Assembly: GCA_024644005.1 (NCBI GenBank) | Contig: JAHELU010000001.1 | Span: 1 to 53,842, forward strand | Source: Acidimicrobiales bacterium | GTDB taxonomy: Bacteria; Actinomycetota; Acidimicrobiia; Acidimicrobiales; SZUA-35 | Reading direction: 5' to 3' | DNA: 53,842 nt | Shown here: positions 1 to 53,842 of the stretch, one piece after another | Position numbering within the stretch: position 1 is the stretch's first letter | How the letters are laid out: each line of letters opens with the position of its first letter | Notes under the pieces: model-generated | The model's database searches: none | Seen by the model: the letters and a program-made list of their open reading frames with translations, nothing else | Told to the model about the DNA's origin: nothing | Made by a program: the position numbers and the translations under genes

Positions 1-690
1 GTCCTTCAGGGACTCGATCCGGCGGATGTCGAGCCGGACCGAGCTGTAGAACTTGAGGGCCCGGCCACCGGGGGTGGTCTCCGGGGAGCCGAACATGACG
101 CCGATCTTCTCCCGCAGCTGATTGATGAAGATGCAGATGGTGTCGGTCTTGTTGAGGTTGCCGGTGATCTTGCGCAGCGCCTGGGACATCAGCCGGGCCT
201 GGAGGCCGACGTGGGTGTCACCCATGTCCCCCTCGATCTCGGCCCGGGGGGTCAGGGCGGCCACCGAGTCGATCACGATGACGTCGATCGAGCCGGAGCG
301 AACGAGGATGTCGGCGATCTCCAGCGCCTGCTCGCCGGTGTCGGGCTGGGAGATCAGCAACTCGTCGACGTCGACCCCGATGTTGTTGGCGTAGATCGGG
401 TCCATGGCGTGCTCGGCGTCGATGTAGGCGCAGATGCCGCCGTTCCGCTGGGCCTCGGCCACGACGTGCATCGCCAGGGTGGACTTCCCGGACGATTCCG
501 GGCCGTAGATCTCGACCACCCGACCCCGGGGCAGGCCGCCGACTCCCAGCGCGAGATCGAGGGCGAGGGCGCCGGTGGGGACCGTGCCGATCTCCATGTC
601 CGACTTCTCGCCCATCTTCATGACCGAGCCCTTGCCGAACTGCTTCTCGATGTTGCCGAGCGCCATCTCCAGCGCCTTGTTCTTCTCCAC
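1..690 (-). CDS. recA: Recombinase RecA, first 230 codons (3' end runs off the left window edge)
   Basis: Reverse translation from GTG at 690 reads [29 protein letters not shown]...[24 protein letters not shown]...[43 protein letters not shown]. Walker A is [12 protein letters not shown] lies 8 nt upstream of the start. It is absent from the ORF track because there is no stop in the window. Confidence 0.95.
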
Positions 691-730
691 GGTTGTAGCT
701 CCTGTCGCTCAGGATTGAGTTGGGGGATGT

Positions 731-826
731 CGGCAGTGAAAACTTCTGCCGTGAAACTTCGGCAGTGAAACTGCCGTGAAACTTCGGCAGTGAAACCGAC
801 GAAACGTACTGACGGAACGTACTGAC
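731..826 (-). repeat. Tandem hairpin repeats in the recA 5' leader (GTGAAAC / GTTTCAC motif, 25-29 nt units)
   Basis: Units are GGCAGTGAAAACTTCTGCCGTGAAACTTC (732-760), GGCAGTGAAACTGCCGTGAAACTTC (761-785) and GGCAGTGAAACCGACGAAACGTACT (786-810), followed by GACGGAACGTACT (811-823). Identical 20-nt hairpins CTGCCG-TGAAACTT-CGGCAG lie at 746-765 and 771-790. Confidence 0.8.
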
Positions 827-936
827 GAGTTGTGACAGCGAGCCCCACCGACCATCGCCGATCGAGGACCGACGTGGATCGGTGTGCACGCGCTCGCTGC
901 TTGTCGAAAGACTACACCTCTGTAATTACGTGTGTC

Positions 937-965
937 ACCCTAGTGGCGAACGGGTGTTCGTTCAA
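937..965 (-). promoter_or_regulatory. Candidate LexA-controlled recA promoter: -35 TTGAAC (965-960), 17-nt spacer, -10 TAGGGT (942-937)
   Basis: The reverse strand reads TTGAAC-gaacacccgttcgccac-TAGGGT, with the SOS box inside the spacer. This implies a recA leader of about 240 nt. Confidence 0.55.
947..960. promoter_or_regulatory. LexA (SOS/Cheo-type) box CGAAC-GGGT-GTTCG
   Basis: Perfect GAAC-N4-GTTC palindrome in the recA / ABC-2 operon divergent region. Confidence 0.8.
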
Positions 966-1036
966 CCACTCGCTCGTCGAATCCCGCCGTCGCTCCCTTC
1001 GGGCGCCGAGTCGGCGGTCCGTGCTAGAAACCGTGG

Positions 1037-1834
1037 GTGAGCCGGCTGTGGTGGGAGATCGCCAGACGGAGCTTCCGCCGGGCATCAAGCTACCGCCTGG
1101 CCACCGCATCCGGCGTGTTCGTCAACACGGTCTTCGGCTACCTGCGGGCCTCGATCCTGATCTTCGTCGCCACCGCCGCCGGCGGTTCGATCCGGGGCCA
1201 GAGCGCAACCGACCTCGCCACGTTCGCCTTCGTGTCCCAGGGCTTCATCATGACGATCGGGGCCTTCGGCGATCACGAGCTGGCGGAGCGGATCCGAACC
1301 GGTGATGTGGTCATCGACCTGTACCGGCCCGCCGATCTGCAGCTGTGGTGGGCGGCCACCTGGTTCGGCCGCTCGGGCTTCCTGGCCCTGGCCAGGGGCA
1401 TTCCGCCCGTGGTGCTGGGGGCGCTGGCGTTCGACCTGGAGTGGCCTGACCCACTGTGGCACTGGCTGCCGTTCCTGGCGTCGGTGGTGCTCGCCACCAC
1501 CGTGGGCTTCGCCCTCCGGTTCTGCTCGAACCTCCTCACGTTCTGGTTGCTCGACAACCGTGGCGTCGAACAGCTCCTGACCGTGCTGATCAGCTTCTTC
1601 AGCGGCCTGGTGCTCCCGATCACGCTGTTCCCGTCGTGGCTCGAGCGGATCGCACGGGCCCTGCCGTTCGCCTCGATGATCCAGCTGCCGACCGAGCTCT
1701 ACCTCGGCCGCTATGACGGGATGGAGATCGTGTCGGTCCTGGCTCAACAGGCGGGGTGGGCTGTTGCGCTGCTGCTGGTCGGTCGAGCGGTGCTGCGGGC
1801 CGCCACCGCTCGGGTGGTGATCCAGGGTGGCTGA
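1037..1834 (+). CDS. ABC-2-type transporter permease (uncharacterised transport system)
   Basis: 265-aa multi-pass hydrophobic ORF with a GTG start. It overlaps the next permease by 8 nt, and an ABC ATPase follows. The family call rests on general resemblance only. Confidence 0.7.
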   Translation: MSRLWWEIARRSFRRASSYRLATASGVFVNTVFGYLRASILIFVATAAGGSIRGQSATDLATFAFVSQGFIMTIGAFGDHELAERIRTGDVVIDLYRPADLQLWWAATWFGRSGFLALARGIPPVVLGALAFDLEWPDPLWHWLPFLASVVLATTVGFALRFCSNLLTFWLLDNRGVEQLLTVLISFFSGLVLPITLFPSWLERIARALPFASMIQLPTELYLGRYDGMEIVSVLAQQAGWAVALLLVGRAVLRAATARVVIQGG

Positions 1835-2690
1835 GGTCGCGCCGGCAACGAGCGCCCCAGACGCCATCTCGGCCCGGCGTCGGACCATGGCCGACGGGCT
1901 GCGCGTCTACCGTCTCATGGTGGCGGCCAAGATCCGATCGGCGTGGCAGTACCGGACGTCGTTCGTCATGTTCCTCTTCGCCCAGGCCACCATCACCTCC
2001 CTCGAGTTCGTCACCATCCTGTTGCTGTTCGACGTCGTCCCGGACCTCGGTGGCTGGGATCGGCGGGAGGTGGCCCTGCTCTACGGACTGGCCACGCTGC
2101 CATTCGCGGCGAGCGACCTGATCATCAGCCCGGTCGAGCGGCTCTCGGTCCATGTCAGGGCCGGCACGTTCGACCGGTTCCTGCTCAGGCCGGCCTCGTC
2201 ACTGCTCCAGATCTGCGCCATGGAGTTCGAGCTGCGGCGCATCGGCAAGCTCCTACCCGCCGTGGCCGTGCTGTGGTGGGCGATGGCCGGCGTCGATGTC
2301 GACTGGACACCGTCGAGCGTGGGGCTCCTGGTGCTGGCACTGACCAGCGGCACGGTGATCTACTCGGCGCTGTGGATCGCCACCGCATCGCTGTCGTTCT
2401 GGATCGTCGCCACCCAGGAGGCCACGAATGCCGTCACCTACGGGGGCCAGTTCGCCAACGAGTACCCGTTGCACCTCTATCCGGGCTGGATCCGGGCCGT
2501 GCTGGGGTGGATCGTACCGCTCGCCTTCGTGGCCTACGTGCCGGCGGTGGCGCTGCTCGACGCCCCGAACCCGCTCGCCCTGCCGGACGACCTCGTCTAT
2601 GCCTCGATCCCGGTCGCGGCCGCGACGCTCGTGGTGTCGCTCCGCCTCTGGTCGCTCGGGATCCGCCACTACCAGAGCACCGGCAGCTGA
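1827..2690 (+). CDS. ABC-2-type transporter permease, second subunit
   Basis: 287-aa hydrophobic ORF (YRLMVAAKIRSAWQYRTSFVMFLFAQ...). It ends 2 nt before the ATPase start. The start could instead be the ATG at 1887. Confidence 0.7.
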   Translation: MAEVAPATSAPDAISARRRTMADGLRVYRLMVAAKIRSAWQYRTSFVMFLFAQATITSLEFVTILLLFDVVPDLGGWDRREVALLYGLATLPFAASDLIISPVERLSVHVRAGTFDRFLLRPASSLLQICAMEFELRRIGKLLPAVAVLWWAMAGVDVDWTPSSVGLLVLALTSGTVIYSALWIATASLSFWIVATQEATNAVTYGGQFANEYPLHLYPGWIRAVLGWIVPLAFVAYVPAVALLDAPNPLALPDDLVYASIPVAAATLVVSLRLWSLGIRHYQSTGS

Positions 2691-2692
2691 TC

Positions 2693-3682
2693 ATGGCCCA
2701 GGTCGTCAGGTTGGCCGCGGTCGACAAGACCTACGCGGTGCGGACGAGGGCAGGACGGGTGCGGCGACGGCGCCGGGAGGTCCGGGCGGTGAGCGACGTG
2801 TCGTTCACGATCGAGTCCGGGGAGATGGTGGGGTATGTCGGGCCGAACGGGGCCGGCAAGTCGACCACCATCAAGATGATCACGGGCATCCTCACCCCGT
2901 CGGCCGGCCGCATCGAGGTGCTCGGCCTCACCCCGACCGTCGACCGGCGACGGCTGACCCGTCGGATCGGGGTGGTGTTCGGCCAGCGGTCCCAGCTGTG
3001 GTGGGATCTGCCCCTCATCGACTCGTTCGAGCTGCTCCACCACGTCTACCGGACGGAGCGGGCCCGCCACGACGCCAACCTGGCGGCCTTCACCGAGCGG
3101 CTCGACCTCGGCGGGTTCCTCGACGTGCCGGTCCGGCAGCTGTCACTCGGTCAGCGGATGCGGGGCGAGCTGACCGCCGCCCTGCTCCACGACCCGGCCT
3201 TGGTGGTGCTCGACGAGCCGACGATCGGGCTCGACGTGGTCAGCAAGTACGCGGTCAGGGAGTTCCTGTCCGAGACCAACCGGGAGCGTGGCACGACGGT
3301 GCTGCTGACCACCCACGACCTCGACGACGTCGAGCACCTCTGCAGGCGGATGTTGATCATCGACCGCGGGCGGGTGCTGCTCGACGGTGCTGTCGATCGC
3401 TTCAAGGCCGAGCACGGCAACGATCGGACGCTGGTGGTCGACCTCGAGTCGGCGGCCGAGCCGCTGCCGCTGCGGACCGGGCAGGTCCTCAGGACCGACG
3501 GGCCCCGGCAGTGGATCCGATTCGACCGTCGCCGGACCTCGGCGGCTGCGGTCATCGCCGAGGTCACCGCCGCCGGTGCGGTACGGGACCTGGCCATCGA
3601 GGAGCCGGACATCGAGGAGCTGATCCGCCGTATCTACGCCAGCCGGACCGAAGGGTCCCCTGGCGACGGGGTCGGGCTGTGA
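2693..3682 (+). CDS. ABC transporter ATP-binding protein
   Basis: Walker A GPNGAGKST, signature LSLGQRMR, Walker B LVVLDEPTIGLD. The ATG at 2693 lies inside a longer artefactual ORF (1943-3682). Confidence 0.9.
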   Translation: MAQVVRLAAVDKTYAVRTRAGRVRRRRREVRAVSDVSFTIESGEMVGYVGPNGAGKSTTIKMITGILTPSAGRIEVLGLTPTVDRRRLTRRIGVVFGQRSQLWWDLPLIDSFELLHHVYRTERARHDANLAAFTERLDLGGFLDVPVRQLSLGQRMRGELTAALLHDPALVVLDEPTIGLDVVSKYAVREFLSETNRERGTTVLLTTHDLDDVEHLCRRMLIIDRGRVLLDGAVDRFKAEHGNDRTLVVDLESAAEPLPLRTGQVLRTDGPRQWIRFDRRRTSAAAVIAEVTAAGAVRDLAIEEPDIEELIRRIYASRTEGSPGDGVGL

Positions 3683-3710
3683 TTTGGGCCGACCCCGAGA
3701 GGGTCGGGCG

Positions 3711-4931
3711 GTGACCGGGGCCGCCGACCGCCCGAGTCGGGCGATCGACCACCGCGCCATCGCCCTGCTGGGTCTCGTCACCATCGTCGCCTACGGGTCC
3801 TGGTATTACGCGTTCGGTGTCCTCCTCGATCCGATCCGGATCGACACCGGCTGGAGCGAATCGACGCTGGCGGGCTCCTTCTCGGTCGGCATCGTCACCG
3901 TCGGGCTCGCCTCCTTGGCCGGCGGCCGGGTCCTCGATCGCCTCGGCCACCGGACGGTGCTGCTGCTCGGCGGCCTCGGGGGCGGAGCGGCGCTGCTGGC
4001 GACGTCGTTCGCCCCCGGCCCCGCCCTGTTCACCGTCACGTCGGCGGTGGCCATGGGCTTCCTCGGCGGCTTCGGGTTCTACCACGCCACGATGACCACC
4101 GCGGTCAGGGTCAGTCCCGGCGATCCGGTCCGGGCCATCGCCGTGCTGACCATCTGGGGGGCGTTCGCCTCCGTGCTCTACCTCCCGATGACCGCCGCCC
4201 TGGTCGACCGCTTCGACTGGCGGGTCACGATCCGGGTTCTGGCCCTGGCGGCGGTGGTCGTGTTCACCGTGGCGGCCCTCGTCGTCCCCGCGGTCCCCGT
4301 CGAGAACACCGTCGACCGGGTCCCGCTCCGCCGGCTGCTGGCGGCGACAGTCCAGGGTCCCGAGCGGCGGGCCTTCACCGCCGCCGTCGCCCTCGGTGGC
4401 ATCGCCATGTCGACGATCCTCGTCTACCAGGTTCCGGCGATGACCGCCGCCGGGCTGCCCCTCACGACCGCGGCCACCGTGGCCGGGATCCGGGGCTTCT
4501 CCCAGATCGCCGGGCGGATCCCGCTCTCGCCGATCGTGAGCCGACTCGGATCGGGAGGAGCGCTGGTCCTCGCCTTCGGGGCCATCGCCGCCGGTGGCGC
4601 CCTGCTCGCCTTCTCCGGCAGCATCGTCGTGGCGCTGGCCTTCGCCGTCGTCGCCGGCTTCGGCATCGGTGCGTTCAGTCCGCTCCAGGGCATCAAGGCC
4701 GAGGAGCTGTTCGAGCGGGACACCCTCGGCGCCACGATGGGCTCCTACAGCACCGTGCTGATGGTGTCCGGTGCGGTCGGTCCGGCGGTGGCCGGCATCG
4801 TCGCCGACGCCACCGACGACCGGCGGACCGCATCGGTGGTGATCCTGGTGGCCGCAGTGGGGGCGATGGCGTTCGCCGCCCGGCTCCGGGCCGAGCCGGC
4901 TGCCGTGGCTGGAGCTCGGGGCTCGGTGTAG
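3711..4931 (+). CDS. MFS transporter
   Basis: About 400-aa polytopic membrane ORF. I prefer the GTG at 3711, which is preceded by GAGAGGG, but the TTG at 3684 is also possible. Confidence 0.7.
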   Translation: MTGAADRPSRAIDHRAIALLGLVTIVAYGSWYYAFGVLLDPIRIDTGWSESTLAGSFSVGIVTVGLASLAGGRVLDRLGHRTVLLLGGLGGGAALLATSFAPGPALFTVTSAVAMGFLGGFGFYHATMTTAVRVSPGDPVRAIAVLTIWGAFASVLYLPMTAALVDRFDWRVTIRVLALAAVVVFTVAALVVPAVPVENTVDRVPLRRLLAATVQGPERRAFTAAVALGGIAMSTILVYQVPAMTAAGLPLTTAATVAGIRGFSQIAGRIPLSPIVSRLGSGGALVLAFGAIAAGGALLAFSGSIVVALAFAVVAGFGIGAFSPLQGIKAEELFERDTLGATMGSYSTVLMVSGAVGPAVAGIVADATDDRRTASVVILVAAVGAMAFAARLRAEPAAVAGARGSV

Positions 4932-4940
4932 CGTGACCCG

Positions 4941-7241
4941 ATGACTGGCTCCCTGATCGGTACCCGGGTCCTCCGGGTCGAGGATCCGCCGCTGCTGACC
5001 GGACGGTCCAGCTTCGTGGCCAACCTCGATCTGGACGGGGCCCTGGTGGCCCACTACGTGACCTCCATCGAGGCCCATGCCCTGATCGAGGGGATCGACA
5101 CGGCCGAGGCCCGGTCGATGCCCGGCGTGGTCGACGTCGTGACCGCGGCCGATCTCGATTTCGGCCCCCTCCCCGGCGGTTCTCCGGACTACCCGCCGGG
5201 CACCAACCGAGGGACGCTGGCCATCGACCGGGTCCGCTTCGTCGGCGAACCGGTGGCGGTGGTGGTGGCCGAGACGGCGGCCCAGGCGGCAGACGCGGCC
5301 GAGACGATCGTGGTCGACTACCGACCGCTGCCGGTGGTGCTCGACATCGCCACCGCAGCCGAGAACGAGACCCTGCTCTTCCCCGAGGCCGGGACGAACG
5401 TGATCCTCACCGGCAGCGGGGCCAAGCCGGAACCGCCCGACTTCTCGGTCTGCGAAGTGGTGGTCGAGACCGAGACGGTCAACCAGCGGGTCGCCCCGTG
5501 CCCGATCGAGCCCCGGGTCGCCGCCTCCTACTGGACAGACGACGGCCGGCTCGTCCACTACGCCTCCTGCCAGGGCGTCCATCCGATCCAGAAGGGCCTC
5601 GCCTCCTTCTACGGGCTCGACCCGAGCCAGGTCCGGGTCGTCACCGCAGACGTCGGCGGCAGCTTCGGGGCCAAGGCCAGGCTCTATCCCGAGGACGTGC
5701 TCCTGCCCTTCCTGGCCAAGCGGGCCGGTCGGCCGGTGCGGTGGACCCCGGGGCGCCGGGACGACATGGTGGGCCTAGGCCACTCCCGGGCCCAGCTGCA
5801 GCGGATCACCATCGGCGGTCGGCGGGACGGCCGGATCGAGGCGATCGAGGCCGAGATCATCGGTGATTGCGGGGCCTACCCCAACACCGCCCCGGCGCTG
5901 ATGCGCAACGCCGGCCTGGTGCTGCCCGGTCCCTTCGACGTCGAGAACGTGCACTGGACCGGCAAGGTCGTCGTCACCAACACCACCCCGACCGTGGCCT
6001 ATCGGGGGGCCGGTCGACCGGAGGGCGGGCACATGCTCAACCGGGGGATCGACGCCTTCGCCCACGAGATCGGCATGGACCCGCTCGACGTCCGCCGGGT
6101 CAACCTGTTGGAGGCCGACCAGCTGCCGTGGACCAACCCGACCGGGCTGGTCTACGACTCGGGGGACTACCGAGCCGCCCTCGAGCTGGTGGCGACCGAG
6201 GTCGACCACGACGGGATCCGGGCCCGCCAGGAGCAGGAGCGGGCGGTCGGATCCACCACCCGGACCGGGATCGGCTGGGCCACGTTCATCGACCGCACCG
6301 CCGGTCTGCCCAGTGAGGACTACGGCTCGATCGAGTTGCGGCCGGACGGCACGTTCCTCGTGCTGACCAGCTCGTCGCCGTACGGTCAGGGCCACTACAC
6401 CAGCTGGGCGATGCTGGTGGTGGAGCGGACCGGGGTGTCGCTGGCCGACATCGAGGTCTTCCACGGCGACACCGACGTGGTCCCCAAGGGCGGCATCACC
6501 GGCGGCTCCCGGTCGGCCCAGCGGGCCGGCTCGGCGGTGGCCGAGGCCACGGACGACCTCGTCGAGCGGGCCAAGGCCACGGCGGCCGAGCTGCTGGAGG
6601 CCGCGGTGGGAGACGTCGTGCTCGATCTCGACGCCGCCACCTTCCACGTCGCCGGCGCACCGGGGGCGGCCACGGTGGGCTGGTCCGAGATCGCCGCCGG
6701 TTGGGCCGCGAACCGTCGGGACCAGGGCCACCACGACGTGGCCCTGCGCTGCGAGTCCGACTTCGTCGGCGAGGGGCCATCCGTGCCGTACGGGATGTAC
6801 GCCGCAGTGGTCACCGTCGATCTCGAGACCGGGGCGGTCACGCTGGACCGCATCGTGAGCGTCGACGACGCCGGCACGATCCTCAACCCGATGCTCGTCG
6901 AGGGGCAGCTGCACGGCGGGATCGCCCAGGGCGTCGGGCAGGCGCTCTGGGAGGAGTTCCGCTACGACGAGGACGGCAACCCGCTGACCGGTAGCTTCCT
7001 CGACTACGGGATCCCCTCTGCGGCAGAGCTGCCGTCCTTCGACGTCCACCTGATGGAGACCCCGTCCCCGAACAATCCGCTCGGGTTCAAGGGGGTGGCC
7101 GAGTCCGGGTGCATCGGGGCCACGCCGGCGGTGCAGAACGCGGTGATCGACGCGCTCAGCCACCTCGGTGTCCGCCACATCGACATGCCGCTCGTCCCCG
7201 AGCGGGTCTGGGAGGCGATCCGCCGGGCCACCGCCGACTGA
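4941..7241 (+). CDS. Molybdopterin-binding large subunit of the xanthine dehydrogenase / CO dehydrogenase family (form-II CoxL-like)
   Basis: 766 aa. N-terminus GTRVLRVEDPPLLTG, motif VAYRGAGRPEG (AYRGAGR type), C-terminal GVAESGCIGATPAVQNAV. No FAD or 2Fe-2S subunit genes lie nearby. Confidence 0.85.
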   Translation: MTGSLIGTRVLRVEDPPLLTGRSSFVANLDLDGALVAHYVTSIEAHALIEGIDTAEARSMPGVVDVVTAADLDFGPLPGGSPDYPPGTNRGTLAIDRVRFVGEPVAVVVAETAAQAADAAETIVVDYRPLPVVLDIATAAENETLLFPEAGTNVILTGSGAKPEPPDFSVCEVVVETETVNQRVAPCPIEPRVAASYWTDDGRLVHYASCQGVHPIQKGLASFYGLDPSQVRVVTADVGGSFGAKARLYPEDVLLPFLAKRAGRPVRWTPGRRDDMVGLGHSRAQLQRITIGGRRDGRIEAIEAEIIGDCGAYPNTAPALMRNAGLVLPGPFDVENVHWTGKVVVTNTTPTVAYRGAGRPEGGHMLNRGIDAFAHEIGMDPLDVRRVNLLEADQLPWTNPTGLVYDSGDYRAALELVATEVDHDGIRARQEQERAVGSTTRTGIGWATFIDRTAGLPSEDYGSIELRPDGTFLVLTSSSPYGQGHYTSWAMLVVERTGVSLADIEVFHGDTDVVPKGGITGGSRSAQRAGSAVAEATDDLVERAKATAAELLEAAVGDVVLDLDAATFHVAGAPGAATVGWSEIAAGWAANRRDQGHHDVALRCESDFVGEGPSVPYGMYAAVVTVDLETGAVTLDRIVSVDDAGTILNPMLVEGQLHGGIAQGVGQALWEEFRYDEDGNPLTGSFLDYGIPSAAELPSFDVHLMETPSPNNPLGFKGVAESGCIGATPAVQNAVIDALSHLGVRHIDMPLVPERVWEAIRRATAD

Positions 7242-7306
7242 CCGCCCCGGGTCCGCAGGCCGGCCGACCCCGTAGGAAATTCGCGGAACGAGATCCCGAG
7301 CGTCAC

Positions 7307-7312
7307 TAGCGT
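7307..7312 (+). promoter_or_regulatory. -10 box TAGCGT, 6 nt upstream of ATG 7319 (leaderless-type)
   Basis: Sequence is cacTAGCGTgggacgATG, with no Shine-Dalgarno between box and start. Confidence 0.5.
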
Positions 7313-7318
7313 GGGACG

Positions 7319-9058
7319 ATGACCGCCCCGTCCTACCGCCAGACGCTGGTGACCTACCTCGCGCCACAGCGGGGCAAGGTCGGCCTGCTCGCGGTCGTGC
7401 TGGTGGCCACCACCGGCCTGCAGCTCGTGGTGCCGCTGATCCTGCAGCGGTTCATCGACGGGGCGCTGGCCGGTGAGCCCAGCGCGGTGCTGATGGCCGC
7501 CGGCGTGGCCTATCTGGTGGCCGGCCTGGCCAACCAGCTCTTCAGCGCGGTCACCACCTACCTCGGTGCCGACGTCGGTTGGACCGCCACCAACCACCTC
7601 CGGGAAGACCTGGCCCGCCACCTGCTCGGACTCGACATGGGGTTCCACACCGACACCACGCCGGGGGAGATGATCGAGCGGATCGACGGCGACGTCACCG
7701 CGGTCGCCGAGTTCCTGTCCCGGTTCGTGGTCAAGCTCCTCGGGGCCGGACTGCTGCTGATCGGGGTCATCGGGGTGGCGTGGTACACCTCGCCGCTGAT
7801 CGGCATCGCCTACACCGGCTTCGTCGTGGCGGTCCTGGCCATCGTCTACTCGATGCGGACGATGGCGGTGGCCGCCGCCGAGGAGGAGCGGGAGACCTCG
7901 GCCCAGCTGTACGGGTTCATCGAGGAGCGGTTGGCGGCGCTCGACGACATCCGGGCCAACGGGGCCGGCGCGTCCACCATGCGACGCTTCGTCGGGGTCA
8001 TGCGGGACTACTTCTTCCGGACCACCGCCGCCTGGGCGAAGCGCACCCGGTTCCGGGTCACGTCGAACCTGACGTTCTGGATCGGCAGCGCGCTGGCCCT
8101 GGCCCTCGGAATCCGGCTGGTCCAGACCGGGGCGGCCACCGTCGGCACCGCCTATCTGCTCTACCAGTACGTCCTCCTGATCCAGAGCCCGATCGAGCAG
8201 GTCACCCAGCAGTTCTCGGAGCTGCAGAAGGCGGCTGGGGGCATCGTCCGCATCGACCAGTATCGGAGCATCGCCACCACGCTCCGCATTGAGGGCGACA
8301 TCGAGCTCCCGGCGGGGCCGCTGTCGGTCGAGTTCGACGCGGTCGACTTCTCCTACGAGGATCAGCAGATCCTCCACCGGCTGACCTTCGAGCTGGCCCC
8401 CGGCACCGTGCTCGGCCTGCTCGGTCGGACCGGCGGCGGCAAGACCACCACCACCCGGCTGATCTCCCGGCTGTACGACCCGGACTCGGGCACGGTCCGC
8501 ATCGGCGGCCACGATCTGCGCGACGTCCGGTTGTCGTCCCTGCGGCGACGGGTCGGGGTGGTGACCCAGGACGTGCAGCTGTTCCGGGCATCGGTGAGGG
8601 ACAACCTCACGTTCTTCGACCACCGCCGCTCGGACGAGGAGCTGCTGACCGCGCTCGACTCGGTGGGCCTCGGCCGCTGGATCCGCTCGATCGGCCTCGA
8701 CGCCGAGCTCGGGGCCGGCGGCAGCGGCCTGTCGGCAGGGGAGTCGCAACTCCTGGCCTTCGCCAGGGTCTTCCTCCAGGATCCCGGTGTGGTCATCCTG
8801 GACGAGCCGGCGTCCCGGCTCGACCCGGCAACGGAGCTGCTCGTCGCATCGGCCTCGGAGCGGCTGTTCGCCGGCCGAACCGTGATCATCATCGCCCACC
8901 GGTTGGAGACCGTCCGCCGGGCCGACCAGATCATGGTGATCGAGGGCGGCCGCATCGCCGAGCACGGCGCCAGGGAGGTGCTGGCGGCCACGCCGGGAAC
9001 CCGGTACGCCCGGCTGCTGGAGGCCGGTGGCGGGGCCCTGCTGGGAGGGGCGGTATGA
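7319..9058 (+). CDS. ABC exporter, fused permease-ATPase (heterodimer partner 1)
   Basis: 579 aa with an N-terminal 6-TM region. Walker A GRTGGGKTT, signature LSAGESQ, Walker B VVILDEP. Confidence 0.85.
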   Translation: MTAPSYRQTLVTYLAPQRGKVGLLAVVLVATTGLQLVVPLILQRFIDGALAGEPSAVLMAAGVAYLVAGLANQLFSAVTTYLGADVGWTATNHLREDLARHLLGLDMGFHTDTTPGEMIERIDGDVTAVAEFLSRFVVKLLGAGLLLIGVIGVAWYTSPLIGIAYTGFVVAVLAIVYSMRTMAVAAAEEERETSAQLYGFIEERLAALDDIRANGAGASTMRRFVGVMRDYFFRTTAAWAKRTRFRVTSNLTFWIGSALALALGIRLVQTGAATVGTAYLLYQYVLLIQSPIEQVTQQFSELQKAAGGIVRIDQYRSIATTLRIEGDIELPAGPLSVEFDAVDFSYEDQQILHRLTFELAPGTVLGLLGRTGGGKTTTTRLISRLYDPDSGTVRIGGHDLRDVRLSSLRRRVGVVTQDVQLFRASVRDNLTFFDHRRSDEELLTALDSVGLGRWIRSIGLDAELGAGGSGLSAGESQLLAFARVFLQDPGVVILDEPASRLDPATELLVASASERLFAGRTVIIIAHRLETVRRADQIMVIEGGRIAEHGAREVLAATPGTRYARLLEAGGGALLGGAV

Positions 9059-10899
9059 CCGCGCTCGGCATGCCCGTCAAGGTGGCGTCGGAGAGCACCT
9101 ACCGACTGGGTTGGGACCTCGTCAAGTACCGGCCGGCGCTGTTCGGGTTCTGCTTCGTCTGCTGGACCTTGATCCACGCCACGCCGGTCCTGATCGGCCT
9201 CATGGTCGGCCGTATCTTCGACGCCCTGGCCGGCGGAGACACCGGTCAGGGCATCGACGGCACGTCGGCCTGGACCTGGCTGGGTCTGTTCACCTTCCTG
9301 GCCGTGGCCCGCAACGGTCTCGTCTGGATCGGTGAGCTGCGCTGGATCGTCTACTGGAACGACCAGAGCCTGCAGCTGCAGCGCAACCTCCTGCGGTGGC
9401 TGCTCGAGGCCGACGGCTCGAGAGTGCTGGCCTCGTCGCCGGGTGAGGCGGTGTCCACCTTCCGCGACGACGTCGAGGACCTCCTGGAGTACGTCGAGAA
9501 CTTCGTCGACGGCGGGGGCATCCTGGTGTTCACAATCGGGTCCGTCGCCGTCATGGCCTCGATCGACCCGTGGCTGACGCTGGCCCTGGTGATTCCGCTG
9601 CTGCTGGTGGTGTTCGTGGCTCAGGCGCTCGGGCCCCAGATCCGGACGAGACGGCGGGCCATGCGGCGGGCCACGGAGAACGTGACCGGCCTGATCGGCG
9701 AGACCTTCGGGGCCGTCCAGTCGGTGAAGCTGGCCTCGAAGGAGGCGCCGATGCTGGCCGAGTTCGGGCGCCGCAACGAGATCCGGCGCAGGGCCGCCCT
9801 GCGGGACACGTTCCTCACCGAGGCGCTCATGTCGCTCAACCTCAACATGTCGACGCTCACCATCGCCGTCGTGCTCCTGGTGTCGGCCCGTGGGCTGAGC
9901 GACGGCTCGCTGTCGATCGGGGACCTCGTGGTGTTCCTGACCTACCTGCCCCGGCTGACCTTCTACCTCGCCTTCGTCGGCCACCTCATCGCCCAGCACC
10001 GCCGGACCGGGGTGGCCTACGAGCGGATCCGGCGGTTGGCGGTCGACGCCGAGGACGACGTGCTGCTCGACCGGACGAGGGTCCCGCTCGAGGGCGAGCT
10101 CGGCGAGCTGCCGGCCCGGAGCCGCAAGCCCGATGATCTGCTCGTCCGGCTCGACGTGTCGAACCTGTCGTTCACCTACCGGACGGCCGAGGCGGGAAGG
10201 GACGGCGACGGCCAGCGGGTCGACGGTCGCCCCGGCTTCGCCATCGCAGATGTCACGTTCTCCGTCGAGCGCGGCTCGTTCAACGTCATCGCCGGCCGGG
10301 TCGGGGCGGGTAAGACCACGATCCTGCGAGCGCTGCTCGGGCTCGTGCCCGCCGACGGCGACGTCCGGTGGAACGGGCAGCCGATCGGCGATCGGGCCTC
10401 GTTCCTGGTCCCGCCCCGCTCCGCCTACACCCCGCAGATCCCACGGCTGTTCTCCGACACCCTGTCCTACAACATCTCGCTCCGCGAGTCGACGTCGGCC
10501 GAGTCGGTCCACTCGGCGGCCAGGCTGGCGGTGCTCGACGACGATCTCGATCGGCTGGCCGGTGGCATCGAGACCGTGGTCGGAGCCAGGGGGGTCAAGC
10601 TGTCCGGTGGCCAGATCCAGCGCTCGGCCGTGGCCAGGATGTTCGCCACCGAGGCCGATCTCCTCGTGTTCGACGATCTCTCCTCGGCCCTCGACCTCCA
10701 CACCGAAGCCGAGCTGTGGGCCCGGCTGTTCGACCATCGGGAGGCGACCTGCCTCGTGGTCTCCCACCGCCCGGCGGCGCTCCAACGGGCCGACCAGATC
10801 CTGGTGGTCGACGGCGGCAGGATCGTCGACCGGGGACGGCTCCCGGAGCTGCTGGAGCGGTCACCGGTCATGGCCGAGCTGTGGGAGGCGGGCCGCTGA
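9055..10899 (+). CDS. ABC exporter, fused permease-ATPase (heterodimer partner 2)
   Basis: 614 aa. ATGA overlap with the upstream gene. Walker A GRVGAGKTT, signature LSGGQIQR, Walker B LLVFDD. Confidence 0.85.
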   Translation: MTALGMPVKVASESTYRLGWDLVKYRPALFGFCFVCWTLIHATPVLIGLMVGRIFDALAGGDTGQGIDGTSAWTWLGLFTFLAVARNGLVWIGELRWIVYWNDQSLQLQRNLLRWLLEADGSRVLASSPGEAVSTFRDDVEDLLEYVENFVDGGGILVFTIGSVAVMASIDPWLTLALVIPLLLVVFVAQALGPQIRTRRRAMRRATENVTGLIGETFGAVQSVKLASKEAPMLAEFGRRNEIRRRAALRDTFLTEALMSLNLNMSTLTIAVVLLVSARGLSDGSLSIGDLVVFLTYLPRLTFYLAFVGHLIAQHRRTGVAYERIRRLAVDAEDDVLLDRTRVPLEGELGELPARSRKPDDLLVRLDVSNLSFTYRTAEAGRDGDGQRVDGRPGFAIADVTFSVERGSFNVIAGRVGAGKTTILRALLGLVPADGDVRWNGQPIGDRASFLVPPRSAYTPQIPRLFSDTLSYNISLRESTSAESVHSAARLAVLDDDLDRLAGGIETVVGARGVKLSGGQIQRSAVARMFATEADLLVFDDLSSALDLHTEAELWARLFDHREATCLVVSHRPAALQRADQILVVDGGRIVDRGRLPELLERSPVMAELWEAGR

Positions 10900-10946
10900 C
10901 CCGAGTCCGGCACCGACCGAAATGGCCGGACAATCGGGGCCGGCCC

Positions 10947-10952
10947 TACACT
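10947..10952 (+). promoter_or_regulatory. -10 box TACACT, 6 nt upstream of GTG 10959 (leaderless-type)
   Basis: Sequence is ccTACACTcgtgcgGTG. Confidence 0.5.
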
Positions 10953-10958
10953 CGTGCG

Positions 10959-12254
10959 GTGCTCTCCGAACCGCGCTCCGAGCCCGTAGCGGCGACCGAC
11001 ATCGACCGTCGGGCCGTGCAGCGCAGGACCCTGGCCGTGCTGTTCGCCAGCGCCATCTTCGGTCGAGCCGCCATGTCGATCGGATTCGTGGTCTCGGCGC
11101 TGCTCATGGCCGAGATCCTGGGATCGAGCACCTGGGCCGGCGCCTCGACCGCTGCCATAACGGTCGGGACCGCGTTCAGTGCGTCGGCCCTGGCGGGCTA
11201 CATGAGCCGGCGGGGTCGCCGACCGGGTCTGACCCTCGGCTACGTGGTGGCCGTCGGCGGCGGGGCGGTGGCGATCTTCGGGGGGCATCAACTGGCCCTC
11301 GTCCCGTACCTGATCGGGTTGGTTCTGATCGGCGTCGGCCAGGGCGGTACCAACCTGGCCCGGTACGCTGCGGCCGATCTGGCCGAGCCGACGGCCAGGG
11401 GCAAGGCCATCAGCTACGTGGTCTTCGCGTCGACGATCGGGGCGGTCGGCGGGCCGGCCCTCGCCGGCATCGCCGGCGACATCGGCGAGCGGTTCGGCAT
11501 GGACGAGCTCGTCGGGCCGTTCGGCTTCGCCGCCGTGTTCTTCGCCGTCGGCGGCCTGATCGTCTGGCTCGGGCTGCGACCGGACCCGCTGGTAGTGGCC
11601 GGCGGGACGATGGTCGACGTCACCAGGCCGAAGGCCGGCTTCGGGCGCAGCATGGGCATCATCATGGCCGACCCACAGGCCAGGCTGGCGCTGGCGGGTC
11701 TCGTGGTGTCACAGGCCGTGATGGTCATGGTGATGGCCATGACCCCGCTGCACATGAAGGAGCACGGTCACAGCGTCGGGCTCGTCGGCTGGGTGCTGTC
11801 GGCCCACACCGCCGGCATGTTCGCCTTCGCCCCGCTGGCGGGGTGGGTGTCCGACCGGTTCGGTCGCGTGATCTCCATCGTCATCGCCGGGATCGTGTTG
11901 ATGGCCGCCACCGTCATGACCGCCCTGGCGGGCGAGGCCCCGGCCCTCCTGATGTTCCCCGGGCTCTACCTGCTCGGGCTGGGCTGGAGCTTCGGCATGG
12001 TCGGATCGAGCGCACTGCTGACCGAGTCGGTGCCGGCCGAGGATCAGGTCTCGGCCCAGGGGGCGGCGGATCTCGTCACCAGCTTCGCCAGCGGGGTCGG
12101 GGCGCTCGGCTCTGGCCTGGTGTTCACCATGGCCGGCTTCCACATCCTGTCGGGCATCGGCATCGTGGCGTCCGGGCTGCTGTTCGTCGCCGCCTTCATC
12201 AGGGAGCGACTGGGCGCCGGCGGCGCGCCGATCCCGGTTCCCGGCGGGCCGTGA
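10959..12254 (+). CDS. MFS transporter
   Basis: Polytopic ORF within the longer frame 10368-12254. The start is set at the first in-frame GTG after the upstream stop, and a -10 box sits 6 nt before it. Confidence 0.75.
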   Translation: MLSEPRSEPVAATDIDRRAVQRRTLAVLFASAIFGRAAMSIGFVVSALLMAEILGSSTWAGASTAAITVGTAFSASALAGYMSRRGRRPGLTLGYVVAVGGGAVAIFGGHQLALVPYLIGLVLIGVGQGGTNLARYAAADLAEPTARGKAISYVVFASTIGAVGGPALAGIAGDIGERFGMDELVGPFGFAAVFFAVGGLIVWLGLRPDPLVVAGGTMVDVTRPKAGFGRSMGIIMADPQARLALAGLVVSQAVMVMVMAMTPLHMKEHGHSVGLVGWVLSAHTAGMFAFAPLAGWVSDRFGRVISIVIAGIVLMAATVMTALAGEAPALLMFPGLYLLGLGWSFGMVGSSALLTESVPAEDQVSAQGAADLVTSFASGVGALGSGLVFTMAGFHILSGIGIVASGLLFVAAFIRERLGAGGAPIPVPGGP

Positions 12255-12294
12255 TCGAACCCGGTCCGGCCGACGATCCTCACCGGCCAGGACC

Positions 12295-13221
12295 TCAGGC
12301 CCGCCGGGGGACGTCGATAACGGCCAGGTCCTCGGCGACGACGACGTCGGCGTGGTGGCGGGCCGCCTCGGCGCCGAACTGGTCGCTGTCGAGGTAGCGG
12401 GCCGAGAAGTGGCTGAGGACCAGGCGCCTGGCCCCGGCAGCCGCGGCCAATCGGCCGGCCTGATCCGCGGTCATGTGGCGGTACTTGGCCGCGAGGTCCC
12501 GGTGCTCGTCGAGGTAGGTCGACTCGCAGACCAGCAGGTCGACGCCGTCGGCCAGCTCGGCTGCCCCGTCGCAGGGAGCGGTGTCCATGACGAACGCCAT
12601 CGACTGGCCCCGCTTCGGCGTCGACACCTGCTCGACCGTGATCCGGCCGGCGTCGGTCTCGAACCAGCCCTGGGCCGACAGCGTGCCGATGTCCGGACCG
12701 CTGATACCGAGCTCGGCGAGGCGGACCGGGTCCAGCGTGACGCCGTCCGGCTCGCTCAGCCGGTAGCCGAATGTGGTGACCCGGTGCAGGAGGGCGACGG
12801 CCTGCAGCTCCGCCGATCCGACCAGACCGACCGGGCCGTCACCCGAGATCGGTCGGGGCTCGATGTTGGCGGTGTCGTAGTAGATCGAGAGCCGCCGCAT
12901 GCGATCGAGGTACTCGCCGCCGTCGGCCGGATGGTAGACGGGCAGCGGTGCCAGGCCGTCCGGGTTCGAGCGGGCATCGAGCGCCCGGCGCTGGATCACC
13001 CCGGGCAGGCCGAGACAGTGGTCGCCGTGGAAGTGGGTCAGGCACACCGCCGTCAGCCGGGCGATGGCGATGCCGGCCAGCAGGCACTGCCGCTGGGCCC
13101 CCTCGCCGGGGTCGAACAGGATCAGCTGATCGTCCCAACGCAGGACATAGCCGTTGTGGGCTCGGTAGCGGGTCGGCGCCTGGCTTGCGGTCCCCAAGAC
13201 GATCAGCTGTCTTGCGGTCAT
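12295..13221 (-). CDS. rnz: Ribonuclease Z / metallo-beta-lactamase fold
   Basis: Begins MTARQLIVLGTASQAPTRYRAHNGYVLRW and carries THFHGDHCLGLPG. Start is at internal Met 40 of the track ORF. Confidence 0.8.
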   Translation of the reverse strand: MTARQLIVLGTASQAPTRYRAHNGYVLRWDDQLILFDPGEGAQRQCLLAGIAIARLTAVCLTHFHGDHCLGLPGVIQRRALDARSNPDGLAPLPVYHPADGGEYLDRMRRLSIYYDTANIEPRPISGDGPVGLVGSAELQAVALLHRVTTFGYRLSEPDGVTLDPVRLAELGISGPDIGTLSAQGWFETDAGRITVEQVSTPKRGQSMAFVMDTAPCDGAAELADGVDLLVCESTYLDEHRDLAAKYRHMTADQAGRLAAAAGARRLVLSHFSARYLDSDQFGAEAARHHADVVVAEDLAVIDVPRRA

Positions 13222-13228
13222 CCGGGCT

Positions 13229-13234
13229 AGTGTA
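13229..13234 (-). promoter_or_regulatory. -10 box TACACT, 7 nt upstream of ATG 13221 (leaderless-type)
   Basis: The reverse strand reads gTACACTagcccggATG. Confidence 0.5.
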
Positions 13235-13356
13235 CGGCTCGGTCCCGACCGGACCGGGCTCCCGGCCACGGAATGGGTCGCCGGACCCAGCGGTTGTCCC
13301 GGCTGGAAGCCGCATCCGCTCCCTCGCTCGTTCGCCAACCGCTCGGAGACCGACAG

Positions 13357-14727
13357 ATGGCCACCGCATCAGAACCCGCCCGGGACGGTGACGACCCGAC
13401 CAGGGCCGACGCCCTCGTGCTCTTCGGCATCACGGGCGATCTCGCCAGGCGCAAGCTCTTCTCCGCCCTCTACCGGCTGGAGGTCGGGGGCCTGCTGGAC
13501 TGCCCCGTGATCGGCGTCGCCACCCGCCCCTGGACGAACGAGGACCTCCGCAGCAATGCCCGTGAGGCGCTCGTCGAAGCCGGCACCGAGATCGACGAGT
13601 CGGCCTGGGAGCGCCTGGCCGATCGCCTGGACTACGTCTCCGGCGACTACCGGGAGTCGGAGACCTTCGAACGGGTGGCGGAGAAGGTCGGCGACGCCGG
13701 CTGCCCCGTCTGCTACCTGGCCATCCCCCCGTTCCTGTTCTCCACCGTCGTCGAGGGCCTGGGAGCCACCGGATTGAACCGGGGCAGGGTGGTGCTCGAG
13801 AAGCCGTTCGGTCGCGACCTCGAATCGTCCCGGGAGCTGGAGCGGGCGGTGGCGGCTCACTACCCGGAGGAGCGGATCTACCGCATCGACCACTTCCTCG
13901 GCAAGGAGCCGGTGCTCAACATCCTGGTGTTCCGCTTCGCCAACTCCATCCTGGAACCGCTGTGGAACCGCCACCAGGTCCAGAGCGTGACGATCACCAT
14001 GACCGAGGACTTCGGGGTCGAGGGCCGTGGCAAGTTCTACGACGAGGTCGGCACGATCCGCGACGTCGTCCAGAACCACCTGCTCCAGATCGTGGCCCTG
14101 CTGGCGATGGAGCCGCCGGTCTCCGACGATGCCGACGCCATGGCCGACGAGGTCGTCAAGGTCCTCCGCTCGATGAAGCCGTTCGATCCGGCCAAGGTCT
14201 GGCGTGGTCAGTACGAGGGCTATCTCGACGAGGACGGCGTGAAGCCCGAATCGGACACGGAGACCTACGTGTCGCTCGAGTGCGAGATCGACTCCTGGCG
14301 GTGGGCCGGCGTGCCGTGGCGGATCAGGGCCGGCAAGGCGCTCGACAGGACCTGCACCGAGGCGGTCGTCGAGTTCTCGCAGCCGCCCCGCCCGCTGTTC
14401 ACCGAGGAGAACTGCTCGCCACAGCCGAACCGCCTCCGGTTCGTCATGAATCCGGACGATCACATCGAGTTCGAGATGCAGGCCAAGCAGCCGGGACCCC
14501 ACCTCACCAGCGAGACGGTCAGCATCAGCGTCGACCACCGAGGTGCCGAGCACGGGCCCTCCCCGTACCACCGGCTGCTGGGCGACGCGCTGGTCGGCGA
14601 CAAGCGACTGTTCGCCCGATGCGATCAGGTCGACTGGGCGTGGCAGGTCGTGCAGCCCGCCCTCGACGACCCGGCGCCCGTCGAGCGGTACCCCTACGGC
14701 TCCAGCTGTCCAGAGCTCGAGCAGTAG
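13357..14727 (+). CDS. zwf: Glucose-6-phosphate 1-dehydrogenase
   Basis: Motifs [23 protein letters not shown] and RIDHFLGKE. Confidence 0.9.
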
Positions 14728-14812
14728 TGCTGCCGACCAGCGTCACGAATCGCCGATCGGCGCCCTACAGTTGGCGACCTCGCCAATCGCCGGGCCACCG
14801 AGGAGTGCCGAC

Positions 14813-15712
14813 ATGACCGGATCCACCGTCGCTGTCGATCTGGGCGGAACCCACGTTCGGGCCGCGCTGGTCGCCGATGACGGCACGGTCCTGGTCAGGG
14901 AGCGCCGGAGCACCCCGATCGGTGATCCGACCCCCGAGTTCCTGCCCGCCCTCGTGGCGGACGTGGTCGCGCAGTGTGGCGACGCGCCGCCCCCTCGACG
15001 GGCGGTGGTCGGCGTGGCGGGGGTGGTCGACCACGAGTCGGAGCGCCTGCTCCGGGCCCCGAACCTCCCATCGGCCTGGCGGGACCACCTGAACGAGGAG
15101 TGGCTGCAGGCCTCGACCGGGCTGGCGGTGGCGATGGCCAACGACGCCGACCTCGCTGCCGTCGGCGAGTCGTCGTTCGGCGCCGGCCGTGATCACCGCG
15201 ACGTCGTCTACGTCACCGTCTCCACCGGCGTCGGGGCAGGGGTGGTCGTTGCCGACCGGCTGGTCCGGGCCGCCCTGTCCGGTGGCGAGGTGGGTCACAC
15301 GGTCATCGACCGCGTGGCGGCGGCCGATGGCCTGCCATGCACCGTCGAGGACCTCGGGTCCGGCACCGCCATCGAGCGGGCCGCGGCCAAGGCGGGGATC
15401 GAGGAGCGGGGAGCGGCCCTGGCCGCCCTGGTCCGAGCGGGCTGCCAGCCGGCAGCCGACATCTGGAACTCGGCCATCGAGGTCGTCGGGCTCGGCATCG
15501 CCAACCTGGCCTGGATCGTCGCCCCTCAGATCGTGGTCGTCGGCGGCGGTGTCGGCATGAACCACGATCTGGTGGTACCCGTCGTCGAGCGGCAGCTCCA
15601 GCGGTTCGGCCCCGACGCCGCCGGCCCCATCGAGGTCAGGACGGCGGCCCTCGGCGACGATGCGGCGCTCGTGGGGGCTGCGGCCTGGTGGACGGCGGTC
15701 GGTCGTGACTGA
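14813..15712 (+). CDS. ROK-family sugar kinase (glucokinase-like)
   Basis: Begins MTGSTVAVDLGGTHVRAAL. AGGAG lies upstream of the ATG at 14813. Start is internal to track ORF 14543. Confidence 0.8.
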   Translation: MTGSTVAVDLGGTHVRAALVADDGTVLVRERRSTPIGDPTPEFLPALVADVVAQCGDAPPPRRAVVGVAGVVDHESERLLRAPNLPSAWRDHLNEEWLQASTGLAVAMANDADLAAVGESSFGAGRDHRDVVYVTVSTGVGAGVVVADRLVRAALSGGEVGHTVIDRVAAADGLPCTVEDLGSGTAIERAAAKAGIEERGAALAALVRAGCQPAADIWNSAIEVVGLGIANLAWIVAPQIVVVGGGVGMNHDLVVPVVERQLQRFGPDAAGPIEVRTAALGDDAALVGAAAWWTAVGRD

Positions 15713-16439
15713 CGACTTCCACACGCTCGACATCGCTGCGAACGAGCGGTGGCCACAACGGGCCGGAGATGTCCTGGCCGCGGCGATAGCCGCCGCGATC
15801 ACCCGGTCCGGTCGATGTCTGCTGGCTCTGAGCGGGGGCTCCACCCCGACGCCGGTCTTCCGGGCGCTGGCCGGACACGACGAGCTGGACTGGGAGCAGG
15901 TGACGATCCTCCAGGTCGACGAGCGGCTGGTGCCGGCCGATGACCCGGCCCGCAACCTCGACCAGCAGCGAGCTGTGTTCGACCACCTCGGGGTTCGCTG
16001 GCTGCCGATGCCGGTCGACGAGCTGCTGGTCGCCGGCGCATCCGGTCCCGACCCCGACGCCGAGGCCAGAACGGCCTCCATCATCGACCGCTTCTGCATG
16101 GCCCTCATGGAGCTGGCCGGCGACCCGCCGGTCCTCGACGTCGTCCACCTCGGGCTCGGCGAAGACGGTCACACCGCGTCGCTGGTGCCGAGGGATCCAC
16201 TGGTCAACGAGCTCAGGGACTATATCGGCATCACCGGTTCCTACCGGGGGACCCGTCGCATCTCGATGACCCGGCCGATGCTCGATCGGGCCCGGTTGGT
16301 GGTGTGGCTGGTCAGCGGCGCATCGAAGGCCGAGCCGCTCGGCCGGTTGCTCAGCGGCGACATGTCCATCCCGGCCGGTCTCGTCAGGCCGGCCCACTCG
16401 GTGGTCCTGGCCGACGCCGACGCCGCCCGCCAGGCCTGA
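15705..16439 (+). CDS. pgl: 6-phosphogluconolactonase
   Basis: Motifs LALSGGSTP and HLGLGEDGHTASLVP. The GTG at 15705 overlaps the kinase stop by 8 nt. Confidence 0.85.
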   Translation: MTDDFHTLDIAANERWPQRAGDVLAAAIAAAITRSGRCLLALSGGSTPTPVFRALAGHDELDWEQVTILQVDERLVPADDPARNLDQQRAVFDHLGVRWLPMPVDELLVAGASGPDPDAEARTASIIDRFCMALMELAGDPPVLDVVHLGLGEDGHTASLVPRDPLVNELRDYIGITGSYRGTRRISMTRPMLDRARLVVWLVSGASKAEPLGRLLSGDMSIPAGLVRPAHSVVLADADAARQA

Positions 16440-16487
16440 CCGGTCTCCCCGAGCGGCGCCCCTCGGGACGCCCGTCCGCCGAGGTCG

Positions 16488-17510
16488 TCAGTCGAGCCGC
16501 ACGTCGGTCACCAGGGGCTTGTGATCGCTGCCGGCCGGCTCACCGAATCGCACGTCGAGCACCTCGAAATGGTCGGTGACCAGCGCATGGTCCAGCCGCA
16601 TCACGGCGAACGGCAGCTCGTGATCGACCGGCCACGTGGCATCGAAGCCGCACCCCTTGCGCTCGTGGACGTCGGTCCAGCCGCGCCCGAACAGCGAGCG
16701 GAACTGGCGGTGATCGGCCGTTGCGTTGAAGTCGCCGACCAGCATGTGGGGCGTCGACGTGTCGACTGTGGCCAGCTGAGCGAGCTGGGCGGTCCAGATC
16801 GGGACGTTGGCCGATATCGACGGCGCCAAGGTGTGGACGACGGTGACCGCGAACGGCCCGGCCGGACCGTCGACGACGGCGGTCACGAGCTGGGACGACA
16901 CGAACGGGTCGACGGTCAGGTCCGCGAACGGCCACCGGCTCCAGATCAGATTGCCCTGAGGTGCGCTGGGGGCGTCGTCGCTGCGATGGACCCAGTCGGC
17001 CAGCCTCGGGTCCTCCCTGAGCTCCTTCAGGAACGGCCACCGGACCTCCTGGAGCACCACGACGTCGGCGTCCTCGGCCAGGATCGACGTCACGACGTCG
17101 TCGGCCCGGCCGCCGTCGTACAACACGTTGGCCGAATAGATGGTGATGGCGTCTCCCGCCTCGTCGGCCTGGCAGCCGATCACGGCGTCGACCGGCGAGA
17201 CCGTGACCAGGAACGAGGCTGCGGTGACACCGGTCACGACGCGCAGCGTGCGGCTCCTGGCCCGCCACGAGCCGGCCACCGCCACGGCCAGCGGGACGAA
17301 CAGCAGCGGCGTGAGGCCGACCAGGGCGATCGTCAGCGGTCGGTCGGCGCCGTGCCACCGGAGCACGAGCACGGCGATGACGGCTGCCGCGGCGAGCCAG
17401 CCGACGACCGCCCAGAACCACTGCGCAGCCCCGCGGCTCCGCCAGCTCGGCCCGGCCCCGGGTGAGGGGCGCCGGACCGGGGCCTCGCCGGTCTGCTGCG
17501 AGTTCGACAT
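16488..17510 (-). CDS. Endonuclease/exonuclease/phosphatase (EEP) family protein with N-terminal TM segments
   Basis: Motifs VVVLQEVRW and PAGSDHKPLVTDVRL. The hydrophobic N-terminal third suggests a membrane anchor. Confidence 0.75.
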   Translation of the reverse strand: MSNSQQTGEAPVRRPSPGAGPSWRSRGAAQWFWAVVGWLAAAAVIAVLVLRWHGADRPLTIALVGLTPLLFVPLAVAVAGSWRARSRTLRVVTGVTAASFLVTVSPVDAVIGCQADEAGDAITIYSANVLYDGGRADDVVTSILAEDADVVVLQEVRWPFLKELREDPRLADWVHRSDDAPSAPQGNLIWSRWPFADLTVDPFVSSQLVTAVVDGPAGPFAVTVVHTLAPSISANVPIWTAQLAQLATVDTSTPHMLVGDFNATADHRQFRSLFGRGWTDVHERKGCGFDATWPVDHELPFAVMRLDHALVTDHFEVLDVRFGEPAGSDHKPLVTDVRLD

Positions 17511-17657
17511 CACGGAAATGGCTCGGGCTCCTCAGGATCTGGGTCAGGTGTCGGCGCTCGTCGACAATGGTGGCCCGGAACGGCTCGGACCGGGCATCGC
17601 CATCGCAGCCGCGCCAATCGACGCAGGCGCTACCCGCCAATCGGCAGCCGGGCCGCC

Positions 17658-17663
17658 TACGCT
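17658..17663 (+). promoter_or_regulatory. -10 box TACGCT, 6 nt upstream of GTG 17670 (leaderless-type)
   Basis: Sequence is cTACGCTtagcgtGTG. Confidence 0.5.
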
Positions 17664-17669
17664 TAGCGT

Positions 17670-19085
17670 GTGAAGCGGTACCACCTCCGAACCTACGGCT
17701 GCCAGATGAACGAGCACGACTCCGAGCGCATCGCCGGACTGCTCGAGGCCGACGGGTACGAAGCAACGCCGTCGCCGGAGGCGGCAGACGTCGTGGTGCT
17801 CAACACCTGCTGCATCAGGGAGAACGCGGACAACAAGCTCTACGGAGCGCTCGGCAACCTCAAGGCGCTGAAGCAGGACAAGCCCGACCTGCAGATCGTG
17901 GTGGCGGGCTGCCTGGCCCAGAAGGACAGGGACCTCATCCGGGAGCGAGCCGGCCACGTCGACGTGGTCTTCGGCACCCACAACGTGCATCGGGCCGCCG
18001 AGCTGCTGTCGGAGGCCCGTCGAGGTGGCCCGATCACCGAGATCTGGACCGAGGCCATGGTGGGGGAGGCCGAGGCCTTCCCATCGGCCCTGCCGGCCAA
18101 GCGGGAGACGGACCACGCAGCCTGGCTCACTATCCAGATCGGCTGCGACAACGCCTGCGCCTTCTGCATCGTCCCGTCGGTCAGGGGCGCCGAGATCAGC
18201 CGCCCCTTCGTCGAGATCGTGGCCGACGCCCGGGACCTCGCGGCCCGGGGCGTCACCGAGGTGACCCTGCTCGGACAGAACGTGAACTCCTACGGTCGTG
18301 ACCTCGCCCTGGCCGCCCGCCGCCAGGGTGAGCCCGTGCGGGTCCGGCCCCGGTTCGGCCAGTTGCTCCGGGCGGTCGGGGCGATCGAGGGCTTGCGCCG
18401 GGTCCGGTTCACCAGCCCCCATCCCAAGGACATGACCGCCGACGTGTTCGAGGCCATGGCGGCGACCGAGACCGTGGTCGATCACCTCCACTTCCCGCTG
18501 CAGTCCGGTTCCGATCGGGTCCTGGCCGCCATGCACCGTGGCTACACCGGTGCCCGGTACCTGGAGAAGCTGGCCGCGGCCAGAGCGACGATCGACGACC
18601 TGGCCGTCACCACAGACATCATCGTCGGCTTCCCTGGCGAGACCGAGGACGACTTCCAGGCCACCCTCGAGCTGGCCGCCGAGGCCGGGTTCGACAGCGC
18701 CTACACGTTCGTCTTCTCCCCCCGGCCGGGAACCGAGGCGGCGGAGCTGGTGGACCAGTTCTGTGATCCGGACGAGGTCAAGGACCGGTACGCCCGCCTC
18801 AGAACGGTCATCGAGCGGTCGGCCCTCGCCCGGTACCGGGCCAGGATCGGGCTGGTGGAGGAGGTGGTCGTCGAGGGACCGTCGAAGAAGGACCCGTCGC
18901 TGCTGACCGGGCGAACCGCCCACAACAAGCTGGTCCACTTCGCCTCGGCACCGTTGCGGCCCGGGACCTATGCCACCACCCGCATCACCGACGCCGCTCA
19001 CCAGTACCTTCGGGGAGAGCTGATCGAGGTGACGGCCAGGCCGGCCCACCGCACCAGGATCCCGGTGGCCGCCGCCGGGCGCTAG
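17670..19085 (+). CDS. miaB: tRNA-2-methylthio-N6-dimethylallyladenosine synthase
   Basis: Begins MKRYHLRTYGCQMNEHDSE, with the radical-SAM motif GCDNACAFC. Confidence 0.93.
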   Translation: MKRYHLRTYGCQMNEHDSERIAGLLEADGYEATPSPEAADVVVLNTCCIRENADNKLYGALGNLKALKQDKPDLQIVVAGCLAQKDRDLIRERAGHVDVVFGTHNVHRAAELLSEARRGGPITEIWTEAMVGEAEAFPSALPAKRETDHAAWLTIQIGCDNACAFCIVPSVRGAEISRPFVEIVADARDLAARGVTEVTLLGQNVNSYGRDLALAARRQGEPVRVRPRFGQLLRAVGAIEGLRRVRFTSPHPKDMTADVFEAMAATETVVDHLHFPLQSGSDRVLAAMHRGYTGARYLEKLAAARATIDDLAVTTDIIVGFPGETEDDFQATLELAAEAGFDSAYTFVFSPRPGTEAAELVDQFCDPDEVKDRYARLRTVIERSALARYRARIGLVEEVVVEGPSKKDPSLLTGRTAHNKLVHFASAPLRPGTYATTRITDAAHQYLRGELIEVTARPAHRTRIPVAAAGR

Positions 19086-19246
19086 CGCCCCGAGTCACAA
19101 GTCGTGCTCATGTTTCGACGGCTCGTTTCGCCCCTCGCAGCGTCCTCGTCGTTGCCTCACGCTCACGAGTGAAGCTGCCTCCTGCGTCCTTGCGAGGGAC
19201 GAAGTCGCTCGCCGAAATACTGAGCGAACTCATGACTCGGGGCGCT
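19084..19246 (-). repeat. Nested imperfect-palindrome element, copy A (candidate structured RNA / REP-like element), inverted relative to copy B
   Basis: 14-bp closing helix AGCGCCCCGAGTCA (19084-19097) / TGACTCGGGGCGCT (19233-19246). Inner helix CCCTCGCA / TGCGAGGG. The reverse complement carries CAAGGACGCAGGA...CAGCTT...GTGAGCG...CGAGGACGC, collinear with 49283-49451. Confidence 0.7.
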
Positions 19247-20570
19247 GGGGCCTCGCCTCGGCCCGGTCGAGGCGCTCGCCGGCGGCGAGCACCGCGCTCA
19301 CCACCGTCGCCGGATCGGCGAGCGGGTTGGCCGCCACCGATCGCAGCCATGTCCGACCACCGATGTCGACCGTGGACACGACGGCCCCGGCCAGCTCGGC
19401 CCGTATCGCCGCCGACCCGTGGTAGCGGTGGCGCCAGGCGACGACACCGCTGTGGTTCGGGCCGAATCGGGCCAACCGGGGCTCGGCGTCGATCAGCTCG
19501 ACCAACCGGTCGGCCACGGCCATCCCGTGGTCGACGAGTCCTTCCACGCCATCGAGGCCGAGGGCGAGCAGCGTGGCCGCCAGCGGGGCGGCCGTGGCGC
19601 CGTGACTCCCGAGCAGCCCGAGGTTCGGGACCTGGAGGTAGGCCTCGTCGACGCTGACCGCCCGGTGGGCCCGTTCGGCATCCGCGAAGAGGACGACCGC
19701 CGATTCCTTCGGCTGGAACAGCCACTTGTGGGCCGACACGGCCACCGAGTCGGCTCGACCGATGCCGTCGAGCCGGTGCCGGTGGCGCCGGGAGAACCGG
19801 AGCGGTCCGGCCCATGCGGCGTCGACGTGGAGCCATGCCGGCCGGTGGGCGCCCGCGCCCGGGTCGAGCTCGTCGATGGCCCCGGTTCCCGTGGTGCCGG
19901 CGGTGGCGACCAGGATCGTCGTCCGGGGATCCAGCGCCGTCCCCCCGCCGCGGCCCGACGACCCGGGTGCTGAGCGGGCGAACCGGTCCGCGACGTCGGC
20001 GGCCGACAGCGCACCGTCGACGGTCGGTTCGATGGCGGCGTAGCGTAGCCCCAGGATGGCCGCAGCCTTGCGGATCGAGAGATGGCTGGACGTCGAGGCT
20101 GCCACCGTCGAGGCACCGGTCAGCTCGCGCGCCGCCCACAGGGCGGTCAGGTTGGCCACCGTCGAGCCCGGGACCAGGTGTCCGCCGGACATGGCGAAGA
20201 CCGGGCTGAGCCAGTCGACGACGCGCCGCTCCAGCTCCCGGGCCGCCGGAGCGGTGTCGGGATGGAGCAGGTTCTGATTGGTCGACGCCGCGAGCAGCGT
20301 CGCCACCCAGGTCGGCCACGGCGTCGGTGGGTCCATGTGGGCGAGGAAGCCCGGGTCACCCAGATCGCGGGCAGCGCCCCGTACATAGGGCGTCACGAGG
20401 GCCAGGGCCCGTTCCGCCCCGACCCCGGGGCCAGCGAGGCGGCCCGGCAGCTCGAGTGTCGTCGCCTCGTCGGACAGCGCGGCGGCCACCGCCGCGGCCA
20501 CGGCCTCGGGCTCGGCCCGGAACAGCGCCCGCAGATCCTCCGCCAGTACGTGGGGTGGTTGGTCGTTCAT
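19230..20570 (-). CDS. PLP-dependent (group II) amino-acid decarboxylase family protein
   Basis: 446 aa. The PLP-lysine context is SAHKWLFQPKESAVVLF. The substrate is not inferable. Confidence 0.8.
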   Translation of the reverse strand: MNDQPPHVLAEDLRALFRAEPEAVAAAVAAALSDEATTLELPGRLAGPGVGAERALALVTPYVRGAARDLGDPGFLAHMDPPTPWPTWVATLLAASTNQNLLHPDTAPAARELERRVVDWLSPVFAMSGGHLVPGSTVANLTALWAARELTGASTVAASTSSHLSIRKAAAILGLRYAAIEPTVDGALSAADVADRFARSAPGSSGRGGGTALDPRTTILVATAGTTGTGAIDELDPGAGAHRPAWLHVDAAWAGPLRFSRRHRHRLDGIGRADSVAVSAHKWLFQPKESAVVLFADAERAHRAVSVDEAYLQVPNLGLLGSHGATAAPLAATLLALGLDGVEGLVDHGMAVADRLVELIDAEPRLARFGPNHSGVVAWRHRYHGSAAIRAELAGAVVSTVDIGGRTWLRSVAANPLADPATVVSAVLAAGERLDRAEARPQRPES

Positions 20571-20577
20571 CGCGTCG

Positions 20578-20583
20578 AGACTA
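20578..20583 (-). promoter_or_regulatory. -10 box TAGTCT, 7 nt upstream of ATG 20570 (leaderless-type)
   Basis: The reverse strand reads caTAGTCTcgacgcgATG. Confidence 0.5.
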
Positions 20584-20597
20584 TGGCCGGCCGGCCA

Positions 20598-21575
20598 TCA
20601 GCCGGTCTCGGAGGCTCCCCCGGGTGCGAACCGTCGCGCTCCGGCCACCAAGCCGGCCACGAGTCGGTCGGTGGCGGGATCGGTCGGCGATCCCCGGCGC
20701 TGGGCCACCACCAGCCGCCGGGTGAGCAGCGGCCGGCGGCGGGCCCGGAGCAGCGGGGTCGGCTCGGCCTCGGCCTGGAGGACCGGGAGCACGGTCCAGC
20801 CGAGGCCGAAGTGGACCAGCTGCCGCAGCACCTCGGGCTGGTGGGACTCGGCCTCCACCCGGAAGTCGTTGCCGAGCCGCCGCAGCGCCGCGGCGATGTG
20901 CCGCCTCGTGTGCGACGGGGGAGGGAACGTGACCCACGGTCCCCAGGTCGCCGGGCTGTCGATTCGCTGTCCGGTACCGGGAGGGCCGACCGGGGCGTAG
21001 ATGGCCAGTTCCTCGGTCAGCAGCTCTCGGGTGGTCAACCCATCTCGATCCGCATCCCCCGCCCCGGTCGGTCCGAGCGACGCCTGGCCGCCGACCGACG
21101 GCGGCTCGACGATCACCGCTGCATCCAGGCGGCCGTCGAGGAGCTGATCGACCAGCGTTGCCGACGGGGCCACGGTGAGCCGGAGGTCCACATCGGGCCG
21201 CTCGGTCCGGAACTCGACGAGGGTGTCGGGGAAGTAGTGCACCGCCGCGATGTCGATGAGGCCGAGCCGGACCTCACCACGCTCGCCCTCCGCAGCGGCG
21301 TTGGCCCAGACCGTGAGGTCGCGGGTGGCGGCCAGTATCCGCTCGCAGCGGGCGAGGGCCTCCCGGCCCTGGGCCGTGAGTGCACGGTTCCGGCCCCGGC
21401 GCTCGAACAACGTCAGCCCGAGCTTTCGCTCCAGCTCCGACAGGCCCTGACTCAGCGCCGATGGACTGATCCGCAGCTCCCGGGCGGCGTCGGCCATGGT
21501 GGGCCAGCGGTCGACGGCCAACAGGTACTGGAGCTGGTGGGTGGTGAGGTTCAGCAGGGGAGGGGGCTGGGACAT
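20598..21575 (-). CDS. LysR-family transcriptional regulator
   Basis: N-terminal HTH region LQYLLAVDRWPTMADAARELRISPSALSQGLSELERKLGLTLFER. Confidence 0.9.
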   Translation of the reverse strand: MSQPPPLLNLTTHQLQYLLAVDRWPTMADAARELRISPSALSQGLSELERKLGLTLFERRGRNRALTAQGREALARCERILAATRDLTVWANAAAEGERGEVRLGLIDIAAVHYFPDTLVEFRTERPDVDLRLTVAPSATLVDQLLDGRLDAAVIVEPPSVGGQASLGPTGAGDADRDGLTTRELLTEELAIYAPVGPPGTGQRIDSPATWGPWVTFPPPSHTRRHIAAALRRLGNDFRVEAESHQPEVLRQLVHFGLGWTVLPVLQAEAEPTPLLRARRRPLLTRRLVVAQRRGSPTDPATDRLVAGLVAGARRFAPGGASETG

Positions 21576-21647
21576 GGTTCAGGACACGGTTGGGGACATG
21601 GTTCGGGACACGGTTCGGGACATGGTTCGGGACATGGTTCGGGACAT
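21576..21647. repeat. 12-bp microsatellite, six units (GGTTCGGGACAT and variants), abutting the LysR start codon
   Basis: Units start at 21576, 21588, 21600, 21612, 21624 and 21636, and the last three are identical. The LysR strand reads (ATG/GTG)TCCCGAACC, in frame with the LysR ATG. Confidence 0.9.
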
Positions 21648-21686
21648 GGTCCAGGTTCGGTTACGAAAGGTTCAGTAATCCTTCAC

Positions 21687-21692
21687 TATACT
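21687..21692 (+). promoter_or_regulatory. Candidate -10 box TATACT for ino1
   Basis: It lies in an AT-rich stretch (21660-21726), 35 nt upstream of ATG 21727. Confidence 0.4.
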
Positions 21693-21726
21693 GCTTTTCG
21701 ATTCAGATTTCCTTAGATTGAAGCAC

Positions 21727-23034
21727 ATGACGAACAACGCTTCCACTACTCCTTCCCCCACCCCTTCGGCCGTCGCCGAGCCGACCGGCACGCTCGGCGT
21801 GCTCCTGCCCGGCCTCGGTGCCGTCGCCTCCACCTTCATCGCCGGGGTCCTGGCCGCCCGGAACGGGCTCAAGCCACCGATCGGATCGATCAGCCAGCTG
21901 GGCCGCCTACCGGCCAGCGGCACCGCCGGCGAGCGGCGGATCCTCGACGGCGTGCCGCTCGCCGCGCTCGACGACCTCGTCTTCGGTGGCTGGGATCCGA
22001 TCTCGGCCAACGGCCTCGAGGCGGCCACCACCGCCCGGGTGCTCGACGAGCGGGATCTGGACGAGATCTCCGGCCAGCTCGAGGCGGTCGTCGCGATGGA
22101 CGCCGTCTTCGACCGGCGCTGGGTCAAGCGGCTCGACGGCCATCGGGTCAAGACCGAGACGACGAAGTGGGACCAGGCCCTGGCGCTCGTCGACGACATC
22201 GAGCGATTCCGCGCCGCCAACGACTGTGACCGGCTGGTCATGATCTGGTGCGGCTCGACCGAGGCCTACCAGGAGCCGAGCGACGTCCACCAGACCGTCG
22301 CCGCCTTCGAGGAAGGGCTCAAGGCCGACGACGACAACATCTCCCCGAGCCAGATCTACGCCTATGCGGCGCTGCAGGCCGGCGTCCCGTTCGCCAACGG
22401 GGCGCCGAACCTCTCGGTCGACCTGCCGTGCATGCAGGAACTGGCGGCGGAGCGGCGGGTACCGATCGCCGGCAAGGACTTCAAGACCGGCCAGACGCTC
22501 ATGAAGACCCTCATCGCCCCCGGTCTGAAGGCCAGGATGCTGGGCCTGCGAGGCTGGTACTCGACCAACATCCTCGGCAACCGCGACGGCCAGGTGCTCG
22601 ACGATCCCGACAACTTCAAGACGAAGGAGACGTCGAAGCTCGGGGTCCTGGACACGATCCTCGAACCCGAGAACTACCCCGAGCTGTACGGCGAGATCGA
22701 TCACGTCGTCAGGATCAACTACTACCCACCCCGCGGCGACAACAAGGAGGGATGGGACGCGATCGACATCTTCGGTTGGATGGGATACCCGATGGAGATC
22801 AAGGTCGACTTCTCCTGCCGGGACTCGATCCTGGCGGCCCCGCTCGTTCTCGACCTCGTCCTGTTCATGGACCTGGCGGCCAGGGCTGGCAGCTCGGGCA
22901 TCCAGGAGTGGTTGAGCTTCTACTTCAAGGCTCCCCAGACGGTATCCGGCCAGAAGGCGCGGCACGACCTGTTCGAGCAGCAGGACAACCTGTTGGCGCA
23001 CCTCGAGCAACTGGCGGACCCGGCGGCCTCCTGA
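21727..23034 (+). CDS. ino1: myo-Inositol-1-phosphate (inositol-3-phosphate) synthase
   Basis: Motifs IWCGSTEAY, FANGAPNL, AGKDFKTGQTLMKT and TNILGNRDG. The TTG at 21718 is also in frame. Confidence 0.85.
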   Translation: MTNNASTTPSPTPSAVAEPTGTLGVLLPGLGAVASTFIAGVLAARNGLKPPIGSISQLGRLPASGTAGERRILDGVPLAALDDLVFGGWDPISANGLEAATTARVLDERDLDEISGQLEAVVAMDAVFDRRWVKRLDGHRVKTETTKWDQALALVDDIERFRAANDCDRLVMIWCGSTEAYQEPSDVHQTVAAFEEGLKADDDNISPSQIYAYAALQAGVPFANGAPNLSVDLPCMQELAAERRVPIAGKDFKTGQTLMKTLIAPGLKARMLGLRGWYSTNILGNRDGQVLDDPDNFKTKETSKLGVLDTILEPENYPELYGEIDHVVRINYYPPRGDNKEGWDAIDIFGWMGYPMEIKVDFSCRDSILAAPLVLDLVLFMDLAARAGSSGIQEWLSFYFKAPQTVSGQKARHDLFEQQDNLLAHLEQLADPAAS

Positions 23035-23072
23035 CGGCGCACGCCGTCGCACCCGGCGCACGCCGTCGCAGC
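23035..23072. repeat. 19-bp tandem duplication CGGCGCACGCCGTCGCA(C/G)C immediately after the ino1 stop
   Basis: Copies start at 23035 and 23054. Confidence 0.7.
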
Positions 23073-23122
23073 CGAACGGGGGCCCTACCACGATGCGCCC
23101 ACTGCGTCGAACTGGCCGGGCG

Positions 23123-23142
23123 CCCCGCTCGGCGGAGCGGGG
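23123..23142 (+). terminator. Stem-loop CCCCGCTC-GGCG-GAGCGGGG downstream of ino1
   Basis: Perfect 8-bp GC stem. No U-tract follows (next bases are AATAGTGG). Confidence 0.35.
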
Positions 23143-23231
23143 AATAGTGGCAAGCGGACTTGCGACACGGGCGCCGAGTTTGGAAGGGTGCAGATATCGC
23201 ACAGGGCGAGCGGATTGGCGAGGAGGGTCAG

Positions 23232-23984
23232 GTGCAACCACGTCGCAACGGCTGGCTCCTCGTGCCGAGCCCGCTGCTCGGGCCCGCCAGCTGGGAGCCG
23301 GTGGCCGATGTCATGGCCGAGCTGGGTCAACCGTCGGCCATCGCCGACCCGACGATGACGAAGCGGGACGACCTCGATCACATCACACCGTGGCTGAACG
23401 ACATCCTCGCCATGAAGCCGCCGACCGCCGAGGTGCCGACGGTGGTGGTGGCCCACTCCGCCGCCTGCCCCAGGACGCCGCTCCTGGTCCACCAGCTGCT
23501 GCACAAGGGTTGGTCGATCGAGGCCATGATCCTCGTCGACGGACGATTCCCCGACGGCCGAGCCTTCACCGTCTCCGCCCCCCACTACGGTACGATGCTC
23601 GACGGCATGGTCCGGCCGGACGACTATCTCCCGCCCTGGCCCCGGTGGTGGGGATCGTTGGTGGAGGGTCTCGTGGTCGATCCGGTGGCGAGGGACCTGG
23701 TGTTCAACGAGGCGTCCCCCGTGCCCCGCTCGTGGTTCGATCAGGGCTGCCCGGTGCCGGAGCTGCCACCACATGTCGGTCGGGGCTTCCTCTCCTTCGG
23801 TCCCGGTTACAACGATGCCTGCGACCGGGCCCACGACGCGGGCTGGTTGACCGCCAGGCTGAACGGCGACCACCTGCACCAGGTGGTGAACCCTGGCGCC
23901 GTGGCGGCCACCCTGCGGGCCATGGTGGCCGGCATGACCGGCGGTCGAGGCCGACCTGGCGACGACAGCCCAGACCAGCCGTAG
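23232..23984 (+). CDS. Alpha/beta-hydrolase-like hypothetical protein
   Basis: The GTG at 23232 is preceded by GGAGG. VVVAHSAAC resembles a nucleophile elbow. The family assignment is weak. Confidence 0.5.
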   Translation: MQPRRNGWLLVPSPLLGPASWEPVADVMAELGQPSAIADPTMTKRDDLDHITPWLNDILAMKPPTAEVPTVVVAHSAACPRTPLLVHQLLHKGWSIEAMILVDGRFPDGRAFTVSAPHYGTMLDGMVRPDDYLPPWPRWWGSLVEGLVVDPVARDLVFNEASPVPRSWFDQGCPVPELPPHVGRGFLSFGPGYNDACDRAHDAGWLTARLNGDHLHQVVNPGAVAATLRAMVAGMTGGRGRPGDDSPDQP

Positions 23985-24064
23985 CGGGGCAGGCGAGACC
24001 CTCACGGCATCACCCGGCAGCCTGTCTAGGCTGGATCGACGATGCCTCGACACCCGTGCCGACG

Positions 24065-24871
24065 ATGACGGATCGACCGTGGCCGGCAGTCGTCGAGCGG
24101 CTGGTCGCCTGCTCCGAGGAACCGTCGGTCGCCCGGGGGCCGGACCGTTGGTCGGTCGGACCGCTGACCGTTCGTCGATTCCCCGATGACCGATCGCGGC
24201 AGGCCACCGTGGCTCTGCTCGACCGACTGGCCGGATCGGCCCCGTTCGCCGTGCCGACGATCGTCGGCGAGGCCGGGCGCTGGCTCGTGACGGCACGGCC
24301 GGACGGTCACCCCGCCGACCGGCCGGAGCTGCACGCCGACCCCGACGAGCTCGTCACGGCGGTCGGGGCCGGGCTGAAGGCCCTGCACGATCTCCCGCTG
24401 TCGGCGCTCCGGGCCGACGACGGCGCCCGGCCGCCCGAAGGCTGGCCGGCGGTGGCCGAGCGGTGTCGGGCCGCCGTTGCCGATGGTCTCGTCGATTCGG
24501 CCGCCCTGCCAGGACCATACGATCGGTACCGGCCGGACGAGCTGCTGGCCATGCTGATCGGCGGCCGCCCATCGGCCGAGGACCTGGTCTGCTGTCACGG
24601 GTCACCGTCGGCCGGCATGCTGCTCGTGGCGGGCGGTCGCTTCGTCGGGTTCGACGGCATCGAGTCCGCGCTCGTCGCCGATCGGCACCTCGATCTGGCC
24701 GTCGCCCACCAGAGCGTGCAGCACCACCTCGGGCCGGAGGCGGTGTTCCGGCTCTACGACGCCTATGGCGGCGATCCCGATGTCATCAGGCTCGACCACT
24801 ATGTCCTGGCCAGCCACCTGCTCGGGCTCGGTGTCCACCGAGACGAAGCGGGCGAGGCCATGCCGCGGTGA
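24065..24871 (+). CDS. Aminoglycoside-3'-phosphotransferase-like (APH/ChoK fold) protein with substituted catalytic residues
   Basis: CCHGSPSAGMLLVAGGRFVGFDGIESALVADRHLDLA aligns by eye with the APH(3') segment [35 protein letters not shown]. The start is internal to track ORF 23093. Confidence 0.7.
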   Translation: MTDRPWPAVVERLVACSEEPSVARGPDRWSVGPLTVRRFPDDRSRQATVALLDRLAGSAPFAVPTIVGEAGRWLVTARPDGHPADRPELHADPDELVTAVGAGLKALHDLPLSALRADDGARPPEGWPAVAERCRAAVADGLVDSAALPGPYDRYRPDELLAMLIGGRPSAEDLVCCHGSPSAGMLLVAGGRFVGFDGIESALVADRHLDLAVAHQSVQHHLGPEAVFRLYDAYGGDPDVIRLDHYVLASHLLGLGVHRDEAGEAMPR

Positions 24872-25785
24872 CGTCGCCACGGGGCCCGCTGGTCATCGTC
24901 GGTCCGACCGCGACGGGCAAGTCGTCCCTCGCCATCGAATTGGCCCGCCGGGTCCCGTCGAGCGAGATCGTCTCGGCCGATGCGATGGCGGTCTACCGGG
25001 GCATGGACATCGGGACCGCGAAACCGACCCCGGCCGAGCGGGCGGAGATCCCCCATCACCTGATCGACGTCCTCGCGCCGGACGAGGACTACACGGTGGC
25101 CCGGTTCGCCGGCGAGGCGGCAGCGGTCATCGACGAGATCGAGCGCGCAGGCGGACGGCCGATCATCGTCGGCGGGACCGGGCTCTACGTTCGGGCCGTC
25201 GTCGACGACTTCACCGTCCCCGGCCAGTTTCCGGCGGTCAGGGCGGAGCTGGAGGCCGTCGGCGACACCGGCGCGCTGTGGCAGCGGCTGCAGGCGCTCG
25301 ATCCCGGGGCGGCCGAGAAGATGCTCCCCGGCAACCGGCGCCGCATCGTCCGGGCGCTCGAGGTGACGGTCGGGTCCGGTCGACCGTTCTCGTCGTTCGG
25401 TCCGGGGGTCGACCACTACGGGCCGACGAGATTCCGGCTGGCCGGGCTCGAGATCGACCGTGACGAGCTGGATCGCCGGATCGCCGCCCGCTACCGGACG
25501 CAGTTGGCCGACGGATTCCTCGACGAGGTCGAGCGGCTGGCCTCGGCCGGTCTGTCCCGGACCGCTTCCCAGGCCCTCGGCTACCGGGAGCTGGTCGACC
25601 ACCTCCACGGTCTGGCCACCCTCGACGAGGCGATCGACGAGGCGGTCCGGCGAACCAGGCGATTCGCCCGCCGCCAGCAGCGCTGGTTCCGCCGCGACCC
25701 CCGCATCACCTGGTTCCCTGCGGAAGCGCCCGACCTGGTCGATCGGGTGCTGGACTGGTGGACCGACGGCGGGGCCGGCCGGTGA
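24868..25785 (+). CDS. miaA: tRNA dimethylallyltransferase
   Basis: Motifs LVIVGPTATGKSSLAIELA and MDIGTAKPT. The GTG at 24868 overlaps the upstream stop (GTGA). Confidence 0.92.
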   Translation: MTSPRGPLVIVGPTATGKSSLAIELARRVPSSEIVSADAMAVYRGMDIGTAKPTPAERAEIPHHLIDVLAPDEDYTVARFAGEAAAVIDEIERAGGRPIIVGGTGLYVRAVVDDFTVPGQFPAVRAELEAVGDTGALWQRLQALDPGAAEKMLPGNRRRIVRALEVTVGSGRPFSSFGPGVDHYGPTRFRLAGLEIDRDELDRRIAARYRTQLADGFLDEVERLASAGLSRTASQALGYRELVDHLHGLATLDEAIDEAVRRTRRFARRQQRWFRRDPRITWFPAEAPDLVDRVLDWWTDGGAGR

Positions 25786-25920
25786 CCGACACACGCCGCT
25801 CGAGCGGCCCTCCGGCCGGCCGGCCGGTGATCCGCCCACCGCTCGAAGCCGCCCGCCGGCAAGGCCGGACCGGTTATCTGCATGCGGTTTCCGGTCGATT
25901 GCTGCGACACTGGAGAACGT

Positions 25921-26814
25921 ATGATCTCGCCCGCCCGATCCGACCCGGCGACCACCGTGTTGACCAAGCACCACGGTCTCGGCAACGACTTCCTGATCGC
26001 GCTCGACCCCGGGCGCCGGCCAGACGGGTCCGACGCCCGTCGCTGGTGCGACCGCCACACCGGCATCGGTGCGGACGGCCTGATCCTGGCGTTCGGAGAG
26101 GACGGGCCGGATGGTGAGCCGGGACGGCGCTGGCGCATGGTGCTGTGGAACGCAGATGGCGGTCGGGCCGAGCTGAGCGGCAACGGCATCCGCTGCCTCG
26201 GACAGGCCATCGCCGAGCACCTGGCGCTCGACCGGTCGATCGACCAGGACCTGGTCGTCGCCACCGACGCCGGCACCAGGGCGGTGACCGTGCAGGCCGG
26301 CGGATCGCCGGCGGGCGACGTGGTCCGGGTCGGCATGGGCAAGGCGGTCGAGGGGCCGGCGGTCAGCGAGCGCTGGTCCGATGCCGGGGTCGAGGTCGTG
26401 ACCCAGTGGGGGGTCGACATCGGCAACCCCCACCTCGTCGCCGTGGTCGAATCGCTCGGATCGGCCGACATGTCGATCATCGGGCCGATCGTCGAGGCCG
26501 ACCACCCCGGGGGCCTGAACGTCCACCTGGTGGAGGTGATCGACCGCGGTCGGCTGGAGCTGGCGACGTGGGAGCGGGGGGCCGGCGTCACGAGGGCATG
26601 CGGGTCCGGGGCCTGCGCCGCCGCCTGGGCCGCCAACCGGGCCGGGCTGGTCGAGGCGACCGTCGCCGTGGCCATGCCCGGCGGTACCGCCCTGATCGAG
26701 CTGAGCGATGACGACATCTTCCTCAGCGGCCCTACCGTCCGGGTGGCGGAGATCCGTCCGACCGCCGATCGGGGTCCGGACGAGACCCGCCCCGGAGGTG
26801 GATCCGGTGAGTGA
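25921..26814 (+). CDS. dapF: Diaminopimelate epimerase
   Basis: Motifs HGLGNDF, GNGIRC, GNPHLV and ACGSGACAAA. Confidence 0.9.
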   Translation: MISPARSDPATTVLTKHHGLGNDFLIALDPGRRPDGSDARRWCDRHTGIGADGLILAFGEDGPDGEPGRRWRMVLWNADGGRAELSGNGIRCLGQAIAEHLALDRSIDQDLVVATDAGTRAVTVQAGGSPAGDVVRVGMGKAVEGPAVSERWSDAGVEVVTQWGVDIGNPHLVAVVESLGSADMSIIGPIVEADHPGGLNVHLVEVIDRGRLELATWERGAGVTRACGSGACAAAWAANRAGLVEATVAVAMPGGTALIELSDDDIFLSGPTVRVAEIRPTADRGPDETRPGGGSGE

Positions 26815-28186
26815 CCGGTCGCCGTCGGACGATCAGGCGTTCCTCGACGAGCTCGACCGGCTCGAAGCGGCCGGCGATCACCGTGGCGCGTTCGGCGAGT
26901 ACGGGGCCACGGTCGAGTCCGGCTTCCTCGATCAGAGCTTCCGGGAGCGCATCGTGCTCGTCGGGGTCACGGTGGCCGGCCAGTCGGCGACCGACACCGC
27001 TGAATCGCTCGACGAGCTGGAGCTGCTGGTGGACACCGCCGGGGCCGACGCCCTCGATCGGGTGGTCCAGCGGCGGGAACGGCCGGATCCGGGCACGTTC
27101 GTCGGGAGAGGCAAGGTCCAGGAGATCCGCGACTCGTCGCTGGCCATCGACGCCGACACGGTCGTCTTCGACGACGAGCTCAGCCCCGGCCAGCAGTTCA
27201 ACCTGGAGCGGATGCTGGAGCGGACCGCCCTCGATCGGACCGCGGTCATCCTCGACATCTTCGCCCAGCACGCCACCTCGGCCGAGGGCAAGGCCCAGGT
27301 CGAGCTGGCCCAGCTGCGGTATCGGCTGCCTCGGCTCCGCAACAAGAAGGACCACAGCCAGCAGGCCGGCGGCATCGGCACCAGGGGTCCCGGTGAGACC
27401 CAGCTCGAGGTCGACCGGCGGCGGGTGGTCCGTCGGATGCACAAGCTCGAGCGGGACCTGGCCGGCATATCGGCTCGCCGGACCAACCAGCGCAAGGCCC
27501 GTCATCGATCGCCATACCGCACGGTGTCGATCGTCGGCTACACCAACGCAGGCAAGTCGTCGCTGCTGCACCGTCTGACCGGGGCCGACGTACGGGTCGA
27601 GGACCGTCTCTTCGCCACGCTCGATCCGACCACCAGGAAGCTGCAACTCCCCGGCGGGGAGCAGATCCTGGTCACCGACACCGTCGGGTTCGTCAAGAAG
27701 CTGCCCCACCAGCTGGTCGAGGCGTTCAAGTCGACCCTCGAGGTGTCGGCCGGCGCCGATCTGCTGATCCACGTCGTCGACGGCTCCGCCGTCAATCCCG
27801 AGGCCCACATGGACGCGGTCCGGCAGGTTCTCGGCGAGATCGACGCCGAGGAGATCCCCCAGCTGATCGTGTTCAACAAGGCCGATCTGTCGCCGGAGGC
27901 GAAGCGGCTGGCCGATCATCAGCCGGGCTCGGTGGCGGTCTCGGCCACCACCGGCGAGGGGATCGACGACCTGCTGGCGGCGATCGGCGATCGGCTGCGG
28001 GAGCCGACCGATGTCTACGAGCTGTTCGTTCCCTGGGCCAGGGGCGATATTCTGGCCGCCGCCCACCGGGAGGGCGAAGTGCTGACCGAGACCACCGAGG
28101 ACGATGGCATGCGTCTCCTGGCCAGGTTCGAGCCAGCTTCGGCCAACCGGCTCGGCGACTTCGTGATCCGCCGGCTCGAGGACTGA
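26807..28186 (+). CDS. hflX: GTPase HflX
   Basis: Motifs GKVQEIRD, G1 GYTNAGKSS, DTVGF and NKAD. The GTG at 26807 follows GGAGG, and the GTG at 26798 is also possible. Confidence 0.9.
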   Translation: MSDRSPSDDQAFLDELDRLEAAGDHRGAFGEYGATVESGFLDQSFRERIVLVGVTVAGQSATDTAESLDELELLVDTAGADALDRVVQRRERPDPGTFVGRGKVQEIRDSSLAIDADTVVFDDELSPGQQFNLERMLERTALDRTAVILDIFAQHATSAEGKAQVELAQLRYRLPRLRNKKDHSQQAGGIGTRGPGETQLEVDRRRVVRRMHKLERDLAGISARRTNQRKARHRSPYRTVSIVGYTNAGKSSLLHRLTGADVRVEDRLFATLDPTTRKLQLPGGEQILVTDTVGFVKKLPHQLVEAFKSTLEVSAGADLLIHVVDGSAVNPEAHMDAVRQVLGEIDAEEIPQLIVFNKADLSPEAKRLADHQPGSVAVSATTGEGIDDLLAAIGDRLREPTDVYELFVPWARGDILAAAHREGEVLTETTEDDGMRLLARFEPASANRLGDFVIRRLED

Positions 28187-28242
28187 GCAGTATCAGTATC
28201 GATGCCGGCGAGCACGCCGAGCAGCGCACCGTCGAACAGGGA

Positions 28243-29391
28243 GTGAACCGAGCCGTGAGCAGGACCGAGCAGCCGACGTCGACCGGGTTCGTCCCCCCGC
28301 CCTATCCCTACGACCGCCTCGACGAGCTGAAGGCCATCGCCGAGGCCCACGACGGTGGCATGGTGGACCTGTCGATCGGCACGCCGTTCGATCCTCCTCC
28401 CGATCTGGTGGTCAAGGCCATCGGTGCCTCCGGCGCGGAGCGAGGCTACCCGCCGAGCATCGGCCGACCGGACTTCCGGGAGGCGGCCGCTGACTGGCTC
28501 AATCGGCTGGTCGGCTCCGCGGTCGGGGCCGACGACGTCCGGGCCACCATCGGTTCCAAGGAGTTCGTCGCCGGGCTGCCCCACTGGTTGCGGCTGCGGA
28601 CACCCGAGCGCGACACCGTGCTCTATCCGGCCATCAGCTACCCGAGCTACGAGATGGGGGCCACGCTGGCCGGGTGCCGGGCGGTGCCGGTGCCGGTGGA
28701 CGACGAGTGGCGGATCGACCTGTCGGCCATCGACGATGCCGATGCCGAACGGGCCCTGTGCCTGTGGGTCAACACCCCCGGCAACCCCGCCGGCGGCCTC
28801 GACGACCTCGGTGCCGCCTACCGGTGGGGCCGGGAGCGGAGCGTTCCCGTGATCTCCGACGAGTGCTACGTCGCCTTCACCTGGTCCGGCCCGCCCCGCT
28901 CGATCGTGACCCATGGCCTCGACGGGGTGCTGGCGGTGCACTCGCTGTCGAAGCGGTCGAACCTGGCCGGGGTCCGGTCCGGCTTCTACGTCGGCGACCC
29001 GGAGCTGGTGCACTACCTGGGGGAGGTCCGCAAGCACGCCGGGTTCATGCAGCCCGGCCCGGTCCAGAGCGCAGCGGTCGCCGCCTTCGGTGACGAGAGC
29101 CACGTCGACGCCCAGCGGGCGATCTACCGGCAGCGACTGGAGCTGATGCTGCGCATCACCGCCGAGCTCGGTTCGGACGCCGAGATGCCGGGCGGCGGCT
29201 TCTACCTGTGGGCCCCGGCCCCCGACGGCGACGCCTGGGGCTTCGCCCGGCGGCTGGCCACAGAAGCCGGGGCACTGGTCAGCCCCGGCGAGTTCTACGG
29301 GGTCCAGGGAGCCGGCCACGTCCGGATCGCCCTCGTCCAGCCGGACGAGCGGCTCGCCCTGGTCGCCGACCGGCTCGGCCTGTCGCTGTGA
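28243..29391 (+). CDS. dapC: N-succinyldiaminopimelate aminotransferase
   Basis: PPYPYDRLDELK...DLSIGTPFDPPP is the actinobacterial DapC-type N-terminus. The PLP-lysine context is SLSKRSNLAG. Confidence 0.8.
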   Translation: MNRAVSRTEQPTSTGFVPPPYPYDRLDELKAIAEAHDGGMVDLSIGTPFDPPPDLVVKAIGASGAERGYPPSIGRPDFREAAADWLNRLVGSAVGADDVRATIGSKEFVAGLPHWLRLRTPERDTVLYPAISYPSYEMGATLAGCRAVPVPVDDEWRIDLSAIDDADAERALCLWVNTPGNPAGGLDDLGAAYRWGRERSVPVISDECYVAFTWSGPPRSIVTHGLDGVLAVHSLSKRSNLAGVRSGFYVGDPELVHYLGEVRKHAGFMQPGPVQSAAVAAFGDESHVDAQRAIYRQRLELMLRITAELGSDAEMPGGGFYLWAPAPDGDAWGFARRLATEAGALVSPGEFYGVQGAGHVRIALVQPDERLALVADRLGLSL

Positions 29392-29402
29392 GCCCCGACC
29401 GG

Positions 29403-29408
29403 TAGCCT
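29403..29408 (+). promoter_or_regulatory. -10 box TAGCCT, 7 nt upstream of ATG 29416 (leaderless-type)
   Basis: Sequence is gTAGCCTgttggccATG. Confidence 0.5.
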
Positions 29409-29415
29409 GTTGGCC

Positions 29416-30348
29416 ATGACCAGCGCCACCGGCTCCACCAGCGCCATCGGACACAGCAGCGCCGTCGGCCACAGCTACGTCGACGTCGCCACCGGCGTCC
29501 GGTTGGACGCCTGGTATCCGGTCGAGGGCGTCGAGCCGGCCAGGCACTGCCTGGCGGAGGAGGTCGGCCTCATCAGGGGCGAGGTGATCACCACCACCAT
29601 CGACGACCTCGCCGCTGCGCCGGCCGACGCCGCCGATGCCTACCTCCGGCTCCACCTGCTGTCCCGGCGGCAGGCGACCCCCCACAGCATCAGCATGGAC
29701 GGGATCTTCGGTCAGCTGACCAACGTGGCGTGGACGACCGCCGGCCCGGTCATGCCGGACCAGGTCGACCGGCTGCGATCGCTGGCCGCCAAGGCGGGGC
29801 ATCACCTGTCGGTCACCTCGGTCGACAAGTTCCCCAGGATGACCGACTACGTGATTCCCGGCGGGGTCCGGATCGCGGACGCCGACCGTGTCCGGTTGGG
29901 GGCCCACCTGGCCGATGGGACCACCGTCATGCACGAGGGGTTCGTCAACTTCAATGCCGGCACCCTCGGCCCGTCGATGGTCGAAGGTCGGATCAGTGCT
30001 GGCGTGGTGGTGGGAGCCAACAGCGACGTCGGGGGCAGCGCCTCGATCATGGGCACGCTCTCCGGCGGCGGCACCGAGACGATAACGGTCGGCGAGCACT
30101 GCCTGATCGGGGCCAACGCCGGCATCGGCATATCGTTGGGCGACGGCTGCACGGTCGAGGCCGGGCTCTACGTCACCGGCGGCACCGTGGTCACCCTGCC
30201 CGGCGGTGAGCGGGTCAAGGGCAGGCAGCTCTCCGGCTCGTCAGGGCTGCTGTTCATCCGCAACTCGATCACCGGCGCCGTCGAGGCCCGGGAGTCCGAT
30301 CCGTCCCGCTGGGGCGGCATCAACGAGGCGCTGCACTCGGGTCAGTAG
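29416..30348 (+). CDS. dapD: Tetrahydrodipicolinate N-succinyltransferase
   Basis: [10 protein letters not shown], hexapeptide-repeat C-terminal half, and the actinobacterial long form. The TTG at 29410 is in frame. Confidence 0.85.
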
Positions 30349-30383
30349 ACCGGTGGTGGGCCTCGGGTCGGTCGGGGAGCGGG

Positions 30384-30779
30384 TCAGAGCCGGCTGGCCT
30401 GGCGCTGGGCCAGGACCCGTTCCCGCGTTGGCACCCGGGAGCCGACGTACCACACGCCGATCAGGCCGAGGGCGACCACCCCGAGGCGGACCGCCAGGTT
30501 GTCGATCGCAAGACCCGCACTGAGACCGACCGCGACCACGATGCAGGCGATCGCCACCACCTTGGCCCGCTGGGGCATGCCGAGCCCGGACCGGTAGTCG
30601 GTGACCATCGGCCCGATCCCCGGCAGGTTCAGCACCCAGTTCTCCAGCCGCTTGCTCGACCGGGAGAAGAACCAGGCGGCCATGATGAAGAAGACGGTCG
30701 TCGGCAGTCCCGGTACGACCACGCCCACCCCGCCGATGGCCACGCAACCGAGGCCGAAGCAGAGGTAGACGAGACGCAT
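30384..30779 (-). CDS. DUF454 (YbaN-like) inner-membrane protein
   Basis: 131 aa. VVPGLPTTVFFIMAAWFFSRSSKRLENW. Start is internal to artefactual ORF 30384-32339. Confidence 0.75.
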   Translation of the reverse strand: MRLVYLCFGLGCVAIGGVGVVVPGLPTTVFFIMAAWFFSRSSKRLENWVLNLPGIGPMVTDYRSGLGMPQRAKVVAIACIVVAVGLSAGLAIDNLAVRLGVVALGLIGVWYVGSRVPTRERVLAQRQASRL

Positions 30780-31105
30780 CAGCCGACCAGCTGCCCGATG
30801 TCGAGGACCATGAGGATGGCCAGCAGGATCAGGACCGAGACGTGCAGCACCGTGGCGTGGATCTTCCACCGGTGATCGGCCCGCCAGAAGCGGCGGATGC
30901 TCACCAGGTTGGCCAGGATGGCGACCGCGCCGACCGTGAGGCCGATGACCGGCCCGACGCCGGGGGCCAGGCCGACGAAGGGGGCGATGAACGGCAGCAC
31001 GACATAGGTGAGGGTGCAGCGGATACCGGATATCAGGATCGACCGGCTGAAGCCTCGCTGGGCCTCGTCGGTGGGCTGCGCCGTTGCGGTTCCCGTCGCT
31101 GTCAT
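30779..31105 (-). CDS. Small (108-aa) three-TM membrane protein, unknown function
   Basis: Hydrophobic ORF whose stop overlaps the DUF454 start by 1 nt (TGATG). A -10 box lies 8 nt upstream of its ATG. Confidence 0.55.
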   Translation of the reverse strand: MTATGTATAQPTDEAQRGFSRSILISGIRCTLTYVVLPFIAPFVGLAPGVGPVIGLTVGAVAILANLVSIRRFWRADHRWKIHATVLHVSVLILLAILMVLDIGQLVG

Positions 31106-31113
31106 CGAAATCC

Positions 31114-31119
31114 AGCGTA
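31114..31119 (-). promoter_or_regulatory. -10 box TACGCT, 8 nt upstream of ATG 31105 (leaderless-type)
   Basis: The reverse strand reads gTACGCTggatttcgATG. Confidence 0.45.
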
Positions 31120-31124
31120 CCGGG

Positions 31125-31130
31125 TACGGT
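31125..31130 (+). promoter_or_regulatory. -10 box TACGGT, 6 nt upstream of ATG 31137 (leaderless-type)
   Basis: Sequence is gTACGGTtgggtgATG. It sits 5 bp from the opposing -10 box. Confidence 0.45.
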
Positions 31131-31136
31131 TGGGTG

Positions 31137-32201
31137 ATGGCTGATCTGCTGGCCCTCACCGCCCAACTCGTCGCCATGCCATCGGTCTCGTTCGAGGAGG
31201 CGTCGTTCGTCGACTGGCTGGAGCGGGAGCTGGCATCGCTCGACCACCTGGACCTCACCCGGGTCGGCGACAATCTGGTGGCCAGGACCGACTTCGGCCT
31301 CGACCAGCGACTGATCCTGGCCGGCCACACCGACACCGTCGCTCCGAACGGCAACGGCGAGGCCCGGCTGGAGGGCGACACGCTGTGGGGGGTCGGCTCG
31401 GCCGACATGAAGGGCGGCCTCGCCGTCTTCCTCGACATCGCCAGGACGGTGATCCGACCGGCGGTCGACCTCAGCTTCGTCTTCTATGCCAGGGAGGAGG
31501 TGGCCCAGGAGCACAACGGGCTCAACGAGCTGCGGGACCGGCGGCCCGACCTGCTGGCTGGCAACTGCGCCATACTCGGCGAACCCACGGGAGCCGCCAT
31601 CGAGGCCGGCTGCCAGGGGGCGCTGAGGATGCAGCTGACGCTGGCCGGGCACAGGGCCCACACCGCCCGGCCGTGGATGGGCCGCAACGCGGTGCACCGA
31701 CTGGCCCCGATCCTCACCCGGCTGGCCGCATACGAGGCCAGGACCCCCACGATCGACGGCTGCACCTACCGGGAGGCCATCCAGGCCGTCTCGGTCCAGG
31801 CCGGCGTCGCCGGGAACGTGGTCCCGGACGCCGCCGTGCTCCGGGTCCACCACCGCTACGCCCCCGACAGGACACCGGAGCAGGCCGAGGCCTTCGTCAG
31901 GGAGCTGATGGCCCCCGATCTCGAGGACACCGACGAGCTGGTCGTCGAGGACCAGTCGCCGCCCTGCGCCCCGTCGCTCCACCACCCGCTGCTGGCCGGG
32001 CTCGTCCAGGCCAACGGGCTCGAGGTCAGGGCCAAGCTCGGCTGGACCGACGTCGCCCGATTCCACCAGCTCGGCATCCCGGCCACCAACTTCGGTCCCG
32101 GCGATCCGACGGTGGCCCACACCGCCCAGGAGCACCTCGACCGGACCTCGCTCGAGACCGTGCACGCCGCCCTGGTCGATCTCGTCACCACCTGGCGATG
32201 A
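31137..32201 (+). CDS. dapE: Succinyl-diaminopimelate desuccinylase
   Basis: Motifs LILAGHTDTV and GSADMKGGLAV (M20 peptidase). Start is internal to track ORF 31008. Confidence 0.85.
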   Translation: MADLLALTAQLVAMPSVSFEEASFVDWLERELASLDHLDLTRVGDNLVARTDFGLDQRLILAGHTDTVAPNGNGEARLEGDTLWGVGSADMKGGLAVFLDIARTVIRPAVDLSFVFYAREEVAQEHNGLNELRDRRPDLLAGNCAILGEPTGAAIEAGCQGALRMQLTLAGHRAHTARPWMGRNAVHRLAPILTRLAAYEARTPTIDGCTYREAIQAVSVQAGVAGNVVPDAAVLRVHHRYAPDRTPEQAEAFVRELMAPDLEDTDELVVEDQSPPCAPSLHHPLLAGLVQANGLEVRAKLGWTDVARFHQLGIPATNFGPGDPTVAHTAQEHLDRTSLETVHAALVDLVTTWR

Positions 32202-33496
32202 CGCCGGCCGACGCCCTCGACGTCCGAGGCCAGCTGCCCCGCCCCCGGACCCGGGACGGGCGGGCGATGTCGATGGCCGAGGCCCTCGCTCGCATACCGG
32301 ACGGCGCCCGGGTCTACGTGCCCCCGCTGATGGGCCCACCGACGGCGTTGCTGGCCGCCATGGCGGCGGAACCGGACCGCTGGACGGCCATCGAGACCAC
32401 CTCCGACTACCTCGCCGAGCCGCTACCGGTGTTCGCCCATCCGAAGGCCCCCTTCCGCCACCTCTCCGTCCAACCGTCCCGAGCGCTGGGGGCGATGGCC
32501 GAGGCTGGCGCGCTGCGGATCGTGTCCGGCACCACGTCGCAGTTCGCCGGCTTGTACGGTCCCGACGGGCCGCTGGCCGTCGACGTCGTGCTGGTCCAGG
32601 TCAGCGAGCCAGGACCGGACGGCCGATTCAGCCTCGGCACCAACGGCGGGCCGACCGCGGAACTGGTCCGCTCGGCCCCGTTCGTGCTGGCCGAGATCAA
32701 CCAGACGATGCCCTACCTCCGGGGCGCGGTCGAGTGCGACCGCAGGGACTTCGACGGCCTCGTCGAGGTCGATTCCCACCCGCTGGTCGAGCTTCCGGTC
32801 GCCCCCCGATCGAGCGTGACGGACCGCATCGGCCACCACGTGGCGTCACTGATCCCCGACGGTGCGGTCATCGAGTACGGCATCGGAGCGATTCCCGACG
32901 CCTCGCTGGCGGCCCTGGCCGAGCACCGGGACCTCGGGCTGCACAGCGGCATGCTGGGCGATGCGGTGATCGATCTCGTGGAGTCCGGAGCGATGAACGG
33001 CGCCGCCAAGTCGGTCGATGCCGGTCTGCTGGTGACCAGCGCCATCGTGGGCACCCAGCGGGTGGCCGAGTGGGCGGCCCAGCGGGACGACCTGGTGCTC
33101 GTGGGATCGAGCTACAGCCACGGCGTACCGACGCTGGCGAGGCAGGACCGGTTCACCGCCATCAACTCCGCGGTCGAAGTCTCGCTCGACGGGTCGATCA
33201 ACGCCGAGGTGGCCGACGGCCGGGTGGTGTCCGGCCCCGGCGGTCAGCCCGACTTCGCGGCCGGCGCCTGGCTGGCCACGGCCGGGCTGAGCATTGTGGC
33301 GCTGCCGGCGACGGCCAGACGGGGCACCCGATCTCGGATCGTGGAAGCCATCGACCCCGGTCATCGCGTCACCGTCCCGCCCTACCTCGCCGACTGCGTG
33401 GTCACCGAGTTCGGGGTGGCGGTCCTGCGGGGCGCTGATCGGGAGCAGCGGGCCGCCGCCCTGCGGGCCATCGCGAGCCCGGACCTGCCGATCTGA
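32198..33496 (+). CDS. Acetyl-CoA hydrolase/transferase-family CoA-transferase
   Basis: SGPGGQPDF motif. The ATG at 32198 overlaps the dapE stop (ATGA). A later Met (MSMAEAL) is possible. Confidence 0.8.
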   Translation: MTPADALDVRGQLPRPRTRDGRAMSMAEALARIPDGARVYVPPLMGPPTALLAAMAAEPDRWTAIETTSDYLAEPLPVFAHPKAPFRHLSVQPSRALGAMAEAGALRIVSGTTSQFAGLYGPDGPLAVDVVLVQVSEPGPDGRFSLGTNGGPTAELVRSAPFVLAEINQTMPYLRGAVECDRRDFDGLVEVDSHPLVELPVAPRSSVTDRIGHHVASLIPDGAVIEYGIGAIPDASLAALAEHRDLGLHSGMLGDAVIDLVESGAMNGAAKSVDAGLLVTSAIVGTQRVAEWAAQRDDLVLVGSSYSHGVPTLARQDRFTAINSAVEVSLDGSINAEVADGRVVSGPGGQPDFAAGAWLATAGLSIVALPATARRGTRSRIVEAIDPGHRVTVPPYLADCVVTEFGVAVLRGADREQRAAALRAIASPDLPI

Positions 33497-33659
33497 CCGG
33501 CGGGTCGGCCGACGGGCGGCGAGGCCGACCCAAATGGCTGCGCCGCATCGGCCGGCACTACAATCGACTCACCGCTCTGCACCTCTCGATCGTCTTCTCT
33601 CCGCAGCCCGGCTCCCGGAAGCCACCGGGTACCGAGCCGTCGGGGAACAGGAGCTCTCA

Positions 33660-34475
33660 ATGCGAAAGAACATCCCCCCGTCCGCCCTGGCTCGAGACAG
33701 TCGCTTCAATCGGGTGGACACCGAGCAGCGGCTGAGCGACATGCGGGACACCATGGTGGTCGGCCACGTCGACCCGGCGGCGGAGGACGTGGCAGACCGG
33801 GCCCGGCGCCGGATGCACGGCATCTTCGTCGGCGAGATCCAGGCGCTGGAGGGGGCGGGCCGAACCGCCTTCGACTTCGCCACCGACGAGGTGCCCTACG
33901 AGCTGAAGCTCGACATGGCCCGCCAGTGCTGGGACGAGGCCCGCCACTGCGAGATCTCGGTGAAGCTGGCCGAGCACATGGGCGGTGAGCTGGGGGAGTA
34001 CGCGGAGTTCACCACGCTGTTCGAGGCGGCGTGCCACTCCGATGCCGTGTTCCGGTTGGCGGGGGTCAACCGCGCGCTCGAAGGACTGGCCATCGACGTC
34101 TTCACCCAGATGCGGGAGTTCGGTCAGGCGATGAGCGACCCGGTGCTCGAGTACTGCGAGGACTACATGCTGGCCGACGAGGTCACCCACGTGAAGATGG
34201 GCTCTCGCTGGCTGCGGGAGGTGACCGAGAACGACGCCGAGCGGCGCAAGGAAGCCCTCGAGTTCCAGCGCATCGTCGACGGCCTGTTCAACTTCCGGGG
34301 CCAGCGCGGCGAGGACGACGACTCGCCCATCCGGCTGGCCCGTCAGTTCCGCAAGATGGCCGGATTCACCGACGGCGAGGTCGACGACATCGCCGAGATG
34401 GCGGCGAAGTCGAGGGCCGAGCTCGAGGCCGAGCGCCTCGCCGGCGACAGCTCGTCCGAGCTGGCGGGAGCCTGA
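33660..34475 (+). CDS. Ferritin-like (DUF455-like) di-metal carboxylate protein
   Basis: Paired E..H motifs WDEARHCE and ADEVTHVKMG. GGAACAGGAG lies upstream of the ATG. Confidence 0.6.
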   Translation: MRKNIPPSALARDSRFNRVDTEQRLSDMRDTMVVGHVDPAAEDVADRARRRMHGIFVGEIQALEGAGRTAFDFATDEVPYELKLDMARQCWDEARHCEISVKLAEHMGGELGEYAEFTTLFEAACHSDAVFRLAGVNRALEGLAIDVFTQMREFGQAMSDPVLEYCEDYMLADEVTHVKMGSRWLREVTENDAERRKEALEFQRIVDGLFNFRGQRGEDDDSPIRLARQFRKMAGFTDGEVDDIAEMAAKSRAELEAERLAGDSSSELAGA

Positions 34476-34508
34476 CGCGTCACCAGCGCAAACAGGGTCG
34501 GCTCGTCG

Positions 34509-35144
34509 CTACAGCCGGCGCATGACGGTGACCACCCGCCCGAAGAGCTGCACCTCGTCCGGATCGAGCTCCATCGGCTCCAGCGACGGGTTCGCCGGGA
34601 GCAGGACGATCTTGCCCTTCTTCTTGGTGTAGGTCTTGACGGTGGCTTCGTCACCGGGAATACCGGCCACCACGATGTCGCCGTTGTCGGCGGTCTGCTG
34701 CACGCGGGCGACGACGAAGTCGCCGTCGAGGATCCCGGCCTCGATCATCGAGTCCCCTCGGACGGTGAGCATGAACAGATCGCCCTCGCCGGTGAGATCC
34801 GTCGCGACCGGCAGCATCTCCTCGATGTGCTCCTGAGCGAGCACATCGGTGCCGGCTGCGACCTGGCCGACGAGCGGCACGTGGCGAACCGGCCGCCGCT
34901 CGACGTCGACGGCGCCACTGACCGGGTCCCACATGACCTTGAGCGCCCGCGGCTTCGACGGGTCCCGCATGAGGTAGCCGTGGCGTTGCAGCGTCGCCAG
35001 GTGGGAGTGGACCGAGGACGGGGAGGTCAGCCCCACCTCGGCGCCGATCTCCCGGACCGAGGGCGGATAGCCCCGGCCCCGCATCTGCTGCTCGATGAAC
35101 TCGAGGATGGCATGTTGGCGTTTCGTGAGCTGGTGCTCGCCCAT
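34509..35144 (-). CDS. lexA: SOS repressor LexA
   Basis: 211 aa. HTH SVREIGAEVGLTSPSSVHSHL, cleavage region VAAG, and the protease Ser/Lys contexts RGDSM and TVKT. GGGGAGAAG is the RBS. Confidence 0.95.
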   Translation of the reverse strand: MGEHQLTKRQHAILEFIEQQMRGRGYPPSVREIGAEVGLTSPSSVHSHLATLQRHGYLMRDPSKPRALKVMWDPVSGAVDVERRPVRHVPLVGQVAAGTDVLAQEHIEEMLPVATDLTGEGDLFMLTVRGDSMIEAGILDGDFVVARVQQTADNGDIVVAGIPGDEATVKTYTKKKGKIVLLPANPSLEPMELDPDEVQLFGRVVTVMRRL

Positions 35145-35277
35145 CTCGTTCTTCTCCCCTCGTCGAGAGCTGCCTGCCGAGCAGCTCGCGGCTACGCACG
35201 CTGCGTTGCCGCTGTCGATTCTCTGTTGTGGACGGCACCCGCTCCACGGTCCGTTCGGGGAACCTGGACCGGGGCCG

Positions 35278-35293
35278 TCGAACGTGTGTTTGT
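35278..35293. promoter_or_regulatory. Near-consensus SOS box TCGAAC-GTGT-GTTTGT
   Basis: One mismatch to GAAC-N4-GTTC. Confidence 0.5.
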
Positions 35294-35323
35294 CTCCGGC
35301 TGGGGCCACTATGCCACATCGGG

Positions 35324-35338
35324 CGTACGAATGTTCGA
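35324..35338. promoter_or_regulatory. Near-consensus SOS box CGTAC-GAAT-GTTCGA
   Basis: One mismatch to GAAC-N4-GTTC. Confidence 0.45.
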
Positions 35339-35370
35339 CATTCGCTCCGATTGTCATGTCCCGGCCCCCG

Positions 35371-35386
35371 TTGAACACCTGTTCGA
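35371..35386. promoter_or_regulatory. SOS box TTGAAC-ACCT-GTTCGA
   Basis: Perfect GAAC-N4-GTTC core. Confidence 0.75.
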
Positions 35387-35394
35387 TCCTGGTG

Positions 35395-35423
35395 TTGCCT
35401 CGAACCACTGTTCGGTCTACAGT
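35395..35423 (+). promoter_or_regulatory. Candidate LexA-occluded promoter of the LysM gene: -35 TTGCCT, 17-nt spacer, -10 TACAGT
   Basis: It has the same architecture as the recA promoter, with an SOS box in the spacer. Confidence 0.5.
35400..35415. promoter_or_regulatory. SOS box TCGAAC-CACT-GTTCGG
   Basis: Perfect core, located inside the spacer of the candidate ChiZ-like promoter. Confidence 0.75.
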
Positions 35424-35438
35424 CGAACGGTGGTTCGA
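35423..35438. promoter_or_regulatory. SOS box TCGAAC-GGTG-GTTCGA
   Basis: Perfect 6+6 palindromic arms, immediately downstream of the candidate -10. Confidence 0.8.
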
Positions 35439-35533
35439 CTCGTGACCGTCCGTGGTTCCTGGCCCCGGTGGCGTCACGCTCGTCCGCTGCCCCGCCAGCT
35501 TCACTGTCACACCCGCTGAGGAGACTGTGCATC

Positions 35534-36076
35534 ATGGTTGCCCTCCTTCATCCCCGGCCCTCGACCCGGACTCGTCACGGCCGCGGAGCGGCCCCGGTTC
35601 ACGGCCGCGGAGCGGCCCCGGTTCACGGCCGCGGAGCGGCCCCGGTTCACGGCCGCGGAGCGGCCCCGGTTCACGGCGGCGGAGCGGCCCCGGCGCTGCG
35701 GCTTGTGGTCGACAACACCGCAGCGCCGGCCGAGGGTCCCGTCCGGTGGGGCTCCCTCGACCGTTCGGCGCTGGCGGGGCTGGTTGCGGTCGCTGCGCTG
35801 GTGCTGGGCGGCTTACTGACCGTCCGGTTGCTGCAGGGCTCGCCAACCGCCGCGGGGCTCGGCGCCGATCGAGCCGCTGCCACGGCGCCGGTCGTCGCGG
35901 GGCCGGGGGAGCGGATCGTCGTGGCCAGGGCCGGCGATTCGCTGTGGTCGATCGCCCGCACCATCTCCCCCGATGACGATCCCCGGCCGATCGTCGCAGC
36001 CCTCATCGAGGCCAACGGTGGAGACTCGGTGCAGATCGGTCAGCAAATCGTTGTGCCCCGGCAGCTTCTAGATTGA
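35534..36076 (+). CDS. LysM-domain membrane protein, ChiZ (Rv2719c)-like SOS-induced cell-wall/division protein
   Basis: Arg/Gly-rich repeat N-terminus, one TM (LAGLVAVAALVLGGLLTV) and a C-terminal LysM (AGDSLWSIARTI...IGQQIVVP). It is divergent from lexA and upstream of nrdR, as in mycobacteria. The ATG at 35534 follows GAGGAG, and the GTG at 35468 is also in frame. Confidence 0.7.
   Translation: MVALLHPRPSTRTRHGRGAAPVHGRGAAPVHGRGAAPVHGRGAAPVHGGGAAPALRLVVDNTAAPAEGPVRWGSLDRSALAGLVAVAALVLGGLLTVRLLQGSPTAAGLGADRAAATAPVVAGPGERIVVARAGDSLWSIARTISPDDDPRPIVAALIEANGGDSVQIGQQIVVPRQLLD
35576..35695 (+). repeat. 24-bp in-frame tandem repeat, 4 perfect units plus 1 degenerate (CACGGCCGCGGAGCGGCCCCGGTT)
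   Basis: Units start at 35576, 35600, 35624, 35648 and 35672. They encode (HGRGAAPV)n in the ChiZ-like N-terminus. Confidence 0.9.
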
Positions 36077-36086
36077 TGTTGGCCGC

Positions 36087-36092
36087 TAGTTT
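36087..36092 (+). promoter_or_regulatory. -10 box TAGTTT, 7 nt upstream of GTG 36100 (leaderless-type internal promoter for nrdR)
   Basis: Sequence is cTAGTTTgagcggtGTG. Confidence 0.4.
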
Positions 36093-36099
36093 GAGCGGT

Positions 36100-36573
36100 G
36101 TGCGGTGTCCGATCTGTCAACTCGCCGAGACGAGGGTCATCGATTCCCGTTCCGCCGATGATGGTGCAGCCATCCGGCGACGCCGGGAGTGCAGCTCCTG
36201 CCAGCGCCGGTTCAACACGTTCGAGCGGATCGAGGAAGCGCCGATCGTGGTCGTCAAGCGCTCGGGCGAGCGCGAGCCGTTCGACCGTGAGAAGATCGGC
36301 CGTGGCCTGCTGGCCGCTTCCAAGGGGCGGCCGGTTGACGGCAACGATGTCGAGCGACTGGTCTGCGGCGTCGAAGAGGAGGCTCGGCTGCTCGGCGGCG
36401 AGGTGACCTCGGAATGGGTCGGGTTGGCGGTGCTCGAGCGGCTGCGGTCGCTTGACGAGGTGTCCTATCTCCGGTTCGCCAGCGTGTACAAGTCCTTCAC
36501 CGACGTCGACGACTTCGAGCGCGAGGCCAGGCTGATCAAGCTCGACGGAGGCGAGGCAACGACCCGTCCGTGA
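36100..36573 (+). CDS. nrdR: Transcriptional repressor NrdR
   Basis: Zinc ribbon (V)RCPICQ...CSSCQRRF followed by an ATP-cone. Confidence 0.93.
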   Translation: MRCPICQLAETRVIDSRSADDGAAIRRRRECSSCQRRFNTFERIEEAPIVVVKRSGEREPFDREKIGRGLLAASKGRPVDGNDVERLVCGVEEEARLLGGEVTSEWVGLAVLERLRSLDEVSYLRFASVYKSFTDVDDFEREARLIKLDGGEATTRP

Positions 36574-36584
36574 CCGCCGGTCCC

Positions 36585-36705
36585 GAGCTCTCGATCCGAG
36601 CCTCCTAGCCGAGCCCGCTGACTGAGCCTGCGATCCGGAGCTCTCGATCCGAGCCGGCTAGCCGAGCCTGCTAGCCGAGCCTGCGATCCGGAGCTCTCGA
36701 TCCGC
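36585..36705. repeat. Direct repeats in the nrdR / reductase convergent gap (53-bp period)
   Basis: GAGCCTGCGATCCGGAGCTCTCGATCC occurs at 36624-36650 and 36677-36703. GAGCTCTCGATCCGAGCC occurs at 36585 and 36639. CTAGCCGAGCC occurs three times. Confidence 0.8.
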
Positions 36706-36720
36706 CTGCGCCTCCGGACC

Positions 36721-37482
36721 TCAGCGCTCCCTGGATCTCGTCCAGCGACAGAACAGGAAGTCGTCGTCTGTCCACACCCGGTCGAGTCGCATGCCCCGGG
36801 GCGGCCCGGACGGCAGTGGTCCGATGGCCGCCCGGCGGGAGTCCGCCGCCAGCAGGTGGGGCGAGAGCGACAGGTTCCACTCGTCGACGAGGTCCTCGTC
36901 GATCAGCTGGCCGTTCAGGGACGGACCGCCCTCGGCGAGTGCGGTCCGGGCCCCGTGGTCGAACAGCACGGCCAGGGCGGCCGCCAGCTCGACGCCGTCC
37001 TCGCCGACCTCCACGATCTCGGCCACCGGCTCGAGCGCTCGGCGCCGGTCGGCCGGCGCCGACCGGGCCGTCAGGATGTAGGGCCGGTTCTCGGGATCGC
37101 CGAACAGCGGCAGGTCGGTGTCGAGGCTGAGACTGCGGGTGACGACCGCCAGACGGGGGTCCGGGGCCTGGCCCCTGGCGCGCCGCTGGGCTCGCCGCTC
37201 CTCGCTCTGTCTGGGCGGGCGATACCGCTCCTCCCTGGCAGTCGTCGCGCCGACGAGGATCACGTCGGCCACGGCCCGCAGCGCGGCGAACATCGCCTTG
37301 TCGGCTGTCCCGCCGAGCTGACCGGAGACCCCGTCGACCGTCGTGCCGCCGTCGGCCGAGACGACCATGTTGGTGTACACCCACGGTCGCCCGGCAGGCG
37401 CCGGTCGAGACTCGGCGGCCACGGCCCGGTCCGGCTCGATCGGGCCGTCGGCGTCGAGCCCATCGGGGTAGAGTTGGATCAT
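36721..37482 (-). CDS. RibD C-terminal-domain / dihydrofolate-reductase-like reductase
   Basis: NMVVSADGGTTVDGVSGQLGGTADKAMFAALRAVADVILVGATTAREERY. Start is at internal Met 59 of the track ORF. Confidence 0.8.
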   Translation of the reverse strand: MIQLYPDGLDADGPIEPDRAVAAESRPAPAGRPWVYTNMVVSADGGTTVDGVSGQLGGTADKAMFAALRAVADVILVGATTAREERYRPPRQSEERRAQRRARGQAPDPRLAVVTRSLSLDTDLPLFGDPENRPYILTARSAPADRRRALEPVAEIVEVGEDGVELAAALAVLFDHGARTALAEGGPSLNGQLIDEDLVDEWNLSLSPHLLAADSRRAAIGPLPSGPPRGMRLDRVWTDDDFLFCRWTRSRER

Positions 37483-38030
37483 CGGTCTGCACGGTCTCCG
37501 TCGCTCGGGGGCTGCTGGCGCCGGCCGGGTCCCGTTGCGCCGGCCCGGCCACACTCGAGAGTGTACGGCCGACGTCGATCCCATCGCCGGGCTCGGCCCG
37601 CCTCCCGGCACCATCTCGGGGCCCGCCGTTGCCGCTCGGCGTGCTCGCCGGCGCACTGCCGGTGACGGTCAACAGCCAGACCGGCGCTATCCACCGGGAT
37701 TCGTGACAATCCCCACGAAATCCACAGCGTCATCCTCTTTCCATCCACAGTGAGAAGTGCGTAGTCTTCGTACCGGTGCCCGCGTGGGGCAACGATGTTG
37801 TGACGGAGGTCGGGTGTAGGGGCATCAGTATTGTTGGGCTCGTGGCGGTCGAGCCCTTGGGTTCGAAGCTGCGTCACGGGAGTATCCACTCCGCAGACGT
37901 CGGCCCCGTTCAGCGGCGAACCTTGACCTGCGGTCCTCACTCGGCTTCCGTCATGATTCGAGACGTCCCACCGGGCTGGCCAACGACGAAGGAGTCGCCG
38001 CCGGACATCCTCGATTTCTTCTCCTCTCCA

Positions 38031-38060
38031 TTGACACGGTCGTAATTACAGTGGTGTAAT
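38031..38060 (+). promoter_or_regulatory. Candidate nrdJ promoter: -35 TTGACA (38031-38036), 18-nt spacer, -10 TGTAAT (38055-38060)
   Basis: The -35 is a perfect match and the -10 matches 5 of 6 positions. NrdR boxes begin 4 nt downstream. Confidence 0.6.
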
Positions 38061-38063
38061 GAT

Positions 38064-38079
38064 GGACCACATCTTGTGC
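38064..38079. promoter_or_regulatory. NrdR box 1 (GGACCACATCTTGTGC)
   Basis: About 10 of 16 matches to the ACACAATATATTGTGT-type consensus as I recall it. It overlaps the predicted transcription start. Confidence 0.45.
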
Positions 38080-38104
38080 GTCGCTCCGATGGGGCCGGCG
38101 GTAA

Positions 38105-38120
38105 GCACAAGATCTAGTGT
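38105..38120. promoter_or_regulatory. NrdR box 2 (GCACAAGATCTAGTGT)
   Basis: About 13 of 16 matches to the same consensus. It lies 41 bp (about four helical turns) from box 1. Confidence 0.6.
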
Positions 38121-38704
38121 TCGTTTGAACGCGTGAATTGCATTTGCAGAGATTGCACCGCAGTCGGATGCCCCGCAGCCTGCCCACTCGATCGGTCACC
38201 CGTTCGGACCACGCAACCGCAGGACATCTGACCGCAGTACAACGGACCGCAGGGTCCGTCCCCGGGCACCATCGGGGGACGGACCGAGCGAGACACTCGT
38301 CCACAGCGGGTACTCGATCGAGTGCTCAGACCGACTCCCCGGAGTCGATGTGCGAGGTCACGTTGCGAACCAGAGAAATCGGATCAGCGCACAACGGCTG
38401 CCCGGGTAAACCGAGCGTCGGCTGGTCGAGAGTCCCGTCCCCGAGAAACCCGTCCCGCCGAGCAACCTGTACGACCATCCAACGACATCCGACCACCCGG
38501 CGACCAGAGAGCCCGCCGGAGATCAACCGCCGGCGACAACGGCAACCGCAGCGATACCGGCAGTGGCACCGCCGGCCCAGCAGCGGTCCGTGCTGGCAAC
38601 TGCAACACCGGTAGCACCACAGCATCGTCAACGACTCGTCATCCGCCACCCGCCCGCTTCGCCGGACACGGTGCCGGACGACCGGACAGAAAGAGAACCA
38701 CCCA
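38121..38704 (+). other. Long structured nrdJ 5' leader
   Basis: No credible ORF. 15-nt periodic ACCGCAG repeats. 11-bp perfect stem at 38253-38263 / 38275-38285. Palindrome ACTCGATCGAGT at 38312-38323. Confidence 0.5.
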
Positions 38705-41515
38705 ATGGCGCTCGCATCTGAGCAGACTCGCATCGGCCTCCGCCGCCACTTCACGACCGCCGGGGTCGACCCGTACGACACGGTCACCTGGGAGCAGCGC
38801 GACGCTCGGATCGCCAACTGGAAGACCGGCGAGGTCGCCTTCGAGCAACTCGGCGTCGAGGTGCCGGACTTCTGGTCGGTCAACGCCACCAACATCCTGG
38901 CCCAGAAGTACTTCCGGGGAACCCTCGGCACCGACGAGCGGGAGACCTCGCTGCGGCAGGTGGCGGATCGGGTCGTCAACACCATCACCAAGTGGGGGAT
39001 CGAGGACGGCTACTTCGAAGCGGCAGAGGCCGAGATCTTCAACGACGAGCTTCGGCACCTGATCATCCACCAGATGGGGGCGTTCAACTCGCCGGTCTGG
39101 TTCAACATCGGCGTGCGGGGCGTGCCCCAGCAGGCCTCGGCGTGCTTCATCCTGTCGGTCGAGGACAAGATGGACGCCATCCTCAACTGGTACGTCGAGG
39201 AAGGCACCATCTTCAAGGGCGGTTCAGGCGCCGGCATCAACCTCTCGAAGATCCGCTCGAGCGTGGAGCACCTCAAGGGCGGCGGGACGGCGTCCGGCCC
39301 GGTGAGCTTCATGCGCGGCGCCGACGCATCGGCCGGCACGATCAAGTCCGGGGGCAAGACCCGGCGGGCGGCCAAGATGGTCATGCTGGACATGGACCAT
39401 CCGGACATCGAGGAGTTCATCTGGTGCAAGGCCACCGAGGAGCGCAAGGCACGCGTCCTGCGGGAGGCCGGTTTCGACATGGACCTCGACGGCTCCGACA
39501 GCCACTCCATCCAGTACCAGAACGCCAACAACTCGGTCCGGGTGACCGACGAGTTCATGCAGGCCGTCGTCGACGACGGCGACTGGGAGCTGACCGCCCG
39601 CACCACCGGCCAGGTGGTGCGCACGGTCAAGGCCCGAGACCTCATGCGACAGTTCGCCCAGGCCACCTGGGAGTGCGCCGACCCCGGCATGCAGTTCGAC
39701 TCCACCATCAACCACTGGCACACCTCGGCCAACACCGGCAAGATCAACGGCTCGAACCCGTGCAGTGAGTACATGCACCTCGACAACTCGGCATGCAATC
39801 TGGCCAGCCTGAACCTGCTGCGGTTCCTCCGTGACGACGACACGTTCGACATCGAGGGCTTCAAGGTCGCGGTCGAGCACTTCTTCACCGCCCAGGAGAT
39901 ACTGGTCGGCCGGGCCGACTACCCCACCGGTCCGATCGGCGAGACATCGCTGGCCTTCCGTCAGCTCGGCCTCGGCTACGCCAACATCGGGGCCCTGCTC
40001 ATGAACCTCGGGCTGCCGTACGACTCGCCGGAGGGTCGGGCCCTCGCCGCCACCATCACCTCGCTGATGACCGGTCACGCCTACCTGACCTCGGCCAAGA
40101 CCGCCATGCGCATGGGACCACACGACGGCTTCGAGGAGAACGCCGAGCACATGCTGCGGGTCCTCGACCAGCATCGGCAGGCCTCGTTGGACATCCCGGA
40201 CGACCTCGTCCCGGCCGACCTGATCCAGGAGGCCCGCGACTCGTGGGACAACGCCTGCGGACAGAGCGCGCTGTCGGGCGTTCGCAACGCCCAGGCCACC
40301 GTGCTCGCCCCAACGGGCACGATCGGCCTGCTCATGGACTGCGACACCACGGGCATCGAGCCCGACCTCGGTCTCTGCAAGATGAAGAAGCTGGTCGGCG
40401 GTGGCACGATGACGATCGTGAACCAGTCGGTGCCGCGAGCGCTCCGCCGGCTCGGCTACGACGACGAGCAGATCGAGGCCATCACCGCCTACATCGACGA
40501 GCACAAGTCGATCATCGGCGCCCCCGGGCTGCAGTCCGAGCACACTGCGGTGTTCGCCTGCTCGATGGGCGACAACCCCATCCACTATCTCGGTCACGTG
40601 AAGATGATGGCGGCGGTCCAGCCGTTCATCTCCGGTGCGATCTCCAAGACGGTGAACATGCCGGAGGACGTGACGGTCGAAGACGTCGAGCAACTGCACA
40701 TCGACGCCTGGCAGATGGGGGTCAAGGCGATCGCCATCTATCGCGACAACTGCAAGGTGGCCCAGCCGCTCTCGATGGCGAAGAAGGACGATGCGGCTGA
40801 CCGCGGGCCGACCGACACGGTCGAGACCGTGCCGGAGCCGGAACCGAGGATCGTCTACAAGCCGGTCCGCGAGCGGCTGCCCCGAGATCGTCGCTCCCGG
40901 ACCTTCGAGTTCCGCGTCGCCGACTGCAAGGGCTTCGTGACCATCGGCGAGTACGACGACGGTCGACCGGGCGAGGTCTTCCTCCGGGTCTCGAAACAGG
41001 GCTCCACCCTGGCGGGCATCATGGACGCGCTGGCGATCTCGCTCAGCCACGGGCTGCAGTACGGGGTGCCGCTGCGGACCTACGTCGAGACGTTCACCGG
41101 CATGCGGTTCGAACCGGCCGGCATGACCGACGATCCCGACATCCGGATCGCCAGCTCGATCATGGATTACCTGTTCCGCAAGCTGGCGGTGGCCTATCTG
41201 AGCTACGAGGAACGGGCATCGCTCGGGATCTTCACCACCGGGGAGCGGACCCAACAGACGCTGCCCGGTGTCGATGAAGTGGTGACGTCCTCGCCCGGCG
41301 AGCTGCCGGTCGACCCGCCGTCGATCGAATCGGCCGCCGATCTCGTGGCTGCCATCGACGCCGTCGGCAGCGACGACGTGAGCACTGGCGCCATGAGCAC
41401 GGACCCGGTGGCCGACCCGGACGCACCGATCTGCATGCAGTGCGGCATCACCATGCAACGAGCGGGCAGCTGTCACGCCTGTCCGGGGTGTGGCAGCACC
41501 AGCGGGTGCTCATAG
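38705..41515 (+). CDS. nrdJ: Adenosylcobalamin-dependent (class II) ribonucleotide reductase
   Basis: 936 aa. Active-site region GSNPCSEYMHLDNSACNLASLNL and C-terminal Cys cluster CMQCG...CHACPGCGSTSGCS. Confidence 0.95.
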   Translation: MALASEQTRIGLRRHFTTAGVDPYDTVTWEQRDARIANWKTGEVAFEQLGVEVPDFWSVNATNILAQKYFRGTLGTDERETSLRQVADRVVNTITKWGIEDGYFEAAEAEIFNDELRHLIIHQMGAFNSPVWFNIGVRGVPQQASACFILSVEDKMDAILNWYVEEGTIFKGGSGAGINLSKIRSSVEHLKGGGTASGPVSFMRGADASAGTIKSGGKTRRAAKMVMLDMDHPDIEEFIWCKATEERKARVLREAGFDMDLDGSDSHSIQYQNANNSVRVTDEFMQAVVDDGDWELTARTTGQVVRTVKARDLMRQFAQATWECADPGMQFDSTINHWHTSANTGKINGSNPCSEYMHLDNSACNLASLNLLRFLRDDDTFDIEGFKVAVEHFFTAQEILVGRADYPTGPIGETSLAFRQLGLGYANIGALLMNLGLPYDSPEGRALAATITSLMTGHAYLTSAKTAMRMGPHDGFEENAEHMLRVLDQHRQASLDIPDDLVPADLIQEARDSWDNACGQSALSGVRNAQATVLAPTGTIGLLMDCDTTGIEPDLGLCKMKKLVGGGTMTIVNQSVPRALRRLGYDDEQIEAITAYIDEHKSIIGAPGLQSEHTAVFACSMGDNPIHYLGHVKMMAAVQPFISGAISKTVNMPEDVTVEDVEQLHIDAWQMGVKAIAIYRDNCKVAQPLSMAKKDDAADRGPTDTVETVPEPEPRIVYKPVRERLPRDRRSRTFEFRVADCKGFVTIGEYDDGRPGEVFLRVSKQGSTLAGIMDALAISLSHGLQYGVPLRTYVETFTGMRFEPAGMTDDPDIRIASSIMDYLFRKLAVAYLSYEERASLGIFTTGERTQQTLPGVDEVVTSSPGELPVDPPSIESAADLVAAIDAVGSDDVSTGAMSTDPVADPDAPICMQCGITMQRAGSCHACPGCGSTSGCS

Positions 41516-41530
41516 CGCGCGCGGGCCAAC

Positions 41531-41643
41531 GCGGTATCCGGTCGGTTTCGACAGGCGCTCTTTCGACGGGCGCTCGATCGAGACCGCTGGATACCGCACC
41601 GGCCCGGTTCGGCCTCGTATGAGCCAGAGCGGGCCGAGGCCGA
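41531..41643. terminator. Two stem-loops in the nrdJ / DUF1996 convergent gap
   Basis: GCGGTATCC (41531-41539) pairs with GGATACCGC (41589-41597), enclosing a 15-nt direct repeat TTCGAC(A/G)GGCGCTC. TCGGCCTCG (41609-41617) pairs with CGAGGCCGA (41635-41643). There are no U-tracts. Confidence 0.35.
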
Positions 41644-41713
41644 GCAGATGCGAGCCCTGACCCACCGGTGAGCGCAGTGCCGAGGGCCGGTCGAGGTCGA
41701 CGACCCCGAGCGG

Positions 41714-43342
41714 CTACGGCAACGGCAGGAAGTTGTTGCCCTGGTAGGTCTGCAGGGGGTTCAGCCTGGCGAACATCCGGGCGGTGCCGGTCTGACCGTA
41801 GGAGCAGTTCCTGGCGCGCTTCATGCAGCCGTTGATCCACAGGTCCATGGCGTCGTCGTTCCAGCCGCCGAACCAGTCGGCATGCAGGGTTGCGCCGGGG
41901 CCGGTGTTGAAGCCGTTCGACCGGTCGGACGACAGGTACCACCCGTTGGTGTTGCCAGCCGGGAAGTACACGAGGATGGAGATCTGGGGGAGTCGGACCG
42001 GATGGCTCCCCGGGCACGACTGGTTGTCGTTGACGTAGGTCATGTGGGAGGAGTGGTCAGGTGCGTCCAGGTTCTTGCCGTCCCAGCAGAACGGGAACTG
42101 GATGTAGAAGTTGACCGGATCGCTGCCGCAGTTGTTGGGAATCCGGTTCGACTTGTTGTACGACGTGCCGCTCGGCCCGCAGGACCAACCGAGCTTGTAG
42201 TCGGCGGTGAAGGACTCCTTGGTCGGGTTGCCGGCGATCATCTTCAGGCCTTGGGGCATGCGCTGGACCTCGCCGGGATGCTTGGTCTTGTAGTAGAGGA
42301 TGATCTGGTCCGGCACGACCGCATTGCCCTTGCCGTCGAGCAGCGCCGGGGTCCAGTAGCCCGAGCGGTTCAGCTCGAACCCGTTGCAGCTGCCGCCACC
42401 GGAGTTGACCAGGCTGTTGGTCGTGGTGTGGGCGTTGACCTTCGTGTTGCCGAAGAACATGTGGAGGTGCGACTTGCCGGGCTGGCCGGGGAAGACGATC
42501 GGATCGTCGTAGGAGAAGTGGGAGTAGTTGCAGGCCATCCGGAAGTTGCCGTCGGGATGGGCGCCGTTGTCCGGCACCGGGGCCGGGATGGTGAGCGCAT
42601 CCATGCTGATCTGGCTCGCCGGGACGTTCTCGTACCGGTTGAACAGCGGGTCCCGGTTGCGGATCGCCTCGAACTGGGCTTCGGTGCCCTTGCTGGCCGG
42701 GGCCGCCGGAGGGCTGGTGGTGGGGGCGGCGGTGGTCGGGGCTTTGGTTGTCGGGGCGGCGGTGGTGGGGGCGGCGGCTGCGCCGGTTGTGTTGCTCTTC
42801 GCCGCCGTGCCGGCTGTGGTCTCTGCCGCCGTGCCGGCTGTGCTCTCTGCCGCCGTGCCGGCTGTGGTCTGGGCGGCCGTGCCGGCTGTGGTCTCTGCCG
42901 CCGTGCCGGCTGTGGTCTGGGCGGCCGTGCCGGCGGTGCTCTCTGCCGCCGTGCCGGCTGTGCTCTCTCCCGCTGCTCCGGCAGGGGCCGGACCCTGGCC
43001 GGGCAGCCGGGCGGAGCCGTCGACGAGGCCGGTGATCCCGTTCGCCGAGATCGAGGCCGGCGAATCGGCCGGACCATCGAGGCCGCCGCCGGCGGAGCCG
43101 ATCGACTGCCCGACGTCGGCCCGCACGACGAGCGGGTCCCCGCTGTTGCCGGCACCGGGCAGGTCCAGCGAGGGCCCGACGTCGCCCGCAGATGACGATT
43201 CCGTGGCGAGGGGGGCGGAGGCCGTCTCGATCCGTTGGCCGTCCTCGAGCTCCTGCCCCGACGAGTCGACGACGACGAGGGTCAAGGTCAATCCTGCGGT
43301 GAATGCCACACACAGTGCGGCCAGTCCCGAGCTCGGTGACAT
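41714..43342 (-). CDS. Secreted/anchored DUF1996-domain protein with Thr/Ala-rich repeat linker
   Basis: Signal-anchor MSPSSGLAALCVAFTAGLTLTLVVV. Repeat (A/E/Q)(S/T)TAGTAA x7. C-terminal domain with YDDPIVFPGQPGKSHLHMFFGN. GGGGAAGG is the RBS before the ATG at 43342. Confidence 0.75.
   Translation of the reverse strand: MSPSSGLAALCVAFTAGLTLTLVVVDSSGQELEDGQRIETASAPLATESSSAGDVGPSLDLPGAGNSGDPLVVRADVGQSIGSAGGGLDGPADSPASISANGITGLVDGSARLPGQGPAPAGAAGESTAGTAAESTAGTAAQTTAGTAAETTAGTAAQTTAGTAAESTAGTAAETTAGTAAKSNTTGAAAAPTTAAPTTKAPTTAAPTTSPPAAPASKGTEAQFEAIRNRDPLFNRYENVPASQISMDALTIPAPVPDNGAHPDGNFRMACNYSHFSYDDPIVFPGQPGKSHLHMFFGNTKVNAHTTTNSLVNSGGGSCNGFELNRSGYWTPALLDGKGNAVVPDQIILYYKTKHPGEVQRMPQGLKMIAGNPTKESFTADYKLGWSCGPSGTSYNKSNRIPNNCGSDPVNFYIQFPFCWDGKNLDAPDHSSHMTYVNDNQSCPGSHPVRLPQISILVYFPAGNTNGWYLSSDRSNGFNTGPGATLHADWFGGWNDDAMDLWINGCMKRARNCSYGQTGTARMFARLNPLQTYQGNNFLPLP
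42801..42968 (-). repeat. 24-bp in-frame tandem repeat x7 inside the DUF1996 gene
   Basis: Units of GCCGCCGTGCCGGCTGTGGTCTCT and variants start at 42801 and recur every 24 bp. Confidence 0.9.
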
Positions 43343-43693
43343 CGTTGACAACCTTCCCCTGCGACTCGATCCGCCCGGATCGCCCCTTGTTTGTAACGGA
43401 GGACTGCTCATCTCGCAACCTAAACGCAATATTAGCCCCCGGGTTTTTACCTAGGCGCGGATCCTCGCCAATCCGGGCCGAGGTGGTGCGGTCGGTGGCG
43501 TCGGGAGGCCCGGCCGGCGCTCTGAGCCGGTACCGTTCTCTGGGACCCGTGCGCAGCGGCGAGCACCAGCGATCGCCACCCTGTTCCGAGTCCTCGCCCA
43601 GCCAGCAGCCACGGTTGGACGGGGACCCGGCAATCGTGTGGCGGATCGGGTTGCAGCCGTCCGTGGGCGGGTCGAGGACCGGGAAGGACCAGC

Positions 43694-44662
43694 ATGCAGC
43701 CAGTTGATGTCGTCGGTGTCGGGAACGCGATCGTCGACGTCTTGGCCACGACCACGGACGACTTCGTGGCCTCCCAGAACCTCGAGAAGGGCTCGATGTC
43801 GCTCATCGACGCTGCCAGGGCCGCTGAGCTCTACGGGCTGATCGGCGATGCGGTCAAGGCCTCCGGCGGCTCGGCGGCCAACACGATGGCCGGGGTCGCA
43901 TCGTTCGGCGGCACCGCCGCCTACATCGGCAAGGTCAGCGACGACGAGCTCGGCAAGGTCTTCGCCGTGGACATGGCCTCGATCGGCGTGTCGTTCGACC
44001 AGCCGCCAGCGACGGAAGGACCATCGACCGCGATGTGCCTGGTGCTGATCACCCCGGACGCCCAGCGGACGATGAGCACCTATCTCGGCATCTCGGCGCT
44101 GCTCGAACCGGCGGACGTCCGCGTCGCAGCGGTGCAGCGGGCCCCGCTGCTGTTCTGCGAGGGCTACCTGTGGGATGTCGAATCGGCCAAGCGGGCCATC
44201 CGCAAGGCCATGGATCTGGCCATCGACATCGGCAGCCGGGTCGCCCTGACCCTCTCCGACACGTTCTGCATCGAGCGCCACCACAGCGAGTTCCTCGAAC
44301 TGGTGGCCGGACCGGTGGAGGTGCTGTTCGCCAACAGGGCCGAGCTCACCACCCTCTACGAGTGCGACCTCGACACCGCGGTGGCCAAGGTGGCGGACCA
44401 GGTGGAGCTGGCCTGCGTGACGCTCAGCGGCGACGGGTCGTGGCTCGTGTCGGACGGCGAGATCATCGAGATCGCACCGGAGCGGGTCGGCCCGGTCGTC
44501 GACACCACCGGTGCGGGCGACCAGTACGCAGCCGGTGTGCTCTACGGCCTCAGCAGGGGGATGAGCCTGCCCGAGGTGGGTCGACTCGGCTCGCTGGCCG
44601 CCGGCGAGGTCATCTCCCATCTCGGGCCACGCCCGCAGCGCCCGCTGTCGAGCTTCCTCTGA
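43694..44662 (+). CDS. PfkB-family adenosine kinase-like carbohydrate/nucleoside kinase
   Basis: VGVGNAIVDVLA...ASGGSAANT...DTTGAGDQYAAG, with GGGAAGG as the RBS. Confidence 0.8.
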   Translation: MQPVDVVGVGNAIVDVLATTTDDFVASQNLEKGSMSLIDAARAAELYGLIGDAVKASGGSAANTMAGVASFGGTAAYIGKVSDDELGKVFAVDMASIGVSFDQPPATEGPSTAMCLVLITPDAQRTMSTYLGISALLEPADVRVAAVQRAPLLFCEGYLWDVESAKRAIRKAMDLAIDIGSRVALTLSDTFCIERHHSEFLELVAGPVEVLFANRAELTTLYECDLDTAVAKVADQVELACVTLSGDGSWLVSDGEIIEIAPERVGPVVDTTGAGDQYAAGVLYGLSRGMSLPEVGRLGSLAAGEVISHLGPRPQRPLSSFL

Positions 44663-44702
44663 CCGGCCCGATCGGGCGGGATCGACCGAGGGGACCGGTC
44701 GG

Positions 44703-45740
44703 CTATCCGGCTGGTCGGGCCTCAGGAGGCCCGAAGAGGACGCCCTGGCCCCAGTCGACCTCGAGGGTCCGGAGCGCCTTGGCCTGGGCCTCGGTCTCCA
44801 CTCCCTCCGCCACCACCCAGGCCCCGGTGCGGTGGGCGAGGTCGACCACCGCCCTGATGATGGCGGTGGCCTCGGTGCTCGGCAGCGCCGCGATCAGGTC
44901 GCCGCTCAGCTTCAGCACATCAGGCTTGAAGCTGGTGGCCACCCGGAGGCTCGAATAGCCGTCGCCGACGTCGTCGATGGCGATCCGGACGCCGGCGTTG
45001 CGGAGCTTCGTCAGCTGGGCCGCTGCGAGGTCGATGTCGTTGTAGCGGTTGCGCTCCGCGGTCTCGAACACGAGCTGGTCGGCCTCGAGGCCGATGTCCT
45101 CTGCGTGGCGGATCGTCCGGCGAGCCGCTGCGAGGTCGAACGTGCCATCCGGGGCCATGATGTTCAGGAACAGCAGGCCCGCCCCCAGCCATGGCCCGAC
45201 GCCCCGGACCGCCAGCTGCCGGCTCAGCTGGTCGAGGTCGGCCAGCCAACCTCCCTTGGTGGCTCTGGCGATCAGGTCGTCCGCCCCGAGGATCTCCCCG
45301 GAGACCCGGGCCCGGATGAGGGCTTCGAACCCGACGACGGATCGGTTGGCGAGCCGCACGATCGGCTGGTAGCGGACCTCGTAGTCGAGATCGGCGCTGG
45401 CCAGCAGCTCCTGCTCCAGCAGGTCGGCCACCTCGCCGAGGGTGGCGGCCATCAGCGCCTTCTGGACCAGCTCCTGGGGTGAGGAGTCCACATCAGCGAC
45501 GGCGACCTTGACGTCGGTTGCGGTGTCGCCGTTTCGGGACAGCGCCTCGACCAGTCGGTGGAGGAAGAACCGGCAGTCCGAGACCTCCAGCCAGACCACG
45601 CCCGATCTGATGTCGACGGTCTCGGCTTGGGCGATCAACGACTCGTCGAGGTGGTTCACCACCCCGGGGTCCACCGAGCCGAGCAACACCAGCATGGGCT
45701 CCGGGCCCGGTAGCTCGAAGGTCCGCTCTGCCGCTCTCAC
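44703..45740 (-). CDS. EAL-domain protein (putative c-di-GMP phosphodiesterase) with unknown N-terminal domain
   Basis: Motifs GFEALIR and IAIDDVGDGYSSL. GTG start. Confidence 0.85.
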   Translation of the reverse strand: MRAAERTFELPGPEPMLVLLGSVDPGVVNHLDESLIAQAETVDIRSGVVWLEVSDCRFFLHRLVEALSRNGDTATDVKVAVADVDSSPQELVQKALMAATLGEVADLLEQELLASADLDYEVRYQPIVRLANRSVVGFEALIRARVSGEILGADDLIARATKGGWLADLDQLSRQLAVRGVGPWLGAGLLFLNIMAPDGTFDLAAARRTIRHAEDIGLEADQLVFETAERNRYNDIDLAAAQLTKLRNAGVRIAIDDVGDGYSSLRVATSFKPDVLKLSGDLIAALPSTEATAIIRAVVDLAHRTGAWVVAEGVETEAQAKALRTLEVDWGQGVLFGPPEARPAG

Positions 45741-45747
45741 CGCTCCA

Positions 45748-45753
45748 AGCGTA
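45748..45753 (-). promoter_or_regulatory. -10 box TACGCT, 7 nt upstream of GTG 45740 (leaderless-type)
   Basis: The reverse strand reads gTACGCTtggagcgGTG. Confidence 0.45.
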
Positions 45754-45809
45754 CTCTCGCCGGACGATCCGTGCCGAGACCCCGGTCACACGCCCCGATC
45801 CGGGCCGAC

Positions 45810-46406
45810 TCAGACCTCCTGGGGCGGTTCGAACGAGAGGGGCAGGTCGCCGAGGCGAACCAGGGTCGCCGTGATCCAGCCGCCGATCGAGCCGAAGTGC
45901 TCGTCGAGTGCCGAGCCGTCCTCGAGCGTCTTCTCGTCGAGCTCGTAGGCGCCGGTATAGGTGATCTCGACGGCATGGGACAGGATGTGCAGGTCGCTGT
46001 CGTAGACCGTCTCGACGGTCGGGCCGAGACCGGTCAGCTCCTCGTCGCCGATCTGGGGGGAGTGGGCCGGCAGGCCCTGCATGATGACGGCAGGATCCGG
46101 GGCTTCCGACAGTCGCTGGACCCGGAAGACGACCTCGATCTCGATCACCGGCCCCTCGGTGAACTCCTCGTCGAGGAACCAGGTCCGGTAGGCGGTCTGG
46201 GCCCAGGTGGGCCACTCGAGCGTCAGGTCCACCTGGACCCGGGGCGGCTGGCCCTCGCCCGGTAGGCCGTAGATCGTCTCCCAGCTGACGTCGCCGAGCA
46301 GCACGTCGGTCTGGAACCGCTCCTCGAGGGCCTGGCGCTCCAGCAACGCCGATTCGAGTGCGTCCCGGAGGGCCCCGATGGCGTCGGTGAAGACGTGATC
46401 GAGCAC
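45810..46406 (-). CDS. Hypothetical acidic protein (198 aa)
   Basis: Clean ORF with gene-like composition, 69 nt upstream of the EAL gene on the same strand. I recognise no motif. Confidence 0.5.
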   Translation of the reverse strand: MLDHVFTDAIGALRDALESALLERQALEERFQTDVLLGDVSWETIYGLPGEGQPPRVQVDLTLEWPTWAQTAYRTWFLDEEFTEGPVIEIEVVFRVQRLSEAPDPAVIMQGLPAHSPQIGDEELTGLGPTVETVYDSDLHILSHAVEITYTGAYELDEKTLEDGSALDEHFGSIGGWITATLVRLGDLPLSFEPPQEV

Positions 46407-46607
46407 GATCTATCGGCCGTGCGAGCGGGCCGCAGCCGGGTCAGCGATCGGCAACCGACGTGGTAGAGGCACCTGGGGAGTGTAGCCCATGGTCCGGTCC
46501 CGTCCGGCTTCGGTGGTGCGGTGGGGGCCGGGAGCCCGGCGACGGATACCGGGCCGGGGCCGGAGATGCTAGGACAGAGGGGGAACGGCTGCAGAGGGAG
46601 GCAGAAC

Positions 46608-47525
46608 GTGAGCGAGGATGCTCGATCCGAGAGGTCGCGAGGAGCCGGTGAGCCCCACCGGTTCTCGGTGGTGGACCTGACCGTGCGCAACGGGGTGGCT
46701 GTCGCCGAGATCGACAACCCACCGATCAACCTCATCACCCCGGAGCTCTTCGGTGACCTCCGGGCCCTGCCGGACCGGGTCGAGAACGACGACGACGTCC
46801 GGGTACTGGTGCTGCGCAGCGCCAACCCGCAGTTCTTCATCGCCCACTACGACGTCGAGCAGATCCTGGCCGCCCCCATCGACGGCACGCCGCGACGGGG
46901 GACCGAGCTGCGGGGCTTCCACAGGATGTGCGAGCGCTACCGGACCATGGCGGTGCCGACGATCTGCGAGATCGACGGCCGGGTCGGGGGAGGAGGGGGT
47001 GAGCTGGCGGCCTCGTGCGACATGCGGTTCGGCACCGTCGCTGGCACCGTGCTGTGCCAGATGGAGGTCCCGATCGGCATCCTGCCCGGTGGCACGGGCA
47101 CCCAGCGACTGCCCCATCTGGTCGGCCTCGGTCGGGCGATGGAGATCGTGCTCGCAGGCGACGACATCGACGGCGCAACCCTGGCCCAGTGGGGCTGGCT
47201 CAACCGGGCGCTGCCGGCCGGCGAGCTTCGGGCCTTCGTCGACGACCTGGCGGCCCGCATCGCCGGCTTCCCGCCGGAAGCGGTGGCCCGGGCCAAGGCC
47301 TCGGTGCTGGCCGCCACCGCCGACCCGACCGACGGCCTGCTGACCGAGGCCTTCCTGTTCCAGGAGACGCTGCGCTTCCCGTCGGCCCACCAGCGGATGC
47401 GGGCGTTCCTGGCCGCCGGCGGCCAGACGGTGGAGGGCGAGCTACGGGTCGGGGCGATCGCCGGGGAGTTGGGGCCCGACCCGGAATCCGATTCCGGGAC
47501 CGGGCCAGGGGCGGCCGCGCCATGA
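46608..47525 (+). CDS. Enoyl-CoA hydratase/isomerase (crotonase) family protein
   Basis: VAEIDNPPINLIT...VLVLRSANPQFFIAHYD. The GTG at 46608 follows GGGAGG. Confidence 0.8.
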   Translation: MSEDARSERSRGAGEPHRFSVVDLTVRNGVAVAEIDNPPINLITPELFGDLRALPDRVENDDDVRVLVLRSANPQFFIAHYDVEQILAAPIDGTPRRGTELRGFHRMCERYRTMAVPTICEIDGRVGGGGGELAASCDMRFGTVAGTVLCQMEVPIGILPGGTGTQRLPHLVGLGRAMEIVLAGDDIDGATLAQWGWLNRALPAGELRAFVDDLAARIAGFPPEAVARAKASVLAATADPTDGLLTEAFLFQETLRFPSAHQRMRAFLAAGGQTVEGELRVGAIAGELGPDPESDSGTGPGAAAP

Positions 47526-49255
47526 TCGATCGCGAGCGGCGAGACGAGATCGAGCGGTGGATCCGCATGGACGCCGAGTACGGCGACGAGCTCCGGCGCC
47601 TGCTGGAGGAGGATCCGGCCGAGGCGGCGCGGTTGTTCGACGGCAGGATCGCCTTCGGCACCGCAGGACTCCGGGCGGCGATGGGGCCGGGCCCCCGGCA
47701 GATGAACCGGTTGGTGGTGCAGCAGACGACGGCCGGGCTGCTGCGTTGGCTCCCCCCGGAGCCGACCGTGGTGATCGGCTACGACGCTCGGTACCACTCG
47801 AAGCGGTTCGCCGACGATGTGGCGAGGATGGTGGCCACGGCCGGCGGCCGGGCCGAGCTCGTCGATCAGCCGGCCCCGACGCCGGTCCTCGCCAGGGCGG
47901 TGCTCGATCGGGCTGCGGACGCCGGGGTCATGATCACGGCCAGCCACAACCCGGCCGCCGACAACGGCTACAAGCTCTACCTCTCGGACGGGCTCCAGCT
48001 GGTCGACCCGTCCGACGGCGAGATCGCCGCCCTCATCGACCAGGTGGCGGCGGGCCCTGCCCCCGCTCTCGGTGACGGCGACGGCGAGCCCCCGATCGAC
48101 ATCGGCGCCGAGAGCCTCGAGCGCCATCGAGCCGTGGCCGTCGAGGCCCTGCTGACCGGTCACCGCGAGGTCTCGGTGCTCTACACCGCCATGCACGGGG
48201 TCGGGGGCCGCCACCTGCTGTCGTGCTTCGCCGCAGCGAGGTTCCCGCCCCCGGCGGTGGTCGCCGATCAGTTCGAGCCGGATCCCGACTTCCCGACGGC
48301 TCCGTTCCCCAATCCCGAGGAGCCCGGCGCGTTCGACCTGGCCTACCAGCGCGCCGCCAGCATGGCCGAGGGCGACCCTCGATCGCCCGTCGACATCATC
48401 CTGGCCAACGATCCGGATGCCGATCGGCTGGCCGTCGCCGTGCTCGACGACGAGCAACGGTGGCGTCGGCTCAGCGGCGACGAGGTCGGGGCCCTGCTGG
48501 CCGATCACGTGCTGCGCCACCGAACCGGTCGGGGCGACCCGACCGACGACGGGACCGAGGAAGGGGGCGACGGGACCGAGGAGGGGGCCGGCGGAACGTC
48601 TCTGGTGGCGTCGTCGATCGTCTCGTCCCGGTTCATCGACCGCCTGGCCGACGCCTATGGGGCCGAGAGCATCCGGACCTTGACCGGATTCAAGTGGGTG
48701 GCCCGGCCCATCGTCGATCGGCCGGAGGATCGCTACCTGTTCGGCTACGAGGAGGCCCTCGGCTACTGCATCGGCGATCGGGTCAGGGACAAGGACGGCA
48801 TCAGCGCTGCGCTGGTGATGGCCGAGCTGGCAGCCGAGTGCATCGCCACCGGCACCACGGTCTGGCAACGGCTCGGCTCGCTGATCGAGCGCCACGGGCT
48901 GTACGCAACCGCCCAGGTGACCGTGGGGATCGGTGACCTCGACGACGCCCGTCGGGTGGCCGTCATGCAGCGAGCGGTCGATCTCGACCCTGGCGACATC
49001 GCCGGCACACGGGTCGTCGAGCGGGAGGACCTGTCGAAGGGGGAGCGGTTGCCGCCGACGGCCGGGGTGGTGCTCCGCCTCGAAGACGACAGCCGGGTCA
49101 TCGTCCGCCCCAGCGGGACGGAGCCGAAGATCAAGGCCTACCTGGAAGTGGTGGAGCCGGGGGGCCCACCGGGTTACGCGAGCGAAGCCCGGCGACGGGC
49201 CGGGCTCCGGCTTCGGGATCTCGAGGTTGCGGTGACCGGACTGCTCGGCAGCTGA
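47522..49255 (+). CDS. Phosphomannomutase/phosphoglucomutase-family phospho-sugar mutase
   Basis: Active-site loop TASHNPAADNGYK. ATGA overlap with the crotonase gene. Confidence 0.88.
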   Translation: MIDRERRDEIERWIRMDAEYGDELRRLLEEDPAEAARLFDGRIAFGTAGLRAAMGPGPRQMNRLVVQQTTAGLLRWLPPEPTVVIGYDARYHSKRFADDVARMVATAGGRAELVDQPAPTPVLARAVLDRAADAGVMITASHNPAADNGYKLYLSDGLQLVDPSDGEIAALIDQVAAGPAPALGDGDGEPPIDIGAESLERHRAVAVEALLTGHREVSVLYTAMHGVGGRHLLSCFAAARFPPPAVVADQFEPDPDFPTAPFPNPEEPGAFDLAYQRAASMAEGDPRSPVDIILANDPDADRLAVAVLDDEQRWRRLSGDEVGALLADHVLRHRTGRGDPTDDGTEEGGDGTEEGAGGTSLVASSIVSSRFIDRLADAYGAESIRTLTGFKWVARPIVDRPEDRYLFGYEEALGYCIGDRVRDKDGISAALVMAELAAECIATGTTVWQRLGSLIERHGLYATAQVTVGIGDLDDARRVAVMQRAVDLDPGDIAGTRVVEREDLSKGERLPPTAGVVLRLEDDSRVIVRPSGTEPKIKAYLEVVEPGGPPGYASEARRRAGLRLRDLEVAVTGLLGS

Positions 49256-49282
49256 GGCGCCGAGCGCTGCGAGGCCGTACGG

Positions 49283-49451
49283 CTAGCAGGGTGCTGAAGA
49301 TCGCCGTTGAGGTTCTCGGAGGCCAGGCGCCGCCCAGTCAAGGACGCAGGATTCGCCACAGCTTGTGAGCGCTATGGCGAATTCGAGGACGCAGAGTGGG
49401 CGGATGGATGGCCTCCGAGAATCCGACATGTGATTTTCAGCACCCTGCTAG
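49283..49451 (+). repeat. Nested imperfect-palindrome element, copy B (candidate structured RNA / REP-like element)
   Basis: Helices: 49283-49298/49436-49451 (16 bp), 49313-49324/49410-49421 (12 bp), 49330-49336/49397-49403 (7 bp) and 49351-49358/49375-49382 (8 bp). Two AGGACGCAG copies lie at 49341 and 49386. Confidence 0.7.
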
Positions 49452-49534
49452 TTGCGGCCGACGGTCGGCTTGCGGCCGTGGTTGGCCTTCTTGCGGCGGG
49501 CCAGGAGCCGCTTCTTGCGTCTGCGCTTCGACAT
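49448..49534 (-). CDS. Ribosomal micro-protein, bL37-like (28 aa)
   Basis: The reverse strand encodes MSKRRRKKRLLARRKKANHGRKPTVGRN. The basic ANHG(K/R)(R/K)P core matches my recollection of actinobacterial bL37. It is below the ORF-track size cutoff. Confidence 0.6.
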   Translation of the reverse strand: MSKRRRKKRLLARRKKANHGRKPTVGRN

Positions 49535-49541
49535 GGGTGCC

Positions 49542-49547
49542 AGGGTA
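49542..49547 (-). promoter_or_regulatory. -10 box TACCCT, 7 nt upstream of ATG 49534 (leaderless-type)
   Basis: The reverse strand reads cTACCCTggcacccATG. Confidence 0.45.
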
Positions 49548-49592
49548 GCGGCCGACCGGTCGATTCGGTCCCCGGGGGCCGGTGGTCGGCTG

Positions 49593-50630
49593 TCAGCGGT
49601 TGCAGAGGGCGAGCAGGTCGTCGGCGGTGCGCGTGTTGATGATGCGCTCTGGCTCGATCCCCAGCTCGGCGGCCCGGTCGCAGCCGTAGTTCACCCACTC
49701 GAGCTGGCCCGGCGCATGGGCGTCGGAGTCGATGCTGATCCGGCAGTCCCACTCGCAGGCCAGTGCCAGCAGCTCGTCCGGCGGATCCTGCCGCTCGGGT
49801 CGACAGTTGATCTCCACGGCGGTGTCGAACCGAGCGCAGGCGGCGAACACGTAGTCGGCGTCGAACGTCGACGGCTTGCGGGGCTTGTTCAGCACCTTTC
49901 GGTTCGTGCAGTGACCGAGGATGTCCACGTGCGGGTTGGCCACGGCGGTCACCAGCCGGCGGGTCATCTCACGCTCGGGCTGGTGGATCTTGTAGTGGAC
50001 CGAGGCCACCACCACGTCGAGCCGGGCCAGGAGCTCGTCCGGCAGGTCGAGGGTGCCGTCGGCCAGGATGTCGACCTCCATCCCGGTGAGGATCCGGAAC
50101 GGGGCCAGCTCTTCGTTGAGGGCCTCGATCTCCACCAGCTGGTCGGCCAATCGCTCCGGCGACAGCCCCTTTGCCACCGTCAATCGGGCCGAGTGGTCGG
50201 TGGCCACGAGGTACTCGTGACCGAGGGCCATCGCCGCCTCGGCCATGGCCCGCAGCTCGGCGCCACCGTCGGACCACGTCGAGTGGGAGTGGCAGTCCCC
50301 CTGCAAGCGTGCCCGCAGCTCGGCCCCGGGACCGAGCGGGACCTCGGTCGACGCCTCCAGCCCGTCGAGGTAGGCGGTCGGCCCCGCCCCGTATGCCCCC
50401 CGGACCACGGCATCGATCGACGGGCCGATGCCGTCGAGGGAGCTCAGCCGACCGGCGAGGGCCAGCCGCTCGACGTCGCCCGGGTCGAGACCGTCGAGGA
50501 TCGTCCGGCCCCTGAGGAAGGCCCTGACCTTCTGGACGGGTGCGAGGTCGCGGTCGAGCAGGTAGATGACGCGGTCCAGGGCCTGCCGGTAGGGGGCGGG
50601 AGAGGAGTCGGCCGATGCGGTCTGCGCCAC
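49593..50630 (-). CDS. PHP-domain phosphoesterase with N-terminal helix-hairpin-helix region (PolX-like, without polymerase domain)
   Basis: Motifs CHSHSTWSDG, VATDHS and ILGHC. I prefer the GTG at 50630, which has a -10 box 7 nt upstream. The track start at 50720 is also possible. Confidence 0.75.
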   Translation of the reverse strand: MAQTASADSSPAPYRQALDRVIYLLDRDLAPVQKVRAFLRGRTILDGLDPGDVERLALAGRLSSLDGIGPSIDAVVRGAYGAGPTAYLDGLEASTEVPLGPGAELRARLQGDCHSHSTWSDGGAELRAMAEAAMALGHEYLVATDHSARLTVAKGLSPERLADQLVEIEALNEELAPFRILTGMEVDILADGTLDLPDELLARLDVVVASVHYKIHQPEREMTRRLVTAVANPHVDILGHCTNRKVLNKPRKPSTFDADYVFAACARFDTAVEINCRPERQDPPDELLALACEWDCRISIDSDAHAPGQLEWVNYGCDRAAELGIEPERIINTRTADDLLALCNR

Positions 50631-50637
50631 AGCTCCA

Positions 50638-50643
50638 AGCGTA
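50638..50643 (-). promoter_or_regulatory. -10 box TACGCT, 7 nt upstream of GTG 50630 (leaderless-type)
   Basis: The reverse strand reads cTACGCTtggagctGTG. This 12-nt context is nearly identical to that of the EAL gene. Confidence 0.45.
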
Positions 50644-50815
50644 GTGCGCTCTCGATGCGGCACCGGTGGAGATCCCGGACCGCGCGATCCGGGTGCGACT
50701 CGGTGAAGCTCCGCCGCCACGTCGGGACTGCCGCCGCCAGGCGGAAGCTGCAGTCGAGCTGTTCCTACGCCTTGCCGGGGCCGGGTGAGGCGGTGCTCGA
50801 GCCGAGGGCAGCCAC

Positions 50816-51898
50816 CTATCCGGGCAGGCCCTGCAGGTCCGCGTCCACCACGCGGGCGACGCTCGGTTTCTCCACTGCGTCGAACTCCCGTATCGCCCGC
50901 GCAAGCTGGTCACGCGCCTCGGCGTCGTGGCCTTTCGCCGCCGCGAGCCGTCCCGCTGCCCACCGGATCCGGGCGCCCGTCTCCGGCGATCGGACGACGT
51001 CGTTGAGCTGGTCCGCTCGTTCGATCCTGCGCCCTGCTTCGGTCAGGTCGCCAGTCCCGATCTCGGCCATTGCCAGTCGAGGGAGGACGAACAGCTCACC
51101 TGCGGCATTGTCGGATCTGGTCGTGACGAAGCCCAGTGCTTCGCGGAGTAGGCGCACGGCTTCGTCGGAATCTCCTCGCTCGAGTGCGGCCTGGCCCCGA
51201 TGGGCCCTCACCCGACCGGCATCGATGACCTCGCCGAGTTCGAGGTACCCCTGTTCTGCGCGATCGAGGTGATCGAGAGCTTCGTCGATCCGCCCCTGGG
51301 GCAGGAGCACGTCTCCGCCGAGGGCAGCATGGTAGCCATGGTCGTCGAGAGGACCGGCCGAGTGCTCCCGAGACTCTCGGAGCAAGCGATGTGCAACGTC
51401 GAAGCGCTCTCTGCTCGCTTCGACCTGACCCAGCACCCGAAGGGTATGGGCACGACCACCATCGTCGCCCGCCGCCAACGAGCGCTGGAACAGGTGGGCG
51501 GCCTCGTCGTGCTGCTCCTGCAGCAATGCAACGTGGCCGAGCCACCAGTGGAGCCGGCCAGGTTCGACGTCGAGCGGCCCGCCCGTCATCTCGGCGTCCA
51601 GTGCGGATCGAACCGTCCTCAGATGGTGCTCGGCCGACGTGGTATCGGCCAGCATGACCGCGGCCTGTCCCATCATCCAGTGGGTCAGCAGCCAGGGCTC
51701 GGATCCCTTCTTGAATCCCTCCAGTGCAAGCGCTCCCACCTCGAGCACGCGGCCATACTGACCGGCACCCAGGGCTTGGCCCACGGCCTCGAACAATGCA
51801 CCGGCCAGCTTCCGCGAACGGCGCCGTGGTTCGGTGAGGATCAGAGCTGCTCCGGCGATCGCGAGAACCATGACGATAATGGCCACGGAGGTCGGCAT
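50816..51898 (-). CDS. Membrane-anchored TPR-like repeat protein
   Basis: N-terminal TM VAIIVMVLAIAGAALIL, then helical repeats rich in A/L/E/R. Confidence 0.6.
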   Translation of the reverse strand: MPTSVAIIVMVLAIAGAALILTEPRRRSRKLAGALFEAVGQALGAGQYGRVLEVGALALEGFKKGSEPWLLTHWMMGQAAVMLADTTSAEHHLRTVRSALDAEMTGGPLDVEPGRLHWWLGHVALLQEQHDEAAHLFQRSLAAGDDGGRAHTLRVLGQVEASRERFDVAHRLLRESREHSAGPLDDHGYHAALGGDVLLPQGRIDEALDHLDRAEQGYLELGEVIDAGRVRAHRGQAALERGDSDEAVRLLREALGFVTTRSDNAAGELFVLPRLAMAEIGTGDLTEAGRRIERADQLNDVVRSPETGARIRWAAGRLAAAKGHDAEARDQLARAIREFDAVEKPSVARVVDADLQGLPG

Positions 51899-52080
51899 GA
51901 TGTCCTATCGGTCGCCTCTCCCCCACAGTTCACCGTCAGTGACCGGCTCGACCATCCGCAGGGCTCGCATGCCCGACAGCGGCGGCGGGTGGGGCGACTC
52001 GGCCTCGCCGCCCAGGGTGGACGGATGACCGTCGAAACCCCGGCATGTATTGCTCAGCAGTCTCCTAGCCTGGGGATCAT

Positions 52081-53157
52081 ATGGAGAAGTTCGGTTTCGT
52101 CGGCCTGCCAAACGCCGGAAAGTCGTCGCTGTACAACGCCCTGACCGGCGGGAGCGCACTGGCTGCGCCGTACGCCTTCGCCACCACCGATCCCAACATC
52201 GGTGTGGCCAAGGTGTTCGACCACCGGCTCGACGCCCTGGCCGAGATGAGCGGCTCGAAGAGCGTGGTGCCGGCCAGCGTGCAGTTCACCGACATCGGTG
52301 GGCTCGTCGAGGGGGCGAGCAAGGGCGAGGGTCTCGGCAACAAGTTCCTGGCCGGCATTCGGGAGGTCGATGCCATCGTCTTCGTCCTCCGGGCCTTTCG
52401 GGACGACGAAGTTCCCGGCTCCCACGATCCGCTGGACCACCTCCGGATCGTGGAGCTCGAGCTCACGTACGCCGACCTCGAGACCGTCGAGCGCCAGATC
52501 GAGAAGAAGCGAAAGGCGCTCAAGGGCGACCCGTCGTTGCGCGCCGAGGTCGAGGCCGCCGAGTCCGCCCTGGCCCACCTCGAGGCTGGAACGCCCCTCT
52601 ACCGGGCCGACCTGCCGCCGGAGCACATCGAGGCCCTGCGACCGTGGTTCTTGCTGACCAACAAGCCGGTACTGGCCATCGTCAACCTGGATGAGGACCA
52701 GCTGACCGACGTCGAGACCGTGATCAAGCCGGTCCAGGAGGAATTGGGCGAGCTGGCGCCGGTGTTCGGCGCGTGCATCCAGCTGGAAGCCGAGGCGGCC
52801 CAGCTCGATCCCGACGACCGGGCCGAGATGCTCGACGGGTTCGGGCTCGGCGAGGGCGCGCTCGTCCGGTTCATCCAGGCCGCCTACCACGCCCTGGGGC
52901 TGCGCACGTTCCTGACGACCGGTGAGAAGGAGAGCAGGGCCTGGACCTTCAAGGTCGGCTCGACCGCCCCGCAGTGCGCCGGTCTCATCCACACCGACCT
53001 CCAGCGGGGGTTCATCAGGGCCGAGACGATCCGGTGGGACGAGCTGCTGGAGATCGGGTCGTGGGCCAAGGCCAGGGAGATCGGCAAGATCAGACAGGAG
53101 GGCAAGGACTACGTTGTCGAGGACGGTGATGTGTTGGAGATCCGTTTCAACGTCTGA
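52081..53157 (+). CDS. ychF: Ribosome-binding ATPase YchF
   Basis: Begins MEKFGFVGLPNAGKSSLYNALT and ends ...DGDVLEIRFNV. Confidence 0.95.
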   Translation: MEKFGFVGLPNAGKSSLYNALTGGSALAAPYAFATTDPNIGVAKVFDHRLDALAEMSGSKSVVPASVQFTDIGGLVEGASKGEGLGNKFLAGIREVDAIVFVLRAFRDDEVPGSHDPLDHLRIVELELTYADLETVERQIEKKRKALKGDPSLRAEVEAAESALAHLEAGTPLYRADLPPEHIEALRPWFLLTNKPVLAIVNLDEDQLTDVETVIKPVQEELGELAPVFGACIQLEAEAAQLDPDDRAEMLDGFGLGEGALVRFIQAAYHALGLRTFLTTGEKESRAWTFKVGSTAPQCAGLIHTDLQRGFIRAETIRWDELLEIGSWAKAREIGKIRQEGKDYVVEDGDVLEIRFNV

Positions 53158-53196
53158 TCGCCGTCGCCCGCTCGGCAACTCGATCGGAGTCACGCC

Positions 53197-53577
53197 ATGA
53201 AGCGATCCTCGTTCAGTCCCGACCGGCCGACCAAGGGCTGGCTGGTCCGCGACGACCGGGTGCTGGCCTCGGTCGAGGTGGCGGTCGGCAGGGTGGCCAA
53301 GACGTGGGGGCTCCTCGGCCGCGACCACATCGACGGTGCACTGGTGATCGAGGGCTGCCGGTCCGTCCACAGCTTCTCGATGGGCTTCGAGCTCGACGTG
53401 GCGTTCCTCGACGGGGACGGCACCGTCATCAGGACCCTACGCCTCCGCCGCAACCGGATCACGCTGCCCGTGTGGCAGGCCCGCTCGGTGCTGGAGGCCG
53501 AGGCCGGCGCCTTCGGCCACTGGGAGCTCAAGGTGGGCGACGTCCTCGAGATCCGGCCGGTGGACGAGCACCCGTGA
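53197..53577 (+). CDS. DUF192-domain protein
   Basis: SVHSFSMGFELDVAFLDGDGTVI. GGAG lies 8 nt upstream of the start. Confidence 0.75.
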   Translation: MKRSSFSPDRPTKGWLVRDDRVLASVEVAVGRVAKTWGLLGRDHIDGALVIEGCRSVHSFSMGFELDVAFLDGDGTVIRTLRLRRNRITLPVWQARSVLEAEAGAFGHWELKVGDVLEIRPVDEHP

Positions 53578-53632
53578 TGGCCGCCGCCGCTCGGTGTCAC
53601 CCAGCCCAGCTCGGCTACCGCCAGAGCCGACG

Positions 53633-53842
53633 GTGACCACCCCGGCGAGTCCCGGTGGCCGGCTGTACGTGGTCGGCACGCCGATCGGCAACCTGTCGGA
53701 CCTGAGCCCCCGCGCCGCGGAAATCCTGGCCGGGGCCGACGGCGTGATCTGCGAGGACAGCAGGCGGACCGGGCGCCTGCTGGCCCACATCGCGAGCGAC
53801 GGCCGGCCCGACGGAGCGGCGAGGCCCGACCTGATAGTGGCC
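53633..53842 (+). CDS. rsmI: 16S rRNA (cytidine1402-2'-O)-methyltransferase RsmI, first 70 codons (runs off the right edge)
   Basis: RLYVVGTPIGNLSDLSPRAAEILAGADGVICEDSRRTGRLL. Confidence 0.85.
   Translation, partial: MTTPASPGGRLYVVGTPIGNLSDLSPRAAEILAGADGVICEDSRRTGRLLAHIASDGRPDGAARPDLIVA

Follow-up and report, generated by a model that had tools for sequence, protein, structure and literature searches.

Bacterial MITEs of less than 200 bp carry TIRs, terminal TA dinucleotides and target duplications, and give transcripts with long stem-loops (PMC2229807). The Correia/NEMIS repeats of Neisseria are small (about 100-160 bp), non-coding and multi-copy, with TIRs, a terminal TA and a target duplication. 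They also have a distinct central motif, which in the 155-bp Correia form is an IHF site, and their transcripts fold into long hairpins that are RNase III substrates in Neisseria; their cognate transposase is not known (PMC2229807). RUP has been linked to IS630-Spn1 (PMC2229807), and for IS630/Tc1-mariner elements the target is TA, which becomes duplicated on insertion (PMC2170065). ERIC and YPAL are co-transcribed with adjacent genes, and it has been proposed that they affect mRNA in an orientation-dependent way (PMC2229807).

The repeat family described here shares the above features of Correia/NEMIS, from size and non-coding, multi-copy nature to termini, distinct central motif and long hairpin. 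However, it has no sequence similarity to Correia/NEMIS, is GC-rich rather than AT-rich, and forms one hairpin over its entire length; unlike in Correia, conservation is highest at the centre rather than in the TIR, and the centre is common to classes of a phylum. To our knowledge, neither a strand-specific G:U and purine asymmetry nor the re-formation of CTAG at both ends has been described for Correia. Like RUP and the other IS630/Tc1-mariner MITEs, including plant Stowaway, the family is short, TIR-bounded and non-autonomous and inserts at TA with duplication. The TIRs of RUP match a known IS, whereas no partner IS or transposase of this family was found in the analysed window or in ~0.96 Mb of loci. 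IS630 itself reportedly prefers TA within CTAG, as Tenzen and Ohtsubo are said to have found in 1991.

ERIC (RU-1) and YPAL (RU-2, 168 bp) of enterobacteria are likewise intergenic, imperfect palindromes of similar size, but both are unrelated to this family in sequence and host range; YPAL has no terminal TA and makes 3-26-bp duplications, and ERIC has a 7-bp TIR. REP/BIME sequences (RAYT) and palindromes derived from IS200/IS605 are extragenic, and the fold of a single strand matters for their mobilisation. REPs are 20-40 nt long without target duplication and IS200/IS605 derivatives have asymmetric ends without duplication; the symmetric ends, TA duplication and ~162-nt size of the present family do not fit a REP or an IS200/IS605-type derivative.

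Two inverted copies in one window

The window, that is, the whole 53,842-nt stretch of DNA analysed here, holds two copies of the element. In copy A, positions 19084-19246 read as a single long imperfect hairpin that fills the gap between miaB and a decarboxylase gene, with a perfect 14-bp closing helix in which TGACTCGGGGCGCT (19233-19246) is the exact reverse complement of AGCGCCCCGAGTCA (19084-19097). An inner helix is formed by CCCTCGCA (19132-19139) and TGCGAGGG (19191-19198), and the core motifs on the + strand are GCGTCCTCG (19140-19148) and TCCTGCGTCCTTG (19180-19192). All of these helices, motifs and positions, already listed in an earlier note on this DNA, were found unchanged when the sequence was re-read. 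The features are as follows.

19083..19084, no strand: TA target-site duplication, miaB side (sequence, family TA flanks, and comparison of empty and filled sites)
19085..19245, - strand (sense, the AAGGACGCAGGA strand): copy A, whole element, 161 nt from terminal G to terminal C (fold and family-consensus boundaries)
19085..19097, no strand: TIR, miaB-side arm GCGCCCCGAGTCA, pairs with 19233-19245 (sequence reading)
19129..19138, - strand: helix P1, 3' strand, closes the core and pairs with 19192-19201 (covariation)
19140..19148, - strand: core 3' motif CGAGGACGC, GCGTCCTCG on the + strand (sequence, family pattern)
19149..19179, - strand: inner hairpin P2 between the core motifs, variable in sequence and covarying across the family
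19180..19191, - strand: core 5' motif AAGGACGCAGGA, TCCTGCGTCCTT on the + strand (sequence, family pattern)
19192..19201, - strand: helix P1, 5' strand (covariation)
19230..19247, - strand: decarboxylase C-terminal extension Q-R-P-E-S-stop, read as degenerate target duplication plus element sequence (hand translation)
19233..19245, no strand: TIR, decarboxylase-side arm TGACTCGGGGCGC, whose - strand encodes R-P-E-S of the decarboxylase tail
19246..19247, no strand: presumed degenerate second TA copy, TG on the + strand and CA on the - strand (from the family consensus)
49286..49448, + strand (sense): copy B, same family, 163 nt (motifs, fold, core covariance model)

The boundaries of copy A were drawn from the family consensus TA/G...C/TA, with a length mode of 162 nt. 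Its ~161 nt have no coding capacity. The predicted fold energy was -89.1 kcal/mol (z -6.75) on the + strand and -99.5 kcal/mol (z -8.6) on the - strand, and none of 200 shuffles folded as well. By a rough estimate, one 14-bp inverted repeat is expected by chance about 0.2 times per window; copy A is significant because of its full fold and its family membership rather than this repeat alone. The TIR proper is 13 bp and perfect. At its termini, GCG/CGC replaces the GTG/CAC of the family consensus; both sides have changed, and the pairing is kept.

Copy B spans 49283-49451 as a hairpin whose 43-nt arms show 81% complementarity (z -13.3). TA dinucleotides at 49284-49285 and 49449-49450, each inside a CTAG, flank the element, and its last C together with the TA makes the TAG stop of a 28-aa bL37-like ORF (49448-49534, - strand). 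The two copies have collinear motifs in common and lie in inverted orientation, and both fold, which bears out the view that they are two inverted copies of one structured element. A covariance model of the core matched only these two copies in the window, both of which are in its seed alignment; the core of copy A, itself part of the seed, scored 70.2 bits.

A repeat family across Actinomycetota

A pattern scan found the core, AAGGACGCAGGA-hairpin-CGAGGACGC, at no fewer than 120 loci in Acidimicrobiia, Thermoleophilia and other Actinomycetota; among the matches listed (at least 120), nearly all came from Actinomycetota MAGs. Carriers include Patulibacter defluvii, Conexibacter, Ilumatobacter and two closed Solirubrobacterales MAGs (OY969723 and OY970249). 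Fewer than 10 exact core matches were estimated to arise by chance, and all matches listed had the same architecture (outer helix, AAGGACGCAGGA, hairpin, CGAGGACGC, outer helix). The motifs shared by copies A and B are thus no compositional coincidence, the outcome that the earlier note had named as fatal to its reading. Invariance of the core was partly imposed by the exact search pattern used to collect the elements; second copies at the same loci, which were not ascertained by that pattern, split about evenly between exact cores and cores with 1-3 mismatches. Several copies may occur in one genome, for example, two in the present window of about 54 kb, three in one 8-kb locus (L008), and two (L064 and L073) in one MAG. 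By eye, a K-turn is possible around the GGCGAG/GGCCG motifs of L064. An orphan 12-mer at L010 looked like a chance match.

The elements are 159-163 nt long from terminal G to terminal C and have sharp ends of the form C-TA-[G...C]-TA-G. Specifically, CTAG peaked on the left side at 57-59 nt from the core (43 of the 117 elements listed) and on the right side at 58-60 nt (40/117), against a background frequency of 0.44 per kb, and alignment columns outside the element ends were random. The outer C on the left and the outer G on the right were each present in 56 of 80 aligned elements, that is, ends and target preference are symmetric. In the same 80 elements, the terminal helix is 17 bp long and covarying, with family termini 5'-GTG...CAC-3'. 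Across the family the centre is much more conserved than the termini, and copies with a near-identical core have arms that are unrelated between copies and complementary within each copy. No conserved ORF was found in the elements, which are open only to read-through from neighbouring genes.

Searches for known features of other kinds were negative. With the gathering threshold, Rfam models matched neither the window nor any of 15 other loci; at E<=10 there was none around copy A, and at a permissive threshold only noise around copy B. A scan for terminator-like sites found none, with no canonical promoter or terminator. Among the 120 elements listed, the 10 nt downstream held a mean of 1.6-1.8 T, and five or more T, the U-tract criterion of an intrinsic terminator, occurred in 0/120 on the sense and 3/120 on the antisense side. 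A search of the window and ~0.96 Mb of loci for a larger element with matching TIRs yielded three weak matches, each with 3 mismatches and judged to be chance, and the IS630-like motif SPxLNPIE was absent from the same sequences. Two core matches in the viral contigs scanned did not have the hairpin architecture and were treated as chance, and a plasmid BLAST gave no match. In the literature, full-text searching with the core sequence returned unrelated matches only, and no description of this repeat family was found in work on MITEs and Actinomycetota.

Insertion at TA

A filled site and its empty counterparts were compared directly. At locus L003 the filled site reads ...TCCGAC-TA-[GTGGGG...CCCCAC]-TA-GGCGCC, and the empty sites in the relatives L124 and L127 (both at 93% protein identity) and L128 (at 89%) have the sequence ...TCCGAT-TA-GGCGCC, with the two convergent genes overlapping by 4 nt. 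In a more distant relative (L129, 78% identity), the same TA is occupied by another subfamily with an internal deletion. Near-identical elements were also found in unrelated flanks, including the two copies in one MAG mentioned above. All 33 elements flanked by TA on both sides have the inner G and the inner C (33/33 each), and all 10 differences between their flanking 4-mers lie at outer positions. This pattern fits a duplication of the 2-bp TA and disfavours the IS5-type alternative, in which the 4 bp of CTAG would be duplicated. These sites demonstrate that the element integrates at TA, preferentially inside CTAG, and duplicates the TA.

Since the first base is G and the last base is C, each insertion re-forms CTAG at both ends and thereby a TAG stop codon on each strand. 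A coding-like ORF terminated at the junction TAG in 14 of 47 cases on the left and 17 of 52 on the right. That many usable TA/CTAG sites are stop codons in genomes of ~70% GC would explain why copies lie exactly at gene ends and seldom between divergent genes.

Copy A and the ends of the flanking genes

The miaB ORF stops with TAG at 19083-19085, which consists of the TA duplication and G19085, the terminal base of the element; the decarboxylase ORF ends at 19230-19232. The orthologous decarboxylase/miaB junctions of three relatives (L121, L122 and L123) contain no element and hold an unrelated 36-73-nt spacer instead, the nearest of the relatives compared being 67% identical in protein. Copy A is regarded as an insertion because of these junctions. 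At L122 the end reads ...AAC TAG CGCC.

The earlier note had proposed that the ends of the two flanking genes form the closing helix. The relation is the reverse: the inserted element supplies the gene ends, its termini and the duplicated TA providing the miaB stop codon as well as the last five codons and the stop of the decarboxylase. The target duplication of copy A is degenerate and its termini are variant, so that its own history has to be drawn from the family, and the copy looks old. Insertion would have occurred at a CTAG shared by the overlapping TAG stops of two convergent genes, miaB and the decarboxylase gene, the empty site being expected as ...AGGCCC-TA-GCGCCCGG with both stops within one CTAG. 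After insertion the miaB TAG would have been kept, and an A-to-G change at 19247 would later have turned the decarboxylase junction TAG into CAG. Before that change, the decarboxylase end can be reconstructed as ...AGG CCC TAG; its translation would now extend five codons into the element (QRPES*).

Strand-specific folding and orientation to genes

The sense strand folded better in 110 of the 120 elements listed, by a mean of 16.9 kcal/mol. Mismatches on this strand were more often of the G:U type than of the A:C type (622 vs 187), and more often purine-purine than pyrimidine-pyrimidine (675 vs 306). Its unpaired positions were purine-rich (G 0.374, C 0.297, A 0.188 and T 0.140). In helix 1 (P1), all 10 pairs were changed on both sides and 80.5% of cells were paired, and in helix 3 (P2), all 7 pairs were changed on both sides; the P1/P2 covariation score was 0.553, against 0.163 for shuffled data and no more than 0.142 for slid controls. 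The core consists of two direct AGGACGC repeats that face each other across the hairpin, and P2 contains a tandem-GA loop.

Substitutions private to young subfamilies were strand-symmetric (C>T 17 vs G>A 19), although the numbers are small. Mutational bias was rejected as the source of the G:U excess, given this symmetry and an excess that was equal in all gene-orientation classes. Local GC skew, used as a proxy for the replication strand, was uninformative (p 0.06).

Gene contexts, called by a GC3>GC1>GC2 rule, were <-E<- in 37 cases, ->E-> in 13, ->E<- in 12 and <-E-> in 5. Compared with tool gene calls, the rule was correct in 47 cases and wrong in none, with 5 windows uncalled. The element is significantly biased in orientation to its flanking genes (37 vs 13, p about 9e-4). 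It lies nearly always downstream of a gene and seldom between divergent genes, and its purine-rich, better-folding strand is usually antisense to the flanking genes and outside the read-through mRNA.

Discussion

The family has the small size (under about 300 bp), lack of coding capacity, TIRs, target-site duplication, presence/absence polymorphism and dispersed copies expected of MITEs, and it is a MITE family of the Correia/RUP/Stowaway kind. Copy A itself is very probably a non-autonomous transposable element, a MITE of this Actinomycetota-wide family, with the TA integration and the locus history set out above. A strict TA target with 2-bp duplication, as seen here, is a property of IS630/Tc1-mariner elements, and the mobilising enzyme is probably a transposase of that type; an IS5/IS427-group enzyme is what we take to be the alternative candidate. 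A transposase acting in trans and making 2-bp staggered cuts at TA would be the likely agent. Several observations run counter to the MITE reading: the conservation pattern is atypical, in that the termini are far less conserved than the centre; folding depends on the strand, which double-stranded cut-and-paste does not predict; and no autonomous partner was found when the window and ~0.96 Mb of loci were scanned. The apparent age of copy A and the core invariance partly imposed by the search pattern, both described above, weigh on the same side.

The whole-element hairpin and the purine-rich core are probably selected in the lineages that propagate, the likely reason being that spread needs the single-stranded fold of one strand or that a host or transposase factor binds the core. 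Tentatively, the AGGACGC repeats may zip into a G•A-rich non-canonical helix, so that the core and the strand-specific hairpin would be a module for single-stranded propagation or, locus by locus, an orientation-dependent RNA function; we think this possible rather than probable. Each transcribed copy would also give neighbouring mRNAs a highly stable 3'-end hairpin, which may have a secondary role in termination, RNA stability or processing.

Somewhat less probable still is that the element acts above all as a functional structured RNA on a mobile scaffold, with a host benefit explaining the conservation of core and hairpin. With equally limited probability, its role would be that of an orientation-dependent transcript-end, processing or stability signal (a 3'-end protective hairpin or RNase III substrate), a C-rich Rho entry site in the pyrimidine-rich orientation, or a small RNA. 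Strand-specific folding, the excess of G:U and purine-purine mismatches, the purine-rich unpaired sense-strand regions, strong P1/P2 covariation, the significant orientation bias (37 vs 13) and the almost constant position downstream of genes all speak for it, as does the fact that Correia/NEMIS transcripts are RNase III substrates (PMC2229807). However, orthologous junctions without the element and polymorphism among close relatives mean that no single locus depends on it, covariation is trivial in inverted repeats, and the better-folding strand is usually outside the read-through mRNA. Moreover, the private substitutions, few as they are, show no bias to hairpin-preserving changes, which argues against purifying selection on inserted copies, and the elements have neither a U-tract nor a consensus promoter or terminator, nor any Rfam match. 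Movement of the element through a single-stranded intermediate, either a one-strand DNA hairpin or an RNA copy, with the core as the recognition site of the enzyme, seems improbable. The fold asymmetry in all gene-orientation classes, its inheritance by lineages rather than origin by decay, the fast divergence of arms that stay complementary within each copy, and a centre more conserved than the termini would all suit such a route, but the ends and target preference are symmetric (56/80 on each side) and the 2-bp duplication is a true one. Symmetric ends with a duplication are hallmarks of DDE transposases, whereas the HUH single-strand transposons (IS200/IS605) have asymmetric ends, a one-sided target and no duplication.

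The position between convergent genes and the very stable hairpin would also fit a terminator or insulator that acts in both directions and arose at this very locus, with the likeness of copy B a coincidence. We give this reading next to no credence: it is refuted by at least 120 architecture-matched copies elsewhere, the element-free junctions of L121-L123 and the filled and empty sites at L003, and the transposon-like, defined ends and missing U-tract also oppose it. The orthologous junctions had been named beforehand as the place where a 3'-UTR or insulator element of these genes could be disproved, and their unrelated spacers, together with the TA duplication of a transposable repeat, do so. 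What stands of the earlier interpretation is a real element in two inverted copies; a conserved regulatory structure of miaB and the decarboxylase gene does not.

Conclusions

For annotation, hairpins of ~160 nt at gene ends in MAGs of Acidimicrobiia and Thermoleophilia are to be read as mobile repeats of the MITE kind and not as terminators, sRNAs or 3'-UTR motifs. Such elements rewrite stop codons and C-termini, and five decarboxylase codons at the present locus are element-derived. Since the G...C termini regenerate CTAG, and with it TAG, on both strands, insertion into overlapping convergent stops is nearly harmless. The insertion polymorphisms are usable as strain markers.

A phylum-wide core, arms that change yet remain complementary, and a strand-specific fold are unusual for a MITE. 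If the tentative fold module were real, this would be a phylum-wide 'structured' MITE in which the selected unit is the fold and not the transposase-binding termini, and it could indicate an undescribed, hairpin-dependent mobilisation mechanism in Actinomycetota. Work on the family could bring to light a host factor or a route of mobilisation in these poorly studied Actinomycetota.

Copies A and B in the window

A 171-nt stretch spanning the gap between the convergent miaB and decarboxylase genes folded into a single long imperfect hairpin, with −89.1 kcal/mol (z −6.75) on the + strand and −99.5 kcal/mol (z −8.6) on the − strand, values that no shuffle equalled. The coordinates, helices and motifs described for this element (copy A) in the earlier note were all present in the sequence, and they are listed here together with the flanking genes and the second copy (copy B).

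Features of copies A and B (helices and motifs read from the sequence)
17670-19085, + strand: MiaB-type radical-SAM enzyme ORF, flanking copy A
19083-19084: TA on the miaB side of copy A
19084-19097 / 19233-19246: closing helix of copy A, 14 bp
19085-19245: copy A, element proper
19132-19139 / 19191-19198: inner helix of copy A
19140-19148: motif GCGTCCTCG
19180-19192: motif TCCTGCGTCCTTG
19230-20570, − strand: PLP-dependent decarboxylase ORF, flanking copy A
49283-49451: copy B, fold z −13.3

Copy B aligned to the reverse complement of copy A via the collinear motifs CAAGGACGCAGGA ... GTGAGCG ... CGAGGACGC, and this alignment and the fold of copy B bore out the proposal that the two are inverted copies of a shared element. 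Their outer arms were unrelated in sequence yet matched in length, with 55 and 57 nt separating the hairpin end and the core. A covariance model of the core, run on the whole window, found copies A and B only, both of which are in its seed.

A family with a conserved structured core

Scanning one genome per species with the pattern AAGGACGCAGGA-N(20-48)-CGAGGACGC yielded at least 120 loci (L001-L120), whereas fewer than 10 were expected by chance according to our own estimate. Among the matches listed, nearly all hosts were MAGs of Acidimicrobiia, Solirubrobacterales and other Thermoleophilia, Actinomycetes, Gaiellaceae and Conexibacter, and Patulibacter defluvii was also a listed carrier. An outer helix, 12-mer, variable inner hairpin, 9-mer and outer helix were common to every instance. 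In an 84-sequence core alignment, the helix closing the core (P1) and the inner hairpin (P2) were 75% paired versus 50.5% in shuffles, the covariation score was 0.553 versus 0.163 in shuffles and at most 0.142 in slid controls, and two-sided changes were found in 17/17 pairs of P1 and P2. No Rfam family matched the element, and no earlier description of the family was found in Rfam and the searchable literature.

Outside Actinomycetota, L046 (a MAG labelled Gammaproteobacteria) had CTAGTG ends and the complete architecture, perhaps owing to mis-binning or horizontal transfer, and L075 (a Bryobacteraceae MAG) matched the pattern without the hairpin, probably by chance. Clustered or tandem copies occurred in L079 (1190-1405), L063 (3687-3902), L054 (5042-5191) and L008 (three copies in 8 kb). 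The two units of L079 are directly joined in head-to-tail order, repeat every ~165 nt and lack an intervening TA, so that a tandem duplication seems likelier than two insertions.

Element ends and target site

The tetramer CTAG, rare in the background (0.44 per kb), was located exactly 57-59 nt left and 58-60 nt right of the core in ~40% of elements. Subfamily variants aside, the ends were C-TA-[GTG...CAC]-TA-G. Conservation across 80 aligned elements was 91-94% for the inner G and C and 70% for the outer C and G, and the sequence further out was random. Where TA flanked both ends (33 elements), neither the inner G nor the inner C varied, and 10/10 differences between left and right 4-mers fell at the outer positions. 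Therefore, only the 2-bp TA is duplicated, the element itself extends from G to C with a length of 159-163 nt (mode 162), and insertion favours CTAG. Tenzen and Ohtsubo are said to have reported that IS630 prefers CTAG. Additionally, a short form of ~105-110 nt, found mainly in Solirubrobacterales (L008, L010, L022, L072, L085, L094, L095, L115 and others), shares the core but ends in CTGA(S)G...C(S)TCAG and is not flanked by TA.

Other repeats are also present in the window: about eleven tandem copies of a 24-nt, GCCGCCGTGCCGGCTGTGGTCTCT-like unit (42745-43008), about nine tandem copies of the 12-nt unit GGGACATGGTTC near the 3' end of the ORF 20082-21716 (21557-21667), five near-perfect 24-nt tandem repeats, TCACGGCCGCGGAGCGGCCCCGGT (35575-35694), and, ~1 kb beyond the latter, a block rich in CTAGCCGAGCC units (36578-36696) that contains CTAG.

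Filled and empty sites

Direct proof of mobility came from locus L003, in which two convergent genes, of 341 and 194 aa, flank the element and have the junction TAGs as their stops. The element is absent from the relatives L124 and L127 (both with 93% protein identity to L003) and L128 (89%), in which the two genes share a 4-nt overlap. The sequence is ...TCCGAT-TA-GGCGCC... at the empty site, and at the filled site it is ...TCCGAC-TA-[GTGGGGTGGCTCG...CGAGCCACCCCAC]-TA-GGCGCC.... In the more distant L129 (78%), an internally deleted element occupies the very same TA.

The orthologous TA site
L129, 2221-2349: deleted element
L003, 4043-4211: full element
L124, 2187-2190: empty

Because the L129 element belongs to another subfamily, with arms matching L051 and not L003, the shared TA indicates independent hits on a rare usable target. 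The site may thus be a hot spot for insertion, or elements may have been gained and lost there repeatedly. Moreover, near-identical elements with unrelated flanks were found across MAGs (L055, L056 and L108) and within one MAG (L064 and L073).

Copy A as an insertion that supplies stop codons

The best matches of the window decarboxylase were 63-67% identical, the named ones being from Acidimicrobiales MAGs. At the orthologous junctions, which the earlier note had singled out for checking, three syntenic relatives retain the convergent decarboxylase/miaB pair with an unrelated spacer of 36-73 nt instead of the element, so copy A is an insertion in the window's lineage. It is a MITE, and a 3'-UTR or insulator element specific to the two genes is not supported.

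The miaB stop TAG is composed of the TA at 19083-19084 and the terminal G of the element, and the duplication on the decarboxylase side is now CA on the − strand. Removing copy A and one TA in silico left ...AGG CCC TAG CGCCCGG on the − strand; the pre-insertion decarboxylase would end RP*, with one CTAG common to its stop and that of miaB. This is exactly the arrangement of the empty L124 site, and L122 likewise ends ...AAC TAG CGCC. From these arrangements we infer that the decarboxylase tail QRPES* would be element sequence, read after a TAG-to-CAG change. The termini of copy A are GCG/CGC where the family consensus has GTG/CAC, a two-sided change by which pairing is preserved. Family-wide, the junction TAG is the stop of a coding-like ORF at ~30% of intact ends. 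At copy B, the TAG of a 28-aa ORF, MSKRRRKKRLLARRKKANHGRKPTVGRN (49448-49534, − strand), is made of the terminal C of the element and the duplicated TA; the product of this ORF is similar to bL37, a ribosomal protein of actinobacteria, although its match to NF047428 (E 0.007) falls short of the family cut-off.

Conservation and strand-specific folding

The element centre was more conserved than the termini. Specifically, ~80 nt at the centre are near-identical in copy A and L087, whose arms are unrelated to each other yet internally complementary. The exact core was imposed by the search pattern; among second copies in the same loci, found without that requirement, about half were exact and about half had 1-3 mismatches.

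The AAGGACGC strand folded better in 110/120 listed elements (mean 16.9 kcal/mol, p 8e-20). Arm mismatches were more often of G:T type than of A:C type (622 vs 187) and more often purine-purine than pyrimidine-pyrimidine (675 vs 306), and the purine content of the sense strand was 56%. A mutational by-product was rejected as the cause, because the excess was the same in every neighbour-gene orientation and singleton substitutions in six young subfamilies were strand-symmetric (C>T 17, G>A 19, T>C 15, A>G 17). The asymmetry does not appear to be kept up in individual inserted copies; by the same two results, it is a property of propagating lineages. On inspection, two direct AGGACGC repeats are positioned opposite one another on the two sides of the hairpin. 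They can be aligned as alternating Watson-Crick and G•A pairs, so that a non-canonical helix is possible in the core. In the alignment, P2 has a conserved GAA/GA loop, and its base is Watson-Crick GA/TC in some subfamilies and tandem GA/GA in others.

Gene context and orientation

Compared with tool-annotated genes, our gene-frame caller made 47 correct and 0 wrong calls, leaving 5 windows uncalled. Of the 67 fully called cases, 62 had the element downstream of one gene or more, and the other 5 had it between divergent genes, a placement that fits a target occurring mainly in stop codons. Neither a promoter or terminator consensus nor a U-tract was found. Across 126 instances (L001-L120 and the window), the purine-rich, better-folding strand was more often antisense to co-directional neighbours (37 vs 13, p about 9e-4), and more genes read into the 'antisense' end (68 vs 39, p 0.0065). 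Tolerance of a less structured, C-rich transcript and avoidance of a G-rich non-template strand are two possibilities for this bias.

Mobilisation and classification

Three features of the element are shown: it inserts at TA and duplicates it, its termini are inverted, and it is present or absent at the same site in different relatives. The TA target and its duplication are also characteristic of IS630/Tc1-mariner transposases (PMC2170065). A class of bacterial MITEs is known whose members measure < 200 bp, have TIRs and terminal TA, and give long stem-loop transcripts; in this class, RUP has been attributed to IS630-Spn1, and Correia elements have a central host-factor site and yield RNase III substrates (PMC2229807). 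An IS630/Tc1-mariner-type transposase probably mobilises the element in trans, an IS5/IS427-group enzyme being the alternative; no candidate mobilising transposase was found in the window or in ~0.96 Mb of loci. The fold and the core would be needed for propagation. Overall, the element represents a new family among the MITEs, a kind already known, and what remains novel is the structured core shared across classes and the strand specificity of the hairpin.

Follow-up and report, generated by a model that had tools for sequence, protein, structure and literature searches.

In well-studied bacteria, small mobile palindromes (Correia, RUP, ERIC and REP) influence gene expression and the plasticity of the genome. 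ERIC/IRU of enterobacteria and bcr1 of the Bacillus cereus group are imperfect whole-length palindromes of 120-160 bp, which are found in transcribed intergenic regions and have orientation-dependent effects. The predicted RNA structure of bcr1 is backed by compensatory changes. bcr1 uses TTTAT, and ERIC has no clear duplication. Correia copies are similar in sequence and possess conserved TIRs of ~26 bp. In the sections of PMC2229807 that concern these elements, Correia/NEMIS of Neisseria are described as ~100-155 bp in length, with TA ends, many copies and an IHF site in the center; they are transcribed into hairpins that are cleaved by RNase III, altering neighboring mRNAs. RUP is described there as a 107-bp pneumococcal MITE, which has TA targets and is thought to be mobilized by IS630-Spn1 (PMC2229807).

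Acidimicrobiia and Thermoleophilia are abundant soil and water Actinomycetota, which are mostly known through MAGs. No comparable element for these two classes was found in Rfam, in the literature searched, or in plasmid and phage collections. We analyzed a stretch of 53,842 nucleotides from an Acidimicrobiales bacterium (the window), which contains two related palindromic elements, copies A and B. They probably belong to a previously undescribed family of small, non-autonomous, MITE-like mobile elements of ~165 bp in Acidimicrobiia and Thermoleophilia. A first-pass annotation of the window had noticed both palindromes; absent from it were the mobile insertion with TA/CTAG ends and an empty site, and the dispersed multi-copy family in two actinobacterial classes. 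The interest of the family rests on its breadth across two under-studied classes and on a pattern of conserved shape plus core, which could reflect an unusual mobilization or a mobile structured RNA.

Limits, Parts and Fold of Copy A

Copy A and the genes on its two sides comprise the following features.

47522..49255, + strand: phosphoglucomutase/phosphomannomutase-family (PGM/PMM) gene, convergent with the small basic protein gene
49283..49451, + strand: copy A, the complete element with both flanking CTAG, 169 bases (from the fold and the empty-site alignment)
49283..49286, no strand: left junction CTAG, the target TA plus the element's first base G (from the sequence, the empty site and the family ends)
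49339..49351, + strand: 5' core repeat CAAGGACGCAGGA (from pattern counts and the family alignment)
49351..49382, + strand: central hairpin ATTCGCCA / TGGCGAAT, variable and covarying across the family
49384..49392, + strand: 3' core repeat CGAGGACGC, which repeats the 5' core in direct and not in inverted orientation
49448..49451, no strand: right junction CTAG, the element's last base C plus the duplicated TA (from the sequence and the empty site)
49448..49534, - strand: small basic protein gene, product MSKRRRKKRLLARRKKANHGRKPTVGRN, conserved in five related genomes

The span from TA to TA is 49284-49450 (167 nt). The outer arms, 49283-49325 and 49409-49451, are 43 nt each and 81% complementary, and TCAAGGACGCAG and TCGAGGACGCAG are direct repeats with a spacing of 45 nt. 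The four helices and the two copies of AGGACGCAG reported in the first-pass annotation had all been located correctly. The element had further been placed between two gene stops. The convergent gap is as proposed, but the stop of the small gene (49448-49450) lies inside the terminal CTAG of the element: the right junction, read on the - strand, gives the TAG stop of this gene, which we take to be bL37-like. Its product did not match any NCBIfam model. The 28-aa basic protein (window 49452-49534, loci L124-L127) is conserved as a protein in five related genomes, and its gene is downstream of a PHP-domain gene every time. The PHP-domain protein gene is a neighbor of copy A, and its homologues led to the syntenic loci, all of which have the order PHP gene, small basic protein gene and convergent PGM/PMM gene.

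The + strand of copy A folds at -135.5 kcal/mol (z = -13.0; none of 200 shuffles was as good), and it is the lowest-energy 200-nt stretch of the entire 53.8-kb, 70% G+C window. The - strand folds at -110.4 kcal/mol only. When 49150-49600 was scanned for terminators, nothing was called and no U-tract terminator was found, which bears out the earlier view that the element is not a plain intrinsic terminator. A sigma-70-like promoter was not predicted in or beside copy A. Rfam at the gathering score gave no match over the whole window, in agreement with the earlier statement that no known RNA motif could be recognized. With Rfam 15 at E up to 10 or 1, three copies matched only plant miRNA-hairpin models, far below the threshold.

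A fold asymmetry was also observed elsewhere in the window, at 42681-42880 (-122.8 on the + strand vs -70.8 on the - strand). At 42715-42973, the + strand contains G/T-rich tandem repeats (period 24, 7.2 copies, GCCGCCGTGCCGGCTGTGGTCTCT), which are preceded by repeats of period 15/30. These repeats probably correspond to a low-complexity Ala/Thr/Gly-rich linker encoded on the - strand.

Copy B and Its Comparison with Copy A

The second copy and its flanking genes are as follows.

17670..19085, + strand: miaB, with the TAG stop (19083-19085) inside the terminal CTAG of copy B
19082..19248, - strand: copy B, the older copy, in which CTAG is intact at the right end and degenerate at the left (from the fold, the shared core and the CTAG position)
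19140..19192, - strand: core of copy B, CAAGGACGCAGGA at 19192-19180, hairpin, CGAGGACGC at 19148-19140 (from the sequence)
19230..20570, - strand: pyridoxal-dependent decarboxylase gene, the last ~five codons and the stop (19230-19232) of which are encoded by the left arm of copy B

The homology of this copy had been recognized before, and it proved to have the same architecture and the shared core CAAGGACGCAGGA-hairpin-CGAGGACGC. Its location and its reverse strand were as claimed; its limits, given as 19084-19246, are really ~19082-19248. The right end is CTAG at 19082-19085, and the left end is CCAG at 19245-19248. The - strand of copy B folds at -110.7 kcal/mol (z = -7.2) and the + strand at -100.7 kcal/mol.

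The arm identity between copies A and B is 0.59. CAAGGACGCAGGA, GTGAGCG and CGAGGACGC are common to the two copies, as had been reported; however, GTGAGCG and CAGCTT, another of the blocks listed as shared, belong to the central hairpin, which is variable in the family. ORFs that open with GTGAGCG encode unrelated peptides in the two copies, and the family does not conserve this segment, in agreement with the earlier view that the element is not a peptide gene. The pattern AGGACGC-N30-50-AGGACGC occurs exactly twice in the window, in copies A and B (expected, 0.02).

Both copies in the window are placed between convergent genes. The miaB ORF of the window is two codons longer than that in relatives without copy B. 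The stop of the decarboxylase gene sits 15-17 nt inside the left arm of copy B, and the distance from the miaB stop to the decarboxylase stop is 144 nt in the window vs 19-30 nt in relatives at 84-86% identity.

Insertion History

An exact empty site of copy A was found in the related genome GCA_041609355.1 (L125), in which the PHP protein is 99% identical: AACTAG is directly followed by CCGTACGG. Thus, L125 reads AACTAGCCGTACGG, whereas the window reads AACTAG, the insertion CAGGGTGC...GCACCCTGCTAG, and then CCGTACGG. In the longer context, GGCCGCAACTAGCCGTACGGCCTCGC of L125 corresponds to GGCCGCAACTAG, the same insertion and CCGTACGGCCTCGC in the window. The difference between the two is exactly 165 bp, and CTAG is present twice in the window vs once in L125. 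Copy A is also missing from three relatives at 81-82% identity. These results show that copy A is a recent 165-bp insertion with TA/CTAG duplication, and that it arrived after the split from the strain with the 99%-identical flanking PHP protein. At this copy alone, the duplication may be TA or the 4-bp CTAG. Over the time scale of strain divergence, the family is active.

Copy B is missing from relatives at 84-86% identity (L150 and L151). It is present at the contig end of the 99% strain (L149), and this contig stops 27 nt into copy B, as assemblies end at repeats. Copy B is older than copy A, and the genes on both sides of it now take their 3' ends from its sequence. The family breaks assemblies (the contig ending in copy B) and rewrites gene 3' ends and stops, here those of miaB and of the genes for the decarboxylase and the bL37-like protein.

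In one genome, MAG083, the arms of three copies (L064, L072 and L106) are 94-98% identical. Two of these young siblings share a contig, and the third is on a different one. Tandem or abutting copies and one nested remnant were present among the listed loci. The remnant, L020 7013-7079, lies directly against a complete copy. It is internally deleted: about 19 nt of the left terminus are joined to the distal right arm, and the core is missing. This arrangement suggests that the terminal TA of a copy already in place serves as an insertion target. Further tandem or abutting copies were observed at L054, L063 and L080, and L008 has three copies in 8 kb.

Distribution, Ends and Target of the Family

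A search for further copies, which had been proposed as a check with the first-pass annotation, was performed as one pass over a species-representative genome collection with the pattern AAGGACGCAGGA-N26-38-GAGGACGC. The core pattern matched at least 120 loci, nearly all in MAGs of Acidimicrobiia and Thermoleophilia. Among the matches listed, the taxa were Acidimicrobiia/Acidimicrobiales, Solirubrobacterales, Gaiellaceae and Conexibacteraceae, and one isolate, Patulibacter defluvii DM4 (L060), was included. The window itself falls among Acidimicrobiales-like Actinomycetota, judging by the proteins encoded beside its two copies. Two matches (L046 and L075) were in MAGs labeled Gammaproteobacteria and Bryobacteraceae. 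The copy at L046 looks canonical and could be due to a mis-binned contig or to horizontal transfer; that at L075 is atypical and may be a chance match.

Since 12 bases of CAAGGACGCAGGA (AAGGACGCAGGA) were fixed by the search pattern, the invariance of the core is partly ascertainment. An nhmmer profile applied to ~1 Mb of the listed loci detected 129 copies, in four of which the exact core was missing, each by 1 nt; this profile is dominated by the core, and its finding of 1-nt core variants only is limited accordingly. In ~1 Mb of related loci, CAAGGACGCAGGA is almost confined to elements, and half-cores elsewhere are rare or due to chance. The lone 5' half-core in L010 was rejected as a chance match at a gene start. 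A second or third copy was present in ~8 of the 120 8-kb loci listed, some of them abutting, which suggests a copy number of tens per genome.

CTAG was found 57-59 nt before the core in 41 of 119 listed copies, and 58-60 nt after the core in 39 of 119. This tetranucleotide is rare in these genomes, with 18 sites in the window. Thirty-six listed copies are bounded by TAG...CTA and have a length of 162-167 nt. A typical full-length copy starts with TA-G(TG), finishes with (CA)C-TA, and is mostly in a CTAG target: 26 of the 36 bounded copies are in C-TA..TA-G, and the other 10 are in other N-TA..TA-N contexts (for example, CTAA, GTAG and TTAC). Immediately beyond the TA, 32 of the 36 have C on the left side and 28 have G on the right side. 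The constant parts are TA-G...C-TA, as expected if TA is duplicated, CTAG is the preferred target, and the element proper extends from G to C. The element has no coding capacity; as the arms and the central hairpin vary freely, a conserved ORF is impossible.

Three of the 18 CTAG sites of the window are in three near-identical direct repeats CCGGAGCTCTCGATCCGAGCC, interleaved with GCTAGCCGAGCCTG, at 36573-36710, just after an NrdR-like gene (~36100-36573). Two further CTAG sites are just upstream of this gene (36068 and 36086). Rfam gave no match on these repeats.

A shorter-armed subgroup was observed in Solirubrobacterales (L008, L010, L022, L031, L087, L091, L095, L098 and L118). It has arms of ~25-45 nt and the core AGGAAGCG-hairpin-GAGCGACCGAGGACGC and is without CTAG ends; the arms often finish in CTGAG/CTGAC-type palindromes. 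Its members are nearly always antisense to co-directional neighbors (8 of 11). This subgroup may be a distinct lineage with different ends, moving differently or not at all.

Conservation of Core and Shape

Arm identity between copies has a median of 0.55-0.57; at about 0.55-0.6, it is no higher within than between genomes for most of the listed copies. For most co-resident copies it is 0.51-0.64 vs a between-genome background of 0.57. By contrast, the arms of each copy (~58 nt) pair with one another: the median own-arm pairing is 0.82, vs 0.61 when the left arm is combined with the right arm of another copy, and 80 of 121 listed copies are above the 99th percentile of this crossed-arm control.

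For covariation analysis, 36 full-length copies were aligned with MAFFT on sequence alone. RNAalifold on this alignment gave 41 pairs, 35 of which have changes on both sides. The share of paired cells was 90.0%; it fell to 62.4% when columns were shuffled and to 34-43% when partners were slid. The corresponding covariation scores were 0.705, 0.203 and 0.10-0.15, and none of 500 shuffles reached the observed values. The terminal helix is 94% paired. That loops are conserved while helices differ and stay complementary had been noticed from two copies; the very strong covariation extends this pattern to the whole family, and the covariation check that had been suggested is answered by the compensatory pairs.

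Position-wise information is high in three places only, which are the core with its closing GGC / (C/A)GCC, the terminal 5-6 bases (CTAGTG ... CACTAG) and a few loop positions (for example, GGCGAG in the left arm). The asymmetric core is C-A-AGGACGC-AGGA ... C-G-AGGACGC and flanks a variable hairpin. In this central hairpin, 117 distinct inner segments were found among 121 listed copies; they still fold, with a median of 9 bp in the MFE fold. Thus, a long imperfect one-strand hairpin, an asymmetric core and 3-5 terminal bases (TAGTG ... CACTA) are kept across the family.

Strand Specificity of the Fold

At opposed positions of the arms on the AGGACGC strand, 577 G.U were counted vs 144 A.C (4:1), and 315 G.A vs 87 C.U (3.6:1). 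G.U exceeds A.C in 96 elements among the listed copies, and the reverse is seen in 9. The excess is present in every gene-orientation class. Furthermore, the AGGACGC strand folds better in 107 of 119 listed copies, with a mean gain of 18 kcal/mol. Some wobbles are kept positionally, U.G at columns 41-133 (18 of 36 copies) and at 16-159. Copy A is very recent and yet already has wobbles; therefore, the wobbles were inherited from a source copy and not gained by decay. A mutational origin of the asymmetry is unlikely, since non-template-strand deamination would predict the opposite sign in the commonest orientation class. Structured RNA and cruciform DNA had both been offered as explanations of the element. 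The former is a live reading in view of the strand-specific fold; the latter is not favored, because a signal at the duplex level would not prefer G.T over A.C on one strand.

Gene orientation was assigned by a codon log-odds caller, which was checked on the window only, where the known genes were reproduced. Most of the 83 classifiable contexts of the listed copies are co-directional, and in these the AGGACGC strand is antisense in 47 and sense in 16 (binomial p ~1e-4); 13 contexts are convergent and 7 divergent. Selection would favor the purine-rich, Shine-Dalgarno-like core antisense to the flanking genes, and the 47:16 bias may reflect selection against a very stable hairpin with AAGGA/AGGA/GAGGA loops in the sense strand of an operon.

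Proposed Mobilization of the Element

The features of a MITE are present: a non-coding length of 162-167 nt, inverted-repeat arms, TA/CTAG flanks, an empty site, dispersed and near-identical copies, and nested or tandem insertions. The element inserts at a TA, preferably within CTAG, which leaves TA (or CTAG) on both sides. With G as its first base and C as its last, it restores a TAG stop codon that it enters, which explains the frequent position of copies against gene ends. Where a gene ends beside the element, the stop codon is inside the terminal (C)TAG in ~40%.

Propagation would depend on a trans-acting protein that duplicates TA. The obvious candidate is a transposase of IS630/Tc1 type, as proposed for RUP and IS630-Spn1 (PMC2229807), or one of IS5/IS427 type, a class assignment drawn only from the TA/CTAG target. 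When the element was compared with a MITE derived from IS630/Tc1-mariner, the TA duplication with CTAG preferred was found, but sequence-conserved terminal repeats among co-resident copies were not, only TAGTG/CACTA being kept. A classical DDE transposase, which binds TIRs, is at odds with arms that are hardly conserved in sequence among co-resident copies. Sequence-based recognition of terminal repeats likewise disagrees with the 3-5 shared terminal bases, the internal asymmetric direct repeats, and a one-strand hairpin that is kept by compensatory, wobble and purine-purine pairs.

Since the arms of co-resident copies are nearly unlike and the fold is strand-specific, it is most likely the folded AGGACGC strand and the core that are read, not a conventional TIR. 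The most economical reading is that the entity recognized or selected is the folded AGGACGC strand with its core loop, as single-stranded DNA or RNA. The free but covarying arms, the strand-specific fold and the invariant asymmetric core suggest either that a folded single strand is recognized or that the element carries with it a function exerted at the RNA level. We tentatively suggest, as a possibility rather than the probable case, that an enzyme inserts the folded AGGACGC strand at a TA by reading its structure; equivalently, the element could be a "selfish" gene for a structured RNA, with transposition as its way of spreading. The target of such an enzyme would be the sequence-free covarying stem and a pseudo-symmetric internal loop of two AGGACGC octamers.

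It is also conceivable, although we consider it rather unlikely, that the element is primarily a structured non-coding RNA gene, from whose AGGACGC strand a ~165-nt hairpin RNA with GGA-rich internal loops would bind a protein or the ribosome, the gene being present in many copies and mobility being only its means of spread. The strong covariation with its kept wobble positions, and the excess of G.U and G.A on one strand whatever the orientation of the neighbors, are in line with an RNA product. So are the invariant core, whose asymmetry would be superfluous in a symmetric site on duplex DNA, and the preferred orientation antisense to the neighbors, which fits an independent transcription unit. 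However, hairpins of single-stranded DNA likewise tolerate G.T and G.A better than other mismatches, so that the asymmetry is no proof of RNA. Copy A has no promoter-like or terminator-like signal in or next to it and no Rfam match, and a near-identical strain does without it, which makes it dispensable. Moreover, the overlap of copies with the ends and stop codons of genes is typical of selfish insertions.

Genomic Context and Search for a Partner

The neighbors of the element are ordinary housekeeping genes, with ABC transporters, dehydrogenases and similar genes recurring. When 877 neighboring proteins were clustered and then searched against Pfam, no transposase or recombinase and no linked gene family was found. 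An autonomous partner, that is, a transposase gene between matching ends, was not found in ~1 Mb of the listed family loci. The only longer element with matching ends in these loci was the nested, internally deleted remnant of L020. BLAST of two copies against plasmid and phage collections gave chance-level fragments only. In a metagenome scan with a 20-mer specific to the arm of copy A, all 20 of 20 matches were due to chance and lay inside unrelated coding sequence. A full-text search of the literature found no description of the element, and only general MITE reviews were relevant.

The placement of both window copies between convergent genes, together with hairpins that are very stable on both strands, would suit a host transcription terminator or an mRNA 3'-end stabilizer of convergent genes that is kept for this function; the same gap in relatives without copy A has a short palindrome (CCACGGTTAACCGTGG in L124). 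We judge this explanation to be very unlikely. A U-tract is absent, only 13 of the 83 classifiable contexts among the listed copies are convergent, and the insertion is polymorphic between near-identical strains. In addition, termination requires no ends flanked by TA and no invariant, asymmetric core of 13+9 nt. Least plausible of all is a site that acts as duplex DNA, either as a cruciform or by binding a protein (for instance, a nucleoid protein or a site-specific recombinase) at the two AGGACGC repeats: the direct repeats are 44-45 bp apart, about four helical turns, and the palindromic flanks could extrude a cruciform, but such a site gives no reason for the four-fold excess of G.T over A.C on one strand or for arms that covary while all sequence identity goes, and no linked recombinase gene was found in the listed loci.

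Several known systems were considered and set aside. 6S RNA is ruled out by a multi-copy, mobile and polymorphic element without an Rfam 6S match. An orientation bias coupled to replication, as for IS608, would by our reasoning predict the opposite polarity and a much weaker gene-relative bias. A sponge for a CsrA-type protein is not claimed, the GGA motifs being its sole hint.

Comparison with Known Systems

Returning to the family as MITE-like mobile elements, the hairpin would be expected, after insertion, to act on neighboring transcripts like other bacterial MITE hairpins, as a 3'-end barrier or as an RNase III substrate. Correia/NEMIS is a plausible model, by analogy, for this downstream effect. 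Unlike Correia, the arms of the present element are sequence-free but covarying, and its center is a pair of direct repeats with strand polarity.

Like RUP, the element is small, non-coding and dispersed, has TA targets and folds into a stem-loop. RUP tends to insert next to or into other mobile elements, and tandem and nested copies were found here. However, RUP is tied to its IS via similar terminal inverted repeats, whereas only 3-5 terminal bases are shared here and the search for a partner IS was negative in the listed loci. The range of RUP is a single species group; that of the present family covers two classes. ERIC/IRU and bcr1 have different ends or targets, belong to other phyla, and are without such an invariant asymmetric core.

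A likeness in manner is seen with integron attC sites and the ends of IS200/IS605, which recombine as a folded single strand. In these, the shape is kept while the sequence is free, one strand is active, and a few invariant bases are read by the enzyme; the present element shows this pattern. Membership of attC was rejected: the ends are TAGTG / CACTA, not the RYYYAAC / GTTRRRY boxes, the element is the entire insertion, and a cassette ORF and intI are absent. IS200/IS605 make no duplication and use subterminal hairpins and tnpA, which are absent here. The resemblance to attC and IS200/IS605 would thus be one of mode of action only, not of membership. If the folded AGGACGC strand is indeed what the enzyme reads, the element, with its TA duplication and without a linked gene, would be an Actinomycetota counterpart of attC/IS200-type single-strand recognition.
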